Shown here piece by piece: positions 1 through 64,000 of a stretch of 64,000 nt of DNA. The position numbers and the translations under genes are program-made. Every line of letters begins with the position of its first letter. Positions within the stretch are counted from its first letter, which is position 1. The stretch is taken from assembly GCF_003334385.1 (NCBI RefSeq), contig NZ_QOWN01000010.1; one strand, 5' to 3'. This DNA comes from Escherichia coli. Its GTDB lineage: Bacteria > Pseudomonadota > Gammaproteobacteria > Enterobacterales > Enterobacteriaceae. The notes under the pieces were generated by a model. It had not been told where the DNA came from and did not search any database. It saw nothing but the letters and a program-made list of their open reading frames with translations.

Positions 1-1
1 A

Positions 2-64
2 ACGCGAGGCATCGTCTTAACGAGGCACCGAGGCGTCGCATTCTTCAGATGGTTCAACCCTTAA
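2..64 (+). CDS. Possible 3' end of an upstream gene entering the window (partial; dmsC expected here by K-12 synteny)
   Basis: Frame 2 is open from the window edge to TAA at 62-64 (…GIVLTRHRGVAFFRWFNP*); identity not verifiable from 21 codons. Confidence 0.25.
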   Translation, partial: TRGIVLTRHRGVAFFRWFNP

Positions 65-98
65 GTTAGCGCTTATGGGTTTCGGCCCCGGTTCTCTT

Positions 99-725
99 TT
101 ATTTCTGCTTCGTTAACGTGTCATAACTGGTCATCAAATTACGATAATCAGGAATGTGGTTAGAGAACAACGTCGCCAGTCCTTCAATATCATTACGCCA
201 GTCGCGATGCAGCTCGCACGCCACGCCGAACCATGTCATCAATTGCGCACCAGCTTGCGACAAGCGATCCCATGCCGAATGCCGGGTAATTTCATTAAAG
301 GTCCCTGACGCGTCAGTCACGACAAAGACGTCAAACCCTTCTTCAATGGCTGAAAGCGCCGGGAATGCCACGCAAACTTCGGTTACCACACCGGCAATAA
401 TTAACTGTTTTTTACCTGTCGCTTTGACAGCTTTTACAAAATCTTCGTTATCCCAGGCGTTAATATTTCCCGGGCGAGCAATGTAAGGTGTATCGGGGAA
501 TTGTGCTTTCAGTTCTGGAACTAATGGGCCGTTAGGACCGGTTTCAAAACTGGTGGTAAGAATAGTTGGTAAGTTGAAATACTTAGCCAGGTCACCCAGC
601 GCCAGCACGTTATTTTTAAACTTATCGGGTTCGATATCCCGTACAAGGGAAAGTAAACCAGCCTGGTGATCAACAAGCAAAACGGCAGCATCATTTTTAT
701 CAAGACGAACATACGGTTTGGTCAT
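99..725 (-). CDS. ycaC: Isochorismatase-family hydrolase YcaC
   Basis: 208-aa ORF; cysteine-hydrolase fold motifs (LLVDHQ, VTEVCVAFP); synteny. Confidence 0.9.
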   Translation of the reverse strand: MTKPYVRLDKNDAAVLLVDHQAGLLSLVRDIEPDKFKNNVLALGDLAKYFNLPTILTTSFETGPNGPLVPELKAQFPDTPYIARPGNINAWDNEDFVKAVKATGKKQLIIAGVVTEVCVAFPALSAIEEGFDVFVVTDASGTFNEITRHSAWDRLSQAGAQLMTWFGVACELHRDWRNDIEGLATLFSNHIPDYRNLMTSYDTLTKQK

Positions 726-1038
726 CCTCTTCTCCTTTCGAGAGTCAGTGGTACGTCTGAAATCGATCAGACGCGATGCATTGCTCTGAAAGCATAGACG
801 GGAAATATGAGTTTGCTGTGACCATGAAATTTTTCGACTGAACGAAGCGTATGAAATTTGTGTTAGTTCAATAAAAACAATCAGATGAGACTAATCATCT
901 CTTCAGCATTAGCGTTATGAATGAGTAATATAAATCGATAATACCGCCGCTGGGATATCGCGTATTTTCACCCATTGACAATGTTTTTGGCGGTGGCATG
1001 ATGCGCATGAAATTTGAACTTCCTCACGGTTTTAATTC

Positions 1039-2187
1039 ATGTCCACGTATACCCAGCCTGTCATGCTTTTGCTGTCTGGCCTGCTTTTGTTGACTCTGGC
1101 GATTGCGGTGTTAAATACACTCGTGCCGCTTTGGCTCGCCCAGGAACACATGTCCACATGGCAGGTAGGCGTTGTCAGCTCATCCTATTTTACCGGCAAC
1201 CTTGTCGGTACATTGCTGACAGGGTATGTCATTAAGCGCATTGGCTTTAACCGCAGCTATTATCTGGCCTCCTTCATTTTTGCCGCTGGCTGTGCCGGCC
1301 TTGGCCTGATGATTGGATTCTGGAGCTGGTTGGCTTGGCGTTTTGTCGCGGGCGTCGGCTGTGCCATGATTTGGGTGGTTGTTGAGAGCGCGCTGATGTG
1401 CAGTGGGACGTCACGTAACCGTGGGCGTTTGCTTGCTGCGTATATGATGGTTTATTACGTGGGAACGTTTTTAGGCCAGTTACTGGTCAGCAAAGTTTCA
1501 ACCGAGCTGATGTCCGTATTGCCGTGGGTTACAGGTTTGACGTTGGCAGGGATCTTACCGCTGTTGTTTACGCGTGTGCTGAATCAGCAGGCTGAAAACC
1601 ATGATTCGACGTCAATTACGTCAATGCTAAAACTCCGTCAGGCGCGGCTTGGCGTGAATGGCTGCATTATCTCAGGAATCGTTCTGGGATCTCTATATGG
1701 CCTGATGCCGCTGTACCTCAATCACAAAGGGGTGAGCAATGCCAGCATTGGTTTCTGGATGGCGGTACTGGTCAGTGCGGGTATCCTTGGACAATGGCCG
1801 ATTGGACGTCTGGCGGATAAGTTTGGTCGACTGCTGGTGTTGCGTGTTCAGGTCTTTGTCGTCATTCTCGGCAGTATCGCGATGCTTAGCCAGGCGGCGA
1901 TGGCCCCAGCGTTATTCATCCTCGGTGCCGCTGGCTTTACGCTATATCCGGTGGCGATGGCATGGGCTTGCGAGAAAGTTGAACATCATCAACTGGTGGC
2001 GATGAACCAGGCCTTACTGTTGAGCTATACTGTGGGAAGTCTGCTTGGCCCGTCATTTACCGCTATGCTAATGCAGAATTTCTCCGATAATTTATTGTTT
2101 ATCATGATCGCCAGCGTATCGTTTATCTATTTGCTGATGCTGCTGCGCAACGCCGGTCATACGCCGAAACCCGTTGCTCACGTGTAA
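1039..2187 (+). CDS. ycaD: MFS-family transporter
   Basis: 382-aa highly hydrophobic ORF with multi-TM profile; synteny. Confidence 0.9.
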
Positions 2188-2396
2188 ATGAATTCAAGCA
2201 GAGTGTGAACTTACTGTTTCACACTCTGCTTTTTTGTTTCTTCTATCTGACTTGCTTTATTCCAAATTTTATTCGTTTAAAAATAAAATGTGCAGCAGGT
2301 TATAATTTTGCATTTCGCTATTTCCGCACTTCTTATTTGCCGCGCATAATCCCTCGTTTTACAGATGCCCCTTTAATTTTGGCGAAGGATTTGTCT

Positions 2397-3827
2397 ATGG
2401 CTGGGAATGTTCAGGAAAAACAGTTGCGATGGTACAACATTGCGCTGATGTCTTTTATCACTGTCTGGGGTTTTGGCAACGTTGTTAATAACTATGCCAA
2501 CCAGGGGCTGGTGGTTGTTTTTTCATGGGTGTTTATCTTTGCACTCTATTTCACACCTTATGCGCTAATTGTTGGTCAGTTAGGCTCGACCTTCAAAGAT
2601 GGGAAGGGCGGGGTCAGTACCTGGATTAAACACACGATGGGACCCGGACTGGCTTATCTCGCCGCGTGGACCTACTGGGTGGTGCATATTCCCTATCTGG
2701 CACAAAAACCCCAGGCAATTCTGATTGCGCTCGGTTGGGCGATGAAAGGCGACGGTTCGCTAATCAAAGAATATTCAGTCGTAGCGTTACAGGGGTTAAC
2801 GCTGGTGCTGTTTATCTTCTTTATGTGGGTTGCTTCACGCGGTATGAAATCGCTGAAAATCGTCGGTTCTGTGGCAGGGATTGCTATGTTTGTTATGTCG
2901 CTCCTGTATGTGGCGATGGCGGTAACCGCGCCTGCAATTACTGAAGTGCATATTGCGACCACAAACATTACCTGGGAAACGTTCATTCCTCATATCGACT
3001 TTACCTACATTACCACTATTTCAATGCTGGTTTTCGCGGTTGGCGGAGCAGAGAAGATTTCTCCTTACGTTAATCAAACGCGCAACCCAGGAAAAGAATT
3101 TCCAAAAGGGATGTTATGCCTGGCGGTGATGGTTGCGGTTTGTGCCATTCTGGGCTCGCTGGCGATGGGGATGATGTTTGATTCGCGTAATATCCCGGAT
3201 GACTTAATGACCAACGGTCAGTATTACGCCTTTCAGAAGCTGGGCGAGTATTACAACATGGGTAATACTTTAATGGTGATTTACGCCATTGCGAATACCC
3301 TGGGACAAGTAGCGGCGCTGGTATTCTCGATTGATGCCCCGCTTAAAGTGCTATTAGGTGATGCTGACAGCAAATATATTCCAGCCAGTTTATGTCGTAC
3401 CAACGCTTCTGGTACGCCCGTTAATGGCTATTTTCTGACCCTGGTACTGGTGGCGATTCTGATTATGCTGCCGACTCTCGGCATTGGTGATATGAACAAT
3501 CTCTATAAATGGCTGTTGAACCTTAATTCGGTAGTGATGCCGCTGCGTTATTTATGGGTATTTGTTGCATTTATTGCAGTCGTTCGCTTGGCGCAGAAAT
3601 ATAAACCAGAATATGTCTTTATTCGTAATAAGCCTCTGGCAATGACCGTCGGGATTTGGTGTTTTGCCTTTACCGCCTTTGCCTGTTTGACGGGGATCTT
3701 CCCGAAAATGGAAGCCTTCACTGCAGAGTGGACCTTCCAGTTGGCGCTGAATGTTGCAACGCCGTTTGTGCTGGTAGGATTAGGACTGATATTCCCGCTG
3801 CTGGCGCGTAAAGCGAATAGTAAATAA
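2397..3827 (+). CDS. ycaM: Putative APC-family inner-membrane transporter
   Basis: ORF track gives 540 aa from 2205; internal ATG at 2397 (MAGNVQEK…) gives the expected 476-aa product; hydrophobic. Confidence 0.85.
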   Translation: MAGNVQEKQLRWYNIALMSFITVWGFGNVVNNYANQGLVVVFSWVFIFALYFTPYALIVGQLGSTFKDGKGGVSTWIKHTMGPGLAYLAAWTYWVVHIPYLAQKPQAILIALGWAMKGDGSLIKEYSVVALQGLTLVLFIFFMWVASRGMKSLKIVGSVAGIAMFVMSLLYVAMAVTAPAITEVHIATTNITWETFIPHIDFTYITTISMLVFAVGGAEKISPYVNQTRNPGKEFPKGMLCLAVMVAVCAILGSLAMGMMFDSRNIPDDLMTNGQYYAFQKLGEYYNMGNTLMVIYAIANTLGQVAALVFSIDAPLKVLLGDADSKYIPASLCRTNASGTPVNGYFLTLVLVAILIMLPTLGIGDMNNLYKWLLNLNSVVMPLRYLWVFVAFIAVVRLAQKYKPEYVFIRNKPLAMTVGIWCFAFTAFACLTGIFPKMEAFTAEWTFQLALNVATPFVLVGLGLIFPLLARKANSK

Positions 3828-4736
3828 TTATTGTGGTCGGTGACGCTGACTCTGGCAGATCTGACCCGTTTTTACATAATCGAGAAATGCGCGCAAGCCG
3901 CAGGACATATACTGGCGGTTTGGATAATAGATCTGGAAGCCTGGACGCTCTGTGCTCCAGTCTTCCAGTACACATTCTAAACGACCAGTATCAAGGTACT
4001 CCTTGATCTGTTCATAGAGCAGATACCCGATACCAGCACCCATCAAAACGGCCTCCAGTTCAGCATCAACATCATCCAGAATGATATTTCCTGCGACAGC
4101 AATTTCCAGCTCCTTTGCAAATTGCCAGTGGAAAGGTTTGCCGCTGGGATAACGAAAAACAACACATTGATGATTAAGCAGATCATGAGGATGGCGGGGT
4201 TTGCCATATCTTGCAAAGTACTCTGGCGTTGCTGCTACACATAATTTCACTGGCGGGCCGATCGCCACGCTGATCATATCTTTTTCGACGATGCAACTAA
4301 GTCGAACGCCAGCGTCAAAGCCCTGTTGGACGATATCGACAAGAGAGTCGTCAGTTGTGAGCTCGACTTTAATATCAGGATATTCACGTGTGAAACCAAC
4401 CAGTAAAGACATTAAAAATATACGTGCAGCTACCCGGGCGGCATTGATTTTGAGCGTTCCTGTCGGTGTCAGACGAAAATCATTCATCTCATCTAACATG
4501 ATCTGAATTTCGTCGAAAGCTGGGCGCAATCGTTCATAGAGATTAGAACCCGCTTCCGTTAACGATACGCTTCGGGTTGTCCGATTGAATAAGCGAATTT
4601 TAAGACGTTGTTCCAGTGTTTTAATACTATGGCTAATGGCGGACGAGGATAAGCCTAACTCATCGCCCGCTGCACGAAAGCTTTGATTACGGGCCACGGC
4701 AAAGAAAGTGGCAAAGTCAGACATATTCATCCGCAT
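3828..4736 (-). CDS. ycaN: LysR-family transcriptional regulator
   Basis: 302 aa; N-terminal LysR HTH (FRAAGDELGLSSSAISHSIKTLEQRL); divergent from ycaK. Confidence 0.9.
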   Translation of the reverse strand: MRMNMSDFATFFAVARNQSFRAAGDELGLSSSAISHSIKTLEQRLKIRLFNRTTRSVSLTEAGSNLYERLRPAFDEIQIMLDEMNDFRLTPTGTLKINAARVAARIFLMSLLVGFTREYPDIKVELTTDDSLVDIVQQGFDAGVRLSCIVEKDMISVAIGPPVKLCVAATPEYFARYGKPRHPHDLLNHQCVVFRYPSGKPFHWQFAKELEIAVAGNIILDDVDAELEAVLMGAGIGYLLYEQIKEYLDTGRLECVLEDWSTERPGFQIYYPNRQYMSCGLRAFLDYVKTGQICQSQRHRPQ

Positions 4737-4835
4737 TAGTGAAAATCCTTCATTAACTCATCCTGAATCATCACGTTTACAGGATTATGCCGCCTGCGTA
4801 AAGTGCGCTCCAGAACTTAACGTGGAGGTAAAATT

Positions 4836-5426
4836 ATGCAGTCTGAACGTATTTATTTGGTATGGGCCCATCCTCGTCATGATTCATTGACCGCACATAT
4901 TGCTGATGCGATCCATCAGCGGGCAATGGAGCGGAAAATACAGGTGACGGAACTCGATTTATATCGGCGTAATTTCAACCCAGTGATGACGCCGGAAGAT
5001 GAACCAGACTGGAAGAATATGGATAAACGTTATTCTCCAGAGGTTCATCAGCTTTATTCAGAGCTGCTTGAACATGACACGTTAGTGGTGGTTTTTCCTC
5101 TCTGGTGGTACAGCTTCCCGGCAATGCTAAAAGGATATATTGACAGAGTATGGAATAATGGGCTGGCTTATGGAGATGGGCACAAATTACCATTCAATAA
5201 AGTTCGTTGGGTGGCGCTGGTTGGAGGAGACAAAGAATCATTTGTCCAGATGGGCTGGGAAAAAAATATAAGCGATTATTTAAAAAATATGTGCAGTTAT
5301 CTTGGTATTGAAGATGCCGATGTCACTTTCTTGTGTAATACAGTGGTATTCGATGGGGAAGAACTTCACGCGAGCTATTATCAGTCGTTATTATCTCAGG
5401 TACGGGATATGGTAGATGCACTATAA
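4836..5426 (+). CDS. ycaK: Flavodoxin-like NAD(P)H dehydrogenase (quinone) family protein (KefF/MdaB-like)
   Basis: 196-aa ORF with flavodoxin-like fold signature (VWAHPRHDS, FPLWWYSFPAMLKGYIDRV). Confidence 0.85.
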   Translation: MQSERIYLVWAHPRHDSLTAHIADAIHQRAMERKIQVTELDLYRRNFNPVMTPEDEPDWKNMDKRYSPEVHQLYSELLEHDTLVVVFPLWWYSFPAMLKGYIDRVWNNGLAYGDGHKLPFNKVRWVALVGGDKESFVQMGWEKNISDYLKNMCSYLGIEDADVTFLCNTVVFDGEELHASYYQSLLSQVRDMVDAL

Positions 5427-5469
5427 GATGTGTTAAAAACGCTGTAGCAGAATGAAGCGCGGAATAAAA

Positions 5470-5497
5470 AAGCGGCAACTCAATAAAGTTGCCGCTT
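5470..5497. terminator. Bidirectional terminator between convergent ycaK and pflA
   Basis: A-run, AAGCGGCAACT-caataa-AGTTGCCGCTT, then T-run. Confidence 0.65.
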
Positions 5498-5507
5498 TAC
5501 GGGGAAA

Positions 5508-6248
5508 TTAGAACATTACCTTATGACCGTACTGCTCAAGAATGCCTTTCACGCGTTCCATGGTCTCTTTCTTCGGTGGTTTAACACCGTCGAGTTTGTA
5601 CTCTTCACCCATTGCCACCCATTTGTGTTTGCCCAGCTCGTGGTAGGGGAGAAGCTCGATTTTCTCAACGTTGCCCATATCACGGGTAAATTCACCGAGG
5701 CGATGCGCTGAATCGTCATCGTCAGACCAGCCTGGGACAACAACGTAGCGGATCCACACCTTCACATTTTTGTTCGCCAGATATTTAGCGAACTCCAGCG
5801 TGCGGTGGTTGGAAACTCCAACCAGATTTTGGTGGATCTCGTCGTTCATCTGTTTGAGATCGAGCATTACCAGGTCGGTTACTTCCAGCAGTTCATCAAT
5901 CACCGGATCGTAACGACGAACAAAACCGTTGGTGTCCAGACAGGTATGAATGCCTTCTTTTTTGCAGGCGCGGAACCAGTCACGAACAAACTCAGCTTGC
6001 AGGATTGCTTCACCGCCGGATGCGGTAACGCCGCCGCCGGAAGCGTTCATAAAGTGGCGATAGGTCACCACTTCCTTCATCAAATCTTCAACGGTAACTT
6101 CTTTACCGCCATGCGTGTCCCAGGTGTCGCGGTTATGACAATACAGGCAGCGCATCAGGCAGCCCTGGAAAAAGGTGATAAAGCGAATACCTGGGCCGTC
6201 TACGGTTCCACAGGATTCAAAGGAGTGAATGCGACCAATAACTGACAT
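5508..6248 (-). CDS. pflA: Pyruvate formate-lyase activating enzyme (radical SAM)
   Basis: CxxxCxxC radical-SAM motif ([10 protein letters not shown]); start taken at [10 protein letters not shown] (246 aa) rather than the ORF-track extension. Confidence 0.95.
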
Positions 6249-6371
6249 TGCGGTGTTTCTCCAGATGTGGCCCATCTGAGGCCGTGTTGGTGCGCAGCTC
6301 GAAGGCTACGTCGAGTCTGTTTTGGCAGTCACCTTAAAGTATAGATAGCTGACAAAAAAGGCTCTCGCGCT

Positions 6372-6397
6372 AAAAAAGGCCCCACTTTCGTGGAGCC
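6372..6397 (-). terminator. pflB intrinsic terminator
   Basis: Minus strand reads GGCTCCAC-gaaa-GTGGGGCC followed by UUUUUU (plus-strand A6 at 6372-6377). Confidence 0.65.
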
Positions 6398-6439
6398 TTT
6401 ATTGTACGCTTTTTACTGTACGATTTCAGTCAAATCTAA

Positions 6440-8722
<2,283 letters not shown>

Positions 8723-8776
8723 GTAACACCTACCTTCTTAAGTGGATTTTTTATTTACTGCGTACTTCGACAACCA

Positions 8777-9634
8777 TTAATGGTGGTCGTTTTCACGCAG
8801 GTAAATGACCCAGTATGTCAACCCAACCAACAAACCACCACCGATAATGTTGCCGATCGTAACCGGAATCAGGTTATCAGTGATGAAATTCATCACGGTC
8901 AGGTGAGAAAAATTTTCCGGTGCAGAACCGACTGCGGTCCAAAATTCCGGGGATGCGAAGTCGCGGATTACAATACCCATCGGGATCATAAACATGTTTG
9001 CGATACTGTGCTCAAAACCGCTGGCAACAAACATCGCGACCGGCAGCACCATAATGAACGCTTTGTCCATCAGGCTGCGGCCAGAATAACTCATCCATAC
9101 TGCCAGACATACCATCAGGTTTGCCAGGATACCAAGACAGACGGCCTCAATAAAAGTATGGTGCACTTTGTGGTCGGCGGTTTGTAGGACGTTTAGTCCC
9201 CATTGACCATTTGCGGTCATATACTCGCCGGAAAGCCACATTAAAAGTACAAACAGCAGTGCGCCGACCAGGTTGCCAAAATAGACATTTAGCCAGTTTT
9301 TCGCCAACTGACCCCAGGTGATGCGCCCACTCGCCTTAGCAACAACAATCAACACGGTGGAAGTAAAGAGATCGGCTCCGCAGACAACACAAAGAATCAG
9401 CCCCAGAGAGAAGCAAATGCCGCCAACCAGTTTTGCCATGCCGAAGGGCATTGTGCCTGTGCCAGTGGTTGCTGTGATATAGAAGACGAATGCGATTGAG
9501 ATGAAAACACCGGCGGTAATCGCCAGATAGAAAGTCTTAAGCGGATGTTTCGTTGCTTTATAGACACCCGCCTCTTCGGCCACTTTGGCCATTGCAGCAG
9601 GAAGTAAAAGATCAAAAGGGTTGTCAGCTTTCAC
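8777..9634 (-). CDS. focA: Formate channel FocA (FNT family)
   Basis: Hydrophobic FNT-family ORF; 285-aa product if initiated at GTG (plus-strand CAC 9632-9634) giving (M)KADNPFDLL…; ORF-track extension to 9808 lies in the promoter region. Confidence 0.9.
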   Translation of the reverse strand: MKADNPFDLLLPAAMAKVAEEAGVYKATKHPLKTFYLAITAGVFISIAFVFYITATTGTGTMPFGMAKLVGGICFSLGLILCVVCGADLFTSTVLIVVAKASGRITWGQLAKNWLNVYFGNLVGALLFVLLMWLSGEYMTANGQWGLNVLQTADHKVHHTFIEAVCLGILANLMVCLAVWMSYSGRSLMDKAFIMVLPVAMFVASGFEHSIANMFMIPMGIVIRDFASPEFWTAVGSAPENFSHLTVMNFITDNLIPVTIGNIIGGGLLVGLTYWVIYLRENDHH

Positions 9635-10038
9635 ACTAACTCTCTCTTTATTAAGTCGGCGACGAGATACTAACAAAGCATTATAGATGAGAAATTGATA
9701 TAGATCATATCTCGCCTGGCTTATAGGCCCGTAACTCGCATGGTTTTTATGCAAATACGGAGTAAATATTTGATTATCCAAATAAAAATAAATTTTAAAA
9801 ATTAACAAATGAGTTGAATTTTTTCCGCATCCTCCGCTAAAACAGTTACTTAAAAGGGAGCATCAGGCGAATAAAGTAACAATATCGATCGTATTTATTA
9901 AATACAAATTACCGATATTTAACCTTATAATTACAATTATTTTATTAATGCAAATATATGTAAAGCGGGGCATTAAAAAACGCCCCGTAATATAACTCAG
10001 ACTAATCATTAAGCCTACATTGCGTAGGCTATTTGATT
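9635..10038 (-). promoter_or_regulatory. focA-pflB multi-promoter regulatory region (AT-rich, ~400 bp)
   Basis: Long AT-rich non-coding interval upstream of focA; the pfl operon is known to be driven by multiple FNR/ArcA/IHF-dependent promoters. Confidence 0.6.
9695..9708 (-). promoter_or_regulatory. FNR-type site (TTGAT-N4-ATCAt)
   Basis: Plus strand TTGATatagATCAT at 9695-9708 matches the FNR consensus with one mismatch; lies upstream of focA. Confidence 0.5.
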
Positions 10039-11799
10039 TTATTTTGCCCAGAATGCTGCTTTGGCGCGCTGCAGCTTTTCGTAGGCCTTCAACAACGACT
10101 GATGTGCAGCAAACGCGTGCAGATCGCTATCTACCGGTTGCAGGCCGTAAAACGCCGCTTCGCCGCTCATTGCCGCACTGGCGGCTTCTACGGCATCTGC
10201 GCCGTACATGCGAACAAACGCATTCAGATATTGCAGCGGCTGGCGATCTTCTTCCTGTGCCAGTAATAACAACGTTTGCAGGCAGCGATAATAGTTGGCG
10301 CGTTCCGGACTAAATACTGATGAGTTAAACTCCATCGTCCATTCGGTCCAGACCAGAGCCTGTTCCAGATCGCCACCAGCCAGCGCCAGCATGGCTTTTA
10401 ATTCACCGATACGCAGGGTGTACCAACCGTTATCCGACCCGGTCGCCAGACCCAACAGCTCACGCACGCGGGTAAAGTCATCAAAACCTTCTTCATCCAG
10501 TTGCTCGATGAGGTTCAGGTAATCTTCTTTTTCCCACTCGCTGCCTGGTAGCGAAAGAATCGTTTCACGTAAATGGCTGCCCATACTGTTATTCGCGAGC
10601 CACAGATCTTCAGCCGGATAAATATCGGACATGCCAGGCACGATAATACGGCAAGCATAAACGCCCAGATGCTCGTAATCGGCAATATAAACTTCTTTAT
10701 CTTCTTTGTTGAAGATAGCCATCAGTGTGGCGAACTCTTCTTCCGTGGTGCCGGAGAAATTCCAGTCCACAAACGGATAATCGGCATCCTGCTTGAACAG
10801 GTCCCAGGAGATTAAACCGCTGGAATCGATAAAGTGCGTTTCGAGGTTGGTATGTTCAGCGACTTCTTCATCATCGAAGGTTGGCGGAGTAAACACATCC
10901 AAATCTTTCAGGCCACGACCTTGCAGCAGCTCGGTCACGGTACGTTCCAGTGCTACGCCAAAATCAGGATGCGCACCGAAAGAGGCAAAGCAGGTACCGT
11001 TAGCAGGATTGAACAGTACCACGCAAATCACCGGATACTGGCCGCCAAGCGAACCGTCATAAGCGAAGATTGGGAAACCCTCCGCTTCCAGCGTTTCGAT
11101 GGCTTCAACTACTGCTGGGTAACGCGCCAGCACGTCTGCCGGGATCTCTGGCAGGCTGATGCTTTCAGCAATAATGCGGTTTTTCACGTAGCGTTCGAAA
11201 ACTTCAGACAATCCCTGAACGCGTGCTTCGTTGCGGGTATTACCTGCGGACATACCGTTGGAGACGTACAGGTTACCAATGATATTCATCGGAATATAAA
11301 CGGTCTGATTGTCGGACTGACGCGTAAACGGCAGGCCGCAAATACCACGATCTTCGTTACCGGATTGTAGGTCAATCAGCATGCTGCCGGTCAGTTCATT
11401 CTCCGGATCATAAAACGCGCGCAGACGGTCATCGAGCAGCCCTTCTGGCACATCGTCATTTTCGGTCAGTGGGAACCATTTTTCGTTGGGATAATGCACG
11501 AACGGACCGTTGGCGATGGTTTCGCCCAGCCAGAAGTCCGCAAAAAAGTAGTTGGTTGAGAGACGCTCGAAATATTCACCGAGTGCAGAAGCCAGCGCCG
11601 CTTTCTTGGTTGCGCCTTTACCGTTGGTAAAACACAGTGCGCACTCTTTGTCGCGAATATGTACAGACCAGACGTTAGGCACGGGATTCAGCCAGGAGGC
11701 CTCTTCAATCTGAAAGCCGAGGTCTGAAAGTTTTTGCTGGAAGCGAGCGATGGAATCTTCCAGAGCGGCATCTTTGCCGGGGATAAATGTTTGCGTCAT
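10039..11799 (-). CDS. ycaO: YcaO-domain protein (ATP-dependent; linked to S12 beta-methylthiolation)
   Basis: 586 aa from MTQTFIPGKDAALEDS…; founding member of the YcaO family; synteny downstream of focA. Confidence 0.9.
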   Translation of the reverse strand: MTQTFIPGKDAALEDSIARFQQKLSDLGFQIEEASWLNPVPNVWSVHIRDKECALCFTNGKGATKKAALASALGEYFERLSTNYFFADFWLGETIANGPFVHYPNEKWFPLTENDDVPEGLLDDRLRAFYDPENELTGSMLIDLQSGNEDRGICGLPFTRQSDNQTVYIPMNIIGNLYVSNGMSAGNTRNEARVQGLSEVFERYVKNRIIAESISLPEIPADVLARYPAVVEAIETLEAEGFPIFAYDGSLGGQYPVICVVLFNPANGTCFASFGAHPDFGVALERTVTELLQGRGLKDLDVFTPPTFDDEEVAEHTNLETHFIDSSGLISWDLFKQDADYPFVDWNFSGTTEEEFATLMAIFNKEDKEVYIADYEHLGVYACRIIVPGMSDIYPAEDLWLANNSMGSHLRETILSLPGSEWEKEDYLNLIEQLDEEGFDDFTRVRELLGLATGSDNGWYTLRIGELKAMLALAGGDLEQALVWTEWTMEFNSSVFSPERANYYRCLQTLLLLAQEEDRQPLQYLNAFVRMYGADAVEAASAAMSGEAAFYGLQPVDSDLHAFAAHQSLLKAYEKLQRAKAAFWAK

Positions 11800-11928
11800 G
11801 AAAATCACTTTAGTCGTACGGAAAGCGCGCAATAATACGGGTTTTATCTCAAAGGCGCTATCACCGCCGCCATGCCGATGAACTGTTGACTATGCTTTTA
11901 GCGGATAAACCACGTTAAGAGCATAAAA

Positions 11929-12621
11929 ATGAAGGCGTTCGATCTCCACCGTATGGCATTTGATAAAGTGCCTTTTGATTTCCTTGGCGAAGTTGCACTA
12001 CGTAGTCTTTATACCTTTGTACTGGTCTTTTTGTTCCTCAAAATGACCGGAAGACGCGGTGTGCGGCAGATGTCGCTGTTTGAAGTTTTAATCATTCTGA
12101 CGCTGGGATCAGCGGCGGGAGATGTGGCGTTTTATGATGATGTGCCGATGGTCCCGGTACTTATCGTCTTTATTACTCTGGCGTTGTTATACCGCCTGGT
12201 AATGTGGTTGATGGCGCACAGTGAAAAACTGGAAGATCTTCTGGAAGGCAAGCCAGTTGTCATTATTGAAGATGGCGAGCTGGCCTGGTCGAAACTCAAT
12301 AACTCCAACATGACGGAATTTGAGTTCTTTATGGAGCTACGATTGCGTGGCGTGGAGCAGCTGGGGCAGGTACGTCTGGCGATTCTCGAAACCAACGGGC
12401 AAATCAGTGTCTATTTCTTTGAAGATGACAAGGTGAAACCGGGTTTACTTATTTTACCCAGTGATTGTACGCAGCGTTACAAAGTGGTGCCGGAGTCGGC
12501 GGACTATGCCTGTATTCGTTGTAGTGAAATCATTCATATGAAAGCGGGGGAAAAACAATTATGTCCGCGCTGTGCAAATCCAGAATGGACGAAGGCAAGT
12601 CGGGCAAAACGGGTGACCTGA
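11929..12621 (+). CDS. ycaP: DUF421-family inner-membrane protein
   Basis: 230-aa ORF with N-terminal TM segments; C-terminal CxxC…CxxC (CIRCSE…CPRC); synteny. Confidence 0.85.
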   Translation: MKAFDLHRMAFDKVPFDFLGEVALRSLYTFVLVFLFLKMTGRRGVRQMSLFEVLIILTLGSAAGDVAFYDDVPMVPVLIVFITLALLYRLVMWLMAHSEKLEDLLEGKPVVIIEDGELAWSKLNNSNMTEFEFFMELRLRGVEQLGQVRLAILETNGQISVYFFEDDKVKPGLLILPSDCTQRYKVVPESADYACIRCSEIIHMKAGEKQLCPRCANPEWTKASRAKRVT

Positions 12622-12819
12622 CAGTAAAAACATCGGCTTTTTGCTAATAATCCGAGAGATTCTTTTGTGTGATGCAAGCCACATTTTTGCCCTCAACGGT
12701 TTTACTCATTGCGATGTGTGTCACTGAATGATAAAACCGATAGCCACAGGAATAATGTATTACCTGTGGTCGCAATCGATTGACCGCGGGTTAATAGCAA
12801 CGCAACGTGGTGAGGGGAA

Positions 12820-13908
12820 ATGGCTCAAATCTTCAATTTTAGTTCTGGTCCGGCAATGCTACCGGCAGAGGTGCTTAAACAGGCTCAACAGGAACTGCGC
12901 GACTGGAACGGTCTTGGTACGTCGGTGATGGAAGTGAGTCACCGTGGCAAAGAGTTCATTCAGGTTGCAGAGGAAGCCGAGAAGGATTTTCGCGATCTTC
13001 TTAATGTCCCCTCCAACTACAAGGTATTATTCTGCCATGGCGGTGGTCGCGGTCAGTTTGCTGCGGTACCGCTGAATATTCTCGGTGATAAAACCACCGC
13101 AGATTATGTTGATGCCGGTTACTGGGCGGCAAGTGCCATTAAAGAAGCGAAAAAATACTGCACGCCTAATGTCTTTGACGCCAAAGTGACTGTTGATGGT
13201 CTGCGCGCGGTTAAGCCAATGCGTGAATGGCAACTCTCTGATAATGCTGCTTATATGCATTATTGCCCGAATGAAACCATCGATGGTATCGCCATCGACG
13301 AAACGCCAGACTTCGGCGCAGATGTGGTGGTCGCCGCTGACTTCTCTTCAACCATTCTTTCCCGTCCGATTGACGTCAGCCGTTATGGTGTAATTTACGC
13401 TGGCGCGCAGAAAAATATCGGCCCGGCTGGCCTGACAATCGTCATCGTTCGTGAAGATTTGCTGGGCAAAGCGAATATCGCGTGTCCGTCGATTCTGGAT
13501 TATTCCATCCTCAACGATAACGGCTCCATGTTTAACACGCCGCCGACATTTGCCTGGTATCTATCTGGTCTGGTCTTTAAATGGCTGAAAGCGAACGGCG
13601 GTGTAGCTGAAATGGATAAAATCAATCAGCAAAAAGCAGAACTGCTATATGGGGTGATTGATAACAGCGATTTCTACCGCAATGACGTGGCGAAAGCTAA
13701 CCGTTCGCGGATGAACGTGCCGTTCCAGTTGGCGGACAGTGCGCTTGACAAATTGTTCCTTGAAGAGTCTTTTGCTGCTGGCCTTCATGCACTGAAAGGT
13801 CACCGTGTGGTCGGCGGAATGCGCGCTTCTATTTATAACGCCATGCCGCTGGAAGGCGTTAAAGCGCTGACAGACTTCATGGTTGAGTTCGAACGCCGTC
13901 ACGGTTAA
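12820..13908 (+). CDS. serC: Phosphoserine aminotransferase
   Basis: 362 aa; class-V PLP aminotransferase, N-terminus [15 protein letters not shown]. Confidence 0.97.
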
Positions 13909-13927
13909 TGCCGAAATTTTGCTTAAT

Positions 13928-13953
13928 CCCCACAGCCAGCCTGTGGGGTTTTT
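13928..13953 (+). terminator. Hairpin plus T-run between serC and aroA (attenuating terminator-like)
   Basis: CCCCACAG-ccagc-CTGTGGGG followed by TTTTT. Confidence 0.6.
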
Positions 13954-13978
13954 ATTTCTGTTGTAGAGAGTTGAGTTC

Positions 13979-15262
13979 ATGGAATCCCTGACGTTACAAC
14001 CCATCGCTCGTGTCGATGGCACTATTAATCTGCCCGGTTCCAAGAGCGTTTCTAACCGCGCTTTATTGCTGGCGGCATTAGCACACGGCAAAACAGTATT
14101 AACCAATCTGCTGGATAGCGATGACGTGCGCCATATGCTGAATGCATTAACAGCGTTAGGGGTAAGCTATACGCTTTCAGCCGATCGTACGCGTTGCGAA
14201 ATTATCGGTAACGGCGGTCCATTACACGCAGAAGGTGCCCTGGAGTTGTTCCTCGGTAACGCCGGAACGGCAATGCGTCCGCTGGCGGCAGCTCTTTGTC
14301 TGGGTAGCAATGATATTGTGCTGACCGGTGAGCCGCGTATGAAAGAACGCCCGATTGGTCATCTGGTGGATGCGCTGCGCCTGGGCGGGGCGAAGATCAC
14401 TTACCTGGAACAAGAAAATTATCCGCCGTTGCGTTTACAGGGCGGCTTTACTGGCGGCAACGTTGACGTTGATGGCTCCGTTTCCAGCCAATTCCTCACC
14501 GCACTGTTAATGACTGCGCCTCTTGCGCCGGAAGATACGGTGATTCGTATTAAAGGCGATCTGGTTTCTAAACCTTATATCGACATCACACTCAATCTGA
14601 TGAAGACGTTTGGTGTTGAAATTGAAAATCAGCACTATCAACAATTTGTCGTAAAAGGCGGGCAGTCTTATCAGTCTCCGGGTACTTATTTGGTCGAAGG
14701 CGATGCATCTTCGGCTTCTTACTTTCTGGCAGCAGCAGCAATCAAAGGCGGCACTGTAAAAGTGACCGGTATTGGACGTAACAGTATGCAGGGTGATATT
14801 CGCTTTGCTGATGTGCTGGAAAAAATGGGCGCGACCATTTGCTGGGGCGATGATTATATTTCCTGCACGCGTGGTGAACTGAACGCTATTGATATGGATA
14901 TGAACCATATTCCTGATGCGGCGATGACCATTGCCACGGCGGCGTTATTTGCAAAAGGCACCACCACGCTGCGCAATATCTATAACTGGCGTGTTAAAGA
15001 GACCGATCGCCTGTTTGCGATGGCAACAGAACTGCGTAAAGTCGGCGCGGAAGTGGAAGAGGGGCACGATTACATTCGTATCACTCCTCCGGAAAAACTG
15101 AACTTTGCCGAGATCGCGACATACAATGATCACCGGATGGCGATGTGTTTCTCGCTGGTGGCGTTGTCAGATACACCAGTGACGATTCTTGATCCCAAAT
15201 GCACGGCCAAAACATTTCCGGATTATTTCGAGCAGCTGGCGCGGATTAGCCAGGCAGCCTGA
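13979..15262 (+). CDS. aroA: 3-phosphoshikimate 1-carboxyvinyltransferase (EPSP synthase)
   Basis: 427 aa; [13 protein letters not shown] motif. Confidence 0.97.
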
Positions 15263-15305
15263 ATGAACAACGGGCAATAAATAGCCAAATCTTTCTTTAT
15301 CAAAA

Positions 15306-15332
15306 CGTCGGCACATTGTCGGCGTTTTTTTT
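15306..15332 (+). terminator. Probable aroA intrinsic terminator
   Basis: GC-rich dyad (CGTCGGcacattgTCGGCG, with G-U pairs) followed by T8. Confidence 0.5.
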
Positions 15333-15430
15333 CGGACCTTGTGAGTCATTTTGATTAATGGTAGCGTCGCTTGTCAATGTAAGTTGTTGATACATAATAT
15401 TTATATATGATTAATCAACGGATGATTCAC

Positions 15431-16195
15431 ATGAAGAATACTAAATTACTGCTGGCGATTGCGACCTCTGCAGCATTACTGACAGGGTGTCAAAATACCC
15501 ACGGTATTGATACCAATATGGCTATCAGCTCCGGTTTAAATGCCTATAAAGCAGCAACATTAAGCGATGCCGATGCAAAAGCGATTGCCAATCAGGGCTG
15601 TGCCGAAATGGACAGCGGCAATCAAGTCGCAAGTAAATCCAGCAAGTACGGTAAACGTCTGGCAAAAATCGCCAAAGCATTGGGTAACAATATTAATGGC
15701 ACGCCGGTCAACTATAAGGTTTATATGACCAGCGACGTCAACGCATGGGCGATGGCGAACGGCTGTGTTCGTGTCTACAGTGGCCTGATGGACATGATGA
15801 ATGACAACGAAATTGAAGGCGTTCTGGGCCATGAACTGGGCCACGTCGCGTTGGGTCACTCGCTGGCTGAAATGAAAGCTTCTTATGCGATCGTTGCCGC
15901 ACGCGATGCCATTTCAGCTACCAGCGGTGTGGCTTCCCAGCTTTCCCGCTCACAATTAGGTGATATCGCAGAAGGCGCTATCAATGCTAAATACTCCCGT
16001 GATAAAGAGTCCGAAGCAGATGATTTCTCCTTTGATCTGTTGAAGAAACGTGGCATCAGCACCCAGGGGCTGGTTGGCAGCTTTGAAAAACTGGCTAGCC
16101 TGGATGGCGGTCGCACCCAGTCCATGTTTGACTCTCACCCACCATCAACAGAGCGTGCGCAACACATCCGTGATCGTATCGCCTCTGGTAAGTAA
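15431..16195 (+). CDS. ycaL: M48-family metalloprotease lipoprotein
   Basis: Lipobox LLTGC after MKNTKLLLAIATSAA; HEXXH (GHELGHVALGH); 254 aa from ATG 15431. Confidence 0.88.
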   Translation: MKNTKLLLAIATSAALLTGCQNTHGIDTNMAISSGLNAYKAATLSDADAKAIANQGCAEMDSGNQVASKSSKYGKRLAKIAKALGNNINGTPVNYKVYMTSDVNAWAMANGCVRVYSGLMDMMNDNEIEGVLGHELGHVALGHSLAEMKASYAIVAARDAISATSGVASQLSRSQLGDIAEGAINAKYSRDKESEADDFSFDLLKKRGISTQGLVGSFEKLASLDGGRTQSMFDSHPPSTERAQHIRDRIASGK

Positions 16196-16367
16196 ATCAT
16201 TGTCATCTTTCGGGCTGGTCTTCTGCCAGCCCGCTATAATTGCGCAATAAATCCCCATCTGAATACAGACAAAACTGGTTTTTGCACACAACGTTAACGA
16301 TTTGTGGCGTCGGCGCGTATAATGCGCGCGGTTATGTTAACGGTACGCCTGTTTTAAGGAGATAAAG

Positions 16368-17051
16368 ATGACGGCAATTGCCCCGGTTATTACCATTGAT
16401 GGCCCAAGCGGTGCAGGGAAAGGCACCTTGTGTAAGGCTATGGCGGAAGCGTTGCAATGGCATCTGCTGGACTCGGGTGCAATTTATCGCGTACTGGCAT
16501 TGGCGGCATTACATCACCATGTTGATGTTGCGTCGGAAGATGCGCTGGTACCGCTGGCATCCCATCTGGATGTACGTTTTGTGTCGACCAATGGCAATCT
16601 GGAAGTGATCCTCGAAGGGGAAGATGTCAGCGGCGAAATTCGTACTCAGGAAGTGGCGAATGCAGCTTCACAAGTCGCGGCATTCCCACGCGTTCGTGAA
16701 GCATTATTGCGTCGCCAACGCGCGTTTCGCGAATTACCAGGTCTGATTGCCGATGGCCGCGACATGGGAACGGTGGTATTCCCTGATGCACCAGTGAAAA
16801 TTTTCCTTGACGCCTCCTCGGAAGAACGTGCGCATCGCCGCATGCTACAGTTGCAGGAGAAGGGCTTTAGTGTTAACTTTGAGCGCCTTTTGGCCGAGAT
16901 CAAAGAACGCGACGACCGCGATCGTAACCGAGCGGTAGCGCCACTGGTTCCGGCAGCCGATGCTTTAGTGTTGGATTCCACCACCTTAAGCATTGAGCAA
17001 GTGATTGAAAAAGCGCTACAATACGCGCGCCAGAAATTGGCTCTCGCATAA
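16368..17051 (+). CDS. cmk: Cytidylate kinase
   Basis: 227 aa; P-loop GPSGAGKGT. Confidence 0.97.
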
Positions 17052-17161
17052 GCGACCGAATTTGCAGTACCCCCGTTGCAATGGAATGACAGCGGGTATG
17101 TTAAACAACCCCATCCGGCATGGAGCCAGGTGGACGTTAAATATAAACCTGAAGATTAAAC

Positions 17162-18835
17162 ATGACTGAATCTTTTGCTCAACTCTTTGAAGAGTCCTTA
17201 AAAGAAATCGAAACCCGCCCGGGTTCTATCGTTCGTGGCGTTGTTGTTGCTATCGACAAAGACGTAGTACTGGTTGACGCTGGTCTGAAATCTGAGTCCG
17301 CCATCCCGGCTGAGCAGTTCAAAAACGCCCAAGGCGAGCTGGAAATCCAGGTAGGTGACGAAGTTGACGTTGCTCTGGACGCAGTAGAAGACGGCTTCGG
17401 TGAAACTCTGCTGTCCCGTGAGAAAGCTAAACGTCACGAAGCCTGGATCACGCTGGAAAAAGCTTACGAAGATGCTGAAACTGTTACCGGTGTTATCAAC
17501 GGCAAAGTTAAGGGCGGCTTCACTGTTGAGCTGAACGGTATTCGTGCGTTCCTGCCAGGTTCTCTGGTAGACGTTCGTCCGGTGCGTGACACTCTGCACC
17601 TGGAAGGCAAAGAGCTTGAATTTAAAGTAATCAAGCTGGATCAGAAGCGCAACAACGTTGTTGTTTCTCGTCGTGCCGTTATCGAATCCGAAAACAGCGC
17701 AGAGCGCGATCAGCTGCTGGAAAACCTGCAGGAAGGCATGGAAGTTAAAGGTATCGTTAAGAACCTCACTGACTACGGTGCATTCGTTGATCTGGGCGGC
17801 GTTGACGGCCTGCTGCACATCACTGACATGGCCTGGAAACGCGTTAAGCATCCGAGCGAAATCGTCAACGTGGGCGACGAAATCACTGTTAAAGTGCTGA
17901 AGTTCGACCGCGAACGTACCCGTGTATCCCTGGGCCTGAAACAGCTGGGCGAAGATCCGTGGGTAGCTATCGCTAAACGTTATCCGGAAGGTACCAAACT
18001 GACTGGTCGCGTGACCAACCTGACCGACTACGGCTGCTTCGTTGAAATCGAAGAAGGCGTTGAAGGCCTGGTACACGTTTCCGAAATGGATTGGACCAAC
18101 AAAAACATCCACCCGTCCAAAGTTGTTAACGTTGGCGATGTAGTGGAAGTTATGGTTCTGGATATCGACGAAGAACGTCGTCGTATCTCCCTGGGTCTGA
18201 AACAGTGCAAAGCTAACCCGTGGCAGCAGTTCGCGGAAACCCACAACAAGGGCGACCGTGTTGAAGGTAAAATCAAGTCTATCACTGACTTCGGTATCTT
18301 CATCGGCCTGGACGGCGGCATCGACGGCCTGGTTCACCTGTCTGACATCTCCTGGAACGTTGCAGGCGAAGAAGCAGTTCGTGAATACAAAAAAGGCGAC
18401 GAAATCGCTGCAGTTGTTCTGCAGGTTGACGCAGAACGTGAACGTATCTCCCTGGGCGTTAAACAGCTCGCAGAAGATCCGTTCAACAACTGGGTTGCTC
18501 TGAACAAGAAAGGCGCTATCGTAACCGGTAAAGTAACTGCAGTTGACGCTAAAGGCGCAACCGTAGAACTGGCTGACGGCGTTGAAGGTTACCTGCGTGC
18601 TTCTGAAGCATCCCGTGACCGCGTTGAAGACGCTACCCTGGTTCTGAGCGTTGGCGACGAAGTTGAAGCTAAATTCACCGGCGTTGATCGTAAAAACCGC
18701 GCAATCAGCCTGTCTGTTCGTGCGAAAGACGAAGCTGACGAGAAAGATGCAATCGCAACTGTTAACAAACAGGAAGATGCAAACTTCTCCAACAACGCAA
18801 TGGCTGAAGCTTTCAAAGCAGCTAAAGGCGAGTAA
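17162..18835 (+). CDS. rpsA: 30S ribosomal protein S1
   Basis: 557 aa; six tandem S1 domains; very strong codon bias. Confidence 0.98.
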
Positions 18836-18845
18836 TTCTCTGACT

Positions 18846-18870
18846 CTTCGGGATTTTTATTCCGAAGTTT
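18846..18870 (+). terminator. rpsA intrinsic terminator
   Basis: CTTCGG-gatttttat-CCGAAG followed by TTTgTTg. Confidence 0.6.
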
Positions 18871-18994
18871 GTTGAGTTTACTTGACAGATTGCAGGTTTC
18901 GTCCTGTAATCAAGCACTAAGGGCGGCTACGGCCGCCCTTAATCAATGCAGCAACAGCAGCCGCTTAATTTGCCTTTAAGGAACCGGAGGAATC

Positions 18995-19279
18995 ATGACC
19001 AAGTCAGAATTGATAGAAAGACTTGCCACCCAGCAATCGCACATTCCCGCCAAGACGGTTGAAGATGCAGTAAAAGAGATGCTGGAGCATATGGCCTCGA
19101 CTCTTGCGCAGGGCGAGCGTATTGAAATCCGCGGTTTCGGCAGTTTCTCTTTGCACTACCGCGCACCACGTACCGGACGTAATCCGAAGACTGGCGATAA
19201 AGTAGAACTGGAAGGAAAATACGTTCCTCACTTTAAACCTGGTAAAGAACTGCGCGATCGCGCCAATATTTACGGTTAA
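18995..19279 (+). CDS. ihfB: Integration host factor beta subunit
   Basis: 94 aa; [11 protein letters not shown]…[12 protein letters not shown] (HU/IHF fold). Confidence 0.98.
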
Positions 19280-19305
19280 GTTTTTTACTCAAACTTGAAC
19301 GAGAG

Positions 19306-19330
19306 AAAAGCACCTGTCGGGTGCTTTTTT
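19306..19330 (+). terminator. ihfB intrinsic terminator
   Basis: AGCACC-tgtcg-GGTGCT followed by TTTTTT. Confidence 0.8.
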
Positions 19331-19486
19331 CATTTCTCTAATCTGGAACTGGAAGCTGCCTCGCAGAGTTTTGAACAGTTTTCACCCTTTCGTTAAATTC
19401 TTCTGAATATGCCTCGGGGAACGCAAAATTCCCACCAGACAACCGCTCAACAAAGTTGCACACTTTCCATAAACAGGGAGGGGTGC

Positions 19487-21751
19487 ATGAAAATAACGAC
19501 AGTCGGTGTATGCATAATTAGCGGAATTTTTCCGTTGCTGATTTTGCCCCAATTGCCTGGGACATTAACCCTTGCGTTTCTGACTCTCTTCGCCTGCGTA
19601 CTGGCATTTATCCCTGTTAAAACCGTCCGTTATATCGCGCTGACGTTGCTGTTTTTCGTTTGGGGCATATTATCAGCAAAGCAAATTTTGTGGGCAGGAG
19701 AAACCTTAACTGGCGCGACGCAGGATGCAATTGTTGAGATCACTGCAACTGACGGCATGACCACTCATTACGGTCAAATTACTCATCTACAAGGTCGACG
19801 TATATTCCCTGCGTCAGGTCTCGTGATGTATGGCGAATATCTTCCGCAAGCGGTTTGTGCTGGACAACAATGGTCAATGAAACTCAAAGTTCGTGCAGTT
19901 CATGGCCAACTTAATGATGGCGGCTTTGATAGCCAGCGTTATGCCATTGCCCAGCATCAGCTGCTCACCGGCCGTTTTCTGCAGGCAAGTGTCATTGAAC
20001 CGAATTGTAGCCTGCGTGCACAGTATCTGGCGTCACTACAAACAACGCTGCAACCCTATCCGTGGAATGCGGTTATTCTTGGTTTAGGTATGGGGGAACG
20101 GTTATCCGTCCCCAAAGAAATCAAAAATATCATGCGCGATACTGGAACGGCGCATTTAATGGCGATATCGGGATTGCACATCGCTTTTGCGGCGTTGCTG
20201 GCTGCCGGACTCATTCGCAGTGGACAAATTTTTCTGCCTGGGCGCTGGATCCACTGGCAAATACCATTAATTGGCGGAATCTGCTGTGCTGCTTTTTATG
20301 CCTGGTTGACGGGAATGCAACCTCCTGCATTGCGTACCATGGTGGCGCTTGCTACGTGGGGAATGCTTAAGTTAAGTGGGCGACAGTGGAGTGGCTGGGA
20401 TGTATGGATATGTTGTCTGGCGGCAATTTTGCTGATGGATCCTGTTGCCATTCTCTCGCAAAGTTTATGGCTCTCTGCCGCTGCGGTCGCGGCATTGATA
20501 TTTTGGTATCAGTGGTTTCCCTGTCCTGAGTGGCAACTGCCGCCGGTATTGCGTGCAGTTGTTTCCCTCATCCATCTGCAACTGGGAATCACACTTCTGC
20601 TTATGCCCGTGCAAATCGTCATATTTCATGGCATTAGTCTGACCTCGTTTATTGCAAATCTATTAGCAATTCCCTTGGTGACATTTATCACGGTTCCGTT
20701 GATCCTCGCCGCGATGGTTGTGCATTTAAGCGGGCCGTTAATCCTGGAGCAAGGGTTATGGTTTCTTGCCGACCGGTCTTTGGCTTTACTTTTCTGGGGG
20801 TTAAAGAGTTTGCCGGAAGGGTGGATCAACATTGCTGAATGTTGGCAATGGCTATCATTTTCCCCATGGTTCTTACTGGTGGTATGGCGATTAAACGCCT
20901 GGCGAACGTTGCCAGCAATGTGTGTGGCTGGAGGCTTGCTGATGTGCTGGCCGCTGTGGCAAAAACCTCGACCTGACGAGTGGCAGCTGTACATGCTTGA
21001 TGTCGGGCAAGGGCTGGCAATGGTGATAGCCAGAAACGGCAAAGAGATTCTCTATGACACAGGACTGGCCTGGCCTGAAGGGGATAGTGGGCAACAACTG
21101 ATTATCCCCTGGCTCCACTGGCATAATCTTGAACCGGAAGGCGTTATTCTGAGCCATGAACATCTGGATCACCGGGGAGGGCTGGATTCAATATTGCATA
21201 TATGGCCGATGTTATGGATCAGAAGTCCGTTAAACTGGGAACATCATCAGCCCTGTGTGCGTGGCGAAGCGTGGCAATGGCAAGGATTGCGTTTCAGCGC
21301 GCACTGGCCTTTACAAGGTAGCAACGATAAAGGAAATAACCATTCCTGTGTGGTTAAGGTTGATGACGGGACGAATAGCATTCTTCTAACCGGTGATATT
21401 GAAGCCCCAGCTGAACAAAAGATGCTAAGCCGTTACTGGCAGCAAGTGCAGGCAACATTGCTTCAGGTACCTCACCATGGCAGTAATACCTCATCATCGT
21501 TGCCATTAATTCAGCGAGTGAATGGAAAAGTGGCACTCGCATCGGCATCGCGCTATAACGCATGGCGACTGCCCTCTAACAAAGTTAAGCATCGCTATCA
21601 ACTGCAAGGATATCAATGGATTGATACTCCACATCAAGGTCAAACAACGGTCAATTTTTCAGCGCAAGGCTGGCGGATTAGCAGCCTCAGGGAGCAAATT
21701 TTACCTCGTTGGTATCATCAGTGGTTTGGCGTGCCAGTGGATAACGGGTAG
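19487..21751 (+). CDS. ycaI: ComEC/Rec2-family inner-membrane protein with C-terminal metallo-beta-lactamase domain
   Basis: 754 aa from MKITTVGV… (RBS AGGGAGGGG upstream); polytopic N-terminus; MBL motif SHEHLDHRGG. Confidence 0.88.
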   Translation: MKITTVGVCIISGIFPLLILPQLPGTLTLAFLTLFACVLAFIPVKTVRYIALTLLFFVWGILSAKQILWAGETLTGATQDAIVEITATDGMTTHYGQITHLQGRRIFPASGLVMYGEYLPQAVCAGQQWSMKLKVRAVHGQLNDGGFDSQRYAIAQHQLLTGRFLQASVIEPNCSLRAQYLASLQTTLQPYPWNAVILGLGMGERLSVPKEIKNIMRDTGTAHLMAISGLHIAFAALLAAGLIRSGQIFLPGRWIHWQIPLIGGICCAAFYAWLTGMQPPALRTMVALATWGMLKLSGRQWSGWDVWICCLAAILLMDPVAILSQSLWLSAAAVAALIFWYQWFPCPEWQLPPVLRAVVSLIHLQLGITLLLMPVQIVIFHGISLTSFIANLLAIPLVTFITVPLILAAMVVHLSGPLILEQGLWFLADRSLALLFWGLKSLPEGWINIAECWQWLSFSPWFLLVVWRLNAWRTLPAMCVAGGLLMCWPLWQKPRPDEWQLYMLDVGQGLAMVIARNGKEILYDTGLAWPEGDSGQQLIIPWLHWHNLEPEGVILSHEHLDHRGGLDSILHIWPMLWIRSPLNWEHHQPCVRGEAWQWQGLRFSAHWPLQGSNDKGNNHSCVVKVDDGTNSILLTGDIEAPAEQKMLSRYWQQVQATLLQVPHHGSNTSSSLPLIQRVNGKVALASASRYNAWRLPSNKVKHRYQLQGYQWIDTPHQGQTTVNFSAQGWRISSLREQILPRWYHQWFGVPVDNG

Positions 21752-21787
21752 AATATGCGGCTATTTCAACAAATGCTGGTTTTTTGA

Positions 21788-23536
21788 ATGCATAACGACA
21801 AAGATCTCTCTACGTGGCAGACATTCCGCCGACTGTGGCCAACCATTGCGCCTTTCAAAGCGGGTCTGATCGTGGCGGGCGTAGCGTTAATCCTCAACGC
21901 AGCCAGCGATACCTTCATGTTATCGCTCCTTAAGCCACTTCTTGATGATGGCTTTGGTAAAACAGATCGCTCCGTGCTGGTGTGGATGCCGCTGGTGGTG
22001 ATCGGGCTGATGATTTTACGTGGTATCACCAGCTATGTCTCCAGCTACTGTATCTCCTGGGTATCAGGAAAGGTGGTAATGACCATGCGTCGCCGCCTGT
22101 TTGGTCACATGATGGGAATGCCAGTTTCATTCTTTGACAAACAGTCAACGGGTACGCTGTTGTCACGTATTACCTACGATTCCGAACAGGTTGCTTCTTC
22201 TTCTTCCGGCGCACTGATTACTGTTGTGCGTGAAGGTGCGTCGATCATCGGCCTGTTCATCATGATGTTCTATTACAGTTGGCAACTGTCGATCATTTTG
22301 ATTGTGCTGGCACCGATTGTTTCGATTGCGATTCGCGTTGTATCGAAGCGTTTTCGCAACATCAGTAAAAACATGCAGAACACCATGGGGCAGGTGACCA
22401 CCAGCGCAGAACAAATGCTGAAGGGCCACAAAGAAGTATTGATTTTCGGTGGTCAGGAAGTGGAAACGAAACGCTTTGATAAAGTCAGCAACCGAATGCG
22501 TCTTCAGGGGATGAAAATGGTTTCAGCCTCTTCCATCTCTGATCCGATCATTCAGCTGATCGCCTCTTTGGCGCTGGCGTTTGTTCTGTATGCGGCGAGC
22601 TTCCCAAGTGTCATGGATAGCCTGACTGCCGGTACGATTACCGTTGTTTTCTCTTCAATGATTGCACTGATGCGTCCGCTGAAATCGCTGACCAACGTTA
22701 ACGCCCAGTTCCAGCGCGGTATGGCGGCTTGTCAGACGCTGTTTACCATTCTGGACAGTGAGCAGGAGAAAGATGAAGGTAAGCGCGTGATCGAGCGTGC
22801 GACTGGCGACGTGGAATTCCGCAATGTCACCTTTACTTATCCGGGACGTGACGTACCTGCATTGCGTAACATCAACCTGAAAATTCCGGCAGGGAAGACG
22901 GTTGCTCTGGTTGGACGCTCTGGTTCGGGTAAATCAACCATCGCCAGCCTGATCACGCGTTTTTACGATATTGATGAAGGCGAAATCCTGATGGATGGTC
23001 ACGATCTGCGCGAGTATACCCTGGCGTCGTTACGTAACCAGGTTGCTCTGGTGTCGCAGAATGTCCATCTGTTTAACGATACGGTTGCTAACAACATTGC
23101 TTACGCACGGACTGAACAGTACAGCCGTGAGCAAATTGAAGAAGCGGCGCGTATGGCCTACGCCATGGACTTCATCAATAAGATGGATAACGGTCTCGAT
23201 ACAGTGATTGGTGAAAACGGCGTGCTGCTCTCTGGCGGTCAGCGTCAGCGTATTGCTATCGCTCGAGCCTTGTTGCGTGATAGCCCGATTCTGATTCTGG
23301 ACGAAGCTACCTCGGCTCTGGATACCGAATCCGAACGTGCGATTCAGGCGGCACTGGATGAGTTGCAGAAAAACCGTACCTCTCTGGTGATTGCCCACCG
23401 CTTGTCTACCATTGAAAAGGCAGACGAAATCGTGGTCGTCGAGGATGGTGTCATTGTGGAACGCGGTACGCATAACGATTTGCTTGAGCACCGCGGCGTT
23501 TACGCGCAACTTCACAAAATGCAGTTTGGCCAATGA
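21788..23536 (+). CDS. msbA: Lipid A export ABC transporter (fused permease/ATPase)
   Basis: 582 aa; Walker [10 protein letters not shown], signature LSGGQRQR, Walker [13 protein letters not shown]. Confidence 0.98.
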
Positions 23537-36213: not shown

Positions 36214-38061
36214 ATGTTGCTTAATATGATGTGTGGTCGTCGGCTGTCGGCAATCAGTTTGTGCCTGGCCGTAACATTCGCTCCACTGTTCAATGCGCAG
36301 GCCGATGAGCCTGAAGTAATCCCTGGCGACAGCCCGGTGGCTGTCAGTGAACAGGGCGAGGCACTGCCGCAGGCGCAAGCCACGGCAATAATGGCGGGGA
36401 TCCAGCCATTGCCTGAAGGTGCGGCAGAAAAAGCCCGCACGCAAATCGAATCTCAATTACCCGCAGGTTACAAGCCGGTTTATCTTAACCAGCTTCAACT
36501 GTTGTATGCCGCACGCGATATGCAACCCATGTGGGAAAACCGTGATGCTGTTAAAGCCTTCCAGCAACAGCTGGCAGAGGTGGCGATTGCCGGTTTCCAG
36601 CCGCAGTTTAATAAATGGGTAGAGTTACTGACCGATCCTGGTGTTAACGGGATGGCACGCGACGTGGTGCTCTCTGATGCGATGATGGGCTATCTCCATT
36701 TCATTGCAAATATTCCGGTCAAAGGCACTCGCTGGCTATATAGCAGTAAACCTTATGCACTTGCAACGCCGCCGCTCTCGGTGATTAACCAATGGCAGCT
36801 GGCGCTGGATAAAGGTCAATTGCCTACGTTTGTTGCAGGACTGGCACCGCAGCATCCGCAATATGCGGCGATGCATGAATCGTTACTGGCCTTACTCTGT
36901 GACACCAAACCGTGGCCCCAACTGACCGGCAAAGCAACGTTGCGCCCAGGGCAGTGGAGTAACGACGTACCGGCGTTGCGCGAAATATTGCAACGCACAG
37001 GCATGTTGGACGGGGGGCCGAAAATTACTCTACCTGGCGATGACACGCCAACTGACGCGGTAGTCAGCCCATCCGCTGTTACTGTTGAAACAGCAGAAAC
37101 TAAGCCGATGGATAAGCAAACGACGTCTCGTAGTAAACCTGCGCCTGCCGTTCGCGCCGCCTACGATAATGAACTGGTGGAAGCCGTTAAACGTTTTCAG
37201 GCATGGCAAGGATTGGGGGCAGATGGTGCTATTGGCCCGGCAACACGTGACTGGTTAAACGTAACGCCCGCCCAGCGTGCTGGCGTGTTGGCTCTCAACA
37301 TCCAGCGATTGCGCTTGCTGCCAACAGAGCTTTCTACCGGGATCATGGTTAACATTCCGGCCTATTCGCTGGTCTACTATCAGAACGGCAATCAGGTGCT
37401 GGATTCGCGAGTCATTGTCGGTCGCCCCGATCGCAAAACGCCGATGATGAGCAGTGCCCTTAACAACGTAGTGGTAAACCCGCCGTGGAACGTACCTCCA
37501 ACTCTGGCACGCAAAGATATTCTGCCAAAAGTGCGCAACGATCCGGGATATCTCGAAAGCCATGGCTATACGGTGATGCGCGGCTGGAACAGCAGAGAAG
37601 CGATTGACCCATGGCAGGTTGACTGGTCTACAATCACGGCCTCGAATTTACCGTTCCGCTTCCAGCAGGCTCCAGGCCCACGGAACTCGCTGGGGCGCTA
37701 TAAATTCAATATGCCGAGTTCAGAGGCCATTTATTTGCATGACACGCCGAACCACAATCTGTTCAAGCGTGATACACGCGCATTGAGCTCAGGCTGTGTA
37801 CGAGTGAATAAAGCTTCCGATCTGGCGAATATGCTGTTGCAGGATGCAGGCTGGAATGACAAACGTATTTCTGATGCGCTGAAGCAGGGTGATACACGTT
37901 ACGTCAATATTCGGCAGTCGATTCCGGTGAATCTCTACTACCTGACGGCCTTTGTTGGTGCAGATGGTCGTACCCAGTATCGTACAGATATTTACAATTA
38001 TGATCTGCCTGCGCGATCCAGCTCGCAAATCGTATCGAAAGCGGAACAATTAATCAGGTAA
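36214..38061 (+). CDS. ldtD: L,D-transpeptidase LdtD (YcbB)
   Basis: 615 aa; signal peptide; YkuD-domain catalytic motif (HDTP…SSGCVRV). Confidence 0.93.
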
Positions 38062-38241
38062 ATGAAGTAGTTCGGGGAAATCAGTTGTCGTAATAATTAG
38101 CATGATTGGGGGCGATTCTCTGCAGCCCCCGTCACTGCTGGGGTTGAGTCATCTTGACGTCTGCTTTACGGGCGGTTAAGGTGCCTCTTGTGCGCCAGAA
38201 GTGCATATAAACGATAACATTGACCTGTAGACTTGATTATC

Positions 38242-38790
38242 ATGGACAAATTCGACGCTAATCGCCGCAAATTGCTGGCGCTTGGTGGCGTTGCACTCGG
38301 TGCCGCCATCCTGCCGACCCCTGCGTTTGCAACACTCTCTACCCCACGCCCGCGCATTTTGACACTCAATAATCTTCATACCGGAGAGTCAATCAAAGCG
38401 GAGTTTTTCGATGGCAGAGGCTATATTCAGGAAGAATTGGCAAAACTTAACCATTTTTTCCGCGATTACCGCGCGAACAAAATAAAGTCCATCGACCCAG
38501 GATTATTCGACCAGTTGTATCGCCTGCAAGGGTTGTTAGGCACGCGCAAACCGGTGCAACTCATTTCCGGTTATCGTTCTATTGATACCAACAATGAACT
38601 ACGCGCCCGCAGCCGTGGAGTAGCGAAGAAAAGCTATCACACTAAAGGCCAGGCGATGGATTTCCATATTGAAGGTATCGCGTTAAGCAATATTCGCAAA
38701 GCCGCGTTATCTATGCGCGCAGGTGGTGTAGGATATTATCCACGTAGTAACTTTGTGCATATTGATACCGGGCCAGCACGGCACTGGTAG
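38242..38790 (+). CDS. mepK: Murein endopeptidase MepK (YcbK), Tat-secreted
   Basis: 182 aa from ATG 38242; twin-arginine signal (NRRKLLALGGVALGAAILPTPAFA). Confidence 0.9.
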   Translation: MDKFDANRRKLLALGGVALGAAILPTPAFATLSTPRPRILTLNNLHTGESIKAEFFDGRGYIQEELAKLNHFFRDYRANKIKSIDPGLFDQLYRLQGLLGTRKPVQLISGYRSIDTNNELRARSRGVAKKSYHTKGQAMDFHIEGIALSNIRKAALSMRAGGVGYYPRSNFVHIDTGPARHW

Positions 38791-38816
38791 TAATTGCTTA
38801 ACGAAACAGGGGCAGT

Positions 38817-39464
38817 ATGAACTATCGTATTATTCCGGTCACCGCATTCTCCCAGAACTGTTCATTAATCTGGTGTGAACAAACCCGTCTGGCCGCACTG
38901 GTCGATCCTGGCGGCGATGCGGAAAAAATCAAACAGGAAGTTGATGACAGCGGCCTGACACTGATGCAGATCCTGCTGACGCATGGTCATCTGGACCACG
39001 TTGGCGCAGCGGCGGAACTGGCGCAACATTACGGCGTGCCGGTTTTCGGCCCGGAAAAAGAAGATGAGTTCTGGCTGCAAGGCTTGCCTGCGCAAAGTCG
39101 TATGTTTGGTCTGGAAGAGTGCCAGCCGCTGACGCCAGATCGTTGGCTGAACGAAGGCGATACCATCAGCATAGGGAATGTGACTTTACAGGTGTTACAT
39201 TGCCCTGGGCATACGCCGGGTCATGTCGTGTTTTTTGATGATCGGGCAAAGCTGCTGATTTCTGGCGATGTTATTTTCAAAGGCGGAGTAGGGCGCAGTG
39301 ACTTCCCGCGTGGCGATCATAATCAACTGATTTCTTCAATCAAAGATAAATTGCTGCCACTGGGGGATGACGTGATATTTATTCCGGGTCACGGACCATT
39401 ATCCACACTTGGTTATGAACGCCTGCATAATCCCTTCCTGCAAGACGAAATGCCCGTCTGGTAA
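38817..39464 (+). CDS. gloC: MBL-fold hydroxyacylglutathione hydrolase GloC (YcbL)
   Basis: 215 aa; THGHLDHVG metal-binding motif. Confidence 0.92.
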
Positions 39465-39471
39465 GGCACAT

Positions 39472-39496
39472 AAAAAAGCCCGCTTTTAATGCGGGC
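39472..39496 (-). terminator. Intrinsic terminator oriented for the minus strand (distal aspC terminator)
   Basis: Plus strand AAAAAA-GCCCGC-ttttaat-GCGGGC; the U-tract is on the minus-strand transcript. Confidence 0.55.
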
Positions 39497-39527
39497 CTGG
39501 ATTTCTGGCAAAGTGCGCTTTGTTTAT

Positions 39528-39626
39528 GCCGGATGCGGCACGAGCGCCTTATCCGGCCTACAAAATCGTGCAAATTCAAAATATTGCAGGGGACGCGTAG
39601 GCCTGATAAGCGTAGCGCATCAGGCA
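39528..39626. repeat. BIME: two REP units in inverted orientation
   Basis: REP1 GCCGGATGCGGCACGAGCGCCTTATCCGGCCTAC (39528-39561) and inverted REP2 GTAGGCCTGATAAGCGTAGCGCATCAGGCA (39597-39626). Confidence 0.85.
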
Positions 39627-39649
39627 ATGTTGCGTTTGTCATCAGTCTC

Positions 39650-39680
39650 AGCCCGCTTTTCAGCGGGCTTCATTGTTTTT
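39650..39680 (+). terminator. Hairpin plus T-run oriented for the plus strand (distal mepK-gloC terminator)
   Basis: AGCCCGC-ttttca-GCGGGCT followed by TcaTTgTTTTT. Confidence 0.5.
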
Positions 39681-39685
39681 AATGC

Positions 39686-40876
39686 TTACAGCACTGCCAC
39701 AATCGCTTCGCACAGCGGAGCCATGTTATCTGGTGTCATCCCGGCCACATTTACGCGACCAGAAGCAACCGCATATACGCCAAACTCTTCGCGCAGACGC
39801 AGCACTTGTTCTTTTGTCAGGCCACTGAAGGAGAACATGCCGTTCTGTTTGATGATAAAGCTGAAGTCGCGGTTTGCGCCTTTTTCCTGCAGCGTATTGA
39901 CGAACAACTGACGCATACGCTGAATACGCTGGCGCATATCAGTCAGCTCTTGTTCCCAAATCGCACGTAACGCATCGTTGCTCAGGATGGTGGCAACAAC
40001 AGAAGCGCCGTGTGCTGGTGGGTTAGAGTAGTTAGCGCGAATCGCCGCTTTCATTTGGCTGAATGCGCGATCAACGGTTTCACTGTCGGCAGCAACCAGA
40101 GTACAAGCGCCAACACGCTCGTTGTACAGGCCAAAGTTTTTAGAGTAGGAACTGGCAACAATCAGCTCTTTATGCATAGCCGCGAAAGCGCGCAGTCCTT
40201 CAGCATCTTCTTCCAGACCACGGGCAAAACCCTGGTAAGCGAAGTCAAACAGCGGTAACCAGCCTTTCTCAACGGAGAGTTGTGCCAGTGTTTGCCATTG
40301 TTCCAGCGTAGGGTCGATACCGGTTGGGTTATGGCAGCAGCCATGGAACAGCACTACGTCGCCAGCCTGAGCTTCATTCAGGCTGTTAATCAGTGCATCG
40401 AAGTCAAGAGTGTGATTTTCCGCATCATAATAAGCGTATTCACGAACTTCCAGACCTGCAGAGTTAAAGACGCTCTTATGGTTCGGCCAGCTTGGGTTGC
40501 TCACCCACACACGCTTAACGCTGGTATTTTTTGCCAGGAAATCGGCAGCCACGCGTAGTGCGCCAGTGCCCCCCGGAGTCTGTGCCGTGCGAGCACGTTT
40601 GTCATTGATCAGGGCGCTACCTTTACCAAACAGCAGTTCCTGAGTGCAGCGACCAAATTCAGGGATGCCGTCAATGCCGAGGTAATTTTTGGTGGTTTCA
40701 TTTTCGAGCAGATACTGTTCAGCCTTTTTCACGCTGGTCAGTACCGGGGTTTTGCCCGTCTCATCTTTATAGACACCAATCCCGAGGTTAATTTTGCCGG
40801 GACGTTCATCGGCACGAAACAGATCGGCCAGGCCCAGAATCGGGTCGGCAGGAGCGGCGGTAATGTTCTCAAACAT
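39686..40876 (-). CDS. aspC: Aspartate aminotransferase
   Basis: 396 aa; class-I PLP aminotransferase ([16 protein letters not shown]…). Confidence 0.97.
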
Positions 40877-41005
40877 GACGAGGTTCCATTATGGTTACAG
40901 AAGGGAAGTCCGCTATCAGGGTAACGGGAGATTTACAAAATTCCAACTATTACTGATGAAAACGCAGGCTGTTTTTGCAAGACGTGAGATTGCTCTGGAA
41001 GGTAT

Positions 41006-41035
41006 AAAAAAAACAGGACCAAAGTCCTGTTTTTT
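41006..41035 (-). terminator. ompF intrinsic terminator
   Basis: Plus strand A7-ACAGGAC-caaa-GTCCTGT-T5; U-tract on either strand, immediately 3' of ompF. Confidence 0.8.
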
Positions 41036-41060
41036 CGGCATTTAACAAAGAGGTGTGCTA

Positions 41061-42149
41061 TTAGAACTGGTAAACGATACCCACAGCAACGGTGTCGTCT
41101 GAACCTACGCCCAGTTTGTTGTCAGAATCGATCTGGTTGATGATGTAGTCAACATAGGTGGACATGTTTTTGTTGAAGTAGTAGGTTGCGCCCACTTCAA
41201 AGTAGTTCACCAGATCAACATCACCGATACCTTCTACGTCTTTCGCTTTAGATTTGGTGTAAGCGATGGACGGACGCAGACCGAAATCGAACTGGTATTG
41301 CGCAACTAACAGAACGTCTTGCGTTTTGTTGGCGAAGCCGCTGGTGTTTGTAAATTTATTAGTGATCGGCGTAGCGTTACGGGTTTCACCGTAGTTCGCT
41401 GCCAGGTAGATGTTGTTCGCGTCGTACTTCAGACCAGTAGCCCACTGTTCAGCTTTTTTACCGTTGCCAAGAGGTTGAGCTTCTTGCAGGTTGGTACGGT
41501 CAGCTGCACCATAAGCACCAACGATACCAAAGCCTTCGTATTCGTAGCTGATAGAACCGCCAACACCGTCGCCGTTAGAACGGCGTGCAGTGTCACGCTC
41601 GTTTTTACCCAGGTACTGAACAGCGAAGTTCAGGCCATCAACCAGACCAAAGAAGTTGGAGTTACGATAGGTAGCAACGCCGCCAACACGACCAACGAAG
41701 AAGTCATCGCTGTATGCAGTATCACCACCAAATTCTGGCAGCATATCGGTGTAACCCAGTGCATCATAAACCACACCGTAGTTACGGCCGTAATCGAAAG
41801 AACCAACGTCAGCGTATTTAAGACCCGCGAATGCCAGACGCGTTTTGTTACCAGTTTGAGCGTCAGCGCCTTCAGAGTTGTTACCCTGGAAGTTATATTC
41901 CCACTGACCATAACCGGTCAGATCGGAATTGATTTGAGTTTCCCCTTTAAAACCAAGACGGGCATAGGTCATGTCGCCATTGCCACCGTAACTGTTTTCA
42001 CCGTTACCCTTGGAAAAATAATGCAGACCAACAGCTTTACCGTACAGATCTACTTTGTTGCCATCTTTGTTATAGATTTCTGCAGCGTTTGCAGTACCTG
42101 CTACTAACAGAGCAGGGACGATCACTGCCAGAATATTGCGCTTCATCAT
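41061..42149 (-). CDS. ompF: Outer membrane porin F
   Basis: 362 aa; signal peptide [22 protein letters not shown]; porin beta-barrel ending in …VGIVYQF. Confidence 0.98.
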
Positions 42150-42299
42150 TATTTATTACCCTCATGGTTTTTTTTATGACACCTGCCACTGCCGTCAATA
42201 AGTTCTGTCAATAAAAATTTACGGAACTATTGATGAGAGTTTGGTGTCTTTATGTGTCTGCAGGCATCTTTCCATTCAAACTAACGTTTCGCTACCGTG

Positions 42300-42359
42300 A
42301 AAGTGCTACAAAGATAAAGATTTGGTTTCAAAAAGAAAAAATATGTAACCAAAAGTAAA
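42300..42359 (-). promoter_or_regulatory. OmpR binding sites F3-F2-F1 of the ompF promoter
   Basis: Minus strand reads TTTACTTTTGGTTACATATT / TTTTCTTTTTGAAACCAAAT / CTTTATCTTTGTAGCACTTT, matching the published F1/F2/F3 sequences from memory. Confidence 0.7.
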
Positions 42360-42619
42360 ATTTAAGGAACTTTGTGAACACCGTCATATTTCCATAGAGA
42401 CGTGATGATATTTACAGCAATTTTAATCTATTTATATGATTTCCTTATATTTAAATTAACTAAACGGAAATTTTGTTTCTGATGGAAACTTTATCGACCT
42501 GGCACAAAATCTTCTTTCAGACATCCAGAATGCCAAAAAATAGTATGAAAATTGTGCTATTAGCTAAGAAAAAACTAATCCGCAATAAGAATGCGGATTA
42601 GTTTTTGCGCGTAAATGTT

Positions 42620-42639
42620 GCAATGTAATATTCCGTAAC
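42620..42639 (-). promoter_or_regulatory. Distal OmpR site F4 (candidate)
   Basis: Minus strand GTTACGGAATATTACATTGC about 350-380 nt upstream of the expected ompF transcription start. Confidence 0.5.
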
Positions 42640-42710
42640 AGGATGATCGTTATGGCGGGGTTGCAAATAGATTGCTTGACTTAACAAACAGATAACTTGA
42701 CAGAAAAGAT

Positions 42711-42738
42711 AAAAAAAGAGCCAGCGGGCGCTGGCTCT
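42711..42738 (-). terminator. asnS intrinsic terminator
   Basis: Plus strand A7-GAGCCAGC-gggc-GCTGGCTC; the minus-strand transcript has the hairpin followed by U7. Confidence 0.7.
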
Positions 42739-42751
42739 TGAAGACGCTAAA

Positions 42752-44152
42752 TTAGAAGCTGGCGTTACGCGGAGTACGTGGGAACGGAATCACATCACGT
42801 ACGTTTTGCACGCCAGTTACGTAAGCAATCAGACGTTCAAAACCAAGACCGAAACCTGAATGCGGAACAGTACCGTAGCGACGCAGATCGCGATACCACC
42901 AGTAATCTTCTTTATTCAGGCCCATTTCCAGCATACGCTCGTCCAGCACGTCCAGACGTTCTTCACGCTGGGAGCCACCAATGATCTCACCGATGCCCGG
43001 AGCCAGAACGTCCATAGCCGCAACGGTTTTACCGTCTTCGTTAAGGCGCATATAGAACGCTTTAATATCTTTCGGATAGTTTTTAACCACTACCGGTGCT
43101 TTAAAGTGTTCTTCCGCCAGATAACGCTCATGCTCAGAAGAGAGATCGACTCCCCAGTAAACCGGGTTTTCAAACTTCCTGCCGCAGTTTTCGAGAATGG
43201 TCACTGCGTCGGTATAATCCACCTGCGCAAAATCGGCTTCAATGAAGCGTTCCAGACGTGAAACGGCATCTTTATCTACGCGTTCAGCGAAGAATTTCAT
43301 GTCGTCAGCGCGTTCTTCGAGAACCGCTTTGAAGACATATTTCAGCATGGCTTCAGCCAGACCCGCAATATCGTTCAGGTTAGCAAACGCCACTTCCGGC
43401 TCCAGCATCCAGAATTCCGCCAGGTGACGGCTGGTGTTGGAGTTTTCAGCACGGAAAGTCGGGCCGAAGGTATAAATTTTGGACAATGCGCAAGCGTAGG
43501 TTTCGCCGTTCAACTGGCCAGATACGGTCAGGAAAGACTCTTTACCAAAGAAGTCTTTGTCGAAATCCACTTTGCCCTGATCGTTACGCGGCAGGTTTTC
43601 CAGATCCAGCGTAGAAACGCGGAACATTTCGCCTGCACCTTCGGTATCAGATGCGGTAATCAGTGGCGTTGAAACCCAGAAGAATCCCTGCTCGTTAAAG
43701 AAGCGATGCAGCGCCTGCGCCAGCGTATGGCGAACGCGCGCGACGGCACCAATCAGGTTTGTGCGCGGACGCAGGTGAGCGACTTCACGCAGATACTCAA
43801 TGCTGTGGCGTTTTGCCGCCATCGGGTAAGTGTCTGGATCTTCAACCCAACCAGCAACTTCAACCTTGCTGGCCTGAATTTCAAATTGTTGCCCCTGGCC
43901 CGGCGACGCCACGACTTTACCCGTCACAATGACCGAGCAGCCGGTGGTCAGACGCAGGACGTCTTCATTGTAATTGGGCAGAGAATTATTGATGACAGCC
44001 TGTACAGGATCAAAGCAGGAACCGTCATAAACGGCGAGGAAGGAGATGCCAGCTTTTGAATCTCGGCGGGTACGTACCCATCCGCGCACGGTGACTTCGC
44101 TGTCAACGGCTACACGGCCCTGGAGTACGTCGGCTACAGGCACAACGCTCAT
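42752..44152 (-). CDS. asnS: Asparagine--tRNA ligase
   Basis: 466 aa from [13 protein letters not shown]…; class-II aaRS motifs. Confidence 0.97.
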
Positions 44153-44320
44153 AATATTCTCTCTGTTAATAGTCGGAAAAAATAAACACTTGTCCACCCG
44201 TAAATGGGGGGATACCTATGTTACCTGGCATCTGCAATCAGACAAGCAGAATTCGCAAATGCAGCGAAAGATTTCGGAATTAAAGGTAAAAAAAGGGAGC
44301 CGATTAGCTCCCTGATGATA

Positions 44321-45523
44321 TTAACTGGCTTTTTTAATATGCGGAAGGTCGAACGCTTTGCGCAGCGCCCGAACAAACGCTTTATCATGGCAGATAGTTT
44401 TGCCAGGGCTGTCAGAAAGTTTCGCCACCGGTTTACCGTTACACTCTACCAACTTAATGACAATATTCAGGGGTTTTACCTGGGGGATATCGCAGGTCAG
44501 GCGAGTCCCAATACCAAAACTTAATTGCACGCGGGAAGAGAAGTGGCGGTATAGCTCAACCGCTTTGCGTAAATCCAGATTGTCAGAGAAAACCAGCGTT
44601 TTACTCTGTGGATCAATTCCCAGCTTTTCATAATGTGCAATGGCTTTTTCACCCCATTCAACCGGGTCGCCAGAGTCATGACGCAGGCCCTGATACCGAC
44701 TAGCGAACTCGACACCGAAATCACGCAGGAAAGCATCCATAGTGATGCAGTCGGTTAATGCAATGCCAAGTTGGTCGGGATACTCTTCCAGCCAGGCAGC
44801 AAGTGCAGCTCGCTGGCTGTTGGCTAGATCCGGGCTGATTTGCTGATGTGCCTGGAACCATTCGTGTGCCTGTGTTCCCATCGGCGTGAGGGAAAGCCGA
44901 CGCGCCAGATCGTAGTTGCTGGTGCCCACAAACCAGGATTCCTGTTGCAGACGCTTAACGATGGTTTCTTGTACTTCGCGAGAAAAACGGCGACGGGTGC
45001 CAAAATCCATCAGATGGAAGCGCGACATATCAAGACCGGCGGTTAACGCCGAGAAGTCGACTAATTTGCTTTCCAGCGTGTCGAGGGCTTGCGCAACGTC
45101 GGCCTGCGGTGAGCGATAGCGATGTACCATTTCACTGATAACCGCCAGCAAAGGAACTTCCCAGAGGATGACTTCACGCCACGGGCCGCTTAAACGAATA
45201 TCCAGCTTGCCATTATCGTTGGACACGGTGACTTGTTCCGGGTTAAAGCGGAACTCGCGTAACCAGTTAAGATAGTCGGCCTTAAAGAAAGGCAGGGCAG
45301 AAAGCCACTGATATTCATCATCCTGCAGGCGCAGGTGCTGCATCGCCTGAACCTGTTCACGAATAGCATCGGCATAAATACCCAGCAGATCGTCACCTCG
45401 GCAACGAAACTCCGCCGCGACATGCACATCGTAATAGTGATGAAACACGGCTTGCTGCATATGCAACTTATAAGCATCTGTATCCAGCAACGAGTGCAGA
45501 ACAGGAGAAGCGAATTGTGTCAT
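44321..45523 (-). CDS. pncB: Nicotinate phosphoribosyltransferase
   Basis: 400 aa from [24 protein letters not shown]. Confidence 0.95.
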
Positions 45524-45552
45524 AGGTGCGCAGTAGCGTCCTCGTACAGGAG

Positions 45553-45570
45553 CGTTTAGTACAATAAACA
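45553..45570 (-). promoter_or_regulatory. Candidate NadR operator (NAD box-like inverted repeat) upstream of pncB
   Basis: GTTTAgtacaaTAAAC inverted repeat 30-45 nt upstream of the pncB start; pncB is a known NadR target. Confidence 0.35.
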
Positions 45571-45788
45571 TCTTCAGGAACTGCTGGAGTATACCTTGTT
45601 TCGCAATTTATTGAACCCCGATCACACCATATGCCACCTTTCTGGTCGATGGCATTACGCGGTGTATGTTATAAAAATGTAGCAATAAAGGCGTTTGTAC
45701 CTGAAAAGATGAAGATTCTGCATAGCGCGATTTACGCAACAGGAATAGACTGAACACCAGACTCTATAAAAGATGCTAAAGGTTATTT

Positions 45789-48401
45789 ATGACTCAACAG
45801 CCACAAGCCAAATACCGTCACGATTATCGTGCGCCGGATTACCAGATTACTGATATTGACTTGACCTTTGACCTCGACGCGCAAAAGACGGTCGTTACCG
45901 CGGTCAGCCAGGCTGTCCGTCATGGTGCATCAGATGCTCCCCTTCGTCTCAACGGCGAAGACCTCAAACTGGTTTCTGTTCATATTAATGATGAGCCGTG
46001 GACCGCCTGGAAAGAAGAAGAGGGCGCACTGGTTATCAGTAATTTGCCGGAGCGTTTTACGCTTAAGATCATTAATGAAATAAGCCCGGCGGCGAATACC
46101 GCGCTGGAAGGGCTTTATCAGTCAGGCGATGCGCTTTGCACCCAGTGTGAAGCCGAAGGTTTCCGCCATATTACGTATTATCTCGACCGCCCGGACGTGC
46201 TGGCGCGTTTTACCACCAAAATTATTGCCGATAAAATCAAATATCCCTTCCTGCTTTCCAATGGTAACCGCGTTGCGCAAGGCGAACTGGAAAACGGACG
46301 CCATTGGGTACAGTGGCAGGACCCGTTCCCGAAACCGTGCTACCTGTTTGCGCTGGTGGCAGGCGACTTTGATGTACTGCGCGATACCTTTACCACGCGT
46401 TCTGGTCGCGAAGTAGCACTGGAGCTGTACGTCGATCGCGGCAACCTTGATCGCGCGCCGTGGGCGATGACCTCGCTGAAAAACTCCATGAAATGGGATG
46501 AAGAACGCTTTGGCCTGGAGTATGACCTCGACATCTATATGATCGTCGCGGTGGATTTCTTCAATATGGGCGCAATGGAGAATAAGGGGCTGAATATCTT
46601 TAACTCCAAATATGTGCTGGCCCGCACCGACACCGCCACCGACAAAGATTACCTCGATATTGAACGCGTTATCGGCCATGAATATTTCCATAACTGGACC
46701 GGTAACCGAGTGACCTGTCGCGACTGGTTCCAGCTCAGCCTGAAAGAAGGTTTAACCGTCTTCCGCGATCAGGAGTTCAGCTCTGACCTTGGTTCCCGCG
46801 CAGTTAACCGCATCAATAATGTACGCACCATGCGCGGATTGCAGTTTGCAGAAGACGCCAGCCCGATGGCGCACCCGATCCGCCCGGATATGGTCATTGA
46901 GATGAACAACTTCTACACCCTGACCGTTTACGAGAAGGGCGCGGAAGTGATTCGCATGATCCACACCCTGCTTGGCGAAGAAAACTTCCAGAAAGGGATG
47001 CAGCTTTATTTCGAGCGTCATGATGGTAGTGCAGCGACCTGTGACGACTTTGTGCAGGCGATGGAAGATGCGTCGAATGTCGATCTCTCCCATTTCCGCC
47101 GTTGGTACAGCCAGTCCGGTACACCGATTGTGACCGTCAAAGACGACTACAATCCGGAAACCGAGCAGTACACCCTGACCATCAGCCAGCGCACGCCAGC
47201 CACGCCGGATCAGGCAGAAAAACAGCCGCTGCATATTCCGTTTGCCATCGAACTGTATGATAACGAAGGCAAAGTGATCCCGTTGCAGAAAGGCGGTCAT
47301 CCGGTGAATTCCGTGCTGAACGTCACTCAGGCGGAACAGACCTTTGTCTTTGATAATGTCTACTTCCAGCCGGTGCCTGCGCTGCTGTGCGAATTCTCTG
47401 CGCCAGTGAAACTGGAATATAAGTGGAGCGATCAGCAACTGACCTTCCTGATGCGTCATGCGCGTAATGATTTCTCCCGCTGGGATGCGGCGCAAAGTTT
47501 GCTGGCAACCTACATCAAGCTGAACGTCGCGCGTCATCAGCAAGGTCAGCCGCTGTCTCTGCCGGTGCATGTGGCTGATGCTTTCCGCGCGGTACTGCTT
47601 GATGAGAAGATTGATCCAGCGCTGGCGGCAGAAATCCTGACGCTGCCTTCTGTCAATGAAATGGCTGAATTGTTCGATATCATCGACCCGATTGCTATTG
47701 CCGAAGTACGCGAAGCACTCACTCGTACTCTGGCGACTGAACTGGCGGATGAGCTACTGGCTATTTACAACGCGAATTACCAGAGCGAGTACCGTGTTGA
47801 GCATGAAGATATTGCAAAACGCACTCTGCGTAATGCCTGCCTGCGTTTCCTCGCTTTTGGTGAAACGCATCTGGCTGATGTGCTGGTGAGCAAGCAGTTC
47901 CACGAAGCAAACAATATGACTGATGCGCTGGCGGCGCTTTCTGCGGCGGTTGCCGCACAGCTGCCTTGCCGTGACGCGCTGATGCAGGAGTACGACGACA
48001 AGTGGCATCAGAACGGTCTGGTGATGGATAAATGGTTTATCCTGCAAGCCACCAGCCCGGCGGCGAATGTGCTGGAGACGGTGCGCGGCCTGTTGCAGCA
48101 TCGCTCATTTACCATGAGCAACCCGAACCGTATTCGTTCGTTGATTGGCGCGTTTGCGGGCAGCAATCCGGCAGCGTTCCATGCCGAAGATGGCAGCGGT
48201 TACCTGTTCCTGGTGGAAATGCTTACCGACCTCAACAGCCGTAACCCGCAGGTGGCTTCACGTCTGATTGAACCGCTGATTCGCCTGAAACGTTACGATG
48301 CCAAACGTCAGGAGAAAATGCGCGCGGCGCTGGAACAGTTGAAAGGGCTGGAAAATCTCTCTGGCGATCTGTACGAGAAGATAACTAAAGCACTGGCTTG
48401 A
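45789..48401 (+). CDS. pepN: Aminopeptidase N (M1 family)
   Basis: 870 aa; GAMEN and HEYFHNWTGN zinc-binding motifs. Confidence 0.98.
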   Translation: MTQQPQAKYRHDYRAPDYQITDIDLTFDLDAQKTVVTAVSQAVRHGASDAPLRLNGEDLKLVSVHINDEPWTAWKEEEGALVISNLPERFTLKIINEISPAANTALEGLYQSGDALCTQCEAEGFRHITYYLDRPDVLARFTTKIIADKIKYPFLLSNGNRVAQGELENGRHWVQWQDPFPKPCYLFALVAGDFDVLRDTFTTRSGREVALELYVDRGNLDRAPWAMTSLKNSMKWDEERFGLEYDLDIYMIVAVDFFNMGAMENKGLNIFNSKYVLARTDTATDKDYLDIERVIGHEYFHNWTGNRVTCRDWFQLSLKEGLTVFRDQEFSSDLGSRAVNRINNVRTMRGLQFAEDASPMAHPIRPDMVIEMNNFYTLTVYEKGAEVIRMIHTLLGEENFQKGMQLYFERHDGSAATCDDFVQAMEDASNVDLSHFRRWYSQSGTPIVTVKDDYNPETEQYTLTISQRTPATPDQAEKQPLHIPFAIELYDNEGKVIPLQKGGHPVNSVLNVTQAEQTFVFDNVYFQPVPALLCEFSAPVKLEYKWSDQQLTFLMRHARNDFSRWDAAQSLLATYIKLNVARHQQGQPLSLPVHVADAFRAVLLDEKIDPALAAEILTLPSVNEMAELFDIIDPIAIAEVREALTRTLATELADELLAIYNANYQSEYRVEHEDIAKRTLRNACLRFLAFGETHLADVLVSKQFHEANNMTDALAALSAAVAAQLPCRDALMQEYDDKWHQNGLVMDKWFILQATSPAANVLETVRGLLQHRSFTMSNPNRIRSLIGAFAGSNPAAFHAEDGSGYLFLVEMLTDLNSRNPQVASRLIEPLIRLKRYDAKRQEKMRAALEQLKGLENLSGDLYEKITKALA

Positions 48402-48408
48402 TAAATAA

Positions 48409-48438
48409 CCGAATGGCGGCAATAGCGCCGCCATTCGG
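48409..48438. terminator. Shared hairpin between convergent pepN and ssuB (probable bidirectional terminator)
   Basis: Perfect 12-bp stem CCGAATGGCGGC-aatagc-GCCGCCATTCGG flanked by A/T-rich sequence. Confidence 0.55.
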
Positions 48439-48443
48439 GGAAT

Positions 48444-49211
48444 TTACCCCTGTTTTCTCAGGCGAGTTTCAGATTCACCACGTTGCATCACCCGTTGCAA
48501 CACCTCCGCTTCCAGCTCCGCTAATCGCACCGACCCTAATCGACGCGGACGGGGGATATCCACTGTCAAATCCAGACCAATTTTTCCCTCTTCAATTAAC
48601 AGCACCCGGTCAGCCATCGCTACCGCTTCGCTCACATCATGCGTCACCAACAGTACGGTAAAGCCGTGCTCCTGCCAAAGTGACACAATCAAATCCTGCA
48701 TCTCGAGTCGCGTTAAGGCGTCCAGCGCCCCGAGCGGTTCATCAAGCAACAATAATCCCGGTCGATGAATCAACGCTCTTGCCAGCGCCACTCGCTGTTT
48801 CTGCCCGCCAGAAAGTGCGGCAGGCCATTCCCCTGCGCGATTCTCCAGTCCTACCGCAGCCAACGCTCGACGTGCGGCATCGCGCCACTGGCCTTTAAGG
48901 CCTAACCCAACGTTATCAATCACCGATTTCCACGGTAGCAGACGCGCATCCTGAAACATCATTCGCGTGTCTTCCTGAATTTCAGCCAGCGGTGTGGTGC
49001 CCGCTAACACATCGCCTGCGGTTGGCGTTTCCAGACCTGCCAGCAGGCGCAGCAGGGTACTTTTGCCACCACCGCTGCGGCCCACCACCGCCACAAACTG
49101 ACCTGCCGGAATATGTAAATCCAGTTGGTTCAGGACGATATTTTCCGCGTAATGTTTGCTTACTGCATTGAGCAACAATGGCGTGCCCTGGTTCAGACGA
49201 GCAGTATTCAT
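48444..49211 (-). CDS. ssuB: Aliphatic sulfonate ABC transporter ATP-binding protein
   Basis: 255 aa; Walker [10 protein letters not shown], signature LSGGQKQR. Confidence 0.95.
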
Positions 49212-49999
49212 ACCGTGGCCTCCTTCAAATGATAAGCCGGGTTCCAGCGCAACCAGAGGCGCTCTAACAGCTGCGCGCTGACGTCAGCCAGTTTGCCGAG
49301 CAGGGCGTAAAGAATAATAGCGACTACCACCACGTCCGTTTGCAAAAACTCCCGCGCATTCATCGCCAGATAACCAATGCCTGAATTGGCAGAAATGGTT
49401 TCGGCAACAATCAGCGTCAGCCACATCAGGCCCAACGCAAAACGCACGCCGACCATAATTGAGGGCAGGGCACCAGGCAGGATCACATGGATAAACAGCG
49501 GTATGCCGGATAATCCATAGCTACGCGCCATCTCCACCAACCCGCGATCGATATTACGGATGCCATGCCAGGTGTTGATATAAATGGGGAATAGCGTACC
49601 GAGCGCCACCAGAAAGATTTTTGCGGATTCATCAATGCCAAACCACAAAATCACCAGCGGGATCAGCGCCAGATGCGGCACGTTGCGCAACATCTGAATT
49701 GAGGTATCCAGCAGCCGTTCTCCCCAGCGAGATAGCCCGCTAATCAGTCCCAAAATCAACCCCAGCGATCCGCCAATTGAAAAGCCAATCAGCGCCCGCC
49801 AGGAGCTGATCGCCAGATGCTGCCACAGTTCGCCGCTGGCGGAGAGCGTCCAGAACGCCGTCACCACTCCTTCCGGTGAAGGCAAAATACGCGTCGACAG
49901 CCAGCCAACCGAGGAGGCCAGTTGCCACACCGCCACGATGCCCACCGGTAAAAACCAGGGGGCAACGCGCAATAACCACTTCTTCACTGGCGTTGCCAT
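49208..49999 (-). CDS. ssuC: Aliphatic sulfonate ABC transporter permease
   Basis: 263 aa from [10 protein letters not shown]…; start overlaps ssuB region by 4 nt at 3' end. Confidence 0.93.
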
Positions 50000-50009
50000 T
50001 ATTTCTTCC

Positions 50010-51155
50010 TTAGCTTTGCGCGACTTTACGGGGGATAAAATCATTCGCCACCGCTTCGCCTTGCGGATTCAGCGGCTGCGGCTGGGGAATTTCCGGGATG
50101 GCGACATCCAGAAGCGGGAACAGCAACTCGCCAACCCGATACGCTTCTTCCAGATGCGGATAGCCCGAAAGCACAAAACTGTCGATGCCAAGCGCGGCAT
50201 ATTCGTTGATTCGCGCAGCGACCGTAGGACCATCGCCCACCAGCGCCGTCCCGGCACCGCCGCGCACTAAGCCAACGCCCGCCCATAAATTGGGGCTGAT
50301 CTCCAGATTGTCGCGCTTGCCGTTATGTAACGCCGCCATTCGCTGTTGCCCTACGGAATCCGTCCGGGCGAATGCGGCCTGTGCTTTGGCGATAGTTTCA
50401 TCATCAAGATGCGAGATTAACCGCTCGGCGGCCTGCCACGCTTCGTCGTTAGTTTCACGAACAATCACATGCAGACGAATACCGAAACGAATTTTGCGTC
50501 CATGCGCGGCAGCTTTCGCCCGCACTTGTTCGATTTTCTCTTTAACCAGTTCCGGCGGTTCGCCCCAGGTGAGGTAGAGATCAACCTGTTCTGCCGCCAG
50601 CTCCTGGGCGACATCTGACGATCCGCCAAAGTAAAGTGGCGGATACGGCTGTTGAATCGCCGGGAAGAGCAGTTTTGCTCCGCGCACATGAATATGTTTA
50701 CCGTTGAAATCGACGGTTTCTCTCTGCAATAAACGCCGCCAGACCTGGGTAAATTCCGCCGAGGCTTCGTAGCGCTCGCTATGATCAAGGAACACTCCGT
50801 CGCCTGCCAGCTCTTGTGGATCGCTGCCTGTGACCAGGTTAAACAACGCACGTCCATTTGAGAGACGGTCAAGCGTGGCGGCCTGGCGGGCGGCAACGGT
50901 AGGTGAGGTTACGCTGGGACGCAGGGCGACAAGAAACTTCAGCCGCTGCGTCACCGGGATCATCGATGCGGCAACCAGCCACGCATCTTCGCAGGAGCGC
51001 CCCGTTGGAATTAGCACACCGGTATAGCCAAGACGATCCGCCGCTTGCGCAATTTGTTGCAGATAACCGTGATCAACCGGGCGTGAACCTTCTTCCGTTC
51101 CCAGATAATGCCCGTCACCGTGGGTCGGTAAAAACCAGAACATATTCAGACTCAT
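50010..51155 (-). CDS. ssuD: FMNH2-dependent alkanesulfonate monooxygenase
   Basis: 381 aa; luciferase-like monooxygenase fold. Confidence 0.95.
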
Positions 51156-52111
51156 AATTGTTTTCCTTCCAGTTGAGTGGGCTGCCAGATGCGCTGGCGA
51201 ATATCGACTTTTTTCGGCACCAGACGATTTTCATAAAACAGATCTGCCGTTTGCTGCTGTAAGGCGGCAACCTCGGCGTTAACCGGTTTGATGGTGGTAG
51301 GAGGGCGATGATCTAAGTAAGAGGCAATCACCGGTGCCGGTAAGCCCATCGTTTTTGCCAGTAAAGCGATGCTTTGCTCGCGCTGGCTGCGGGTTAACGC
51401 ATCGGCCTCACTAAAGGTTGCCAGTACGCCCTGAATAAAAGCGCCGTTTTTTTCTGCATAGGGACGAGCTGCCAGATAAAACGATCCAGTTTGATTGAGA
51501 TCGGTGCCGTCTTTCAGCACCCGCACGCCGCCCTGTAATAATGCAGCAGAGTAGTAGGGATCCCAGATAGCCTAGGCGTCAACGTTACCTTGCTGGAACG
51601 CGGCGCGGGCATCAGCGGGCGTCAGGTAAGTGGGTTGGATATCGGTAAACTTAAGTCCGGCCTGACGCAGTGCACGCAGTAAAAGGTTGTGTGAACTGGA
51701 ACCTTTCTGAAAGGCAACTTTGTGACCTTTAAGATCGGCTACGGTTTTGATCGGGCTGTTTTCTGCCACCAGAATCACTTCGGCTTTGGGCTTCGGTGGC
51801 TCGACGCCCACGTACACCAAATCAGCCCCGGCAGCCTGGGCAAAGATTGGCGGAATATCCCCGGTACTGCCGAGATCAATACTGCCAACGTTTAACGCTT
51901 CCAACATTTGCGGACCCGCGGGGAACTCCACCCAGGAGATTTTTGATTCCGGATAGCGTTTTTCCAGTAACTGGTGGCTTTTTGCCAGCACCATACCAAT
52001 ACTGCCTTTCTGATAGCCTATACGTAACGCTTCAGGCGAGGATTCTGCAGCAACCGCAAAAGTAGAGACGCTAAGCAATCCCGCCAGCGCCAGTTTAATG
52101 ATGTTACGCAT
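51152..52111 (-). pseudogene. ssuA: Aliphatic sulfonate-binding protein gene interrupted by an in-frame amber codon
   Basis: Two same-frame ORFs (52111..51572 and 51526..51152) separated only by TAG at 51572-51574 (plus CTA); the frame between them reads AIWDPYYSAALLQGGV; signal peptide MRNIIKLALAGLLSVSTFAVA. Confidence 0.8.
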
Positions 52112-52679
52112 GGGCATTACCTCGCAGAGACAGAAGGTCAGGAACCTGAACATCGCGGCGGTGCAATGCCTGCCAGAAAGTTTCTAGCGCGGTATCAAGA
52201 CGGGTTTGCAGATTTGGCGTGAACTGGGGTCTGTGATGGTAATCAATTACTTGTGAGTCATCGGCAAACACGCCGTGCAGGATCTCCTGAGCTTTCAGTG
52301 CGCTTAAAACTGGTTTAAGGGCATAATCGACCGCCAGCAGATGGGCCACGGTACCGCCCGTCGCCAGCGGTAGCACCACTTTGCCTTGCAAAGCGCGTTC
52401 TGGCAGCAGGTCGAGCAGGGTTTTCAACGCACCGGAATAGGCGGCTTTATACACAGGCGTGGCGACAATCAGCCCATCGGCCTGTTGCAGCTGTTCGGTG
52501 AAGGTCTTGAGTGCCGGACTATCGAAACGAGCATAAAGTAGATCTTCCGGGGCGAAGTTTTGCAGATTCCAGTGATAAACCTCTACATCCAGGCCATTTA
52601 GTTTTTCCCGCGCATATTCCAGCAAGGAGCTGGAGCGAGAAGGAAAGCGAGGACTACCCGCCAGGGTGATGACACGCAT
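52104..52679 (-). CDS. ssuE: NADPH-dependent FMN reductase
   Basis: 191 aa; MRVITLAGSPRFPSRSS…; first gene of the ssu operon. Confidence 0.95.
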   Translation of the reverse strand: MRVITLAGSPRFPSRSSSLLEYAREKLNGLDVEVYHWNLQNFAPEDLLYARFDSPALKTFTEQLQQADGLIVATPVYKAAYSGALKTLLDLLPERALQGKVVLPLATGGTVAHLLAVDYALKPVLSALKAQEILHGVFADDSQVIDYHHRPQFTPNLQTRLDTALETFWQALHRRDVQVPDLLSLRGNAHA

Positions 52680-53035
52680 ACTCTCTCCTTATAACCAATT
52701 GTTCTTTTTTTTGTTAACATTGATAACAATTCGGTCAGTCTGTCGGAGAGACAAGAAAATTCCAAATATAAATTTTGTGTATCTTTTTCTGAAAATAAAC
52801 TAAAGAAAGGGCTTTATATATCACGCATATTTATTTATTGGATAGTCATTAGATGTTGAATCAATGAATTACTCGTTCAGTTAATATTTAAATATTCATG
52901 AAATCTATAAATTAAAGATTTGTCACTTATTGGATTTAGTATGCTTGATTTAAATGGCGGACAATTATTGTTATTATTAAGTCTAATGTCATTTAAAGGC
53001 ATTATCATATTTACGAAGAGATCAGGATGATAACG

Positions 53036-53575
53036 ATGAAAAAAAGTGTATTGACGGCGTTTATAACTGTGGTATGTGCAACGTCCAGCGTTATGGCTGC
53101 TGATGATAATGCTATCACGGATGGCTCAGTAACATTTAATGGTAAAGTTATTGCTCCAGCTTGTACCCTGGTAGCTGCGACGAAAGATTCCGTGGTGACT
53201 TTGCCAGATGTTAGTGCCACGAAGTTGCAAACCAATGGTCAGGTTTCTGGCGTGCAAATTGATGTGCCAATTGAATTAAAAGATTGTGATACTACCGTAA
53301 CAAAAAATGCAACGTTCACCTTTAATGGCACTGCGGATACTACTCAGATTACAGCGTTTGCTAACCAGGCCTCATCTGATGCTGCTACAAACGTGGCCCT
53401 GCAAATGTATATGAATGATGGTACAACGGCCATCACGCCAGACACAGAAACCGGGAACATTTTGTTGCAGGATGGAGATCAGACGTTGACTTTTAAAGTT
53501 GATTATATCGCTACGGGGAAAGCGACTTCAGGTAATGTGAATGCGGTAACAAATTTCCATATTAACTATTATTAA
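53036..53575 (+). CDS. elfA: Fimbrial major subunit (chaperone-usher pathway)
   Basis: 179 aa from MKKSVLTAF…; signal peptide, two Cys, C-terminal beta-strand. Confidence 0.88.
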   Translation: MKKSVLTAFITVVCATSSVMAADDNAITDGSVTFNGKVIAPACTLVAATKDSVVTLPDVSATKLQTNGQVSGVQIDVPIELKDCDTTVTKNATFTFNGTADTTQITAFANQASSDAATNVALQMYMNDGTTAITPDTETGNILLQDGDQTLTFKVDYIATGKATSGNVNAVTNFHINYY

Positions 53576-53657
53576 TAGAACTCATTAATTGTTTTATTAA
53601 TTAGTACCCCTCCAGTGTTCTGGAGGGGATATTCATATTTTTTAAGAGTGACTATTT

Positions 53658-54359
53658 ATGAAAACTTGCATAACAAAGGGAATTGTGACCGTAAGTTTAA
53701 CGGCAATATTACTCAGCTGCTCATCCGCATGGGCGGCAGGTAAAGGCGGGATTGGACTTGCAGCAACACGTCTTGTTTATTCAGAAGGTGAAGAGCAAAT
53801 TTCACTGGGTGTACGTAACACCAGTCTGGATGTTCCTTATCTTATTCAGTCATGGGTGATGACCCCAGATAATAAAAAATCAGCAGACTTTATTATTACA
53901 CCACCGCTATTTGTGCTGAATCCGGCAAATGAGAATCTGTTACGCATTATGTACATTGGAGCGCCGTTGGCGAAAGACAGAGAAACCCTTTTCTTCACTA
54001 GCGTACGGGCAGTCCCTTCAACAACGAAGCGGAAAGAGGGAAATACCCTGAAGATTGCCACACAAAGCGTCATCAAACTTTTCTGGCGACCAAAAGGTTT
54101 AGCGTATCCCTTAGGCGAGGCTCCGGCGAAACTGCGTTGCACTTCGTCAGCTGACATGGTTACGGTCAGTAACCCAACACCTTATTTCATTACCCTGACA
54201 GACCTGAAAATAGGTGGAAAAGTAGTTAAAAATCAAATGATTTCCCCCTTTGATAAATACCAATTTTCTCTGCCAAAGGGGGCCAAAAATAGCAGCGTAA
54301 CGTATCGAACCATCAATGACTACGGGGCGGAAACGCCGCAACTCAACTGTAAATCGTAA
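53658..54359 (+). CDS. elfD: Periplasmic fimbrial chaperone (PapD-like)
   Basis: 233 aa; signal peptide. Confidence 0.88.
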   Translation: MKTCITKGIVTVSLTAILLSCSSAWAAGKGGIGLAATRLVYSEGEEQISLGVRNTSLDVPYLIQSWVMTPDNKKSADFIITPPLFVLNPANENLLRIMYIGAPLAKDRETLFFTSVRAVPSTTKRKEGNTLKIATQSVIKLFWRPKGLAYPLGEAPAKLRCTSSADMVTVSNPTPYFITLTDLKIGGKVVKNQMISPFDKYQFSLPKGAKNSSVTYRTINDYGAETPQLNCKS

Positions 54360-54383
54360 GCCGTCTTCAGTTAAGAGAGCGAG

Positions 54384-58045
<3,662 letters not shown>

Positions 58046-58056
58046 CGCGTGAACGT

Positions 58057-58599
58057 ATGAAGAAAAAAACGATATTTCAGTGCGTTATCTTGTTCTTTAG
58101 CATTCTTAACATCCATGTCGGGATGGCTGGGCCTGAACAAGTTAGTATGCATATTTATGGGAATGTGGTCGATCAGGGCTGTGATGTCGCCACCAAAAGT
58201 GCATTACAAAATATTCATATTGGTGATTTTAATATCAGTGATTTTCAGGCCGCGAATACCGTAAGCACTGCTGCTGATTTGAATATCGATATCACCGGTT
58301 GTGCCGCTGGTATTACTGGCGCGGACGTCCTTTTTAGCGGCGAGGCTGACACCCTTGCGCCGACACTGCTCAAACTAACTGACACAGGCGGAAGCGGTGG
58401 TATGGCAACGGGGATTGCCGTGCAAATTCTTGATGCGCAAAGTCAGCAAGAAATCCCGCTCAATCAGGTCCAGCCTCTTACGCCCTTAAAAGCCGGGGAT
58501 AACACACTCAAATATCAACTTCGTTATAAGTCCACAAAGGCGGGAGCAACGGGCGGTAATGCGACGGCGGTTCTCTATTTTGATCTGGTTTACCAGTGA
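58057..58599 (+). CDS. ycbU: Fimbrial-like subunit
   Basis: 180 aa; signal peptide. Confidence 0.85.
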   Translation: MKKKTIFQCVILFFSILNIHVGMAGPEQVSMHIYGNVVDQGCDVATKSALQNIHIGDFNISDFQAANTVSTAADLNIDITGCAAGITGADVLFSGEADTLAPTLLKLTDTGGSGGMATGIAVQILDAQSQQEIPLNQVQPLTPLKAGDNTLKYQLRYKSTKAGATGGNATAVLYFDLVYQ

Positions 58600-58606
58600 A
58601 GGAGTG

Positions 58607-59122
58607 ATGTTGAAACGGATAATCTGGATTCTGTTCTTATTGGGATTAACGTGGGGCTGTGAGCTATTTGCCCATGATGGCACGGTCAACATTAGCGGAT
58701 CGTTTCGCCGTAATACATGCGTGCTGGCACAGGATAGCAAGCAAATCAATGTGCAGTTAGGCGATGTCTCGCTGACACGTTTTTCTCATGGGAATTATGG
58801 CCCGGAGAAATCTTTCATCATTAATTTGCAGGATTGCGGAACAGATGTCAGCACGGTTGACGTCACCTTTTCAGGAACCCCCGACGGAGTGCAGAGCGAA
58901 ATGTTGTCCATTGAAAGTGGTACGGATGCAGCCAGCGGGCTGGCAATTGCGATTCTGGATGATGCGAAGATATTGATTCCGCTTAACCAGGCGAGTAAAG
59001 ACTACAGCCTACATAGCGGTAAGGTGCCATTAACTTTTTATGCGCAATTGCGACCTGTCAATAGCGATGTGCAGTCGGGTAAAGTGAATGCCAGCGCGAC
59101 ATTTGTACTTCATTATGACTAA
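58607..59122 (+). CDS. ycbV: Fimbrial-like subunit
   Basis: 171 aa from ATG 58607 (RBS AGGAG 58602-58606); signal peptide. Confidence 0.85.
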   Translation: MLKRIIWILFLLGLTWGCELFAHDGTVNISGSFRRNTCVLAQDSKQINVQLGDVSLTRFSHGNYGPEKSFIINLQDCGTDVSTVDVTFSGTPDGVQSEMLSIESGTDAASGLAIAILDDAKILIPLNQASKDYSLHSGKVPLTFYAQLRPVNSDVQSGKVNASATFVLHYD

Positions 59123-59825
59123 TACGTGGAACAGATTGGCGCTCTTGATTTTCGCCGTTTTATCGCTGCTGGTGGCGGGTGAATTGCAGGCAGGAGTGGT
59201 GGTCGGCGGAACGCGATTTATCTTTCCGGCAGACAGAGAATCGATATCTATTTTACTGACTAATACCAGTCAGGAATCCTGGCTTATTAACAGTAAAATC
59301 AACCGCCCAACGCGTTGGGCCGGGGGGGAAGCGTCGACAGTGCCAGCACCATTACTGGCCGCTCCGCCACTTATTCTCCTGAAGCCCGGTACGACAGGCA
59401 CGTTGCGCTTGCTGAGAACGGAAAGCGACATCTTGCCTGTGGATCGCGAAACGCTATTTGAGTTAAGCATTGCCAGCGTGCCATCCGGCAAAGTTGAAAA
59501 TCAGAGCGTAAAAGTGGCGATGCGCTCGGTATTTAAACTGTTCTGGCGACCCGAAGGTTTGCCGGGCGACCCGCTGGAAGCTTATCAACAATTACGCTGG
59601 ACACGGAATTCGCAGGGTGTACAACTCACTAACCCAACGCCTTATTACATTAACCTGATTCAGGTGAGTGTAAATGGTAAAGCGTTAAGTAATGTGGGAG
59701 TTGTGCCGCCTAAAAGCCAGCGTCAGACAAGCTGGTGTCAGGCAATCGCACCGTGTCATGTCGCCTGGCGGGCGATAAATAATTACGGCGGGTTGAGTGC
59801 AAAGAAGGAGCAAAATCTGCCCTGA
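59115..59825 (+). CDS. ycbF: Second periplasmic fimbrial chaperone (PapD-like)
   Basis: 236 aa from MTNTWNRLALLIFA…; starts 8 nt before ycbV stop. Confidence 0.85.
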   Translation: MTNTWNRLALLIFAVLSLLVAGELQAGVVVGGTRFIFPADRESISILLTNTSQESWLINSKINRPTRWAGGEASTVPAPLLAAPPLILLKPGTTGTLRLLRTESDILPVDRETLFELSIASVPSGKVENQSVKVAMRSVFKLFWRPEGLPGDPLEAYQQLRWTRNSQGVQLTNPTPYYINLIQVSVNGKALSNVGVVPPKSQRQTSWCQAIAPCHVAWRAINNYGGLSAKKEQNLP

Positions 59826-59834
59826 AACAGGTTC

Positions 59835-59850
59835 GGAAAACGTTTGCGTT
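59835..59850 (+). promoter_or_regulatory. PurR box-like operator upstream of pyrD
   Basis: GGAAAACGTTTGCGTT resembles the PurR palindrome (right half-site GTTTGCGT exact). Confidence 0.5.
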
Positions 59851-59935
59851 TTTTTTGCCGCAGGTCAATTCCCTTTTGGTCCGAACTCGCACATAATACG
59901 CCCCCGGTTTGCACACCGGGAATCCAGGAGAGTTC

Positions 59936-60946
59936 ATGTACTACCCCTTCGTTCGTAAAGCCCTTTTCCAGCTCGATCCAGAGCGCGCTCATGAGTTTAC
60001 TTTTCAGCAATTACGCCGTATTACAGGAACGCCGTTTGAAGCACTGGTGCGGCAGAAAGTGCCTGCGAAACCTGTTAACTGCATGGGCCTGACGTTTAAA
60101 AATCCGCTTGGTCTGGCAGCCGGTCTTGATAAAGACGGGGAGTGCATTGACGCGTTAGGCGCGATGGGATTTGGATCGATCGAGATCGGTACCGTCACGC
60201 CACGTCCACAGCCAGGTAATGACAAGCCGCGTCTCTTTCGTCTGGTAGATGCCGAAGGTTTGATCAACCGTATGGGCTTTAATAATCTTGGCGTTGATAA
60301 CCTCGTAGAGAACGTAAAAAAGGCCCATTATGACGGCGTCCTGGGTATTAACATCGGCAAAAATAAAGATACGCCAGTGGAGCAGGGCAAAGATGACTAT
60401 CTGATTTGTATGGAAAAAATCTATGCCTATGCGGGATATATCGCCATCAATATTTCATCGCCGAATACCCCAGGATTACGCACGCTGCAATATGGTGAAG
60501 CGCTGGATGATCTCTTAACCGCGATTAAAAATAAGCAAAATGATTTGCAAGCGATGCACCATAAATATGTGCCGATCGCAGTGAAGATCGCGCCGGATCT
60601 TTCTGAAGAAGAATTGATCCAGGTTGCCGATAGTTTAGTTCGCCATAATATTGATGGCGTTATTGCAACCAATACCACACTCGATCGTTCTCTTGTTCAG
60701 GGAATGAAAAATTGCGATCAAACCGGTGGCTTAAGTGGTCGTCCGCTTCAGTTAAAAAGCACCGAAATTATTCGCCGCTTGTCACTGGAATTAAACGGTC
60801 GCTTACCGATCATCGGTGTTGGCGGCATCGACTCGGTTATCGCTGCGCGTGAAAAGATTGCTGCGGGTGCCTCACTGGTGCAAATTTATTCTGGTTTTAT
60901 TTTTAAAGGTCCGCCGCTGATTAAAGAAATCGTTACCCATATCTAA
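59936..60946 (+). CDS. pyrD: Dihydroorotate dehydrogenase (quinone)
   Basis: 336 aa from [21 protein letters not shown]. Confidence 0.97.
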
Positions 60947-61119
60947 TTATTTCTTCGAATTCCTCTTTATAAGATAATCAGGGCTTTATTTTCAGCCCTG
61001 GTTGTTTTATATTCATCGCTGTTGCTTATTTAGACATTTTGTACTTTTATTGTTGAGGTTATTAAGCGAAGCGACAATGGATTGTGTTGCTGCGGTTTTA
61101 TAGGGTAGGGGAGAGGCAG

Positions 61120-61662
61120 ATGCGAATTAAACCAGACGATAACTGGCGTTGGTATTACGATGAAGAGCACGATCGAATGATGCTCGATTTAGCCAATGGT
61201 ATGCTATTTCGCTCACGTTTTGCGCGCAAGATGTTGACTCCAGATGCCTTTTCTCCCGCAGGCTTTTGCGTTGACGACGCCGCGCTCTATTTCTCTTTTG
61301 AAGAAAAGTGCCGCGATTTTAATTTATCTAAAGAACAAAAAGCCGAACTGGTGCTGAATGCACTGGTAGCAATTCGCTATCTCAAACCGCAAATGCCGAA
61401 AAGCTGGCATTTTGTTTCCCATGGTGAAATGTGGGTGCCCATGCCGGGCGATGCGGCCTGCGTTTGGTTGAGCGATACTCACGAGCAGGTCAATTTGCTG
61501 GTCGTTGAATCTGGCGAAAATGCCGCACTATGCCTGCTGGCACAACCCTGCGTTGTTATTGCGGGTCGCGCGATGCAGTTGGGCGACGCCATTAAAATCA
61601 TGAACGACAGGCTGAAACCGCAGGTTAATGTTGACAGCTTCAGCCTCGAACAGGCAGTCTAA
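61120..61662 (+). CDS. zapC: Cell division protein ZapC
   Basis: 180 aa from [24 protein letters not shown]. Confidence 0.9.
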
Positions 61663-62768
61663 CGCGCCAACTTAAGTGCAGTCTTCGGTACACAGCTACA
61701 GCAAAGAATGGTGCCATCATCGCCCATTGCTGATTTTTTCAGCGGCGTGACTTCGCCTTCTAAAAGCTGAACACGGCAACTTCCACAAATGCCCGCGCGG
61801 CAAGAATAAGGGATACGAATTCCCTGATTTTCTAATTGCTCCAGCAACACCTGTTGGTTATTTCCACGAAATGCCTGTCCCTGCCAGTCAATATCTACAT
61901 TTGCGTCCGGTTGTTGCGTGATGTTGGCGGTATCATCAGCGGCAGCTGCGCCGTAAATTTTTGCCGGAGCCGTTGCCAGAATTTCCACCTCATCGCCAAC
62001 GCGAATCACGCCGCTATTACGGGCAATTAAATTCTGACCAAAATCGACATCGCCGTTATCCTGGGCAGTGCGGAAAGATTGCAATGTTTTTAATGGTTCG
62101 CCTGCCGGATGTTTTTGCCCTTTTTCTGGGCTGACGGTGGTGAAAATACAGCGGCTACAAGGTTTAACCACATCAAACACCACATCACCAATGCGAATCA
62201 CTTTCCAGCGATCTTCTTCCCAGGCTGACGCGCCGGAAACCACCAGATTGGGGCGGAATTGCTCCATTTTTACACTGGCCGGACAACGTTGTTGGAGATC
62301 ACGTAACGAGGCTTCGTTAGCAAGAAGGTAAGGATAGCCATCAGCAAATGACAGAGGTACAGTGTTGTGGCGTTTCACGCGCCGGGTCATTTGTGGCCCC
62401 ACCCAGCGTAATTGCACTTCGCGGGAGAAAAATCCACTTAGCCATTTGTTGATCGCGTCTGGCGCAATTCGCGCGGTAAAATGTGTGCCCCAAACTTCGG
62501 TTGGTGCGTCTTGTGTGGCGAAATCAGCAAAACGAACATATGCGCTACTGCCATCTGGTGCGGTGAGATGCAAGCCATCATGCACAGGTGAAGGAGTAAA
62601 CCGTACCATCTGGGGAAACTGGCGAGCGGTAATAAACGTACCGTCAGGTTCCGTGATCATAAAGATGCGATCGAAGGCCAGACCACTGACATCTGCCAGA
62701 GCATGTGTAAGACCAATGCCGCGCATCGATTTAACAGGATGAATAAAAAGCCGGATTAATGTCGCCAC
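61659..62768 (-). CDS. ycbX: MOSC-domain protein with C-terminal 2Fe-2S ferredoxin domain
   Basis: 369 aa; C-terminal Cys cluster ([11 protein letters not shown]…CCSC); 3' end overlaps zapC stop by 4 nt. Confidence 0.88.
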
Positions 62769-63011
62769 GGTGCGGTCCTCAAATGAAAATAAGCCCTCAA
62801 CTTTATGACATGACGCGCTTATTAGCTATAATGCGCAACAATTTTCTTAGCGCCTGTCCCATTAGGCTATTTTATTTGTCAGTTTGGCCCTGGGTTATGC
62901 TCGAAATCCTCACGTACTTGTGTACGCTCCGGTTTCTCCGCGCTGTCCATGTCCAGACTGACTGCAACAATTACGCCTACTGCGGTAGGCTCTTAGAGTA
63001 AAAGTGACGAT

Positions 63012-64000
63012 ATGAATTCTCTGTTTGCCAGTACGGCCCGTGGGCTGGAAGAGCTGTTAAAAACTGAACTGGAAAACCTGGGGGCCGTTGAATGCCAGGT
63101 GGTTCAGGGTGGGGTCCATTTCAAGGGCGACACACGGCTTGTTTACCAGAGCCTGATGTGGAGCCGCCTGGCCTCGCGTATTATGTTGCCGCTGGGCGAG
63201 TGTAAGGTTTACAGCGATTTAGACCTCTATCTCGGTGTTCAGGCGATCAACTGGACAGAGATGTTTAATCCTGGCGCGACCTTCGCTGTCCACTTCAGTG
63301 GTTTGAATGACACCATCCGCAACAGTCAGTACGGCGCGATGAAAGTGAAAGACGCGATCGTCGATGCTTTCACGCGGAAAAATCTGCCGCGTCCAAATGT
63401 TGATCGCGATGCGCCGGATATCCGCGTTAACGTCTGGCTGCATAAAGAAACCGCCAGTATCGCTCTTGATCTGAGTGGTGATGGTTTACATCTGCGTGGC
63501 TATCGCGATCGTGCTGGTATTGCGCCGATCAAAGAAACCCTGGCAGCCGCTATTGTGATGCGATCCGGCTGGCAGCCAGGAACACCGCTGCTCGATCCGA
63601 TGTGTGGTTCCGGTACGTTGCTGATTGAAGCAGCGATGCTGGCGACCGAGCGCGCACCAGGCTTGCACCGTGGGCGTTGGGGCTTTAGCGGCTGGGCGCA
63701 GCATGATGAAGCTATCTGGCAGGAAGTGAAAGCGGAAGCGCAAACTCGCGCCCGTAAAGGCCTGGCTGAGTATAGCTCTCATTTTTACGGTTCGGACAGC
63801 GACGCACGGGTGATTCAACGTGCACGCACTAACGCCCGTCTTGCGGGGATTGGTGAACTGATCACCTTTGAGGTGAAAGATGTCGCGCAACTGACCAATC
63901 CGCTGCCGAAAGGGCCGTACGGCACAGTGTTGAGCAACCCGCCATACGGGGAACGTCTGGACAGCGAACCGGCGCTGATTGCGCTGCATAGCCTGCTGGG
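63012..64000 (+). CDS. rlmL: 23S rRNA methyltransferase RlmL/K, 5' portion (runs off the window)
   Basis: Open frame from ATG 63012 to the window end ([31 protein letters not shown]…); absent from the ORF track because no stop is reached. Confidence 0.9.

Follow-up and report, generated by a model that had tools for sequence, protein, structure and literature searches.

The divergently transcribed genes ycaN and ycaK of Escherichia coli, together with the spacer between them, probably form a self-contained two-gene sensor-effector cassette (approximately positions 3828-5460 of the window, i.e., of the whole 64,000-nucleotide stretch of DNA that was analysed). In the mechanism that we propose, YcaN, a LysR-type transcriptional regulator (LTTR), would bind a conserved T-N11-A dyad centred at about -65 from the start site predicted for ycaK, and a small-molecule effector acting on YcaN would then bring about activation of a weak sigma-70 promoter in front of ycaK (-35 TTTACA, -10 TAAAGT). 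While bound at the dyad, YcaN probably also represses its own gene, because the dyad lies directly against the start codon of ycaN. The product of ycaK may be a flavin-dependent NAD(P)H:quinone oxidoreductase with the fold of NQO1/NQO2, most likely a two-electron reducer of quinone-like, azo or nitro electrophiles.

The window matches E. coli chromosomes at 100% identity. Gene coordinates (Table 1) were taken from the RefSeq annotation of strain ML35, which carries the identical stretch, and converted to window coordinates. This annotation has ycaD, ycaM, ycaN and ycaK at the places given for them in the earlier note, and the same 99-bp spacer between ycaN and ycaK; the list of open reading frames agrees with it except for the start of ycaM. 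The mechanically called frame of ycaM opens with a GTG at 2205 and reads through the terminator-like hairpin of ycaD, whereas the annotated start, ATG at 2397, is preceded by an AAGGA Shine-Dalgarno sequence. Profile matches uphold the families that had been proposed for the four proteins, namely MFS for YcaD, APC-type for YcaM, LysR for YcaN and flavodoxin-like quinone reductase for YcaK, and the searchable literature is consistent with the statement that none of them has an established substrate. YcaD scores 728 bits against the MFS equivalog NF002962 of NCBIfam (cut-off 361). YcaM contains the Pfam domains AA_permease_2 and AA_permease, and its scores fall below the NCBIfam equivalog cut-offs for YjeM (161 bits vs 400) and for the glutamate/GABA antiporter GadC (102 vs 640), so that neither identity is supported; the profiles support only its membership in the APC superfamily, and nothing narrower.

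Table 1. Features of the ycaD-pflA region, in window coordinates
Feature	Position	Strand	Basis or detail
ycaD promoter-like site	975..1002	+	Prediction: TTGACA, 16-nt spacer, CATGAT with upstream TG; consensus scan 10/12
ycaD, MFS transporter, core gene outside the cassette	1039..2187	+	RefSeq annotation; NCBIfam NF002962
Intrinsic-terminator-like hairpin after ycaD	2196..2231	+	Perfect 14-bp stem, 8-nt loop, T run (inverted repeat I2)
Allele C absent segment (e.g. ST131)	2238..5465	.	Junction in 1047/5426 genomes
ycaM promoter-like site	2277-2306		Consensus scan
ycaM, APC-superfamily permease, convergent on ycaN	2397..3827	+	RefSeq annotation; Pfam
ycaN, LysR-type regulator, 302 aa	3828..4736	-	Pfam
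Allele B deleted segment (O157:H7, O55:H7, others)	3941..5451	.	Junction in 1024/5426 genomes
Divergent control region, 99 bp	4737..4835	.	98-102 bp in 10 genera
Extended dyad TAGTGAA-N5-TTCATTA	4737-4755	.
T-N11-A dyad TGAAAATCCTTCA, proposed YcaN recognition site	4740..4752	.	Conserved in 10 genera
Predicted ycaK promoter	4776..4804	+	-35 TTTACA 4776-4781, 17-nt spacer, -10 TAAAGT 4799-4804
ycaK Shine-Dalgarno GGAGG	4824-4828	+
ycaK, flavodoxin-like NAD(P)H:quinone oxidoreductase homologue, 196 aa	4836..5426	+	Pfam, NCBIfam, AlphaFold model
pflA terminator-like hairpin, near right edge of variable segment	5469..5498	-

We examined ten YcaK orthologues, one per genus (Escherichia, Pseudocitrobacter, Hafnia, Limnobaculum, Rahnella, Cedecea, Salmonella [serovar Panama], Symbiopectobacterium, Kluyvera and Gilliamella), and all ten have a divergent YcaN orthologue 98-102 bp upstream. 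Identities are 49-69% for the YcaK orthologues and 57-76% for the YcaN orthologues. Eight of the cassettes sit in unrelated neighbourhoods; those of E. coli and Pseudocitrobacter both occupy the ycaD-pflA interval, with differing neighbour genes. So strict a pairing of regulator and enzyme in ten genera and in unrelated surroundings is hard to account for without functional coupling, and supports the reading of ycaN and ycaK as a functional pair. Within E. coli, ycaD is present in all 5426 genomes, ycaM in 4372 and ycaN-ycaK in 3341, the pair having been lost in approximately 38%.

The spacer is conserved far above neutral expectation. Its pairwise identity to the E. coli sequence in six genera is 64-83%, as compared with 29-55% at the third codon positions of both genes, which are saturated across the compared genera. 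Within the dyad pattern TGAAA-N5-TCA, the TGAAA and TCA elements are invariant in the ten genera and the centre is variable; the extended dyad has no second zero-mismatch copy within the 64-kb window. Conservation of the dyad may be partly translational, since it overlaps the Shine-Dalgarno region of ycaN; however, invariant half-sites flanking a variable centre, which is the part that holds the Shine-Dalgarno sequence, fit a protein-binding dyad and not a translation signal. Another candidate T-N11-A sequence, at 4753-4765, is asymmetric. The ycaK promoter was picked up independently by a consensus scan, and both of its hexamers and the 17-nt spacer are kept in ten genera; the -10 hexamer agrees with the consensus at only four of six positions. 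These hexamers predict a ycaK start site near 4811, which puts the dyad centre (4746) at about -65. The arrangement, with a divergent target and a T-N11-A dyad near -65 of its predicted start site, is that of LysR-type control regions, and the geometry of the ycaK promoter matches the canonical LTTR layout, in which the recognition site lies near -65 and a conserved block covers the -35 element (PMC2724274). That YcaN controls the divergent ycaK, as the earlier note suggested, is strongly supported by this comparison, i.e., by the pairing in ten of ten genera, the conserved spacer, the dyad with the predicted promoter, and the joint loss of both genes.

YcaN has the architecture of a LysR-type regulator, with an N-terminal HTH_1 domain (residues 7-63, E 2e-20), a C-terminal LysR_substrate domain (residues 91-290, E 8e-33) and a length of about 300 residues. 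Matches to solved structures comprise five chains at the 1e-20 limit, among them CrgA (PDB 3HHG, E 3e-29). The YcaN orthologues share no invariant cysteine; this speaks for ligand binding rather than thiol sensing.

YcaK matches Pfam Flavodoxin_2 (PF02525) with E 4e-40 and the NF007280 equivalog with 354 bits (cut-off 162). Its AlphaFold model (pLDDT 87.6, pTM 0.87) is a flavodoxin-like α/β fold resembling solved quinone reductases: the best structural match is the archaeal NQO 4R81 (TM 0.85, rmsd 2.2 Å), and NQO1, NQO2, 4GI5 and 3LCM are matched as well. The fold and the Flavodoxin_2 domain are thus shared with human NQO1 and NQO2, the Methanothermobacter marburgensis NQO (4R81) and Streptococcus mutans Smu.1420 (3LCM), and the model aligns to the listed NQO1/NQO2 chains with query-normalised TM of 0.73-0.81; sequence identity to these reductases, however, is 18-24%, and YcaK has 196 residues as against approximately 273 in the solved NQO1 chains. 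In E. coli itself, the paralogues KefF, KefG and AzoR are likewise flavodoxin-like NAD(P)H oxidoreductases, but YcaK falls below the family cut-offs of all three. It is grouped with them in screening libraries for nitroreductases and chromate reductases. Where the accessible literature mentions YcaK, it is a member of an oxidoreductase screening library or a deleted background gene, and no substrate is reported in those passages.

The closest characterised analogue of ycaN-ycaK is the CrgA-MdaB pair of Neisseria meningitidis, in which an LTTR gene is also divergent from a quinone reductase gene, with T-N11-A in a short spacer and a regulated -35 element beside the sites. MdaB is flavodoxin-like. 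YcaK is no orthologue of MdaB: it belongs to the equivalog NF007280, and the seven matches that NCBIfam gives for it at the default E-value limit include no model of MdaB. CrgA autorepresses and activates the divergent mdaB through two adjacent footprinted T-N11-A sites (PMC2724274), whereas ycaN-ycaK has one clear dyad and the asymmetric candidate. The inducer of CrgA is MBL, and CrgA is an octamer; YcaN resembles CrgA at the family level only. The E. coli pair appears to be an ordinary further example of a known regulator-detoxifier design.

LTTRs usually sit on their recognition sites even when the inducer is absent. The lack of a peak at ycaN-ycaK among the six weak sites of the published YcaN ChIP-exo (glucose M9, signal-to-noise 1.06-4.45) therefore counts mildly against control of ycaK by YcaN, but this experiment, done without inducer, is too weak to serve as a refutation; moreover, yihQ and ynjB, and so no fewer than two of the six sites, also appear among the peaks listed for unrelated regulators, which suggests background. 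It has been proposed that the true targets of YcaN are ycaC, ycaD and focA (Rodionova et al. 2022), in which case ycaK would be no primary target. The accessible text on the RNA-seq of a ycaN deletion does name these neighbours, and not ycaK, as changed, ycaC being down and ycaD and focA up, together with a formate-utilisation phenotype; at OD 2.0 the same text counts 702 genes as differentially expressed (PMC9068703), a number that points to indirect effects. Yet the ycaC-ycaD spacer holds no copy of the conserved dyad pattern, also when one mismatch is allowed, and no YcaN ChIP-exo peak falls there; the YcaN orthologues of eight other genera have none of ycaC, ycaD and focA nearby, Pseudocitrobacter alone keeping ycaD; and the 38% of E. 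coli that lack ycaN still have all three genes, as judged from three annotated examples and, for ycaD, also from the genome count. The published target assignment is probably indirect, and we find it unlikely that ycaK is not a primary target. An equally unlikely reading is that the spacer is kept only for its two overlapping promoters and two 5' leaders, with YcaN acting elsewhere or inactive, and with ycaK either expressed constitutively or under some other control (e.g. by Nac). The overlap of the dyad with the ribosome-binding region of ycaN and the empty ChIP-exo record at the locus agree with this, as do EcoCyc-based Nac predictions for ycaK quoted in PMC9068703; the variation of the Shine-Dalgarno-containing centre between fixed half-sites and the strictness of the pairing in changing neighbourhoods speak against it. 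As for control of ycaK by YcaN, the published ChIP-exo and RNA-seq results are compatible with either outcome, and neither confirm nor exclude it.

The earlier note had also drawn all four genes into one module, with small-molecule import plus redox detoxification as its inferred function; on such a view the transporters would take up a compound, YcaN would sense it and YcaK would reduce it. The four genes do lie side by side in E. coli of the K-12 type, ycaD is upregulated in the published ycaN-deletion RNA-seq (PMC9068703), and in Pseudocitrobacter ycaD directly adjoins ycaN-ycaK. This grouping is contradicted, however, by the promoter-like and strong terminator-like signals that ycaD has of its own and by the unequal genome counts. 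Neither co-transcription nor co-occurrence of the four genes was found: the locus falls into three separate transcription units (plus strand, two; minus strand, one), with ycaM convergent on ycaN; ycaM occurs in none of the nine cassette loci outside E. coli, and ycaD only in that of Pseudocitrobacter; and Salmonella retains ycaD-ycaM-pflA in synteny without the cassette. A single module appears largely refuted by these gene distributions and is, in our estimation, quite improbable, and ycaD and ycaM are likely to be neighbours of ycaN-ycaK by position only. Least probable of all is that YcaK is a regulatory subunit of the KefF/KefG kind, which would gate YcaM or another membrane protein, and not a detoxifying enzyme. 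YcaK does match the NCBIfam models of KefF and KefG weakly (59 and 50.5 bits), and the structure of a KefC-KefF fusion (3EYW) matches it with E 5e-8, but the two scores are far under their cut-offs (210 and 240 bits, respectively), the structures that YcaK resembles best are those of free-standing quinone reductases, and none of the ten loci has a Kef-type channel or a conserved membrane partner adjoining the cassette; the scores and the missing channel gene thus give no support to an ancillary-subunit assignment.

For the two-gene cassette, the comparison provides a concrete candidate operator and promoter for a LysR regulator that is among those of E. coli still uncharacterised. More tentatively, and with considerable doubt on our part, ycaN-ycaK might be a portable cassette for xenobiotic response that regulates itself, whose two genes have moved or persisted together across Enterobacterales and were lost by two single deletions that mark about 38% of E. 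coli. If this were true, its presence or absence would alter how strains handle particular redox-active compounds, examples being quinones from plants or microbes, nitroaromatic prodrugs and certain drugs, and YcaN, which is conserved more than YcaK, would be a specific ligand sensor and possibly a biosensor. The biological pay-off would be modest unless the effector turns out to be interesting. In any event, this K-12 "y-gene" pair is accessory, being absent from 38% of sequenced E. coli through two ancient deletions, and lineages without it include the O157:H7, O55:H7 and ST131 examples examined. The loss bears on the extrapolation of K-12 results to other strains, and the accessory status is also relevant where ycaK is deleted to build nitroreductase-free screening strains.

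The two alleles differ in extent. Allele B has one identical junction, found in 19% of genomes. Its deletion takes away the whole of ycaK and the greater part of ycaN, of whose 3' end 111 bp survive, along with some 40 bp of unmatched filler. Allele C lacks ycaM as well as ycaN and ycaK, and in it the terminator-like hairpins of ycaD and pflA lie almost side by side. The example of allele B regains flanking homology at 5452, that of allele C at 5466. The left edge of the B2-type deletion coincides with the terminator-like hairpin of ycaD.

In sequence searches, E. coli chromosomes match the first 8 kb of the window at 100% identity; the gene coordinates in the table are taken from strain ML35, whose RefSeq annotation covers the identical stretch, and are converted to window positions. 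The list of open reading frames agrees with the RefSeq genes, with the single exception of the ycaM start: a 540-aa frame opened mechanically at GTG 2205 does not have the real start, and crosses the terminator-like hairpin of ycaD. YcaD is an MFS equivalog in NCBIfam; YcaM is an APC permease scoring under the YjeM and GadC cut-offs; YcaN has HTH_1 and LysR_substrate domains, and YcaK matches Flavodoxin_2 and NF007280. Annotation, reading frames and domain matches bear out what the earlier note had said of this poorly characterised region and its protein families, including the ycaN-ycaK spacer, which is exactly 99 bp long.

Features of the ycaC-pflA region (window positions)
Feature	Position	Strand	Basis
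ycaC	99-725	-	RefSeq annotation, ML35
Promoter-like site before ycaD	975-1002		consensus scan
ycaD	1039-2187	+	RefSeq annotation, ML35
Terminator-like hairpin 3' of ycaD	2196-2231		consensus scan
Promoter-like site before ycaM	2277-2306		consensus scan
ycaM	2397-3827	+	RefSeq annotation, ML35
ycaN	3828-4736	-	RefSeq annotation, ML35
ycaN-ycaK spacer	4737-4835
Extended dyad, TAGTGAA-N5-TTCATTA	4737-4755
TGAAA...TCA (T-N11-A, dyad symmetry)	4740-4752		ten-genus alignment
TTTACAG block	4776-4782		ten-genus alignment
TAAAGT block	4799-4804		ten-genus alignment
ycaK	4836-5426	+	RefSeq annotation, ML35
pflA	5508-6248	-	RefSeq annotation, ML35

The same note had joined ycaD, ycaM, ycaN and ycaK into one module of transporters, regulator and reductase. 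The evidence divides these genes: only two of them, ycaN and ycaK, make up a unit. Both ycaD and ycaM are preceded by promoter-like sites of their own, and a hairpin with a perfect 14-bp stem and a following T run lies just 3' of ycaD. ycaM and ycaN are convergent, with stop codons that abut at 3827/3828 and zero intergenic bases; no terminator was found between the two stops (window 3825-3830), and a published RNA-seq survey of 2025 lists the pair as a convergent excludon, that is, a pair with overlapping transcripts. The genes are also unequally represented among 5426 complete E. coli genomes, where ycaD is found in all 5426, ycaM in 4372, and ycaN-ycaK in 3341. In one Salmonella enterica genome the order is dmsABC-ycaD-ycaM-pflA, at 77% DNA identity and without ycaN-ycaK, which suggests that ycaM is an old resident of the ycaD-pflA interval, independent of the ycaN-ycaK cassette.

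YcaK relatives were sought in one genome per species. The highest identity was found in Limnobaculum and Rahnella, both with a full-length YcaN orthologue encoded divergently about 100 bp upstream of ycaK, and no closer relative was found in the representative genome of any other species. Context look-ups at seven further YcaK orthologue loci (Pseudocitrobacter, Hafnia, Cedecea, Salmonella serovar Panama, Symbiopectobacterium, Kluyvera and Gilliamella) revealed a divergent LysR gene at all seven, with a spacer of 98-102 bp. The paired regulators are true YcaN orthologues (57-76% identity), more conserved than YcaK (49-69%). From this comparison of genomes, ycaN and ycaK can be regarded as a unit. 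In a Hafnia metagenome contig (L086, 3016-3899) a frameshift or an assembly error divides the ycaN orthologue into an HTH frame of 123 aa and a substrate-domain frame of 159 aa; the spacer and ycaK are intact. More distant YcaK homologues, at most 46% identical and mostly from Paenibacillus, generally have no adjacent LysR gene by tblastn with YcaN, the sole match within 1 kb being at a Cohnella locus. The flanks of the cassette differ at every locus compared, and include metE and metR, selAB with GST, proX, a PmrAB-like two-component system, fimbrial genes, uvrC, NUDIX, EamA and CBAH genes, and an island with an HNH gene. The idea of a conserved accessory gene beside the cassette was rejected, since the neighbours change in every genus compared.

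The spacer is 64-83% identical to that of E. coli in six genera, each compared pairwise, whereas the third codon positions of ycaN and ycaK are saturated in the same genera (29-55% identity). In an alignment of spacers from ten genera, the half-sites of the T-N11-A dyad are invariant and its centre is variable. The conserved TTTACAG and TAAAGT blocks form a -35/-10 pair with a 17-nt spacer, also found independently by the consensus scan. If transcription of ycaK starts about 7 nt past the -10 element, the predicted start is near 4811 and the centre of the dyad, at 4746, would lie at about -65. The candidate dyad and predicted promoter then match the canonical LTTR layout, in which the regulator's recognition site is near -65 and its activation site lies by the -35 element (PMC2724274). 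The dyad also directly abuts the ycaN start codon (4734-4736), so autorepression of ycaN is plausible. We could not confidently place a ycaN promoter, as the minus-strand CATAAT at 4784-4789 is without a convincing -35; PMC9308461 likewise reports no clear promoter.

Within the 64-kb window an exact match to the extended dyad is unique to the ycaN-ycaK site. Matches with one mismatch number 7, with 5.3 expected; they are read as chance, and none is upstream of ycaC or ycaD. An Rfam scan of 1-6500 gave no credible RNA element, both matches being far under the gathering scores. The ycaC-ycaD spacer has a 17-nt direct repeat, GAAGCGTATGAAATTTG at 844-860 and GATGCGCATGAAATTTG at 1000-1016, the second copy of which overlaps the predicted ycaD promoter at its end; the repeat may be a regulator site or due to chance. 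The consensus scan found no T-rich terminator for ycaK itself in window 5427-5507; the one hairpin there (5469-5498) has the orientation of pflA.

The best-supported interpretation is that YcaN and YcaK would be an LTTR/quinone-reductase cassette working like CrgA-MdaB of Neisseria. CrgA is an LTTR autorepressor that activates the divergent mdaB through T-N11-A sites, and is induced indirectly by an electrophile (PMC2724274). At an E-value limit of 1e-20 five solved chains match YcaN, and the CrgA structure (3HHG) is among them, with E of 3e-29. The two systems differ, however, in that YcaK is not an MdaB orthologue, the ycaN-ycaK spacer shows only one clear dyad, and YcaN has no invariant cysteine. 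Because no cysteine is invariant among the YcaN orthologues, we reject thiol-based quinone sensing and favour ligand binding for YcaN. Published ChIP-exo of YcaN in glucose M9 gave six sites, at signal-to-noise of 1.06-4.45, none of them at ycaN-ycaK or ycaC-ycaD; at least two of these, yihQ and ynjB, are also listed for unrelated regulators, so that the data set looks like background. RNA-seq of a ycaN deletion, in threonine-supplemented culture at OD 2.0, found 702 genes to be differentially expressed; expression fell for ycaC and rose for ycaD and focA, and the authors concluded that YcaN "regulates adjacent y-genes", its role being unknown (PMC9068703). On the comparative evidence, ycaC, ycaD and focA are unlikely to be direct conserved targets. 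The text of that paper does not report ycaK among the differentially expressed genes (PMC9068703); were YcaN an inducer-dependent activator, no change in ycaK would be expected in an uninduced deletion, so the published data neither confirm nor refute the model. New here are a precise predicted operator and promoter, a unit of two genes instead of four, and a presence/absence polymorphism within E. coli, a modest increment.

There is no solved structure of YcaK itself, and the nearest solved relatives by sequence are 4R81, 3LCM, NQO1 and NQO2. Its AlphaFold model, built on 21 orthologues (pLDDT 87.6), superposes on the M. marburgensis NAD(P)H:quinone oxidoreductase with TM 0.85 and rmsd 2.2 A, and also on NQO1, NQO2 and AzoR. 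In the nitroreductase and chromate-reductase work consulted, YcaK features only as a library member or a deleted background gene. In an antidepressant-tolerance screen of deletion mutants (PMC9765716), ycaK and mdaB both come up as hits in a table that scores growth at the MIC90 of fluoxetine and amitriptyline, which may link the two quinone reductase homologues by phenotype. RIL-seq data place 'ycaK.3UTR' among the RNA partners of the sRNA AceK-int.

Almost all presence/absence variation in E. coli is explained by three structural alleles of the ycaD-pflA interval. Allele A, seen in K-12 and ML35 (about 3341 genomes), has the full set, as in the window. Allele B (O157:H7, O55:H7; 1024 genomes) lacks window 3941-5451; in it ycaD-ycaM is followed by 111 bp left over from the 3' end of ycaN, by filler of about 40 bp that has no match, and by pflA. 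Allele C (ST131; 1047 genomes) lacks 2238-5465, and the terminator-like hairpin of ycaD is followed within a few bases by that of pflA. Alleles B and C were counted by their deletion junctions; roughly a thousand genomes share each junction, at no less than 95% identity, which suggests a single event for each deletion. Allele B retains exactly the first 111 bp of the ycaM/ycaN overlap zone; the filler (8903-8942 in L082, the example locus) has no match in the full allele or the compared loci, and the ycaN remnant beside it has 3 mismatches in 24 bp. Several strains have an insertion of IS1, IS5, IS903B, ISEc35 or ISVsa5 within ycaM or ycaN or next to them, as would fit weak selection on both genes.

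Of the loci compared, only that of Pseudocitrobacter shares with E. coli the position of the pair in the ycaD-pflA interval, there without ycaM. This same-site cassette is 74% identical in DNA, similar to the 76% of ycaD, and fits a cassette ancestral in the interval and lost repeatedly; the other scenario is entry into the interval more than once. Neither direct or inverted repeats flanking the cassette as mobile-element boundaries nor an integrase marking it were found, and there was no sign of genuine plasmid copies. Matches in a plasmid collection were all non-mobilizable E. coli records, several of them chromosome-sized (0.7-4.9 Mb), which we read as mislabelled chromosomal sequence, apart from one irrelevant Vagococcus fragment. 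The content of the interval seems to vary from genus to genus; in Pseudocitrobacter the stretch between ycaK and pflA (L085, 4624-6685) holds a gene of the choloylglycine hydrolase family (CBAH) and a second LysR regulator.

Among the 120 YcaM relatives listed, the named ones outside E. coli and a few Salmonella are from Firmicutes (Paenibacillus, Brevibacillus and Clostridium among the matches listed), at 63-71% identity, and none is from other Proteobacteria, which suggests an old cross-phylum transfer of YcaM into the Escherichia/Salmonella lineage. The neighbours in a Clostridium context (a xanthine/uracil permease, GH113, a LysR regulator, a YeiH-like protein and a protein of the isocitrate dehydrogenase family) suggest nothing coherent as a hint to the substrate. 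Full-length Salmonella YcaM clusters are rare in the protein search, so the gene may be decaying there; at one Salmonella locus (L089, about 5980) ycaM is without the equivalent of window 3383-3536 and encodes 420 aa, versus 476.

Follow-up and report, generated by a model that had tools for sequence, protein, structure and literature searches.

The window analysed here is a stretch of 64,000 nucleotides of Escherichia coli DNA. On its minus strand, direct reading together with the list of open reading frames (ORFs) gives the order ycaO (stop codon TAA at 10041..10039), a gap of 404 bp (10038..9635), focA, pflB and pflA. The pflB start lies 54 nt past the focA stop and pflA comes next, which is the operon context focA-pflB-pflA, in agreement with the annotation. 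Megablast of positions 9400-10250 returned a match in all 5,426 complete E. coli genomes, with a best identity of 99.9%; focA and ycaO are annotated beneath it. The gap, or spacer, has a GC content of 31.2%, against 50.2% for the window, and equally AT-rich 404-bp segments amount to 0.36%.

We identify this AT-rich spacer, with a probability of about 95%, as DNA already described, namely the promoter-regulatory region and leader of the pyruvate formate-lyase operon focA-pflB of E. coli. The locus is that of the K-12 focA-pflB (pfl operon) region of Sawers and colleagues, which has several promoters and is controlled by FNR, ArcA and IHF; the FNR 14-mer, the four-repeat ArcA site and the start region show no difference from the published K-12 sequences. 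From K-12 MG1655 the spacer departs at two places only: the T-run near 9980, in the loop of the ycaO terminator hairpin, is one T shorter, and a G replaces T at 9849, within the motif TTAATTAAC. A preliminary description of this DNA had taken the roughly 400 bp of AT-rich DNA ahead of focA for the focA-pflB control region, which length, composition and annotation bear out. It had also called the DNA non-coding promoter DNA: a promoter region it is, but much of the spacer is transcribed as a long leader with a 30S binding site.

For comparison, one genome per species was scanned for the codons of KADNPFDLL, the start of FocA, with the start codon and the third codon positions left free. The scan yielded 108 loci. 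About 104 are genuine focA genes, which come from Citrobacter, Salmonella, Klebsiella, Enterobacter, Kluyvera, Buttiauxella, Hafnia, Edwardsiella, Serratia, Sodalis and other genera; species with a different FocA N-terminus (Yersinia, Vibrio, Pasteurellaceae) were left out by the pattern. Motif-position counts and the conservation map refer to 97 species with distinct sequences, and hairpin statistics to 93 distinct sequences. The map resolves the spacer into discrete blocks. From approximately 9727 to 9606 it is nearly invariant, a stretch that holds the FNR site, a TATAAT hexamer, an extended -10 element, a weak Shine-Dalgarno (SD) motif and GUGUGA. Rfam, searched permissively with both strands of 9400-10300, gave no family at E values up to 1. 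The features are collected in Table 1.

Table 1 Features of the ycaO-focA spacer and of the genes that follow it, in window positions.
Feature	Position	Strand	Basis
pflB, 760 aa	6440..8722	-	ORF list
focA coding sequence, 285 aa, formate channel	8777..9634	-	NCBIfam, PDB identity, RefSeq
ycaO-focA spacer: promoter-regulatory region and long leader of the focA-pflB operon	9635..10038	-	composition, flanking annotation
GUGUGA: start GTG 9634..9632 overlapped by the out-of-frame GTG 9636..9634, which runs into TGA	9631..9636	-	direct reading
Weak Shine-Dalgarno GAGAGAG (three overlapping GAG)	9640..9646	-	invariant in nearly all species
Extended -10 TGtTAGTAT, FNR-dependent proximal promoter (Sawers' P6)	9667..9675	-	distance from FNR centre, conservation
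Perfect TATAAT, lying 13 bp ahead of the P6 -10	9680..9685	-	conservation
FNR binding site TTGATatagATCAT (ATGATctatATCAA in focA direction)	9695..9708	.	motif, published ChIP-seq, conservation
Hairpin in the long leader upstream of the FNR site, stems CCGUAUUUGCAU / loop AAAAACC / AUGCGAG-U-UACGG	9729..9760	-	covariation
A/T tract (9803-9780), then IHF-consensus core AATCAAatatTTA (9775-9763)	9763..9803	-	conservation
Upstream SD-like GGAGG, candidate core of the published 'focA-213' 30S binding site	9831..9835	-	position, conservation
TTAAGTAAC with the conserved TTAATTAAC motif, private T-to-G at 9849	9845..9853	-	comparison with K-12 and FORC_069
ArcA binding site, four direct repeats	9894..9947	-	published ArcA ChIP
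Sigma-70 promoter-like TTTACA-17-AATAAT, candidate distal promoter, leader about 295 nt	9936..9964	-	promoter scan, SELEX
Terminator-type hairpin of ycaO, stems 9987-9982 and 9971-9966; TATATT 9994-9989 ahead	9966..9994	-	conserved stems
Perfect 7-bp inverted repeat AGCCTACgcaatGTAGGCT, just past the ycaO stop codon	10012..10030	.	terminator-like scan

Reading of the minus strand places AAA GCT GAC AAC CCT TTT GAT, or KADNPFD, directly after the GTG of focA. The codon before the lysine is GTG in 107 of the 110 matched loci, i.e. in all 107 intact ones; the remaining three are two chance matches outside Enterobacterales and a Sodalis endosymbiont with ACG, whose locus is probably a decaying gene. 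Between this GTG and the nearest upstream stop, 49 of 104 species have no ATG, GTG or TTG, and in 23 species the in-frame stop lies only five codons upstream. Conservation runs on continuously across the GTG. Identity at third codon positions is 0.91-1.0 up to codon 8 and 0.27-0.69 in codons 9-14; being frozen to codon 8 and looser thereafter, these positions suggest a constraint at the nucleotide level that extends about as far as a ribosome footprint. Comparison of sequences is enough by itself to settle the start codon. GUG was reportedly assigned as the focA start by Suppmann and Sawers in 1994, and its change to AUG is said to have raised FocA about 20-fold in work by Beyer et al. in 2013.

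The protein read from this start scores 634.3 bits against the NCBIfam equivalog NF008069 (cut-off 440), residues 1-285 covering profile positions 1-285, and 426.7 bits against TIGR04060 (cut-off 290.1), where the alignment begins at residue 14 only. It is identical over 285 aa to PDB entries 3KCU, 3KCV, 9G49 and 9I3K. The equivalog match, the PDB identity and the operon context agree in assigning the product to FocA, the formate channel of the formate/nitrite transporter family. RefSeq gives focA as 858 nt from GTG in K-12 MG1655 (b0904, 953609-954466) and in a PGAP-annotated strain, so that the GTG at 9632-9634, already proposed in the preliminary description, is upheld by the annotation, by every intact locus and by a profile filled from residue 1. 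A 2025 structural paper shows MKADNPFD... as FocA residues 1-35, with the N-terminus resolved almost entirely by cryo-EM and cross-linked to PflB. Since PDB and peptide constructs are designed from annotation, they are consistent with the GTG start and are no independent proof of the native N-terminus. Initiator-tRNA-dependent 30S toeprinting was reported at the focA start region in a 30S-seq preprint (bioRxiv 10.1101/2025.04.04.647229).

Two other starts have to be weighed. An upstream ATG had been proposed at 9806-9808 as the competing start; these bases are TTG on the minus strand (CAA on the plus strand), and the 343-aa extension in the ORF list is TTG-initiated. Were focA to begin at this TTG (9808..9806), the protein of 343 aa would carry a 58-residue N-terminal extension, and the frame is indeed open from the TTG to the GTG in the window strain, within a transcribed long leader that includes the TTG. 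However, the FNR site, the two -10 elements and the start of the proximal transcript all lie within the extension, and the short FNR-dependent mRNA is therefore unable to encode the 343-aa form. In many species, stops stand in frame 5-13 codons upstream of the GTG, besides the 49 of 104 that lack an alternative start, and conservation upstream of the GTG is site-by-site, without codon periodicity. As the 285-aa protein fills the FocA equivalog profile end to end and RefSeq leaves the TTG unused, we hold initiation there to be next to impossible.

Initiation at the first in-frame ATG (Met15, 9592..9590), which would turn residues 1-14 into an untranslated leader, is very improbable, although ATG is the commonest start codon and TIGR04060 aligns only from residue 14. 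Against it, the amino acids at residues 2-14 are conserved although the third codon positions begin to vary at codon 9, which is a coding signature; NF008069 aligns from residue 1, and the N-terminal segment is cross-linked to PflB and resolved in cryo-EM (2025 structural paper). Moreover, the initiator-tRNA 30S toeprint falls at the GUG region, and the SD there is needed for expression (bioRxiv 10.1101/2025.04.04.647229). In the window, the frame ahead of the GTG reads without a single Met, and the first in-frame ATG is Met15, inside FocA; an ATG-only caller would therefore begin at Met15 and shorten the protein. The remark that ATG-only calling mis-annotates focA is thus right about a wrong start but not about its nature, which would be a truncation at Met15 and not an upstream extension. 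The GTG start itself is established knowledge and carries no new annotation warning, as standard pipelines call GTG already.

In most of about 100 species, the half-sites ATGAT and ATCAA of the FNR site are found 66-69 bp ahead of the start codon. In the window, TTGATATAGATCAT at 9695-9708 on the plus strand agrees with TTGAT-N4-ATCAA at 9 of 10 specified positions. Taken alone, such a match is not above chance: with at most one mismatch the pattern was observed 4 times in the window against 2.75 expected, a count reached by 29 of 100 shuffles and hence not significant. In a region of 31% GC, the 14-mer could be read as a chance match in AT-rich DNA, with anaerobic control exerted elsewhere. 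The reality of the site rests, since the match count does not carry it, on position, conservation and published binding data, and these make a chance match highly unlikely. The E. coli FNR ChIP-seq study has the identical 14-mer at 953750 (U00096.2), which is window position 9695, beneath its focA peak; there the site has the position -40.5 relative to a mapped transcript start, the class II distance, and focA-pflB is classed as directly FNR-activated (PMC3688515). Expression depends on fnr, with values of 0.145 for focA and 0.21 for pflB in the differential-expression table of the same study (PMC3688515). Between the half-sites, kept at fixed distance across genera, the central 4 bp take at least ten different tetranucleotides; conserved half-sites around a variable spacer are the pattern expected of a working dimer binding site. 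The FNR site that the preliminary description had recognised at 9695-9708 accordingly stands, on an exact 14-mer under a published peak and half-sites conserved in about 100 species. So does its statement that complex anaerobic regulation of the operon is known, given that occupancy by FNR and by ArcA is published and that sigma-70 has two peaks, at 953695 and 954032, which increase under anaerobiosis (window about 9640 and 9977; PMC3688515).

Downstream of the FNR site, TGnTAG(T/A)AT occurs at a fixed distance in 96 of 97 species. By arithmetic, TAGTAT (9672-9667) occupies -12 to -7 if transcription starts at 9661/9660, the TGt ahead of it makes an extended -10, and the place of the hexamer is the one demanded by a start at 40.5-41.5 bp from the centre of the FNR site. 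We infer from these distances that the proximal transcript would start at 9661/9660, with a leader of about 27 nt. On direct reading, the first start-type codons of such a transcript would be GUGUG at 9636-9632. The upstream hexamer is equally constant, TATA(A/C)T being found at a fixed distance in 95 of 97 species. It is probably an overlapping FNR-independent promoter, which we take to be promoter '6A' of Kaiser and Sawers (1997). Promoters 6 and 7 of the operon were reportedly the subject of a paper by Sawers and Bock in 1989.

The proximal promoter would share with the class II FNR promoters of dmsA, narG, nirB and yfiD a TTGAT-N4-ATCAA-type site centred about 40.5-41.5 bp upstream of the start; as in these, the FNR site would replace the -35 element, and sigma-70 occupancy rises anaerobically. 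Unlike them, focA has its promoter within a much longer control region with ArcA and IHF-type sites, has a second promoter some 270-320 bp upstream, and has a perfect TATAAT overlapping the promoter, 13 bp upstream of the working -10.

Farther upstream, an ArcA ChIP study lists the exact 54-nt sequence (953949-954002, U00096.2) beneath its peak 'focA2'. The site is unchanged at 9947-9894 in the window, and its cores TGTAA, GTTAA and GGTAA are conserved across genera. It consists of TGTTA-type repeats with a spacing of about 11 bp and lies under the in vivo peak, binding itself being published data. A second FNR site for a distal promoter was sought here as well: TTAAATATCGGTAA (9922-9909) matches at 5 of 10 positions only and falls inside the ArcA repeats, and is not a convincing site.

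The only promoter-like match of our scan was TTTACA-17-AATAAT, with 10 of 12 positions; its hexamers are poorly conserved outside E. coli. Genomic SELEX of the RpoD holoenzyme lists the same hexamers for the focA-ycaO spacer. Next to it, on the ycaO side, is a hairpin with conserved GGGGC/GCCCC stems and variable loops, followed by a T-run in most genera that is lost in E. coli. Because of the T-run elsewhere, we read the hairpin at 9987-9966 as the ycaO terminator. The inverted repeat at 10012-10030 is present in E. coli and, in similar form, in Citrobacter koseri, without wider conservation.

TATATT (9994-9989), present in 73 of 97 species, lies just upstream of G9981. This G corresponds to the focA transcript start at 954814, with a leader of 348 nt, in the table of a preprint (bioRxiv 10.1101/2025.04.04.647229), and the second anaerobic sigma-70 peak (954032, about 9977) is close by. 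Distal starts near 9981 or near 9929 are thus candidates, each with outside support. Another, near 9874, with GATATT as -10, was rejected: the hexamer is not conserved. The ArcA site lies downstream of, or across, the candidate distal starts, which is odd for an activator.

Between the distal elements and the FNR site, the A/T tract at 9803-9780 is nearly invariant, and the core WATCAANNNNTTR recurs at an unchanged distance in 56 of 97 species (77 of 97 when the pattern is relaxed). Core and upstream A/T tract together agree with the IHF consensus and make this a putative IHF site. The region 9763..9803 is presumably the one for which Sirko et al. described IHF binding in 1993.

The translation signals at the start region are weak. 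Mutation of the SD abolished 30S binding there and focA-lacZ expression (bioRxiv 10.1101/2025.04.04.647229), and the proximal leader with the start region is no more stably folded than its shuffled versions (z = +1.38). In nearly all Enterobacteriaceae examined, GUGUGA is kept entire and unchanged. In a list of gtGTG-starting genes (Nucleic Acids Res 2022, PMC9841429), focA appears as initiating from the second GUG of GUGUG, and so shares this mode of initiation with other overlapping start sites. It differs from them in that its out-of-frame GUG meets a stop at once: a preprint supplement notes the first GUG as out of frame with UGA directly after it (bioRxiv 10.1101/2025.04.04.647229). With the UGA in this place, no alternative product is possible from focA.

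A second ribosome contact lies far upstream. GGAGG, at -201, is the only strong SD-like motif of the spacer. In 53 of 97 species (70 of 97 when relaxed), a strong SD-like motif occurs 200-205 nt ahead of the start codon, and almost nowhere else in the spacer. The preprint describes a 30S site with its 5' end 213 nt upstream of the focA start that is independent of initiator tRNA and needs a strong SD motif, and reports that focA-lacZ fell about 10-fold when this upstream motif was mutated (bioRxiv 10.1101/2025.04.04.647229). From the -213 coordinate, GGAGG at 9835-9831 is most naturally taken as its focA-213 site. An ATG follows GGAGG directly, with zero spacing, and is not conserved. The 11-codon upstream ORF ATGCGGAAAAAATTCAACTCATTTGTTAATTTTTAA that it would open was rejected as a gene on the zero SD-to-ATG spacing and the absence of the ATG from Salmonella and Citrobacter. 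In the comparison with the uRBS or standby sites of focA and skp, the strong GGAGG of focA stands some 200 nt ahead of the weak GUG start region and is among the most distant sites reported, whereas no more than 14 nt separate the skp site from the true SD (bioRxiv 10.1101/2025.04.04.647229). The conservation of the position of the focA motif (53-70 of 97 species) comes from the present comparison.

Taken together, these elements suggest the following course of events. Under anaerobiosis, FNR binds ATGATctatATCAA (9708-9695), which would be centred about 41 bp upstream of the proximal start (around 9661), the position of a class II activator. The resulting mRNA would present GUGUG after its short leader, and FocA would be translated from the GTG by way of the weak GAGAGAG in an unstructured start region. 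It is possible that this weak SD and start hold the membrane channel FocA low relative to PflB. Upstream, the four-repeat ArcA site, the IHF-consensus site, through which we infer a role of IHF, and at least one distal promoter would add a transcript with a leader of about 300-350 nt, in which GGAGG may capture 30S subunits and raise focA translation.

The FNR site and the GTG start are already known from the literature and from standard annotation, and focA-pflB is a textbook case of layered anaerobic control, so that their confirmation adds nothing new to biology. What is new, as a comparison of sequences, is that GTG always precedes KADNPFD in about 100 Enterobacterales species, together with the FNR half-site spacing and the 49 of 104 species without another start. 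A first reading from sequence alone could recognise a real regulatory site and a non-ATG start. The locus may serve as a calibration case, in which a statistically ordinary motif is functional and is recognised by its position, by kept half-sites around a variable spacer and by published occupancy. Small leads for FocA dosage control come from a covarying hairpin, the frozen synonymous sites at GUGUGA, the SD-like motif upstream, conserved in one specific position, and the private substitution within TTAATTAAC. It is conceivable, but rather doubtful, that the focA leader holds undescribed cis elements (the hairpin at 9760-9729, and GUGUGA with synonymous sites frozen to codon 8) that would form, with GGAGG, a translational throttle setting the FocA:PflB ratio, and that the T-to-G change at 9849 could alter control or ArcA binding.

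The stems of the hairpin at 9760-9729 differ by genus and yet stay complementary (CCGTA/TACGG, CCGCA/TGCGG, CCACA/TGTGG, CTGAAAA/TTTTCAG). When the 93 distinct sequences are compared with the structure derived from E. coli, 63% of cells are paired, against 55% in shuffles. The covariation score is 0.284, against 0.189 in shuffles, none of 500 of which reaches 0.284, and it is at most 0.162 with the partners slid. Comparison of the strands gives 62 G-U cells against 86 A-C cells and does not clearly favour either strand. RNAalifold, applied to the full set of 93, missed the hairpin, since it is absent from several genera. As a terminator it was rejected, there being no U-run after it on either strand.

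At 9849 the window has G, and both K-12 and FORC_069 have T. Among 5,406 E. coli genomes there is no exact match to the 71 nt around this position, the best being 70 of 71. The conserved TTAATTAAC is the reverse complement of the ArcA-box-like GTTAATTAA; the ArcA-box consensus reportedly goes back to Lynch and Lin in 1996. Of 97 other species, 63 have TTAATTAAC in this place.

Conservation at the DNA level is very high around the start of focA (window numbering, as throughout). From GAGAGAG to codon 8, counted from the GTG start, the sequence is unchanged in nearly all of about 100 Enterobacterales species, represented by one genome each, synonymous third positions included. Third-position identity is 0.91-1.0 up to codon 8, in contrast to 0.27-0.69 for codons 9-14. 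The conserved segment includes GUGUGA, in which an out-of-frame GUG overlaps the true start and is directly followed by UGA. The sole true focA locus of the species set with a start codon other than GTG is that of Candidatus Sodalis endolongispinus (L057, match 5137-5162), where ACG takes its place and GAGAGAG is replaced by GAAAGAG; both changes fit the gene decay of an endosymbiont.

Features of the focA spacer and start region
Feature	Position	Strand	Remark
focA start region, GAGAGAG to codon 8	9606-9648	minus	conserved at the DNA level
Perfect TATAAT	9680-9685	minus	precedes the FNR-dependent promoter's working -10 by 13 bp
Predicted hairpin	9729-9760	minus or plus	flanked by the IHF-type site and the FNR site
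11-codon ORF ATGCGGAAAAAATTCAACTCATTTGTTAATTTTTAA	9795-9830	minus	starts right after the upstream GGAGG, spacing zero
Motif TTAAGTAAC	9845-9853	minus	contains the apparently strain-specific base at 9849
ycaO terminator hairpin with TATATT upstream	9966-9994	minus	stems conserved across genera

The second -10 hexamer, TATAAT, is shared by 95 of 97 species; the -35 position that goes with it coincides in part with the FNR site. Presumably the hexamer is part of an overlapping, FNR-occluded promoter. The FNR consensus, with one mismatch allowed, has three further matches in the window, at 1979-1992, 52233-52246 and 54250-54263.

Across genera, the stems of the predicted hairpin vary in sequence and retain their complementarity, with a covariation of 0.284 versus 0.189 for shuffles and at most 0.162 for slid partners. 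The hairpin has no terminator-like tail and is not present in Klebsiella, Raoultella, Hafnia or Serratia in the cross-genus comparison; no Rfam family was found for it.

Position 9849 carries G in the window strain and T in both K-12 and FORC_069. Among 5,406 E. coli genomes, the top match to the 71 nt surrounding it is 70/71, and T apparently stands there in all other complete E. coli genomes, judging from these sequences. Comparison with 97 other Enterobacterales species shows that 63 keep a motif containing this position, TTAATTAAC; this motif is the reverse complement of an ArcA-box-like GTTAATTAA. Two nucleotides downstream of the 9849 motif begins the 30S-protected site published for the focA leader (bioRxiv 10.1101/2025.04.04.647229).

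The 11-codon ORF was considered as a gene and is probably not one, because Salmonella and Citrobacter lack its ATG. Inside it, TTCAAC (9817-9812) is nearly invariant across genera.

At the ycaO end of the spacer, the terminator hairpin retains its GGGGC/GCCCC stems across genera, directly downstream of the conserved TATATT, and the T-run that follows the hairpin elsewhere is lost in E. coli. The distal focA transcript start, K-12 954814 (bioRxiv 10.1101/2025.04.04.647229), falls on G9981, the first base of the loop, which has 6 T in the window versus 7 in K-12. A perfect 7-bp inverted repeat, AGCCTACgcaatGTAGGCT (10012-10030), lies directly after the ycaO stop codon; it occurs in E. coli and in similar form in Citrobacter koseri, with no wider conservation.

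Two further stretches of the window, at about 42000-42400 and about 52500-53000, are as AT-rich as the focA spacer; they probably represent additional large regulatory regions or DNA gained by horizontal transfer. The minimum GC content of any 404-bp segment in the window is 28.2%, at 52671.

Follow-up and report, generated by a model that had tools for sequence, protein, structure and literature searches.

Very probably two independent genes: ycaO, matching the uL16 Met82 thioamide synthase, and its divergent neighbour ycaP in Escherichia coli

Does the back-to-back arrangement of ycaO and ycaP in Escherichia coli mark a functional pair, as a sequence-only reading of the locus implied, and is ycaO here part of a peptide-modifying cluster, an accessory to S12 modification or something else? 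The window analysed, 64,000 nucleotides of E. coli chromosome, carries ycaO at 10039-11799 on the minus strand (586 aa; stop codon 10039-10041, annotated ATG 11797-11799) and ycaP at 11929-12621 on the plus strand (230 aa), the two diverging from a spacer of 129 bp. Both open reading frames occupy the same places as the RefSeq coding sequences, and the coordinates and divergent orientation given by the sequence-only reading were exact to the base. The ycaO start, MTQTF, is that of RefSeq and of the 586-aa crystal-structure sequence, while the program-made list of open reading frames runs on to a TTG at 11832. In the RefSeq annotation ycaO is flanked by focA-pflB on one side and by ycaP-serC-aroA on the other. 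The region occurs in every one of the 5426 complete E. coli genomes, and its DNA is 100% identical to that of strains of the B/BL21 lineage (including BLR(DE3)) and of C strains. This is an ordinary E. coli gene pair, already known, and we think it very probable that the two are independent catalogued genes, ycaO encoding the uL16 Met82 thioamide synthase and ycaP an unrelated membrane protein linked to stress.

The ycaO product consists of the ATP/Mg2+-binding catalytic domain of the family (aa 59-391, 10627-11625, minus strand; Pfam PF02624, E 4e-75, model positions 1-325 of 325) and the C-terminal helical domain YcaO_C (aa 407-581, 10057-10581, minus strand; PF18381, E 3.5e-65). It scores 575 bits against NCBIfam TIGR00702 (cutoff 75.65), as a member of the superfamily should, and matches PDB entries 4Q84, 4Q85 and 4Q86 over its full length (1356 bits), the nucleotide-bound crystal structures 4Q85 and 4Q86 having the same sequence as the protein encoded here. 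The structure of EcYcaO, the uL16 Met82 thioamide synthase, has been known since 2014, and its UniProt entry is P75838. The protein is strongly acidic, with a computed pI of 4.38 that is typical of all 80 syntenic orthologues (4.33-4.59). All 13 residues mutated in Rice et al. 2026 are present (L55, F57, R79, D88, E202, R295, T317, E320, D325, L329, R444, R463 and F491). The 4Q84 match, the B-lineage DNA identity, these 13 residues, the pI and the lack of partner genes place the protein with the YcaOs that thioamidate uL16; by this sequence identity the ycaO product is the published EcYcaO, and its function is taken from PMC13063428.

In that work EcYcaO was both necessary in vivo and, with ATP, Mg2+ and sulfide, sufficient in vitro for formation of the backbone thioamide at uL16 Met82 (Rice et al., Biochemistry 2026, PMC13063428). 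The thioamide is lost when ycaO is deleted from either BW25113 or BL21(DE3), reconstitution requires full-length uL16, ATP, Mg2+ and Na2S, the Kd is about 10 nM, and the Klebsiella and Pseudomonas orthologues have the same activity (PMC13063428). By the mechanism demonstrated in the literature for this gene, EcYcaO with ATP and Mg2+ activates the Met82 backbone carbonyl of the folded ribosomal protein uL16; attack by sulfide, phosphorylation of the resulting oxyanion and departure of the phosphate then leave a thioamide that adjoins the peptidyl-transferase centre. The enzyme does without an E1-like/RRE partner or a leader peptide because its large acidic surface (pI 4.4) reads the tertiary structure of the very basic uL16.

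The control elements of the two genes were defined by cross-species alignment and folding in place of a consensus scan for promoters and terminators, the sites of which were no more frequent than in shuffled sequence. A probable intrinsic terminator of ycaO lies at 9953-9987 (minus strand), where a CGGGGCG…CGCCCCG hairpin with a U-rich tail folds at -30.2 kcal/mol (z = -4.35; none of 200 shuffled sequences matches it) and has stem positions that are 73-94% conserved among 71 species; a second, weaker hairpin stands near it at 10012-10030. At the other end of the gene, a candidate promoter and leader block at 11800-11862 (minus strand) is conserved across Enterobacterales with or without ycaP present, and contains a -10-like TATTAT at 11832-11837 (TATCAT in most genera) and, upstream, a conserved GATAGCGC element at 11855-11862. 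This block probably serves as the ycaO promoter. The 5' leader is short and GC-rich, and its folding as a regulatory RNA structure is not significant (z = +0.53). The consensus scan missed the 9953-9987 terminator and the conserved promoters, and flagged only the 10012-10030 hairpin.

YcaP is a protein of the DUF421/YetF type (YetF_C, PF04239, aa 97-170, E 7.9e-17; YetF_N, PF20730, E 9.5e-5), for which the AF2 model has a mean pLDDT of 90.3. Pfam, hydropathy and the model agree on three transmembrane helices in the YetF_N region (aa ~16-97, 11974-12219, plus strand), which the model places at residues 16-39, 50-68 and 74-97. The basic loop KMTGRRGVRQ between the first and second helices would, by the positive-inside rule, put the C-terminal half of the protein in the cytoplasm. 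A single YetF-type soluble subdomain follows (aa 97-170, 12217-12438, plus strand); it resembles the first soluble subdomain of YetF in PDB 3C6F both in sequence (E 4.7e-6) and in fold (E 0.018, probability 1.00, 62 columns). The second of the tandem YetF subdomains is absent from YcaP, the Pfam match covering only positions 2-76 of 129 and the second 3C6F stretch giving an i-E of 240; in its place the model has short beta-hairpins and a site of four cysteines. The half-covered Pfam model would thus be explained by an architecture of one subdomain plus a Cys4 knuckle.

That knuckle (12511-12573, plus strand) is formed by C195-I-R-C198 and C212-P-R-C215, i.e. CxxC-x13-CxxC, and is followed by a conserved W220. 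The best 120 matches of a word-indexed YcaP search were Enterobacteriaceae only, and an exhaustive search of representatives showed a wider family: CxxC…CxxC stands at the same place in 78 of 93 full-length representatives with 29-48% identity to YcaP, and in an alignment of 86 sequences with a mean column identity of 37%, C195, C198, G199, C212, C215 and W220 each reach 90% conservation or more. Among syntenic YcaP orthologues, 44 of 45 keep all four cysteines. The C-terminal cluster that the sequence-only reading had picked out as a possible zinc ribbon is thus conserved far beyond chance. The tail is modelled with confidence (pLDDT 93-98) as three short strands; its Foldseek neighbours are rubrerythrin, Rpb12, desulforedoxin and MCM zinc sites, all with E above 1, and its matches to zinc-ribbon profiles are likewise weak (E 0.003-0.7; 17 bits, cutoff 63). 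From sequence and model, the Cys4 cluster is a genuine conserved feature, of predicted zinc-ribbon-like or rubredoxin-like type, and a putative metal site, and its near-invariance in the alignments marks a large uncharacterised DUF421 subfamily in which it appears to replace the second YetF subdomain. YcaP would accordingly be a three-helix inner-membrane protein carrying a conserved, probably cytoplasmic metal knuckle where YetF has its second subdomain.

Upstream of ycaP a -10 element, CTATGCTT, is conserved in nearly all aligned genera that bear the gene. It lies about 30 nt before the ATG, reads G-CTATGCTTA in most genera, and in E. coli forms part of a candidate sigma-S-type extended -10, CTATGCTTTT, at 11890-11899 (plus strand), supported by both conservation and match to consensus. 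Against the sigma-S extended -10 consensus KCTAYRCTTAA (quoted in PMC5650638), ACTATGCTTTT at 11889-11899 of E. coli matches at 8 of 11 positions and GCTATGCTTA(T), the form in most genera, at 10 of 11. The 11890-11899 element therefore looks like the sigma-S promoter of ycaP, in keeping with the 66-fold RpoS dependence of the gene (wild type over rpoS mutant) in stationary-phase EDL933 O157:H7, reported by one microarray study (PMC2907692). Several distant homologues of YcaP type adjoin general-stress genes, their neighbours including genes for catalase, DUF892, DUF2383, YtxH and CinA. In Bacillus, proteins of the YetF family influence the properties of the spore inner membrane and resistance to stress, and their crystals contain tetramers (PMC10126465). 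In the literature source with most mentions of ycaP, a ycaP::kan deletion serves only as a linked marker for focA alleles. We suggest that ycaP is a stationary-phase or general-stress gene with its own sigma-S-type promoter, and, by analogy with these relatives, that its product most likely forms a membrane-anchored oligomer altering membrane properties under stress.

One alternative for ycaO, embodied in its RefSeq product name (S12 methylthiotransferase accessory factor), is that it assists RimO in the methylthiolation of S12 Asp88, possibly together with YcaP. The protein does score 917 bits against the NCBIfam equivalog NF040716, 'YcaO_for_S12' (cutoff 700), a score that, as a comparison of sequences, speaks for orthology to E. 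coli YcaO and is not proof of an S12 function. As related in PMC13063428, Strader et al. 2011 found that YcaO co-purified with tagged S12 and that deletion of ycaO lowered S12 modification from 99% to 84%. On the other side, RimO needs no partner to modify an S12 peptide in vitro, deletion of rimO abolishes S12 modification altogether, the AF3 ipTM values are 0.31 for YcaO-uS12 and 0.16 for YcaO-RimO, and uL16 is a demonstrated direct, nanomolar substrate; the S12/RimO connection is accordingly judged indirect (all PMC13063428). Nothing connects YcaP to S12. The 2026 work has already largely set this reading aside, and we too consider it highly unlikely. The sequence-only reading, which proposed a ribosomal protein as substrate and S12 Asp88 as the residue to assay, was right as to the class and wrong as to the protein, which is uL16 (PMC13063428). 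It was misled by a label, now outdated in RefSeq and NCBIfam alike, that puts others at risk too.

A second alternative is that YcaP serves as a partner of YcaO in Enterobacteriaceae, its Cys4 site delivering sulfur (by way of iron, sulfur or persulfide) or the protein acting as a stationary-phase membrane tether for YcaO/uL16. The two genes are divergent neighbours in 45 of the 45 species with ycaP in this slot (median spacer 137 bp), E. coli has no TfuA and the published account gives no in-vivo sulfur donor for EcYcaO, and the four near-invariant cysteines sit in a rubredoxin-like predicted fold. The wider synteny tells against it. Along the backbone aroA-serC-[ycaP]-ycaO-focA-pflB in 80 species, ycaP fills the slot in 45 and is missing from the other 35, among which are all 22 of the 22 Erwiniaceae; the sample comprises Enterobacterales orthologues with 81% identity or more to E. 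coli YcaO, and absence is scored at the serC-ycaO slot only, so that the gene may sit elsewhere in the genome, as does a YcaP-type homologue with 48% identity (P0125) beside homologues of ppsA-aroH. The species that lack ycaP there retain both the acidic ycaO and its promoter block. Two Citrobacter genomes have an internal ycaP deletion with remnants and a sister strain keeps the gene; this deletion is recent. Seen from ycaP, none of the five distant neighbourhoods on contigs long enough to judge includes a ycaO, the count leaving out three (P0131, P0165 and P0126) whose contigs are too short to show neighbours.

Regulation and predicted interaction point the same way. Each gene has a conserved candidate promoter of its own, and the two differ in type. 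The uL16 thioamide is seen in ribosomes of aerobically grown cultures (literature) and the 2026 study used log-phase cells (PMC13063428), whereas ycaP is reported as RpoS-dependent in stationary phase. The published AF3 screen gave YcaO-YcaP an ipTM of only 0.11 (PMC13063428), an imperfect negative, given that RoxA, a true uL16 enzyme, reached only 0.57. CxxC…CxxC knuckles are, moreover, usually structural zinc sites. Synteny, regulation, predicted interaction and literature all point against a functional link, and the pairing that the sequence-only reading implied finds no backing in the 35 of 80 species without ycaP, in the separate promoters or in the ipTM. We regard partnership in either form as extremely unlikely, and its most specific version, in which a rubredoxin-like Cys4 site holds iron, sulfur or persulfide and supplies or gates sulfur for the thioamidation of uL16, as slightly less likely still; the data here argue against YcaP in that role. 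Were it true, it would tie stationary-phase (sigma-S) membrane status to modification of the peptidyl-transferase centre. The position of ycaP beside ycaO would instead be a lineage-specific presence between serC and ycaO, largely confined to Enterobacteriaceae, with no functional pairing.

YcaO enzymes are typical of RiPP pathways, and an overlooked precursor gene would turn the locus into a cryptic RiPP cluster. Neither E1-like/Ocin-ThiF, RRE, SagB-type dehydrogenase nor TfuA genes were found among the annotated ycaO neighbours, and of 11 small open reading frames in the three flanking spacers, followed through 80 species, none is conserved as coding sequence; the sequence-only reading had taken ycaO for a stand-alone, name-giving family member with no precursor peptide nearby, and on both counts the flanks (and, for the precursor, PMC13063428) agree. 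The sole widely open frame, of 21 codons at 9740-9805 (plus strand; open in 34 of 80 species), diverges equally at codon positions 1, 2 and 3 (0.316/0.316/0.328). It lacks a Shine-Dalgarno sequence, is rich in AT and lies across conserved FNR-type half-sites of the focA regulatory region. The others, namely one of 48 codons at 9863-10009 (minus strand), one of 43 codons at 11750-11881 (plus strand) and eight more, are broken in the majority of genera and were dropped as precursor candidates for that reason. A search of 9000-13200 against Rfam with E up to 1 gave no match. With YcaO scoring 43.7 bits where the SagD-type model demands 219, and EcYcaO refusing short peptides and requiring folded uL16 (PMC13063428), the chance that this is a RiPP locus is vanishingly small.

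For ycaO the analysis adds little that is new, the uL16 Met82 substrate having been established in 2026; as to the in-vivo route of sulfur to the enzyme, the evidence here does not implicate ycaP, the adjacency of which should not be taken for a functional cluster. YcaP is better regarded as a representative of a large branch of YetF/DUF421 proteins with a Cys4 knuckle, tied to general stress by regulation and neighbourhood. This offers a concrete, testable handle on its function, an incremental gain in annotation and no surprise.

EcYcaO itself (P75838; 4Q84, 4Q85 and 4Q86) is the same gene as the one here, of the same YcaO plus YcaO_C architecture and different only in its database names. 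The TOMM/azoline cyclodehydratases (SagD/TIGR03604) have the YcaO ATP-binding domain in common with EcYcaO and activate amides by the same mechanism, but EcYcaO, unlike those systems, has no precursor peptide, E1-like/RRE partner or SagB dehydrogenase. Closer in chemistry is the methanogen YcaO acting on a glycine of McrA (TIGR03266; MJ1094, PDB 6PE3), which likewise makes an ATP-dependent backbone thioamide in a folded protein that is not a RiPP. Kinship in sequence is distant (6PE3, E 7e-4; TIGR03266, 39 bits, cutoff 365), and the methanogen enzyme takes short peptides and is usually paired with sulfur delivery of TfuA/ThiS type, whereas EcYcaO requires whole uL16 and has no TfuA.

The YcaP tail as modelled recalls Rpb12 (RNA polymerase subunit P), the C-terminal domain of rubrerythrin and desulforedoxin in its two CxxC knuckles, which stand on short beta-hairpins with 13 residues between them. 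The likeness is below significance, and the tail differs from those zinc-ribbon and rubredoxin proteins in being fused to a membrane protein. The nearest characterised relatives of YcaP as a whole are the spore inner-membrane proteins YetF and YdfS of Bacillus subtilis (DUF421; 3C6F), with which it shares the three N-terminal transmembrane helices, the first soluble subdomain and, it appears, a biology linked to stress. E. coli forms no spores, and YetF is under forespore sigma-G control where YcaP is probably sigma-S dependent. In YetF two tandem soluble subdomains build a tetrameric basket, whereas YcaP has one such subdomain and then the Cys4 knuckle.

The locus at 10039-12621 consists of two well-catalogued E. 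coli genes and is as such already known. The window comes from the E. coli chromosome, and its 9600-12900 stretch is identical (100%) to the B/BL21-lineage and C strains and is found in 5426 of 5426 complete E. coli genomes. The span singled out by the sequence-only reading proved exact, running from the stop codon of ycaO (10039-11799, minus strand) to that of ycaP (11929-12621, plus strand). Beyond ycaO lie focA (8777-9634) and pflB (6440-8722), both on the minus strand, and the gene order past ycaP is serC, aroA and ycaL. A mechanical ORF list opens ycaO on a TTG, at 11832; the crystallised 586-aa protein corresponds to a start at the annotated ATG, 11799. The gene is followed by a strong, conserved terminator hairpin (9966-9987) and then a U-rich tract, the fold reaching -30.2 kcal/mol with z = -4.35 over a 101-nt stretch.

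The YcaO protein encoded here has a complete YcaO domain (PF02624, 4e-75) and a YcaO_C domain (3.5e-65). Because it matches PDB 4Q84 over its full length, has a pI of 4.38 (vs. the published 4.4) and contains all 13 of the residues mutated by Rice et al. (Biochemistry 2026, PMC13063428), it is EcYcaO, the enzyme studied in that work. Acidity is the signature by which those authors recognise uL16-type YcaOs (PMC13063428), and a pI of 4.33-4.59 is found in 80 of the 80 syntenic orthologues retrieved. The backbone thioamide at Met82-Gly83 of uL16 was seen in a 2.0-Å ribosome structure, with YcaO put forward as the candidate enzyme (PMC7550191); it is lost on deletion of ycaO in both BW25113 and BL21(DE3), while co-expression makes the modification complete (PMC13063428). 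In vitro, purified EcYcaO thioamidates full-length uL16 only with ATP, Mg2+ and Na2S; folded uL16 binds it with a Kd of about 10 nM, the enzyme neither binds nor modifies uL16 peptides that are short, and the Klebsiella and Pseudomonas orthologues likewise thioamidate uL16 (PMC13063428).

The RefSeq product name of ycaO is nevertheless still "S12 methylthiotransferase accessory factor", a name also carried by NCBIfam NF040716, which the protein matches at 917 bits. This label is stale, the March 2026 work assigning uL16 Met82 thioamidation instead (PMC13063428), and it lies behind the interpretation in the sequence-only reading, which was accurate as observation and right in expecting YcaO to act on a ribosomal protein and not in a RiPP cluster, but is outdated in naming S12 as the substrate. 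An accessory role for YcaO in S12 modification by RimO has the database label and a modest effect in pull-down work in its favor but is very unlikely: the AF3 ipTM values for the connection are 0.31 and 0.16, RimO modifies its own substrate unaided, S12 modification falls only from 99% to 84% on ycaO deletion, and the link is held to be indirect (PMC13063428).

EcYcaO also matches the NCBIfam equivalog TIGR03549, "OsmC domain/YcaO domain-containing protein", with residues 148-722 matched at 682 bits (cutoff 900; window 10042-11799), and close relatives with an N-terminal OsmC domain fused to YcaO therefore exist. OsmC domains are thiol peroxidase-like, with two cysteines, and the fusion may offer a lead to a sulfur or redox partner of the stand-alone YcaO.

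The relation between the two genes was followed in a single scan across 100,044 species genomes, which yielded 80 loci with YcaO identities of 81-99% and a reach extending over the Enterobacterales. The backbone aroA-serC-[ycaP]-ycaO-focA-pflB is conserved among them. At 45 of the 80, ycaP occupies the place between serC and ycaO, always divergent from ycaO and with a median spacer of 137 bp; at the other 35 it is missing from this slot, though it may lie elsewhere in the genome. The latter include all 22 Erwiniaceae together with Lonsdalea, Serratia, Mangrovibacter and several Enterobacteriaceae; in the 15 of these loci that were measured, serC and ycaO are 194-472 bp apart and the ycaO promoter block is the same. 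In two Citrobacter, C. youngae CCUG 30791 (L012, 3090-3534) and Citrobacter sp. Cu233 (L013, 5554-6000), an internal deletion has left only the first ~18 codons and the 3' end of ycaP, with ycaO untouched; ycaP is intact in C. youngae ATCC 29220 (L023), and its loss in the other two is recent. In Entomohabitans teleogrylli (L072, 5703-6000) the ycaP-ycaO spacer is widened to ~300 bp (373 bp between the ends of the tblastn matches) by an insertion containing GC-rich hairpin-like repeats with T-runs, a possible REP element or one resembling a terminator.

The 129-bp spacer itself holds two separately conserved elements. The ~60 nt directly before the ycaO ATG (11800-11862, minus strand) are conserved well above the rest of the spacer throughout the Enterobacterales, including genera that lack ycaP. 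Here lie a -10-like hexamer, TATTAT or TATCAT (11832-11837, minus strand), and, ~18 nt further upstream, the element GATAGCG with its invariant ATAG, both kept in genera without ycaP; GATAGCG is a possible binding site for a transcription factor. The ycaO leader is GC-rich, and a test of its RNA fold gave no significant structure. On the plus strand, ~30 nt upstream of ycaP, is a conserved, putative sigma-S-type extended -10 (11889-11899, with CTATGCTT at 11890-11897); its form in most genera is G-CTATGCTTA, and it fits the consensus KCTAYRCTTAA. It agrees with the 66-fold RpoS dependence of ycaP reported for stationary-phase O157:H7 in one microarray study, where yciGFE, ycaC and ygaM share the RpoS-dependence table with it (PMC2907692). 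A perfect sigma-S extended -10 core, TCTATACTTT, also lies between pflB and pflA (6336-6345, minus strand); the window has 3 such matches, not above chance, as at least 3 occur in 17 of 100 shuffles.

A partnership of the two proteins, for instance sulfur delivery to YcaO through the Cys4 site of YcaP, is attractive in that the in-vivo sulfur donor is still sought and E. coli has no TfuA. It is contradicted by the 35 of 80 slots without ycaP, by the separate regulation, by an ipTM of 0.11 for YcaP in a published AlphaFold3 screen of the proteome against EcYcaO (supplementary sheet "1 - EcYcaO", PMC13063428), a low ipTM being an imperfect negative, and by the neighbourhoods of distant YcaP-type homologues: on the five contigs long enough to judge, no YcaO gene was found near the homologue (0/5). 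We regard such a partnership as scarcely credible; on these four lines of evidence ycaO and ycaP appear functionally unlinked.

A cryptic RiPP cluster is essentially excluded, since none of the 11 small ORFs found in a search of all ORFs with 15 or more codons, mainly within the focA-ycaO, ycaO-ycaP and ycaP-serC spacers, is conserved as coding sequence across 80 species, which bears out the earlier view that no precursor-peptide gene is nearby; a conserved precursor ORF adjoining ycaO, which would have shifted that view, was looked for and did not appear. Ten of the 11 are broken or missing in most genera. The remaining one (9740-9805, plus strand, 21 codons) is open in 34 loci, and was rejected as a precursor peptide on its flat codon-position divergence (0.316, 0.316 and 0.328 at positions 1, 2 and 3) and its overlap with conserved islands of the focA regulatory region, on the opposite strand; no Shine-Dalgarno sequence was found for it. 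Its conservation is at the DNA level and not coding, and is explained by the fully conserved FNR-type palindrome TTGATATAGATCAT (TTGAT-N4-ATCAT, 9695-9708) and the AT-rich conserved blocks at 9763-9800 of the focA upstream region, as aligned in 71 species. An Rfam search found no RNA family.

In YcaP the domain matches are to YetF_N (9.5e-5) and to DUF421/YetF_C (7.9e-17), the latter model being covered in its first half, at positions 2-76 of 129; the protein ends in the cysteines C195-IR-C198 and C212-PR-C215, just as first read from the sequence. When 1.84 billion representatives were searched exhaustively, 4725 relatives came up; of the 93 full-length proteins (29-48% identity) among the best 150, 78 have CxxC...CxxC at the same position, and in an 86-sequence alignment whose mean column identity is 37%, conservation reaches at least 90% at C195, C198, G199, C212, C215 and W220. 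The Cys4 cluster is not a product of chance. The AlphaFold2 model built on that alignment is confident (mean pLDDT 90.3). Its three transmembrane helices span 16-39, 50-68 and 74-97; a single small alpha/beta subdomain follows (~99-163), and the cysteines, all four, sit in a tail made of short strands (pLDDT 93-98). Among PDB structures, Foldseek places the subdomain with YetF (3C6F; E 0.018, probability 1.00, 62 columns). The tail's neighbours are the rubredoxin-like domain of rubrerythrin, Rpb12, desulforedoxin and the zinc sites of MCM and Sir2, matches that are weak (E >1) but coherent and with which weak zinc-ribbon profile matches agree. The basic TM1-TM2 loop (KMTGRRGVRQ) and the acidic TM2-TM3 loop suggest, by the positive-inside rule, a cytoplasmic C-terminal half, a location that would suit a putative Cys4 metal site.

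The five distant homologues have as neighbours ppsA, aroH and a LysR regulator; thiolase and pyrD; catalase and two DUF892 genes; DUF2383, YtxH, DUF5670, DUF892 and CinA; and CorA, amidase and racemase. At L089 2169-7315, L091 2179-5701 and L092 626-5701, distant YcaP-type genes (DUF421 with Cys4) thus stand among typical general-stress genes, namely a large catalase with a DJ-1 domain, two DUF892 (YciE/F-like) genes, DUF2383, YtxH, DUF5670, CinA and short-chain dehydrogenases, which suggests that membership of YcaP-type genes in a stress regulon is older than the enterobacterial ycaP. Its structure, the sigma-S signal and these neighbours make YcaP most likely a stationary-phase or general-stress membrane protein.

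The gain is modest: a warning about the stale ycaO annotation and, within the DUF421 family, a conserved branch with Cys4 that is now recognised. Proteins of the YetF family modulate stress resistance and the properties of the inner membrane in spores, and beneath the membrane the two tandem soluble subdomains of YetF build a tetrameric basket (PMC10126465). YcaP, like YetF, retains the membrane part and the first soluble subdomain, but in place of the second it has the Cys4 knuckle.

Follow-up and report, generated by a model that had tools for sequence, protein, structure and literature searches.

A conserved comEC/rec2 orthologue, ycaI, and a putative msbA promoter embedded in its 3' end in Escherichia coli

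Why does Escherichia coli keep what looks like a complete DNA-uptake channel gene, and does this gene head a transcription unit of essential lipid A genes? In competent bacteria, DNA handled by ComEC/Rec2 has one strand degraded and the other imported. The E. coli orthologue, ycaI, lies directly ahead of msbA and lpxK in the window, the whole 64,000-nucleotide stretch of contig NZ_QOWN01000010.1 that was analysed. The original prediction described this as a long-standing curiosity, and the literature agrees: ycaI has been published as a puzzle in a species that does not count among the naturally transformable bacteria (PMC3330819, PMC6135910). The label 'ycaI-msbA-lpxK-ycaQ operon' is also in use (PMC10328246, PMC3001078); the gene, the annotated operon and the question of competence have each been described before. 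We consider it roughly two-thirds probable that ycaI is a selected ComEC/Rec2 orthologue forming a separate unit of activator type, and that msbA-lpxK is transcribed mainly from its own promoter embedded in ycaI, which makes the arrangement a nested one.

The ycaI coding sequence (19487-21751, plus strand) encodes 754 amino acids, and its assignment as a ComEC/Rec2 orthologue was supported by the ORF list, RefSeq, Pfam and NCBIfam. The RefSeq CDS of strain SCU-104 has the same coordinates, with 100% identity over the query (window positions 19280-21800). Translation starts at the ATG at 19487 (MKITT...), and the stop codon ends at 21751. An ATG at 19409, adding 26 codons, was rejected as the start on the basis of the cross-genus conservation of a ribosome-binding site and start codon at 19487. 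The GGAGG located 4 nt ahead of 19487 and the aligned start codon were kept across 64 Enterobacterales sequences, nearly all of which carried ACA(G/A)GGAGG directly ahead of the start codon in the alignment. The ribosome-binding site itself reads AGGGAGGGG (19475-19483, plus strand), with the GGAGG core at 19478-19482. YcaI scored 1124.6 bits against the TIGR00361 ComEC_Rec2 equivalog (cutoff 190.05, residues 65-718) and 1301 bits against NF008580 (cutoff 969), both from NCBIfam. A 754-residue ORF with such family matches is far beyond chance.

Three Pfam domains were found along the protein, all encoded on the plus strand. The soluble N-terminal domain with a predicted OB fold (DUF4131, residues 27-162, 19565-19972) gave a modest match to PF13567 (E 3.4e-5), and hydropathy and Pfam together placed it after the hydrophobic segments of the N-terminus and ahead of the channel domain. 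The Competence (channel) domain (PF03772, E 4e-53, residues 201-467, 20087-20887) holds the motif GTAHLMAISGLH at residues 220-231, which fits G-x-x-H-L-x-x-x-S-G-x-H. At the C-terminus lies a metallo-beta-lactamase (MBL) domain of nuclease type (Lactamase_B, PF00753, E 2e-22, residues 505-686, 20999-21544). Its motif II, SHEHLDHRGG (HxHxDH, residues 556-565, 21152-21181), was located from the ORF translation and the alignment. This motif had been singled out as intact from the sequence, and all the MBL metal-ligand motifs were found intact. G220, H223, L224, A226-G229 and H231 of the channel motif were invariant in 77 sequences, as were D505, D524, H557, H559, D561, H562, N617, D637, H663 and H664. 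The hydropathy scan showed hydrophobic segments at residues 3-64 and 225-412, with soluble parts covering roughly residues 65-224 and everything beyond about 413, the Lactamase_B domain included, a profile that fits a polytopic protein. The Pfam domains, the equivalog HMM and hydropathy thus agree with the earlier description of a full-length, ComEC-like polytopic protein. Among solved full-length ComEC/Rec2 chains the closest was 9vc9 (E 2.2e-77 over residues 105-747); 9vc9, 9vcb and 9vcf all matched at E 2e-77 to 3e-74 (from residue 105 or 119 to 747), 9ic4 was also a clear match, and 30bt matched at E 7e-21.

ComEC of Bacillus subtilis and Moorella thermoacetica (PMC8579336) has the same DUF4131, Competence channel and Lactamase_B layout, and the same MBL motifs I-V with Asn at motif III (N617 in YcaI). 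Nuclease activity of the Moorella and Bacillus MBL domain has been demonstrated (PMC8579336). In contrast, motif II is HxDxDH in these proteins. Across the family, HxHxDH, the Enterobacterales form that YcaI also has, was present in 26 representatives, and HxDxDH in 110 other ComEC representatives. The swapped position corresponds to an Asp whose mutation abolished Mn2+ binding (PMC8579336), so the metal preference of YcaI may differ from that of Bacillus and Moorella ComEC. From these features, YcaI is predicted to be an inner-membrane protein in which an OB-type DNA-binding domain and an MBL nuclease, both periplasmic, flank a multi-helix channel.

None of the 5,426 complete E. coli genomes lacked the gene, and a gross disruption was seen in only one. 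Within Escherichia, dN/dS was 0.08-0.12 for ycaI, compared with 0.015-0.05 for msbA and 0.07-0.13 for ycaQ. Comparison within E. coli, against a K-12 strain, gave 17 nonsynonymous and 23 synonymous codon changes in ycaI. YcaI is the fastest-evolving protein of the block, falling to 43% identity where MsbA keeps 85%. Internal stops were absent from 79 of 80 Enterobacterales ycaI loci in species-level genomes, and the predicted lengths were 749-759 aa. Because dN/dS is low, the ORF length is held and the catalytic and channel residues are invariant, we conclude that the protein is under purifying selection and is not decaying. Clusters of truncated YcaI (611, 528, 481 and 480 aa) were rejected as real forms, being mixtures of partial, frameshifted and internally deleted entries. 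A 462-aa form reported for O157:H7 assemblies found no support in a complete O157:H7 genome, which has an intact ycaI.

Upstream, ycaI is preceded by the intrinsic terminator of ihfB (19303-19337, plus strand), detected by the terminator scan as a stem GAGAAAAGCACC...GGTGCTTTTTTC followed by a T-tract. It was the best terminator-like match of the region (13 pairs, 5 GC), and its core GCACC...GGTGC-TTTTTT was conserved in the 64-sequence alignment. Termination at ihfB is effective in Salmonella (PMC8942017), and the element is predicted to insulate ycaI from rpsA-ihfB transcription. Past it, column conservation across 64 Enterobacterales intergenic regions revealed a CRP-S-like site (site 1), TGGAA-GCTGCC-TCGCA (19350-19365, plus strand). 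CRP-S architecture combines one strong with one weak half-site, in class-I geometry (PMC6728893). At the sequence level, site 1 shows this pairing of half-sites: the gene-proximal half TCGCA is a perfect TGCGA-type half, and the other half is weak (TGGAA in Escherichia). Its column counts out of 64 were T50 G47 (G39/C21) (A41/G23) A57 ... T50 C58 G47 C58 A56, and the left half was TGCGA in 12 of the 64 sequences. The distance from site 1 to the -10-like block was fixed at 96-99 bp in these regions. A loose CRP-S pattern was not enriched within the window (3 found, 3.65 expected), and so the argument for these sites rests on positional conservation. A second, weaker and degenerate site, CTGAA-TATGCC-TCGGG (19403-19418, plus strand), was recognized by its column conservation 53 bp past the first (G41 A55 A40 ... 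C58 G60 (T29/C26) A52).

The conserved columns also outline a putative weak core promoter for ycaI (19436-19464, plus strand), consisting of a -35-like CAGACA (19436-19441), a 17-nt spacer and a -10-like CACACT (19459-19464). Its counts out of 64 were C59. G61 A55 C50 A40 for the first block and G49 C63 A64 C48 A58 C64 T62 for the second. From the transcription start site (TSS) that the CACACT block predicts, at about 19471, site 2 would be centred at about -60.5 and site 1 at about -113.5; class-I-like spacing refers to a centre at about -61.5. The generic sigma-70 scan called no promoter in the ihfB-ycaI spacer, which fits a promoter that would depend on an activator. An alternative -10, GAATAT (19405-19410), which would bring site 1 to about -60, was rejected, being unconserved both between genera and among three E. 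coli strains. A sigma-54 or sigma-E reading of the upstream blocks was rejected by eye, the needed -24 or -10 elements being absent. Rfam searches at the gathering threshold, and also at E <= 1, gave nothing credible in this spacer or in the ycaI-msbA junction.

Pasteurella multocida rec2 also has an upstream CRP-S-type site, in which a TGCGA half is paired with a TTCCA/TGGAA half; there the site is single, better (TGCGA-N6-TTCCA) and in the opposite orientation to site 1 of ycaI, and the gene upstream is a divergent dksA instead of ihfB. Haemophilus influenzae rec2 belongs to the CRP-S competence regulon (PMC1635313), and the same paper has rec2 orthologues among its Enterobacteriaceae CRP-S promoter predictions. 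The upstream region suggests a silent, Sxy/CRP-dependent competence gene: a separate, weak unit behind the ihfB terminator, with two CRP-S-like sites and a poor core promoter. YcaI would then most likely be produced only while the cryptic Sxy/CRP-S competence programme is active. In the searched literature, no paper that mentions ycaI dealt with its transcriptional regulation in title or abstract, and those consulted gave no induction data. Expression of Sxy lets E. coli take up DNA in a hofQ-dependent manner (PMC3330819), and YcaI may provide the inner-membrane step of this low-level, Sxy-induced uptake. Our literature search found no experiment tying ycaI to a DNA-uptake phenotype in E. coli; as cited in PMC6135910, Sun 2009 found ycaI dispensable for 'natural' plasmid transformation on agar plates.

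At the other end of the gene, the ATG of msbA is at 21788, leaving a gap of 36 bp. A promoter-like element for msbA lies within the end of ycaI (21707-21754, plus strand), recognized by a sigma-70-like scan and by conservation. It comprises a conserved block CGTTGGTATCATCAGTGGTTTGGCGT (21707-21732) that holds a -35 TTGGCG (21726-21731), a 17-nt spacer and a -10 TAGAAT (21749-21754), the first three bases of which are the stop codon TAG of ycaI. This was the only plus-strand sigma-70-like match in 18800-24700; the scan gave 2 matches compared with 6.2 in shuffled sequences, so that the match is significant through its conservation and not by itself. Across 72 distinct junctions the element hardly varied, even where YcaI identity dropped to 43%. 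Third-position conservation was 0.85 in the last 12 ycaI codons, compared with a gene mean of 0.50 (SD of windows 0.07). The codons of Y743, H744, Q745, F747 and G748 were 91-100% fixed, as against 2% of the 96 other invariant residues. The element thus appears to fix synonymous sites in the last ycaI codons. Part of the conservation reflects protein-level constraint on the C-terminal peptide RWYHQWFG, which is conserved and of which WY also occurs in Vibrio and Pasteurella. Within E. coli, the 80-bp stretch 21712-21791, covering the core of the element and the leader, was at least 99% identical in 5,407 of 5,426 genomes, compared with 1,657 for a control stretch of 80 bp.

The noncoding leader of msbA also contains near-invariant blocks in Enterobacterales junctions (21757-21781, plus strand), namely GCGGCTATTTCA (21757-21768), which spans the predicted msbA TSS at about 21760-21762, and GCTGGTT (21775-21781). 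Folding of 21700-21800 against shuffled sequences gave no significant RNA structure (z = -0.6), and the terminator scan found no terminator between ycaI and msbA; no attenuator or Rfam family was found there either. As the 36-bp gap is free of a terminator, read-through is expected, and any ycaI transcript would also run into msbA. The proposed promoter, with its -35 in the last ycaI codons and its -10 holding the stop, would nevertheless be the main source of msbA-lpxK transcription. Own promoter and read-through together would make the 'operon' a nested arrangement instead of a single unit headed by ycaI. One published observation may find its explanation here. The ycaI TAG was the only stop that 'could not be replaced' by a recoding method that alters or inserts bases just past stops (PMC4434889), and it is just past the stop that the rest of the -10 sits.

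Embedded promoters are known from the rpoS promoter in nlpD and the ftsZ promoters in ftsA/ddlB. As in these cases, the downstream promoter of ycaI-msbA would lie inside the upstream ORF, constrain its synonymous sites and allow largely independent expression within a seeming operon. Unlike them, the -10 of ycaI-msbA holds the upstream stop codon, and the embedded arrangement is conserved across at least two orders (Enterobacterales and Vibrionales). Aliivibrio fischeri ES114 carries the identical TTGGCG-17-TAGAAT, including the TAG stop of comEC. In P. multocida, TTGGAT-17-TACAAT was seen by eye, below the scan threshold, and lies mostly past the rec2 stop TAA, whereas the E. coli element contains the stop; conservation in Pasteurellaceae is only suggestive. 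We regard the embedded msbA promoter as a modest new detail, its conservation being observed and its activity predicted.

The order comEC-msbA-lpxK-ycaR-kdsB was also found in A. fischeri, Vibrio algivorus and P. multocida. The A. fischeri and P. multocida proteins are annotated as ComEC/Rec2, and their families are known for natural competence. The placement of ycaI with lipid A genes in an organism not known for natural transformation had been called a curiosity; given the same order in competent lineages, Vibrionaceae and Pasteurellaceae, it is no peculiarity of such an organism. In A. fischeri ES114 and V. algivorus, ComEC (about 31-37% identical to YcaI) is followed by a 31-34 bp gap and then msbA-lpxK-ycaR-kdsB. 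These loci differ from ycaI in the HxDxDH motif II (A. fischeri) and in a divergent DUF2062 gene upstream, and they have no counterpart to the intergenic spacer between ihfB and ycaI. P. multocida Rec2 is likewise an orthologue followed by msbA-lpxK-ycaR-kdsB after a short gap with no terminator. The gene order and a similarly placed promoter-like sequence would be older than the divergence of Enterobacterales, Vibrionaceae and Pasteurellaceae.

A bolder interpretation, tentative and in our view unlikely, is that comEC stands next to the lipid A export and synthesis genes not by accident but through an ancient, selected regulatory design with two inputs. If so, the msbA promoter was built into the final codons and the stop codon of comEC before the three lineages diverged and locked the gene order. 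The constitutive embedded promoter would give basal msbA-lpxK-(ycaQ)-ycaR-kdsB expression, and CRP-Sxy induction at the comEC promoter would add read-through, raising lipid A export and Kdo activation. In enterics, a DNA-crosslink glycosylase would also rise as the DNA-uptake machine enters the envelope.

The same linkage can be read as a sign that YcaI has been retained for a task unrelated to transformation, either as a periplasmic or inner-membrane phosphodiesterase or channel that serves envelope homeostasis and is functionally tied to MsbA, LpxK and KdsB, or for importing DNA purely as a nucleotide source. In favour, three gamma-proteobacterial families keep the msbA-lpxK-ycaR-kdsB linkage, the gene is under purifying selection in species for which transformation has never been observed, and motif II has moved to the canonical HxHxDH in Enterobacterales. 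However, A. fischeri and P. multocida, from families with known competence, have the same linkage, so that it is no argument for an envelope role; every domain and ligand that defines ComEC is also kept. A DH5alpha ycaI nonsense mutant was transformed somewhat less well by chemical and ultrasound methods, and its permeability read-outs were altered (PMC12844161), but these 2026 phenotypes are small and polarity on msbA is possible. The idea of DNA as a nutrient for the E. coli com homologues has been summarised, but the nutrient phenotype was not reproduced by other laboratories (PMC6135910). We judge such a role distinctly unlikely.

The original prediction also had ycaI heading the operon, 36 bp upstream of msbA-lpxK. 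The essential lipid A flippase and kinase genes, msbA (21788-23536) and lpxK (23533-24519), occupy 21788-24519 on the plus strand in the ORF list and RefSeq. The distance was confirmed; the shared strand, short gap and lack of a ycaI-msbA terminator or structured RNA are those of a transcription unit, and Mukai et al. used a joint ycaI-msbA-lpxK clone as their source of lpxK. The leading part given to ycaI, however, was overstated. Were one promoter upstream of ycaI to supply msbA-lpxK, competence and lipid A genes would be co-expressed, but no promoter was called by the scan in the ihfB-ycaI spacer, the conserved blocks there make a poor core promoter, and a conserved promoter-like element stands at the ycaI stop. 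Codon usage contrasts sharply, with 4.2% rare codons in ycaI and 0.7% in msbA, a sixfold difference. CRISPRi with qRT-PCR showed polarity from msbA to lpxK to ycaQ, that is, only from msbA downward (PMC10328246). Mutants with ycaI::kan, ΔycaI::cat, nonsense and 5-bp-deletion alleles are viable (PMC8151780, PMC3890546, PMC12844161, PMC4434889). In one strain a natural 39-kb Mu prophage splits ycaI, and msbA is intact 36 bp past the 3' fragment; several kinds of disruption thus leave the essential msbA functional. Drug cassettes can be transcribed outward into their flanks, and the repressor gene of Mu is oriented toward msbA. As either may drive msbA, viability of these disruptions is not proof of an internal promoter. 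Taken together, the locus does not appear to make msbA expression dependent on a promoter upstream of ycaI, and we find a unit truly headed by ycaI improbable.

That ycaI is a relic whose DNA is kept only for the msbA promoter at its 3' end, the protein no longer mattering, is very improbable: conservation is far higher at the junction than in the rest of the gene, YcaI evolves fastest in the block (43% identity, MsbA 85%) with 17 nonsynonymous to 23 synonymous changes against K-12, sequence collections hold many truncated or partial entries and the gene is dispensable in the laboratory, but about 50 bp would suffice for a promoter where 2.26 kb are kept, and the dN/dS of 0.08-0.115, the lengths of 749-759 aa (80 genomes, one exception), the invariant catalytic and channel residues and the single gross disruption in 5,426 complete genomes argue against it.

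It was already known that ycaI encodes a ComEC homologue and that annotation groups it with msbA-lpxK as one unit; two testable points are added here. The last 45 bp or so of ycaI, including the TAG, resemble a promoter that would serve the essential genes msbA and lpxK, which would affect knock-outs, stop-codon recoding and CRISPRi at this locus. Selection on ycaI and its conserved CRP-S-type upstream region support the view that enterics keep a working, rarely induced DNA-import pathway.

ycaI (19487-21751, plus strand) comprises 754 codons, ends in TAG, and is the E. coli orthologue of the ComEC/Rec2 DNA-import channel. With 1124.6 bits, YcaI exceeded the 190.05 cutoff of the ComEC/Rec2 equivalog model, and it matched recently solved full-length ComEC/Rec2 chains with an E value of 2e-77. 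The three expected domains were intact, DUF4131 at residues 27-162, Competence at 201-467 and Lactamase_B at 505-686. Hydropathy placed hydrophobic segments at residues 3-64 and 225-412, with soluble regions around them. Motif II of the metallo-beta-lactamase (MBL) domain, SHEHLDHRGG, lies at 21152-21181 (residues 556-565), and msbA starts at 21788 on the same strand, 36 bp past ycaI, its end overlapped by lpxK. Thus, every detail of the original prediction of a full-length ComEC-like gene shortly before msbA was borne out. The ribosome-binding site GGAGG (19478-19482, plus strand) is conserved across genera together with the start at 19487. An upstream ATG at 19409 could also open the reading frame, but the conserved site and start belong to 19487.

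The window as a whole covers E. coli chromosomal DNA from ycaC to past pyrD. Between 19280 and 21800 it was 100% identical to strain SCU-104, with RefSeq gene coordinates equal to window coordinates. In that strain, the window starts within the terminal part of an IS4-like IS421 transposase gene (1-22, minus strand), which adjoins ycaC. Elsewhere, Rfam returned a gathering-level match to the ES036 (CssrF) sRNA (39562-39604, plus strand, 53 bits) in the gloC-aspC spacer, and a full-length match to the PyrD leader (RF02373; 59868-59941, plus strand, 97.9 bits), which is expected 5' of pyrD.

ycaI is a living gene. Each of the 5,426 complete E. coli genomes contained it, 5,424 of them as a single piece with at least 80% coverage. 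The order rpsA-ihfB-ycaI-msbA-lpxK-ycaQ-ycaR was universal in 80 species-level Enterobacterales genomes as far as the available sequence reaches, apart from a few loci with an absent or reduced ycaQ and one without rpsA-ihfB upstream. No internal stop interrupted ycaI in 79 of these loci, and the predicted length was 749-759 aa. Of the proteins in the block, YcaI evolves fastest, with 43% identity in Pectobacterium against 85% for MsbA. Purifying selection was evident: within Escherichia, dN/dS (Nei-Gojobori) was 0.08-0.115 for ycaI, compared with 0.015-0.05 for msbA and 0.07-0.13 for ycaQ. The channel motif and the MBL ligands D524, H557, H559, D561, H562, N617, D637 and H663 were invariant across 77 sequences. 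The stretch coding for the C-terminal tail (21600-21679) was unusually polymorphic, in sharp contrast to the adjacent junction (21712-21791): 2,853 E. coli genomes showed 80-95% identity and 494 gave no megablast match.

Motif II reads HxHxDH in the 26 Enterobacterales representatives, whereas 110 other ComEC representatives, Vibrionaceae included, have HxDxDH. In the characterised ComEC enzyme, Mn2+ is bound by aspartates of the HxDxDH form (PMC8579336). Because the changed residue corresponds to one of these Mn2+-binding aspartates, the metal preference of YcaI may differ from that of the HxDxDH enzymes.

Phylogenetic footprinting of 64 intergenic regions upstream of ycaI revealed four elements that stay conserved while the sequence around them is randomised, all 3' of the ihfB terminator (19303-19337), the strongest in the region. 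A candidate site resembling CRP-S, the CRP site type of the Sxy-dependent competence regulon, lies at 19350-19365 (TGGAA-N6-TCGCA). Its TCGCA half is conserved, and its left half becomes TGCGA in more distant genera. A second candidate at 19403-19418 is a weaker repeat of this pattern. The conserved CAGACA-17-CACACT block follows at 19436-19464, with CACACT consistently 96-99 bp from the first site across all sequences, and the ribosome-binding site is the fourth element. CRP-S sites combine one TGCGA half-site with one weak half-site in class-I geometry (PMC6728893). Upstream of P. multocida rec2, the E. coli pattern recurs in reverse complement as TGCGA-N6-TTCCA. In the work of Cameron and Redfield (PMC1635313), rec2 orthologues are among 33 Enterobacteriaceae promoters with a CRP-S-type motif (38 sites). 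Since the conserved sites fit the CRP-S pattern, the P. multocida counterpart and these predictions, we take ycaI to be a silent competence gene that depends on an activator, under candidate CRP-S control. The ihfB-ycaI spacer carried insertions of 0.15-1.4 kb in three genera, at the comparison loci L057 (Dryocola), L069 (Tenebrionibacter) and L066. In the alignment they fall 5' of the CRP-S-like site and leave the module from site to start undisturbed.

The original prediction also placed ycaI at the head of an operon with msbA-lpxK. In its favor, neither a terminator-like site nor a stable structure (z = -0.6) nor an Rfam family was detected in the 36-bp gap and its surroundings, so transcripts reaching the end of ycaI will enter msbA. 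Against it stands a promoter-like element at the ycaI stop. TTGGCG-17-TAGAAT (21726-21754) is the only plus-strand sigma-70-like match in 18800-24700, and its -10 hexamer starts with the stop codon. By itself this match means little, because the scan found two sites where shuffles yielded 6.2; the case for an msbA promoter here is built on conservation instead. The distance from the ycaI stop to the msbA ATG was 34-37 bp in all 80 loci, and the junction CGTTGGTATCATCAGTGGTTTGGCGT ... GGTAGAAT ... GCGGCTATTTCA ... GCTGGTT was nearly invariant, while the rest of ycaI was saturated with changes. Third-position conservation peaked gene-wide in the last 12 codons (0.85, against a mean of 0.50 with a window SD of 0.07). 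The codons of Y743, H744, Q745, F747 and G748 were 91-100% fixed, as were those of only 2% of 96 other invariant residues, catalytic histidines included. In E. coli itself, positions 21712-21791 (80 bp) were at least 99% identical in 5,407 of 5,426 genomes, compared with 1,657 for a control 80 bp located 110 nt upstream. TTGGCG-17-TAGAAT is unchanged in Aliivibrio fischeri ES114 (31% ComEC identity), and the TAG of the A. fischeri comEC lies within the -10. Close variants occurred in Providencia and Budvicia, and a similar but weaker sequence directly past the stop codon in P. multocida.

Genetic observations also bear on the independence of msbA. The alleles ycaI::kan and ΔycaI::cat, a nonsense mutation and a 5-bp deletion are viable (PMC8151780, PMC3890546, PMC12844161, PMC4434889), although msbA and lpxK are essential. 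During UAG recoding, the ycaI TAG alone resisted replacement by a procedure that altered or inserted bases just 3' of the stop (PMC4434889), bases that we interpret as the rest of the -10. In strain 90-3040 (NZ_CP027459.1), the only genome of the 5,426 with a gross disruption, a Mu-like prophage of about 39 kb splits ycaI (L086 4205-5428 and L092 9356-10444) near window position 20710. The prophage genes include Mu transposase, Gam, Mor, Com and a cytosine methyltransferase. Beyond the insertion, the 3' part of ycaI keeps its 36-bp distance to an intact msbA. CRISPRi polarity was shown only from msbA to lpxK and ycaQ (PMC10328246), and strongly rare codons make up 4.2% of ycaI against 0.7% of msbA. 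Since outward transcription could come from the cassettes or the prophage, promoter activity at the ycaI end is something we infer, with good support. Read-through of the ycaI UAG (21749-21790) would add 11 codons up to a TGA at 21785-21787 that abuts the msbA ATG (TGAATG), which may explain the "overlapping ORF" treatment of ycaI in a genome-recoding project.

Placement beside lipid A genes had been regarded as an E. coli curiosity, which does not hold. The order comEC-msbA-lpxK-ycaR-kdsB is common to Budvicia, Providencia, A. fischeri, V. algivorus, a lolCDE-DUF2062-linked relative and P. multocida, so this proximity is no peculiarity of E. coli. ycaQ (24556-25788), fourth in the annotated unit, encodes a DNA interstrand-crosslink glycosylase, and DNA-handling genes therefore flank msbA-lpxK on both sides. 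ycaQ was missing or reduced at loci L021, L061, L069, L074 and L080, and it is absent from the corresponding position in Vibrio and Pasteurella.

Sxy induces hofQ-dependent DNA uptake in E. coli (PMC3330819). With active Sxy and cAMP-CRP, YcaI would be made and would perform the inner-membrane step of this uptake. As in Bacillus ComEC (PMC8579336), one strand would be broken down by the periplasmic MBL domain of YcaI and the other would enter through the channel. A separate plasmid transformation route on agar plates does not need YcaI (PMC6135910). The identity of ycaI, its operon label, its predicted CRP-S control and the puzzle of intact competence genes in a non-transformable species, which the original prediction had raised, are already in the literature. 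The ycaI-mentioning publications consulted did not describe an embedded msbA promoter containing the stop codon, or its depth of conservation, and the titles and abstracts of the others gave no hint of it. Overall, the observation was confirmed and its interpretation partly supported. The locus is unremarkable and already documented, and what is modestly new is a single regulatory detail, a predicted promoter embedded at the end of ycaI, from which msbA-lpxK would mainly be transcribed.

Follow-up and report, generated by a model that had tools for sequence, protein, structure and literature searches.

A BIME-1 element flanked by two copies of a terminator hairpin between the convergent gloC and aspC genes of Escherichia coli

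Results

The window analysed here is a 64-kb stretch (64,000 nt) of an Escherichia coli contig, and the subject of this work is the gap between two of its convergent genes. gloC (ycbL), the last gene of mepK-gloC, occupies 38817-39464 on the plus strand and aspC occupies 39686-40876 on the minus strand, both being open reading frames that carry these annotations in matching E. coli genomes; their stop codons end at 39464 and 39686 and delimit a gap of 221 nt. Read from the gloC side, the gap starts with an A-tract (ATAAAAAA, 39470-39477), found at the same position in alleles that lack the element described below and seen as a putative remnant of an ancestral terminator, which on the minus strand reads as the U-tract of the adjoining hairpin. 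This hairpin, H1 (AGCCCGCTTTTAATGCGGGCC, 39477-39497, minus strand), was recognised by a terminator scan and as part of a direct repeat, and its stem pairs GCCCGC at 39478-39483 with GCGGGC at 39491-39496. There follow a left flank (CTGGATTTCTGGCAAAGTGCG..., 39497-39526, plus strand), for which alignments show homology with TCAGATTGCTGACAAAGTGCG, the left end in other BIME-1 copies; a y-type REP (39527-39561, plus strand, fold energy -19.5 kcal/mol); an L linker of 35 nt (39562-39596, plus strand); a z1-type REP, inverted with respect to the y REP (39597-39627, minus strand); and a right flank (...TGCGTTTGTCATCAGTCTC, 39628-39649, plus strand) that aligns as an imperfect inverted repeat of the left one. 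The gap is completed by a second hairpin, H2 (AGCCCGCTTTTCAGCGGGCT, 39650-39669, both strands), built as AGCCCGCT/TTTC/AGCGGGCT and supported by the scan and by K-12 RNA ends, and by a T-tract (TCATTGTTTTTA, 39670-39681, plus strand), identified by the scan and in the alleles lacking the element, which would have belonged to the same ancestral terminator and now serves H2 on the plus strand only. Each hairpin directly abuts one end of the element. The two share the direct repeat AGCCCGCTTTT at 39477-39487 (H1) and 39650-39660 (H2), but the duplication is imperfect, the loops being unlike and one flanking base not being the same.

The original prediction had placed an inverted REP pair between gloC and aspC, and both units were found where it had placed them, the degenerate y consensus matching 39528-39561 (plus) and the z1 pattern 39597-39625 (minus) with 0 mismatches each, while neither pattern found a match in any of 100 shuffles of the window. 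The z1 assignment was independently checked by alignment to other BIME-1 copies, and the z1 REP is identical to those of the gcd-cueO and fepA-entD copies. The y and z1 matches in the gap are the sole ones in the window, which thus holds a single copy and no tandem array. The linker aligns with the L linker of other BIME-1 copies and contains, at 39574-39586, an IHF-like core (ATTCAAAATATTG) agreeing with the consensus WATCAANNNNTTR at 12 of 13 positions. The closest copies, again gcd-cueO and fepA-entD, align with high identity from about 39497 to 39649, leaving H1 and H2 just outside the repeated unit. BIME-1 has been described as a y and a z1 REP joined by a long conserved L linker, often with an IHF site, and as occurring in single copy (Ton-Hoang et al. 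2012). Judged by its sequence, the element at about 39497-39649 is a single BIME-1, composed of a y REP, the L linker, an inverted z1 REP and short inverted flanks. It shares with BIME-1 (also known as RIB or RIP) the inverted y and z1 REPs, the 35-nt L, the IHF-type core and the single, extragenic and transcribed state; the element itself shows no differences, and what sets this copy apart is where it sits, between two copies of the hairpin of the host terminator. The earlier suggestion that it might bind gyrase or IHF falls into two parts: the IHF part fits BIME-1, as a predicted site, whereas the gyrase part fits BIME-2, for which, and not for BIME-1, gyrase enrichment has been reported.

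The linker also gives a full-length match (39562-39604) to Rfam family RF02751, the sRNA ES036 (CssrF), scoring 53 bits where the gathering threshold is 37.6; the likeness is known here as a sequence match. This family appears to model the repeated BIME-1 linker rather than a single gene, and a literature search for ES036 returned nothing beyond grant numbers. Other weak Rfam matches, naRNA4 and the Trp leader among them, scored below the gathering thresholds and were dismissed. In E. coli 2015C-3905 a 1,277-bp IS621 (IS110 family) lies inside the z1 REP of this same BIME (L003, 2702-3978), inserted between GTAG and GCC, that is at window 39599/39600, with a 2-nt AG overlap at the junctions. 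IS621 prefers REP sequences, and an insertion in the z1 REP fits this preference.

The terminator scan, run over 38100-41100, returned 8 terminator-like sites where 3.4 were expected, and H1 and H2 are the two best of them. The scan calls neither on both strands: H2 is a plus-strand site (39650-39669; 8 pairs, 6 of them GC, tail TCATTGTTTT) and H1 a minus-strand site (39498-39476; 8 pairs, 6 of them GC, tail TTTTATGTGC). On the opposite strands the tails are U-poor (GGATTTCTGGCA for H1 on plus, GAGACTGATGAC for H2 on minus), and the stem energies are -12.9 (plus) and -13.6 (minus) kcal/mol for H1 and -14.0 (plus) and -15.4 (minus) kcal/mol for H2. The asymmetry from which the original prediction started, namely a U-tract of the gloC-side hairpin solely on the minus-strand transcript and a T-run of the aspC-side hairpin solely on the plus strand, is borne out by these calls. 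On the plus strand H2 has what an intrinsic terminator is expected to have, an 8-bp stem of -14.0 kcal/mol, the tail UCAUUGUUUUUA and a K-12 RNA end 3' of the stem; on the minus strand it lacks a U-tract (tail GAGACUGAUGAC), and still the aspC 3' end lies 4 nt past the stem. H1 in the window allele has the stem (-13.6 kcal/mol) and tail (UUUUUUAU) of an intrinsic terminator on the minus strand, with no end curated there in K-12, where the stem is weakened. The whole transcript is predicted to fold, on either strand, into one long hairpin (z about -5), at the base of which the ancestral stem would be re-formed from the left arm of H1 and the right arm of H2. The region contains 3 promoter-like matches against 3.0 expected, which is chance level.

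Over 39400-39750 the window is 100% identical to several non-K-12 strains and one base off K-12, and over 39250-39735 it is identical to BLR(DE3). Within 39440-39710 a single base separates the window from MG1655, namely G39493T in the right arm of H1; this K-12 change from G to T introduces a stem mismatch and takes minus-strand H1 from -13.6 to -7.4 kcal/mol. Among 5,426 E. coli genomes, 2,634 carry the window's version of H1 and 376 that of K-12, the latter being mostly laboratory derivatives. With the two versions so distributed, K-12 transcript maps at gloC-aspC may not represent most strains.

All the RNA data come from K-12, hence from a strain with the mutated H1. Term-seq (Adams et al. 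2021) gives one curated end in the gap, the primary aspC end at 984479 (-), in two growth conditions; placed by mapping the published flanking string onto MG1655, it corresponds to window 39646, which is 4 nt past H2 and before the BIME. SEnd-seq, through the bidirectional-terminator table of Ju et al. 2019 as re-listed in the Harris et al. 2026 preprint, contributes entry 69 (ycbK:ycbL:aspC), an overlap at 984478-984506 (window 39645-39673) with the hairpin AGCCCGCU/UUUC, detected in both log and stationary phase. Its plus-strand (ycbK:ycbL) end, 984506, is window 39673, just past H2, and consequently the mepK-gloC transcript crosses H1 and the whole BIME. No K-12 Term-seq end is curated at H1, none of the curated K-12 3' ends lies at the REPs, and the TERMITe 2025 supplement contains no occurrences of aspC, gloC or ycbL. 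In K-12, H2 defines the RNA 3' ends in both directions, with a mepK-gloC 3' UTR of about 209 nt that includes the BIME and an aspC 3' UTR of 40 nt without it. It had been predicted that each transcript reads through the whole BIME to the far hairpin, which would put REP stem-loops in both 3' UTRs: for gloC this is what the K-12 end maps give (end at 39673), but the aspC mRNA stops short of the element, at 39645/39646 by SEnd-seq and Term-seq, and carries no REP. The check proposed at the time was 3' end mapping, and the published K-12 data provide an end proximal to the BIME for aspC and not for gloC. Outside the gap, a very abundant Term-seq end (read count 334,046) is found at the ompF terminator, at window position about 41008 (MG1655 985841, -), 132 nt upstream of aspC, which Adams et al. 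class as orphan or upstream-of-ORF.

The strongest competing account keeps the original symmetry, each transcript passing its proximal hairpin and the BIME and ending intrinsically at the far hairpin, with 3' UTRs overlapping by about 200 nt. The sole mapped K-12 aspC end speaks against it, two independent methods and several growth conditions agreeing on a proximal position at H2, and so does the lack of any curated H1 end in K-12. It does, however, draw on the U-tract asymmetry of H1 and H2, on the plus-strand end at H2 (SEnd-seq, K-12), on the passage of aspC-strand polymerase across the BIME under Rho inhibition (see below), and on H1 being intact in the window and in the 2,634 genomes and weakened only in the K-12 group. 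We regard it as unlikely, though worth keeping in mind for strains with an intact H1. In that majority allele, H1 with its U6 tract (UUUUUUAU) should catch aspC transcripts escaping Rho, the outcome being a minor long aspC isoform that would overlap the gloC 3' UTR; what was first proposed for aspC could then describe a possible minor or strain-specific isoform in the window allele.

How the aspC end is formed can be approached through Rho inhibition. With bicyclomycin, downstream/upstream coverage on the aspC strand, at 984273 (-), goes from 21/102 to 105/114 (p = 7e-9), and on the gloC strand, at 984537 (+), from 17/173 to 69/226, read-through there being partly Rho-sensitive; the score is computed over 800-nt windows with low read counts, a resolution too coarse to place Rho action. 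The Rho termination regions of the Adams et al. Term-seq study lie just beyond each far hairpin. The rise in downstream coverage on the aspC strand implies that polymerase passes H2 and runs across the BIME, and the bicyclomycin data indicate that Rho accounts for most of the stop on this strand. Processing has probably produced the aspC end at H2: Rho termination followed by exonuclease trimming is the explanation offered for sharp ends that lie a few nt past a stable stem-loop lacking a U-tract and are accompanied by read-through that responds to bicyclomycin (Dar and Sorek 2018). The aspC end shares with the protected ends of that study both the precise position past a U-less hairpin and the bicyclomycin-sensitive read-through; it differs in that its U-less state is traceable to a dated sequence event, and in that here we infer the trimming.

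In the mechanism that we propose, polymerase on the aspC strand would pass H2 and, in the BIME or past it, be halted for the most part by Rho, after which 3'-to-5' exonucleases would trim the RNA back to H2. The insertion, having stripped H2 of its minus-strand U-tract, would have turned an intrinsically formed aspC 3' end into one that is Rho-assisted and hairpin-protected. REP hairpins are known exonuclease barriers. Since trimming from beyond the BIME must cross two REP hairpins, and no REP ends are curated, release close to H2, by Rho or by polymerase collision, is favoured.

Collision could also be given the whole task. H2 would then be a true bidirectional terminator, at which head-on polymerase collisions positioned by the stem-loop free the aspC RNA without a U-tract, its end being genuine and untrimmed. 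Such collisions, head-on and trailing, together with a stem-loop, give defined bidirectional termination (Wang et al.), H2 stands in the SEnd-seq list of overlapping bidirectional terminators (entry 69) with only 1 A in its 5' flank, and the lack of 3' ends at the REPs agrees with this. Yet bicyclomycin brings aspC-strand downstream coverage to 0.92 of upstream, which points to Rho, and gloC is about fourfold below aspC (RNA-seq base means of 4,900 vs 19,890), so that opposing polymerases may be too few. We find an untrimmed collision end doubtful, and retain Rho-assisted formation of a processed end as the working model for aspC.

The same gap was then compared across genomes. The filled left junction, belonging to an element of about 152 bp flanked by two hairpin copies, is present in 3,193 of 5,426 complete E. 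coli genomes (~59%) and the empty junction in 2,079 of them (~38%), and a few E. coli genomes have insertion sequences in the gloC-aspC gap. In O157:H7, in ST95 and in ATCC 11775, the type strain, the allele is empty and the spacer is 50 nt long (ACATAAAAAAGCCCGCTTTTCAGCGGGCTTCATTGTTTTTAA), with one hairpin. The empty E. coli allele (ACATAAAAAAGCCCGCTTTTCAGCGGGCTTCATTGTTTTT), with an A-tract upstream, a T-tract downstream and one hairpin between them, has all the features of a bidirectional intrinsic terminator, and across empty E. coli and relatives the spacers measure 42-70 nt and hold one such A-tract/hairpin/T-tract terminator. Scanning species genomes for the aspC 3' codons yielded 120 Enterobacterales loci, 115 with a recognisable gloC end; in these 115 the convergent gloC/aspC pair is conserved, with a median spacer of 67 nt. 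Thirty loci from the genera nearest E. coli were inspected, and a single A-tract/GC hairpin/T-tract terminator was found in almost all (Salmonella, Citrobacter, Enterobacter, Klebsiella and others), the exceptions being the filled E69 and Escherichia sp. ESNIH1, whose spacer holds other sequence too. As the nearest genera and empty E. coli alike show one such unit, the single bidirectional terminator is, on comparative sequence grounds, the ancestral design at the family level.

The arrival of BIME-1 would have duplicated the terminator hairpin of about 20 nt, one copy per side, most simply by target duplication, the A-tract staying outside the left copy, H1, and the T-tract outside the right copy, H2. 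Each hairpin resembles the terminator of the far gene because the A-tract was kept by H1 and the T-tract by H2; the criss-cross look is a by-product of the position of the element and no designed arrangement. Two other origins were considered. A foreign donor bringing hairpin and BIME together is unsupported, an 86-nt query across the H1 junction having matched only filled-allele genomes, usually once each. A shorter duplication of 11-12 bp, with the right arm of H1 supplied by the element, is less likely: other copies start at TCAGATTG, which aligns to 39497/8, and H1 of E69 equals the ST95-type empty hairpin bar one inserted T and one substitution.

E69 (CP089930) bears further on the history within the genus. 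Its flanking gloC and aspC are 92-93% identical to those of the window, and it has the same insertion junctions with a spacer 95.5% identical; a more distant Escherichia genome (L035) is empty, with a single hairpin. Because the diverged E69 is filled and E. coli groups closer than E69 lack the insertion, it would seem that introgression, or secondary precise loss via the hairpin repeats, must have occurred within Escherichia. It might even be argued that the filled allele is the older E. coli state and that H1/H2 recombination produced the 50-nt empty alleles by deleting the element precisely. Recombination within AGCCCGCTTTT would regenerate the O157-type empty sequence exactly, and the identical junctions in E69, with flanks 7-8% diverged, fit as well; but L035 and the other inspected genera have a single hairpin, and the empty E. 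coli alleles vary in their loop and flank sequences, as fits long independent descent. We judge a filled E. coli ancestor to be rather improbable, and the question touches history within E. coli only, the family-level ancestor being a single terminator either way.

Other mobile DNA is found at this site. In E. coli N1420 an IS3-family element lies in the loop of the single terminator hairpin (L008, about 330-400; between ...GGGGTCAGTTCA and TCAAGCGGGCTT), at a point equivalent to window position ~39660, and by virtue of this insertion the gloC/aspC terminator hairpin is a target for another mobile element too. The gloC-aspC spacers of Citrobacter gillenii, Leclercia adecarboxylata and Escherichia sp. 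ESNIH1 contain REP-like palindromes beside an unsplit terminator. Taken as sequences, these spacers appear to have been colonised repeatedly.

Concerning related elements elsewhere, four insertions share the ends TCAGATTGCTGACAAAG...CGTTTGTCATCAGTCTC and are each flanked by a duplication of 20-35 bp, namely those at gloC-aspC, at fbaA-mscS and two at asnS-ompF. The fbaA-mscS BIME-1 of E. coli is present in 3,720 of 5,426 genomes, ST131 being without it, and its direct duplication of about 35 nt takes in the fbaA terminator hairpin and A-tract (L192, E. coli KLY, 150-470, compared with L191, ST131). At asnS-ompF, Citrobacter youngae ATCC 29220 (L046, 908-1091) has a BIME-1-like element flanked by the perfect 23-nt repeat CCACAGGCCAGCATTGCTGGCCT, a hairpin that other Citrobacter have once, and Cedecea sulfonylureivorans (L054, 8262-8449) has an element of about 155 nt with the same ends and no internal REPs, bordered by a copy of the asnS hairpin that is perfect over 20 nt; these two asnS-terminator insertions are independent. 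At all three insertions other than gloC-aspC one end of the element lies directly against the 3' foot of the hairpin. In Salmonella enterica subsp. arizonae, too, extra sequence (AAAGGCCAGCTATGCTGTAATGCCAGTCAG...ACTGACTGGCCC) interrupts the asnS terminator hairpin, which in subsp. diarizonae is plain. Three other copies have no flanking duplication, and one further copy, sitting in BoxC-like repeats, is ambiguous; the survey of copies is small, the strict Y-L pattern scan of metagenomes giving few distinct loci and a scan of viral contigs three.

Reviews describe REPs as being without MITE signatures. The MITE-like traits seen here are the existence of filled and empty sites at two E. coli loci, ends that are imperfect inverted repeats, and flanking duplications at 4 insertions against none at 3 copies. 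We tentatively suggest, as an idea that may well prove wrong, that BIME-1-type elements may act like MITEs that insert beside a terminator hairpin, at its 3' foot, and duplicate it in full (20-35 bp). The Yersinia element YPAL/RU-2 is comparable in being a palindromic, non-coding sequence of about 150-170 bp that is not AT-rich and has target duplications of varying and uncommonly great length (3-26 bp) at targets with dyad symmetry; BIME-1 belongs to another sequence family, and the two are likened by description.

Discussion

We consider it probable, on the whole of the evidence, that a BIME-1 inserted at an ancestral bidirectional terminator and duplicated its hairpin, and that the copy on the aspC side, H2, now ends both RNAs in K-12, with Rho assisting on the aspC strand. 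Compared with the overlapping bidirectional terminators of Ju et al. 2019, the gloC and aspC ends are alike in falling within 29 nt across H2, but H2 has lost the 5'-side A-tract (1 A in 8) and has no intrinsic look on the aspC strand, the canonical form being that of the empty allele. Dual terminator/stabiliser REPs of the REP325 type (Harris et al. 2026 preprint) resemble the present case in having a REP in the 3' UTR and partial Rho dependence, whereas the gloC and aspC ends sit on an adjacent non-REP hairpin and not on the REPs.

A role at the DNA level, in which IHF would bind the L linker or the element would keep the convergent units topologically apart, with incidental effects on RNA, would suit the IHF-like core in L and the IHF site that BIME-1 L linkers frequently carry, but appears very unlikely, since no binding data were found for the gloC-aspC copy, gyrase enrichment is known for BIME-2 and not for BIME-1, and 38% of genomes do without the element.

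The gloC-aspC feature is real but largely ordinary, its element being of a known type and its site already catalogued. BIMEs between convergent genes are common, about 30% of convergent pairs having REPs between them (Harris et al. 2026 preprint), and H2 was already in a published terminator list, so that the finding as first described matters little. Its value lies more in a natural experiment. The filled allele (59%) and the empty one (38%) are both frequent and are set apart by nothing but BIME-1 and the duplicated hairpin, the K-12 H1 mutation is a third natural state, and isogenic swaps could gauge how the BIME affects aspC and gloC in their mode of termination, the content of their 3' UTRs, the stability of their mRNAs and antisense read-through. 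The locus would also make traceable a shift from an intrinsic to a Rho-assisted terminator via loss of the U-tract, a transition that Dar and Sorek proposed in general terms. If general, hairpin-spanning duplications would be a concrete footprint of how REP/BIME elements spread, and a recurrent route by which terminators may be split, duplicated or switched from intrinsic to Rho-dependent.

Follow-up and report, generated by a model that had tools for sequence, protein, structure and literature searches.

Amber hotspots in lacI were reportedly placed at Dcm (CCWGG) sites by Coulondre, Miller, Farabaugh and Gilbert in 1978. The ssuA allele that we describe would resemble those hotspots in that C-to-T at the 5-methylated inner cytosine of CCWGG yields an amber codon, at a site that is recurrently mutated. 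It differs from lacI in the gene concerned, in its occurrence in natural populations instead of laboratory selection, and in that the change lies on the template strand (TGG to TAG, not CAG to TAG). [quoted passage not shown] Methylation-induced hypermutation in natural bacterial populations, seen as an excess of C-to-T changes in natural E. coli genomes where methyltransferases have their target sites, is reported by Cherry 2018 (J Bacteriol 200:e00371-18, as cited in PMC10710837). The ~19-fold enrichment in our window is the same phenomenon, although that work is reported as genome-wide statistics, unlike the ssuA case.

With respect to function, the allele would be comparable to engineered mutants that have lost the SsuABC binding protein (E. 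coli ssuABC deletions and an X. citri ssuA knockout). The in-frame ssuABC deletions in E. coli are said to have been made by Eichhorn et al. in 2000 (a study cited in PMC6906117). [quoted passage not shown] Such mutants are expected not to grow when alkanesulfonates are their only sulfur source, and the same is expected here. Unlike them, however, the allele is a spontaneous nonsense codon that keeps a 179-aa N-terminal fragment and may affect downstream expression.

We analysed a window of 64,000 nucleotides of E. coli DNA (contig NZ_QOWN01000010.1), in which the operon order is ssuE-ssuA-ssuD-ssuC-ssuB, flanked by elfA and pepN, as expected of the ssuEADCB context. At the protein level, none of SsuE, SsuD, SsuC and SsuB differs from K-12, and the natural TGA stop of ssuA overlaps the ssuD start (ATGA at 51155..51152). 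The features of the locus are:

52104..52679, minus strand: ssuE, NADPH-dependent FMN reductase, at the head of the operon; same protein sequence as in K-12
52111..51152, minus strand: ssuA, 319 codons in K-12, with TAG at codon 180 here
51575..52111, minus strand: ssuA codons 1-179, signal peptide and N-terminal part, the truncated product P0001
51572..51574, minus strand: amber TAG for Trp-180 (TGG) of ssuA; mutated base 51573, G>A on the coding strand
51152..51571, minus strand: ssuA codons 181-319 and TGA stop, now untranslated, including a 124-aa GTG ORF
50010..51155, minus strand: ssuD, FMNH2-dependent alkanesulfonate monooxygenase, intact, no difference from K-12, with its own Shine-Dalgarno sequence GGAAGGA
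49208..49999, minus strand: ssuC, ABC transporter permease, intact; same protein sequence as in K-12
48444..49211, minus strand: ssuB, ABC transporter ATPase, intact; same protein sequence as in K-12
48409..48438, minus strand: terminator-like hairpin 3′ of ssuB, a 13-bp stem followed by a T-rich tail

The locus matches K-12 ssuA at 959 of 960 bases and is 99.9-100% identical to the ssuA annotated across thousands of E. coli genomes, so that the ORF pattern has not come about by chance. On the coding strand it departs from K-12 only at 51573, where G>A turns TGG into TAG; the minus strand reads ...GTT GAC GCC TAG GCT ATC TGG GAT... across the stop (TAG at 51574..51572). The upstream ORF (51572..52153) is listed with 193 aa from an upstream ATG, or 179 aa if counted from the annotated start (52111), and ends in ...QQGNVDA. 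The downstream ORF in the same frame (51152..51526) has 124 aa and a GTG start, and begins MRVLKDGTDLNQ... Translation through the stop (...GNVDA, stop, AIWDPYYSAALLQGGV...) is colinear with K-12 SsuA, the loss of W180 being the sole protein difference. A first-pass annotation, which had seen only the sequence and a list of its ORFs, had described two minus-strand ORFs of one frame split by a single TAG at 51572-51574, with the binding-protein frame resuming behind it. Both the sequence and the ORF list bear this out, as does the colinear translation, and the operon order agrees with its placing of ssuA upstream of ssuD, ssuC and ssuB. Its description of a one-codon nonsense change, neither frameshift nor deletion, holds, since all other SsuA residues are those of K-12; the TGG that it gave for K-12 is indeed found there; the single G>A on the coding strand is the only base that differs from K-12 ssuA; and the CCTAGG palindrome that it took the change to create can be read at 51571-51576.

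An uninterrupted 319-codon frame for the two-domain binding protein is thus lacking, as it stops at codon 180, and the locus is therefore a pseudogene of the ssuA family, not a functional member. Since the in-frame stop lies in an otherwise colinear, conserved ORF with intact orthologues, ssuA here is a real but ordinary pseudogene allele.

The W180 amber is already flagged as a pseudogene in public annotation. PGAP pseudogenes in two complete genomes, AOY60_RS08545 in H3 and HHJ22_RS08495 in SCU-104, have the same gene, codon and base change as the window and are labelled 'internal stop'; the H3 ssuA is 100% identical to that of the window over 960 bp. The window strain nevertheless differs from these two carriers, by 14-15 differences per 64 kb and, for SCU-104, by an additional 1-nt deletion there. 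Of the complete genomes matching the 61-mer around the codon, 2 of 4832 (~0.04%) have the window's exact sequence and 4830 do not; TGG was read directly at codon 180 in K-12, LC-1302-2020 and 720632. The exact 179-aa product was found on 196 public contigs (324 index blocks), and every locus inspected for this product had the internal stop and the downstream 124-aa ORF. The assemblies with the allele come from Mexico, California and many metagenomes and were made with differing assemblers. In the 64-kb comparison carriers differ at 14-19 positions, and some carriers (SCU-104, L005) have the downstream 1-nt deletion as a second lesion. The first-pass annotation had contained neither this existing pseudogene annotation nor the Dcm methylation hotspot and the recurrence of the allele.

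The ancestral context of the codon, GCC-TGG-G, holds a Dcm site, CCTGG. The change from K-12 CCTGG to CCTAG is G>A at position 4 of the site, which on the other strand (CCAGG) is C>T at the inner C, and the former site together with 51571 forms the sole CCTAGG of the whole 64-kb window. Each of the three CCWGG sites in ssuA yields an amber codon on deamination, and the W60 and Q92 codons also occur as TAG in nature, each making CCTAGG:

51572..51576, no strand assigned: former Dcm site, coding-strand CCTGG (ancestral) changed to CCTAG; opposite 51573 stood the inner cytosine of CCAGG on the other strand
51835..51839, no strand assigned: second ssuA Dcm site, CCAGG, codon Q92, intact here; amber GCC TAG G in other assemblies
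51932..51936, no strand assigned: third ssuA Dcm site, CCTGG, codon W60, intact here; amber TCC TAG G in other assemblies

We consider it about 80% probable that the W180 amber is a recent natural ssuA null that arose by recurrent deamination at a Dcm hotspot and abolishes alkanesulfonate uptake by SsuABC. Judging from the sequence context, deamination of 5-methylcytosine at the Dcm site is the likely cause of the change. The mutated G would have paired with 5-methylcytosine in the complementary CCAGG (methylation is presumed), deamination would have left a T:G mismatch and, where Vsr repair missed it, replication would have fixed CCTAG, an amber codon. Because the site is a hotspot, the same allele would have arisen repeatedly in E. 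coli and Shigella. Of 5426 complete E. coli genomes, 5359 (98.8%) carry the dcm-vsr pair; dcm lies outside the window, and its presence in this strain is assumed from that prevalence.

A census of truncated SsuA products is consistent with such a bias. The three Dcm sites were represented by 196, 54 and 47 contigs, versus a median of 9.5 at 18 non-Dcm nonsense sites accessible by transition (exact rank test, p=0.003; 0.00075 after the Q193 correction), where the census counts contigs, not independent mutation events, and is inflated by clonal expansion. The Q193 stop (61 contigs) had seemed a strong non-Dcm counter-example and was ruled out, as 23 of the 24 contigs read were contig-end partial genes. 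Conversely, P0003 and P0005 were suspected of being contig-end partial genes, and inspection of the DNA showed internal stops. In a six-genome comparison of the 64 kb, 6 of 51 substitutions fell on Dcm 5-methylcytosine positions, which make up 0.6% of the positions (~19-fold enrichment, p=7e-7), and the derived alleles were all T or A. An excess over comparable non-Dcm sites thus appears both in the local SNPs and in the census rank test, with the contigs of the latter not being independent events. Approximately 45% of the within-gene Dcm sites in the window are one deamination short of an amber codon and Dcm positions account for 12% of local SNPs, from which cytosine methylation emerges as a measurable driver of pseudogenes in E. 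coli. The finding that all three ssuA Dcm sites are in amber frame is not special, given the 45% background (P(3 of 3)=0.09).

TAG at codon 180 was found on at least six ssuA haplotypes, namely a K-12-like one and others 2, 7, 8, 10 and 50 substitutions away. Because codon 180 is a stop in at least six such independent genetic backgrounds, one of them 50 substitutions distant, we conclude that the W180 amber mutation is recurrent. This most distant TAG haplotype, a Shigella boydii type (ATCC 9905), has private SNPs on both sides of the stop, 8 bp before it and 25 bp after it. At one locus (L012) codon 180 is TGA, not TAG, which Dcm deamination does not explain, and another (L007), a metagenome scaffold interrupted by N gaps, is possibly chimeric.

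The recurrence could partly stem from relaxed or positive selection for ssuA loss, and not from mutation bias alone. That selection drives it, the loss of sulfonate uptake being neutral or advantageous in gut E. coli and Shigella and the Dcm sites being the easiest route, is possible but unlikely, and partly overlaps with the explanation that we prefer. It would account for the many ssuA nonsense alleles, among them the TGA at codon 180 and alleles outside the Dcm sites (9-22 contigs each), and for human gut samples as the source of carriers. SsuD is an O2-dependent monooxygenase, and would therefore be of little use in the anaerobic gut; the 14-19 differences per 64 kb among carriers also suggest that the allele may persist for long. 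However, the allele is rare (~0.04% of complete genomes), ssuD, ssuC, ssuB and ssuE are still intact in carriers, and we know of no selective benefit of ssuA loss. Moreover, selection alone leaves unexplained the lead of the three Dcm sites over others that would inactivate the gene just as well.

A single ordinary, non-hotspot mutation that spread by descent and recombination, with the Dcm context a coincidence, is improbable. The window, H3 and SCU-104 do have in common a K-12-like haplotype with a homopolymer indel at 52705, and the window and SCU-104 three more SNPs, so that within the K-12-like background these three could have one old allele in common rather than separate mutations. Nevertheless, one clonal origin for all carriers is ruled out by TAG on differing haplotypes: these differ at 2-50 positions within 960 bp, and with private SNPs down to 8 bp from the stop a single origin would need extremely short conversion tracts. 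The occurrence of both other ssuA Dcm sites as amber alleles, and the ~19-fold enrichment of Dcm positions among local SNPs, also argue against coincidence. Decidedly improbable is the bolder proposal that the Dcm sites W60, Q92 and W180 are a methylation-dependent off-switch, by which gut-adapted E. coli and Shigella discard sulfonate uptake adaptively and not by neutral decay.

With the W180 amber, translation would end after residue 179 of 319, and this two-domain periplasmic binding protein would lack its C-terminal 140 residues. SsuA is of class II among binding proteins, in which a hinge joins the two domains (PMC6906117); the E. coli SsuA structure 2X26 spans residues 25-319, and X. citri SsuA conserves W180. 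The SsuABC importer would be left without its substrate-binding subunit, and therefore aliphatic sulfonates other than taurine should be unusable as a sulfur source. Loss of SsuABC-dependent alkanesulfonate uptake is thus predicted. ssuD, ssuC and ssuB are intact but would lose translational coupling to ssuA, and their expression may also be lowered by Rho-dependent polarity over the 416 untranslated nt between the TAG and ssuD. This polarity on ssuDCB is plausible but speculative; a scan found no intrinsic terminator between the TAG and ssuD, and the run includes one candidate region (C/G ratio 1.65-1.87 over 51371-51232, a suggestive composition):

51232..51371, minus strand: C-rich, G-poor stretch (C 34-35%, G 19-21%), candidate Rho loading region

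Polarity is not required for the phenotype, because loss of the binding protein alone should abolish uptake.

Full-length SsuA might still be made if the amber codon were read through, by a supE-type suppressor tRNA or by programmed read-through, which we regard as highly improbable. supE would insert Gln at UAG and such alleles are present in 155 of 5426 complete genomes; these are, however, among the matches listed, K-12 laboratory derivatives only. Both complete carriers, H3 and SCU-104, lack supE and have wild-type glnX and glnV with CTG anticodons, and no tRNA gene lies within the 64-kb window. The extra downstream 1-nt deletion in SCU-104 and L005 is as expected of a dead gene.

A sequencing or assembly error, with TGG the true codon and ssuA intact, is hardly credible. 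The allele is rare (2 of the 4832 complete genomes matching the 61-mer) and a single-base difference is the commonest type of error, but the same change recurs in assemblies of independent origin (Mexico, California, many metagenomes) that different assemblers produced, its exact product is on 196 contigs, and a substitution outside a homopolymer is atypical of long-read errors. An error is excluded by these many independent assemblies with the identical allele. Finally, that the 179-aa and 124-aa fragments assemble into a working binding protein is extremely improbable: both are annotated as proteins by gene callers, but the GTG start (51526) has no Shine-Dalgarno-like sequence in the 20 nt upstream, the 124-aa ORF has no signal peptide that could take it into the periplasm, residues 180-195 would be lost, and PGAP annotates the locus as a pseudogene.

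The allele predicts that its carriers obtain no sulfur from alkanesulfonates, including the buffers MOPS, HEPES and PIPES, a prediction of modest practical value. It is a clean natural instance of a textbook process and implies no new biology. In a literature search, no paper was found on ssuA W180, W60 or Q92 amber alleles, and the only one bearing on ssuA pseudogenes was a pan-genome study in which ssuA and ssuE are named among the loci that are at times scored as absent. The W180 amber explains how strict pan-genome gene calls can miss ssuA.

The ssuEADCB operon of the window lies between elfA and pepN, in agreement with the RefSeq annotation of homologous records, and is interrupted in ssuA by a stop codon.

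Features of the ssu locus in the window (genes from RefSeq-annotated homologues, ORFs from the ORF list, codon and palindrome from the window sequence)
52679..52104, minus strand, ssuE
52111..51152, minus strand, ssuA
51155..50010, minus strand, ssuD
49999..49208, minus strand, ssuC
49211..48444, minus strand, ssuB
51572..52153, minus strand, upstream ORF, ending ...QQGNVDA*
51574..51572, minus strand, amber codon TAG
51152..51526, minus strand, GTG-initiated downstream ORF in the same frame, starting MRVLKDGTDLNQ...
51571-51576, CCTAGG palindrome

The minus strand reads ...GTT GAC GCC TAG GCT ATC TGG GAT... at this codon. Translated from the annotated start at 52111, all 319 codons are colinear with K-12 SsuA and W180* is the sole difference; likewise, the 960-bp gene differs from K-12 DNA at one position, a coding-strand G>A at 51573. 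The first-pass annotation had described two same-frame minus-strand ORFs split by a single TAG, a binding-protein frame that runs on past it, a one-codon nonsense change from TGG by a single G>A that creates CCTAGG, and a position of ssuA ahead of ssuD, ssuC and ssuB. Its description and interpretation of the locus were correct; absent from it were the Dcm hotspot, the recurrent circulating allele and the existing public pseudogene annotation considered below. The SsuE, SsuD, SsuC and SsuB proteins are identical to those of K-12, and since ssuA alone is damaged, by one base, the lesion appears evolutionarily recent in the window lineage. The window ssuA is an ordinary nonsense pseudogene, probably from a textbook mutational mechanism.

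A 61-mer centred on codon 180 was searched in 5426 complete E. coli genomes and found a match in 4832, two of which matched exactly: H3 (human faeces, Mexico), where PGAP labels ssuA a pseudogene ("internal stop"), and SCU-104 (rectal swab, California), where it is annotated "frameshifted; internal stop". The window is neither strain, as it differs from them at 14 and 15 positions over 64 kb, respectively. The exact 179-aa truncated product, which has NCBI protein accessions, was found in 196 contigs (324 index blocks), many human gut metagenome assemblies among them, and all loci read had the internal TAG, then the 124-aa remnant ORF, then ssuD. This rules out an error of sequencing reads or assembly, and the allele is circulating and already flagged in public annotation.

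The ancestral GCC-TGG-G holds CCTGG, a Dcm site (CCWGG), and Dcm methylates the inner cytosine of this site on both strands. The changed G of codon 180 would lie opposite the methylated C of CCAGG on the complementary strand. When 5-methylcytosine is deaminated to thymine, it leaves a T:G mismatch in CTWGG/CCWGG that is a substrate for Vsr very-short-patch (VSP) repair and, if unrepaired, results in a C-to-T transition (PMC2715241). Seen on the coding strand, such an event would turn CCTGG into CCTAG, and hence TGG into TAG.

Several results support deamination at the Dcm site as the origin of the W180 amber. Deamination at each of the three Dcm sites of ssuA yields an amber codon (W60, Q92 and W180), and all three alleles occur in public assemblies, with xCC-TAG-G, making CCTAGG, at the DNA level. 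We took a census of the exact N-terminal products of the 21 ssuA codons one transition from a stop (K-12 protein haplotype). The Dcm sites gave 196, 54 and 47 contigs, versus 61, 22, 22, 20, 17, 16, 13, 10, 10, 9, 1, 1 and six zeros for the 18 non-Dcm sites. The count of 61, for Q193, is an artefact, since in 23 of the 24 cases read the contig itself stops at this point. An exact one-sided rank test (p=0.003 uncorrected, 0.00075 with Q193 corrected) is supportive rather than decisive, because contig counts are not independent events. Over the whole 64 kb, 6 of the 51 substitution sites in a six-genome comparison (17332, 18308, 32359, 49188, 51573 and 57832) coincide with Dcm 5-methylcytosines; these account for 388 of 64,000 positions (0.6%), so the enrichment is ~19-fold (binomial p=7e-7). 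All six derived alleles are T or A, and the substitutions other than the ssuA substitution each occur in a single genome. The dcm-vsr genes are present in 5359 of the 5426 complete genomes. lacI has classical amber hotspots, which the ssuA pattern matches. [quoted passage not shown]

A single deamination would give an in-frame TAG at about 45% of the Dcm sites within long ORFs of the window, and against this background ssuA is not unusual in having three of three amber-prone sites (P ~0.09). The contigs that mimic a Q193 truncation (L044-L050) come from unrelated assemblies (Logan, ENA, JGI) and end at ssuA position 577/578 (~51534), where a repeat or the edge of a strain-variable region may lie. 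CCTAGG occurs once in the 64 kb, in the copy made by the ssuA mutation, versus ~16 expected from base composition. CTAG occurs 8 times versus ~250 expected, and CCWGG 194 times, a pattern consistent with VSP repair turning CTWGG back into CCWGG. A synonymous CAG>CAA in rpsA at 17332, private to the window among the six genomes, likewise affects a Dcm 5-methylcytosine (CCAGG>CCAAG), and would thus be a second deamination-type mutation in this lineage.

Fetched homologous loci were aligned over ssuA, and differences were counted relative to the window.

Codon 180 of ssuA by haplotype
K-12-like haplotype (window, H3, SCU-104, L004-L006, L008), TAG
L014, 2 differences, TAG
L013, 7 differences, TAG
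L007, 8 differences, TAG
L011, 10 differences, TAG
L009/L010, Shigella boydii ATCC 9905 type, 50 differences, TAG
L012 (GCA_038073245.1), one other position different from L013, TGA

With a stop at codon 180 on several DNA haplotypes, the mutation is recurrent. In the S. boydii type, private SNPs flank the stop, 8 bp upstream of it and 25 bp downstream, so recombination of any ordinary tract length cannot have brought in the TAG. L007 is a metagenome scaffold with blocks of Ns, flanked by short duplications, at the ssuA/ssuD junction and in elfA. They resemble artefacts of scaffolding, and the haplotype deserves less weight as evidence of recurrence. The TGA of L012 is an independent knockout at the same Trp codon; here the outer, unmethylated cytosine is changed, which the Dcm mechanism does not explain.

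Within the K-12-like group, TAG carriers are separated from one another by 14-19 differences per 64 kb, and from the non-carriers (K-12, LC-1302-2020 and 720632) by 18-29. Three further derived SNPs are common to the window and SCU-104; H3 has no more in common with these two than the TAG and a homopolymer indel, which is missing from the TAG-carrying L004 and L008. This ambiguous picture could reflect a single allele of some age or several separate hits. The indel is in an A-run at 52705-52712, within the 5' leader of ssuE and ~30 nt before the start, which is A8 in the window, H3, SCU-104, L005 and L006, and A7 in K-12, LC-1302-2020, 720632, L004, L007 and L008, and so is not strictly linked to the ssuA TAG.

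In the SsuABC alkanesulfonate importer, substrate is bound in the periplasm by SsuA, a class II binding protein with two hinge-joined domains (PMC6906117). The E. coli structure (2X26) spans residues 25-319. W180 belongs to a motif, VDAWAIWDP, that is conserved in the SsuA of Xanthomonas citri. The stop after residue 179 removes 140 residues. The GTG-initiated 124-aa ORF has no signal peptide, and no recognisable Shine-Dalgarno sequence was found for its start, so it would be unable to rescue function. When HEPES, MOPS or MES was the only source of sulfur, an X. citri ssuA knockout did not grow, and ssuA alone complemented it (PMC3839906). The amber allele is predicted to prevent growth on aliphatic sulfonates, taurine excepted. 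In-frame deletions of E. coli ssuA, ssuB and ssuC reportedly behave like the X. citri knockout, and TauABC components are said to be no substitute for SsuABC (both attributed to Eichhorn et al. 2000). The predicted phenotype gives the allele a modest value, as does its use as a neat example from nature of how methylation can drive the formation of pseudogenes.

SCU-104 (L003) and the metagenome contig L005 have a 1-nt deletion at the equivalent of 51453, downstream of the ssuA stop. A second lesion is expected in a gene already dead, and the shared deletion represents secondary decay in one carrier sub-lineage.

The natural stop of ssuA overlaps the ssuD start (ATGA), and the amber codon leaves 416 nt upstream of ssuD untranslated, so translational coupling of the two genes would be lost. 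No intrinsic terminator was found in this stretch. It contains a C-rich, G-poor segment at 51371-51232 (C/G 1.65-1.87), which makes Rho-dependent polarity possible; ssuD retains its own Shine-Dalgarno sequence (GGAAGGA). Polarity is not required to explain the predicted loss of function.

No tRNA gene was found within the 64-kb window. The amber suppressor supE (glnV or glnX with a CUA anticodon) occurs in 155 of the 5426 complete genomes, and its carriers among the 60 matches listed all look like K-12 laboratory derivatives (e.g. C600, DH5alpha, DH1 and J53). There was no supE in H3 or SCU-104, both of which have CTG anticodons in glnX and glnV.

The window strain has three private missense changes, Pro>Leu in elfD (53827), Ala>Glu in ycaI (21045) and Asp>Glu at 63650 (probably rlmKL), none of obvious significance. 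The neighbouring elf fimbrial operon also has pseudogenes in related strains, elfC being annotated 'internal stop' in 720632 (L022) and elfG 'frameshifted' in SCU-104 (L019); elfC of the window is an intact 866-aa ORF.
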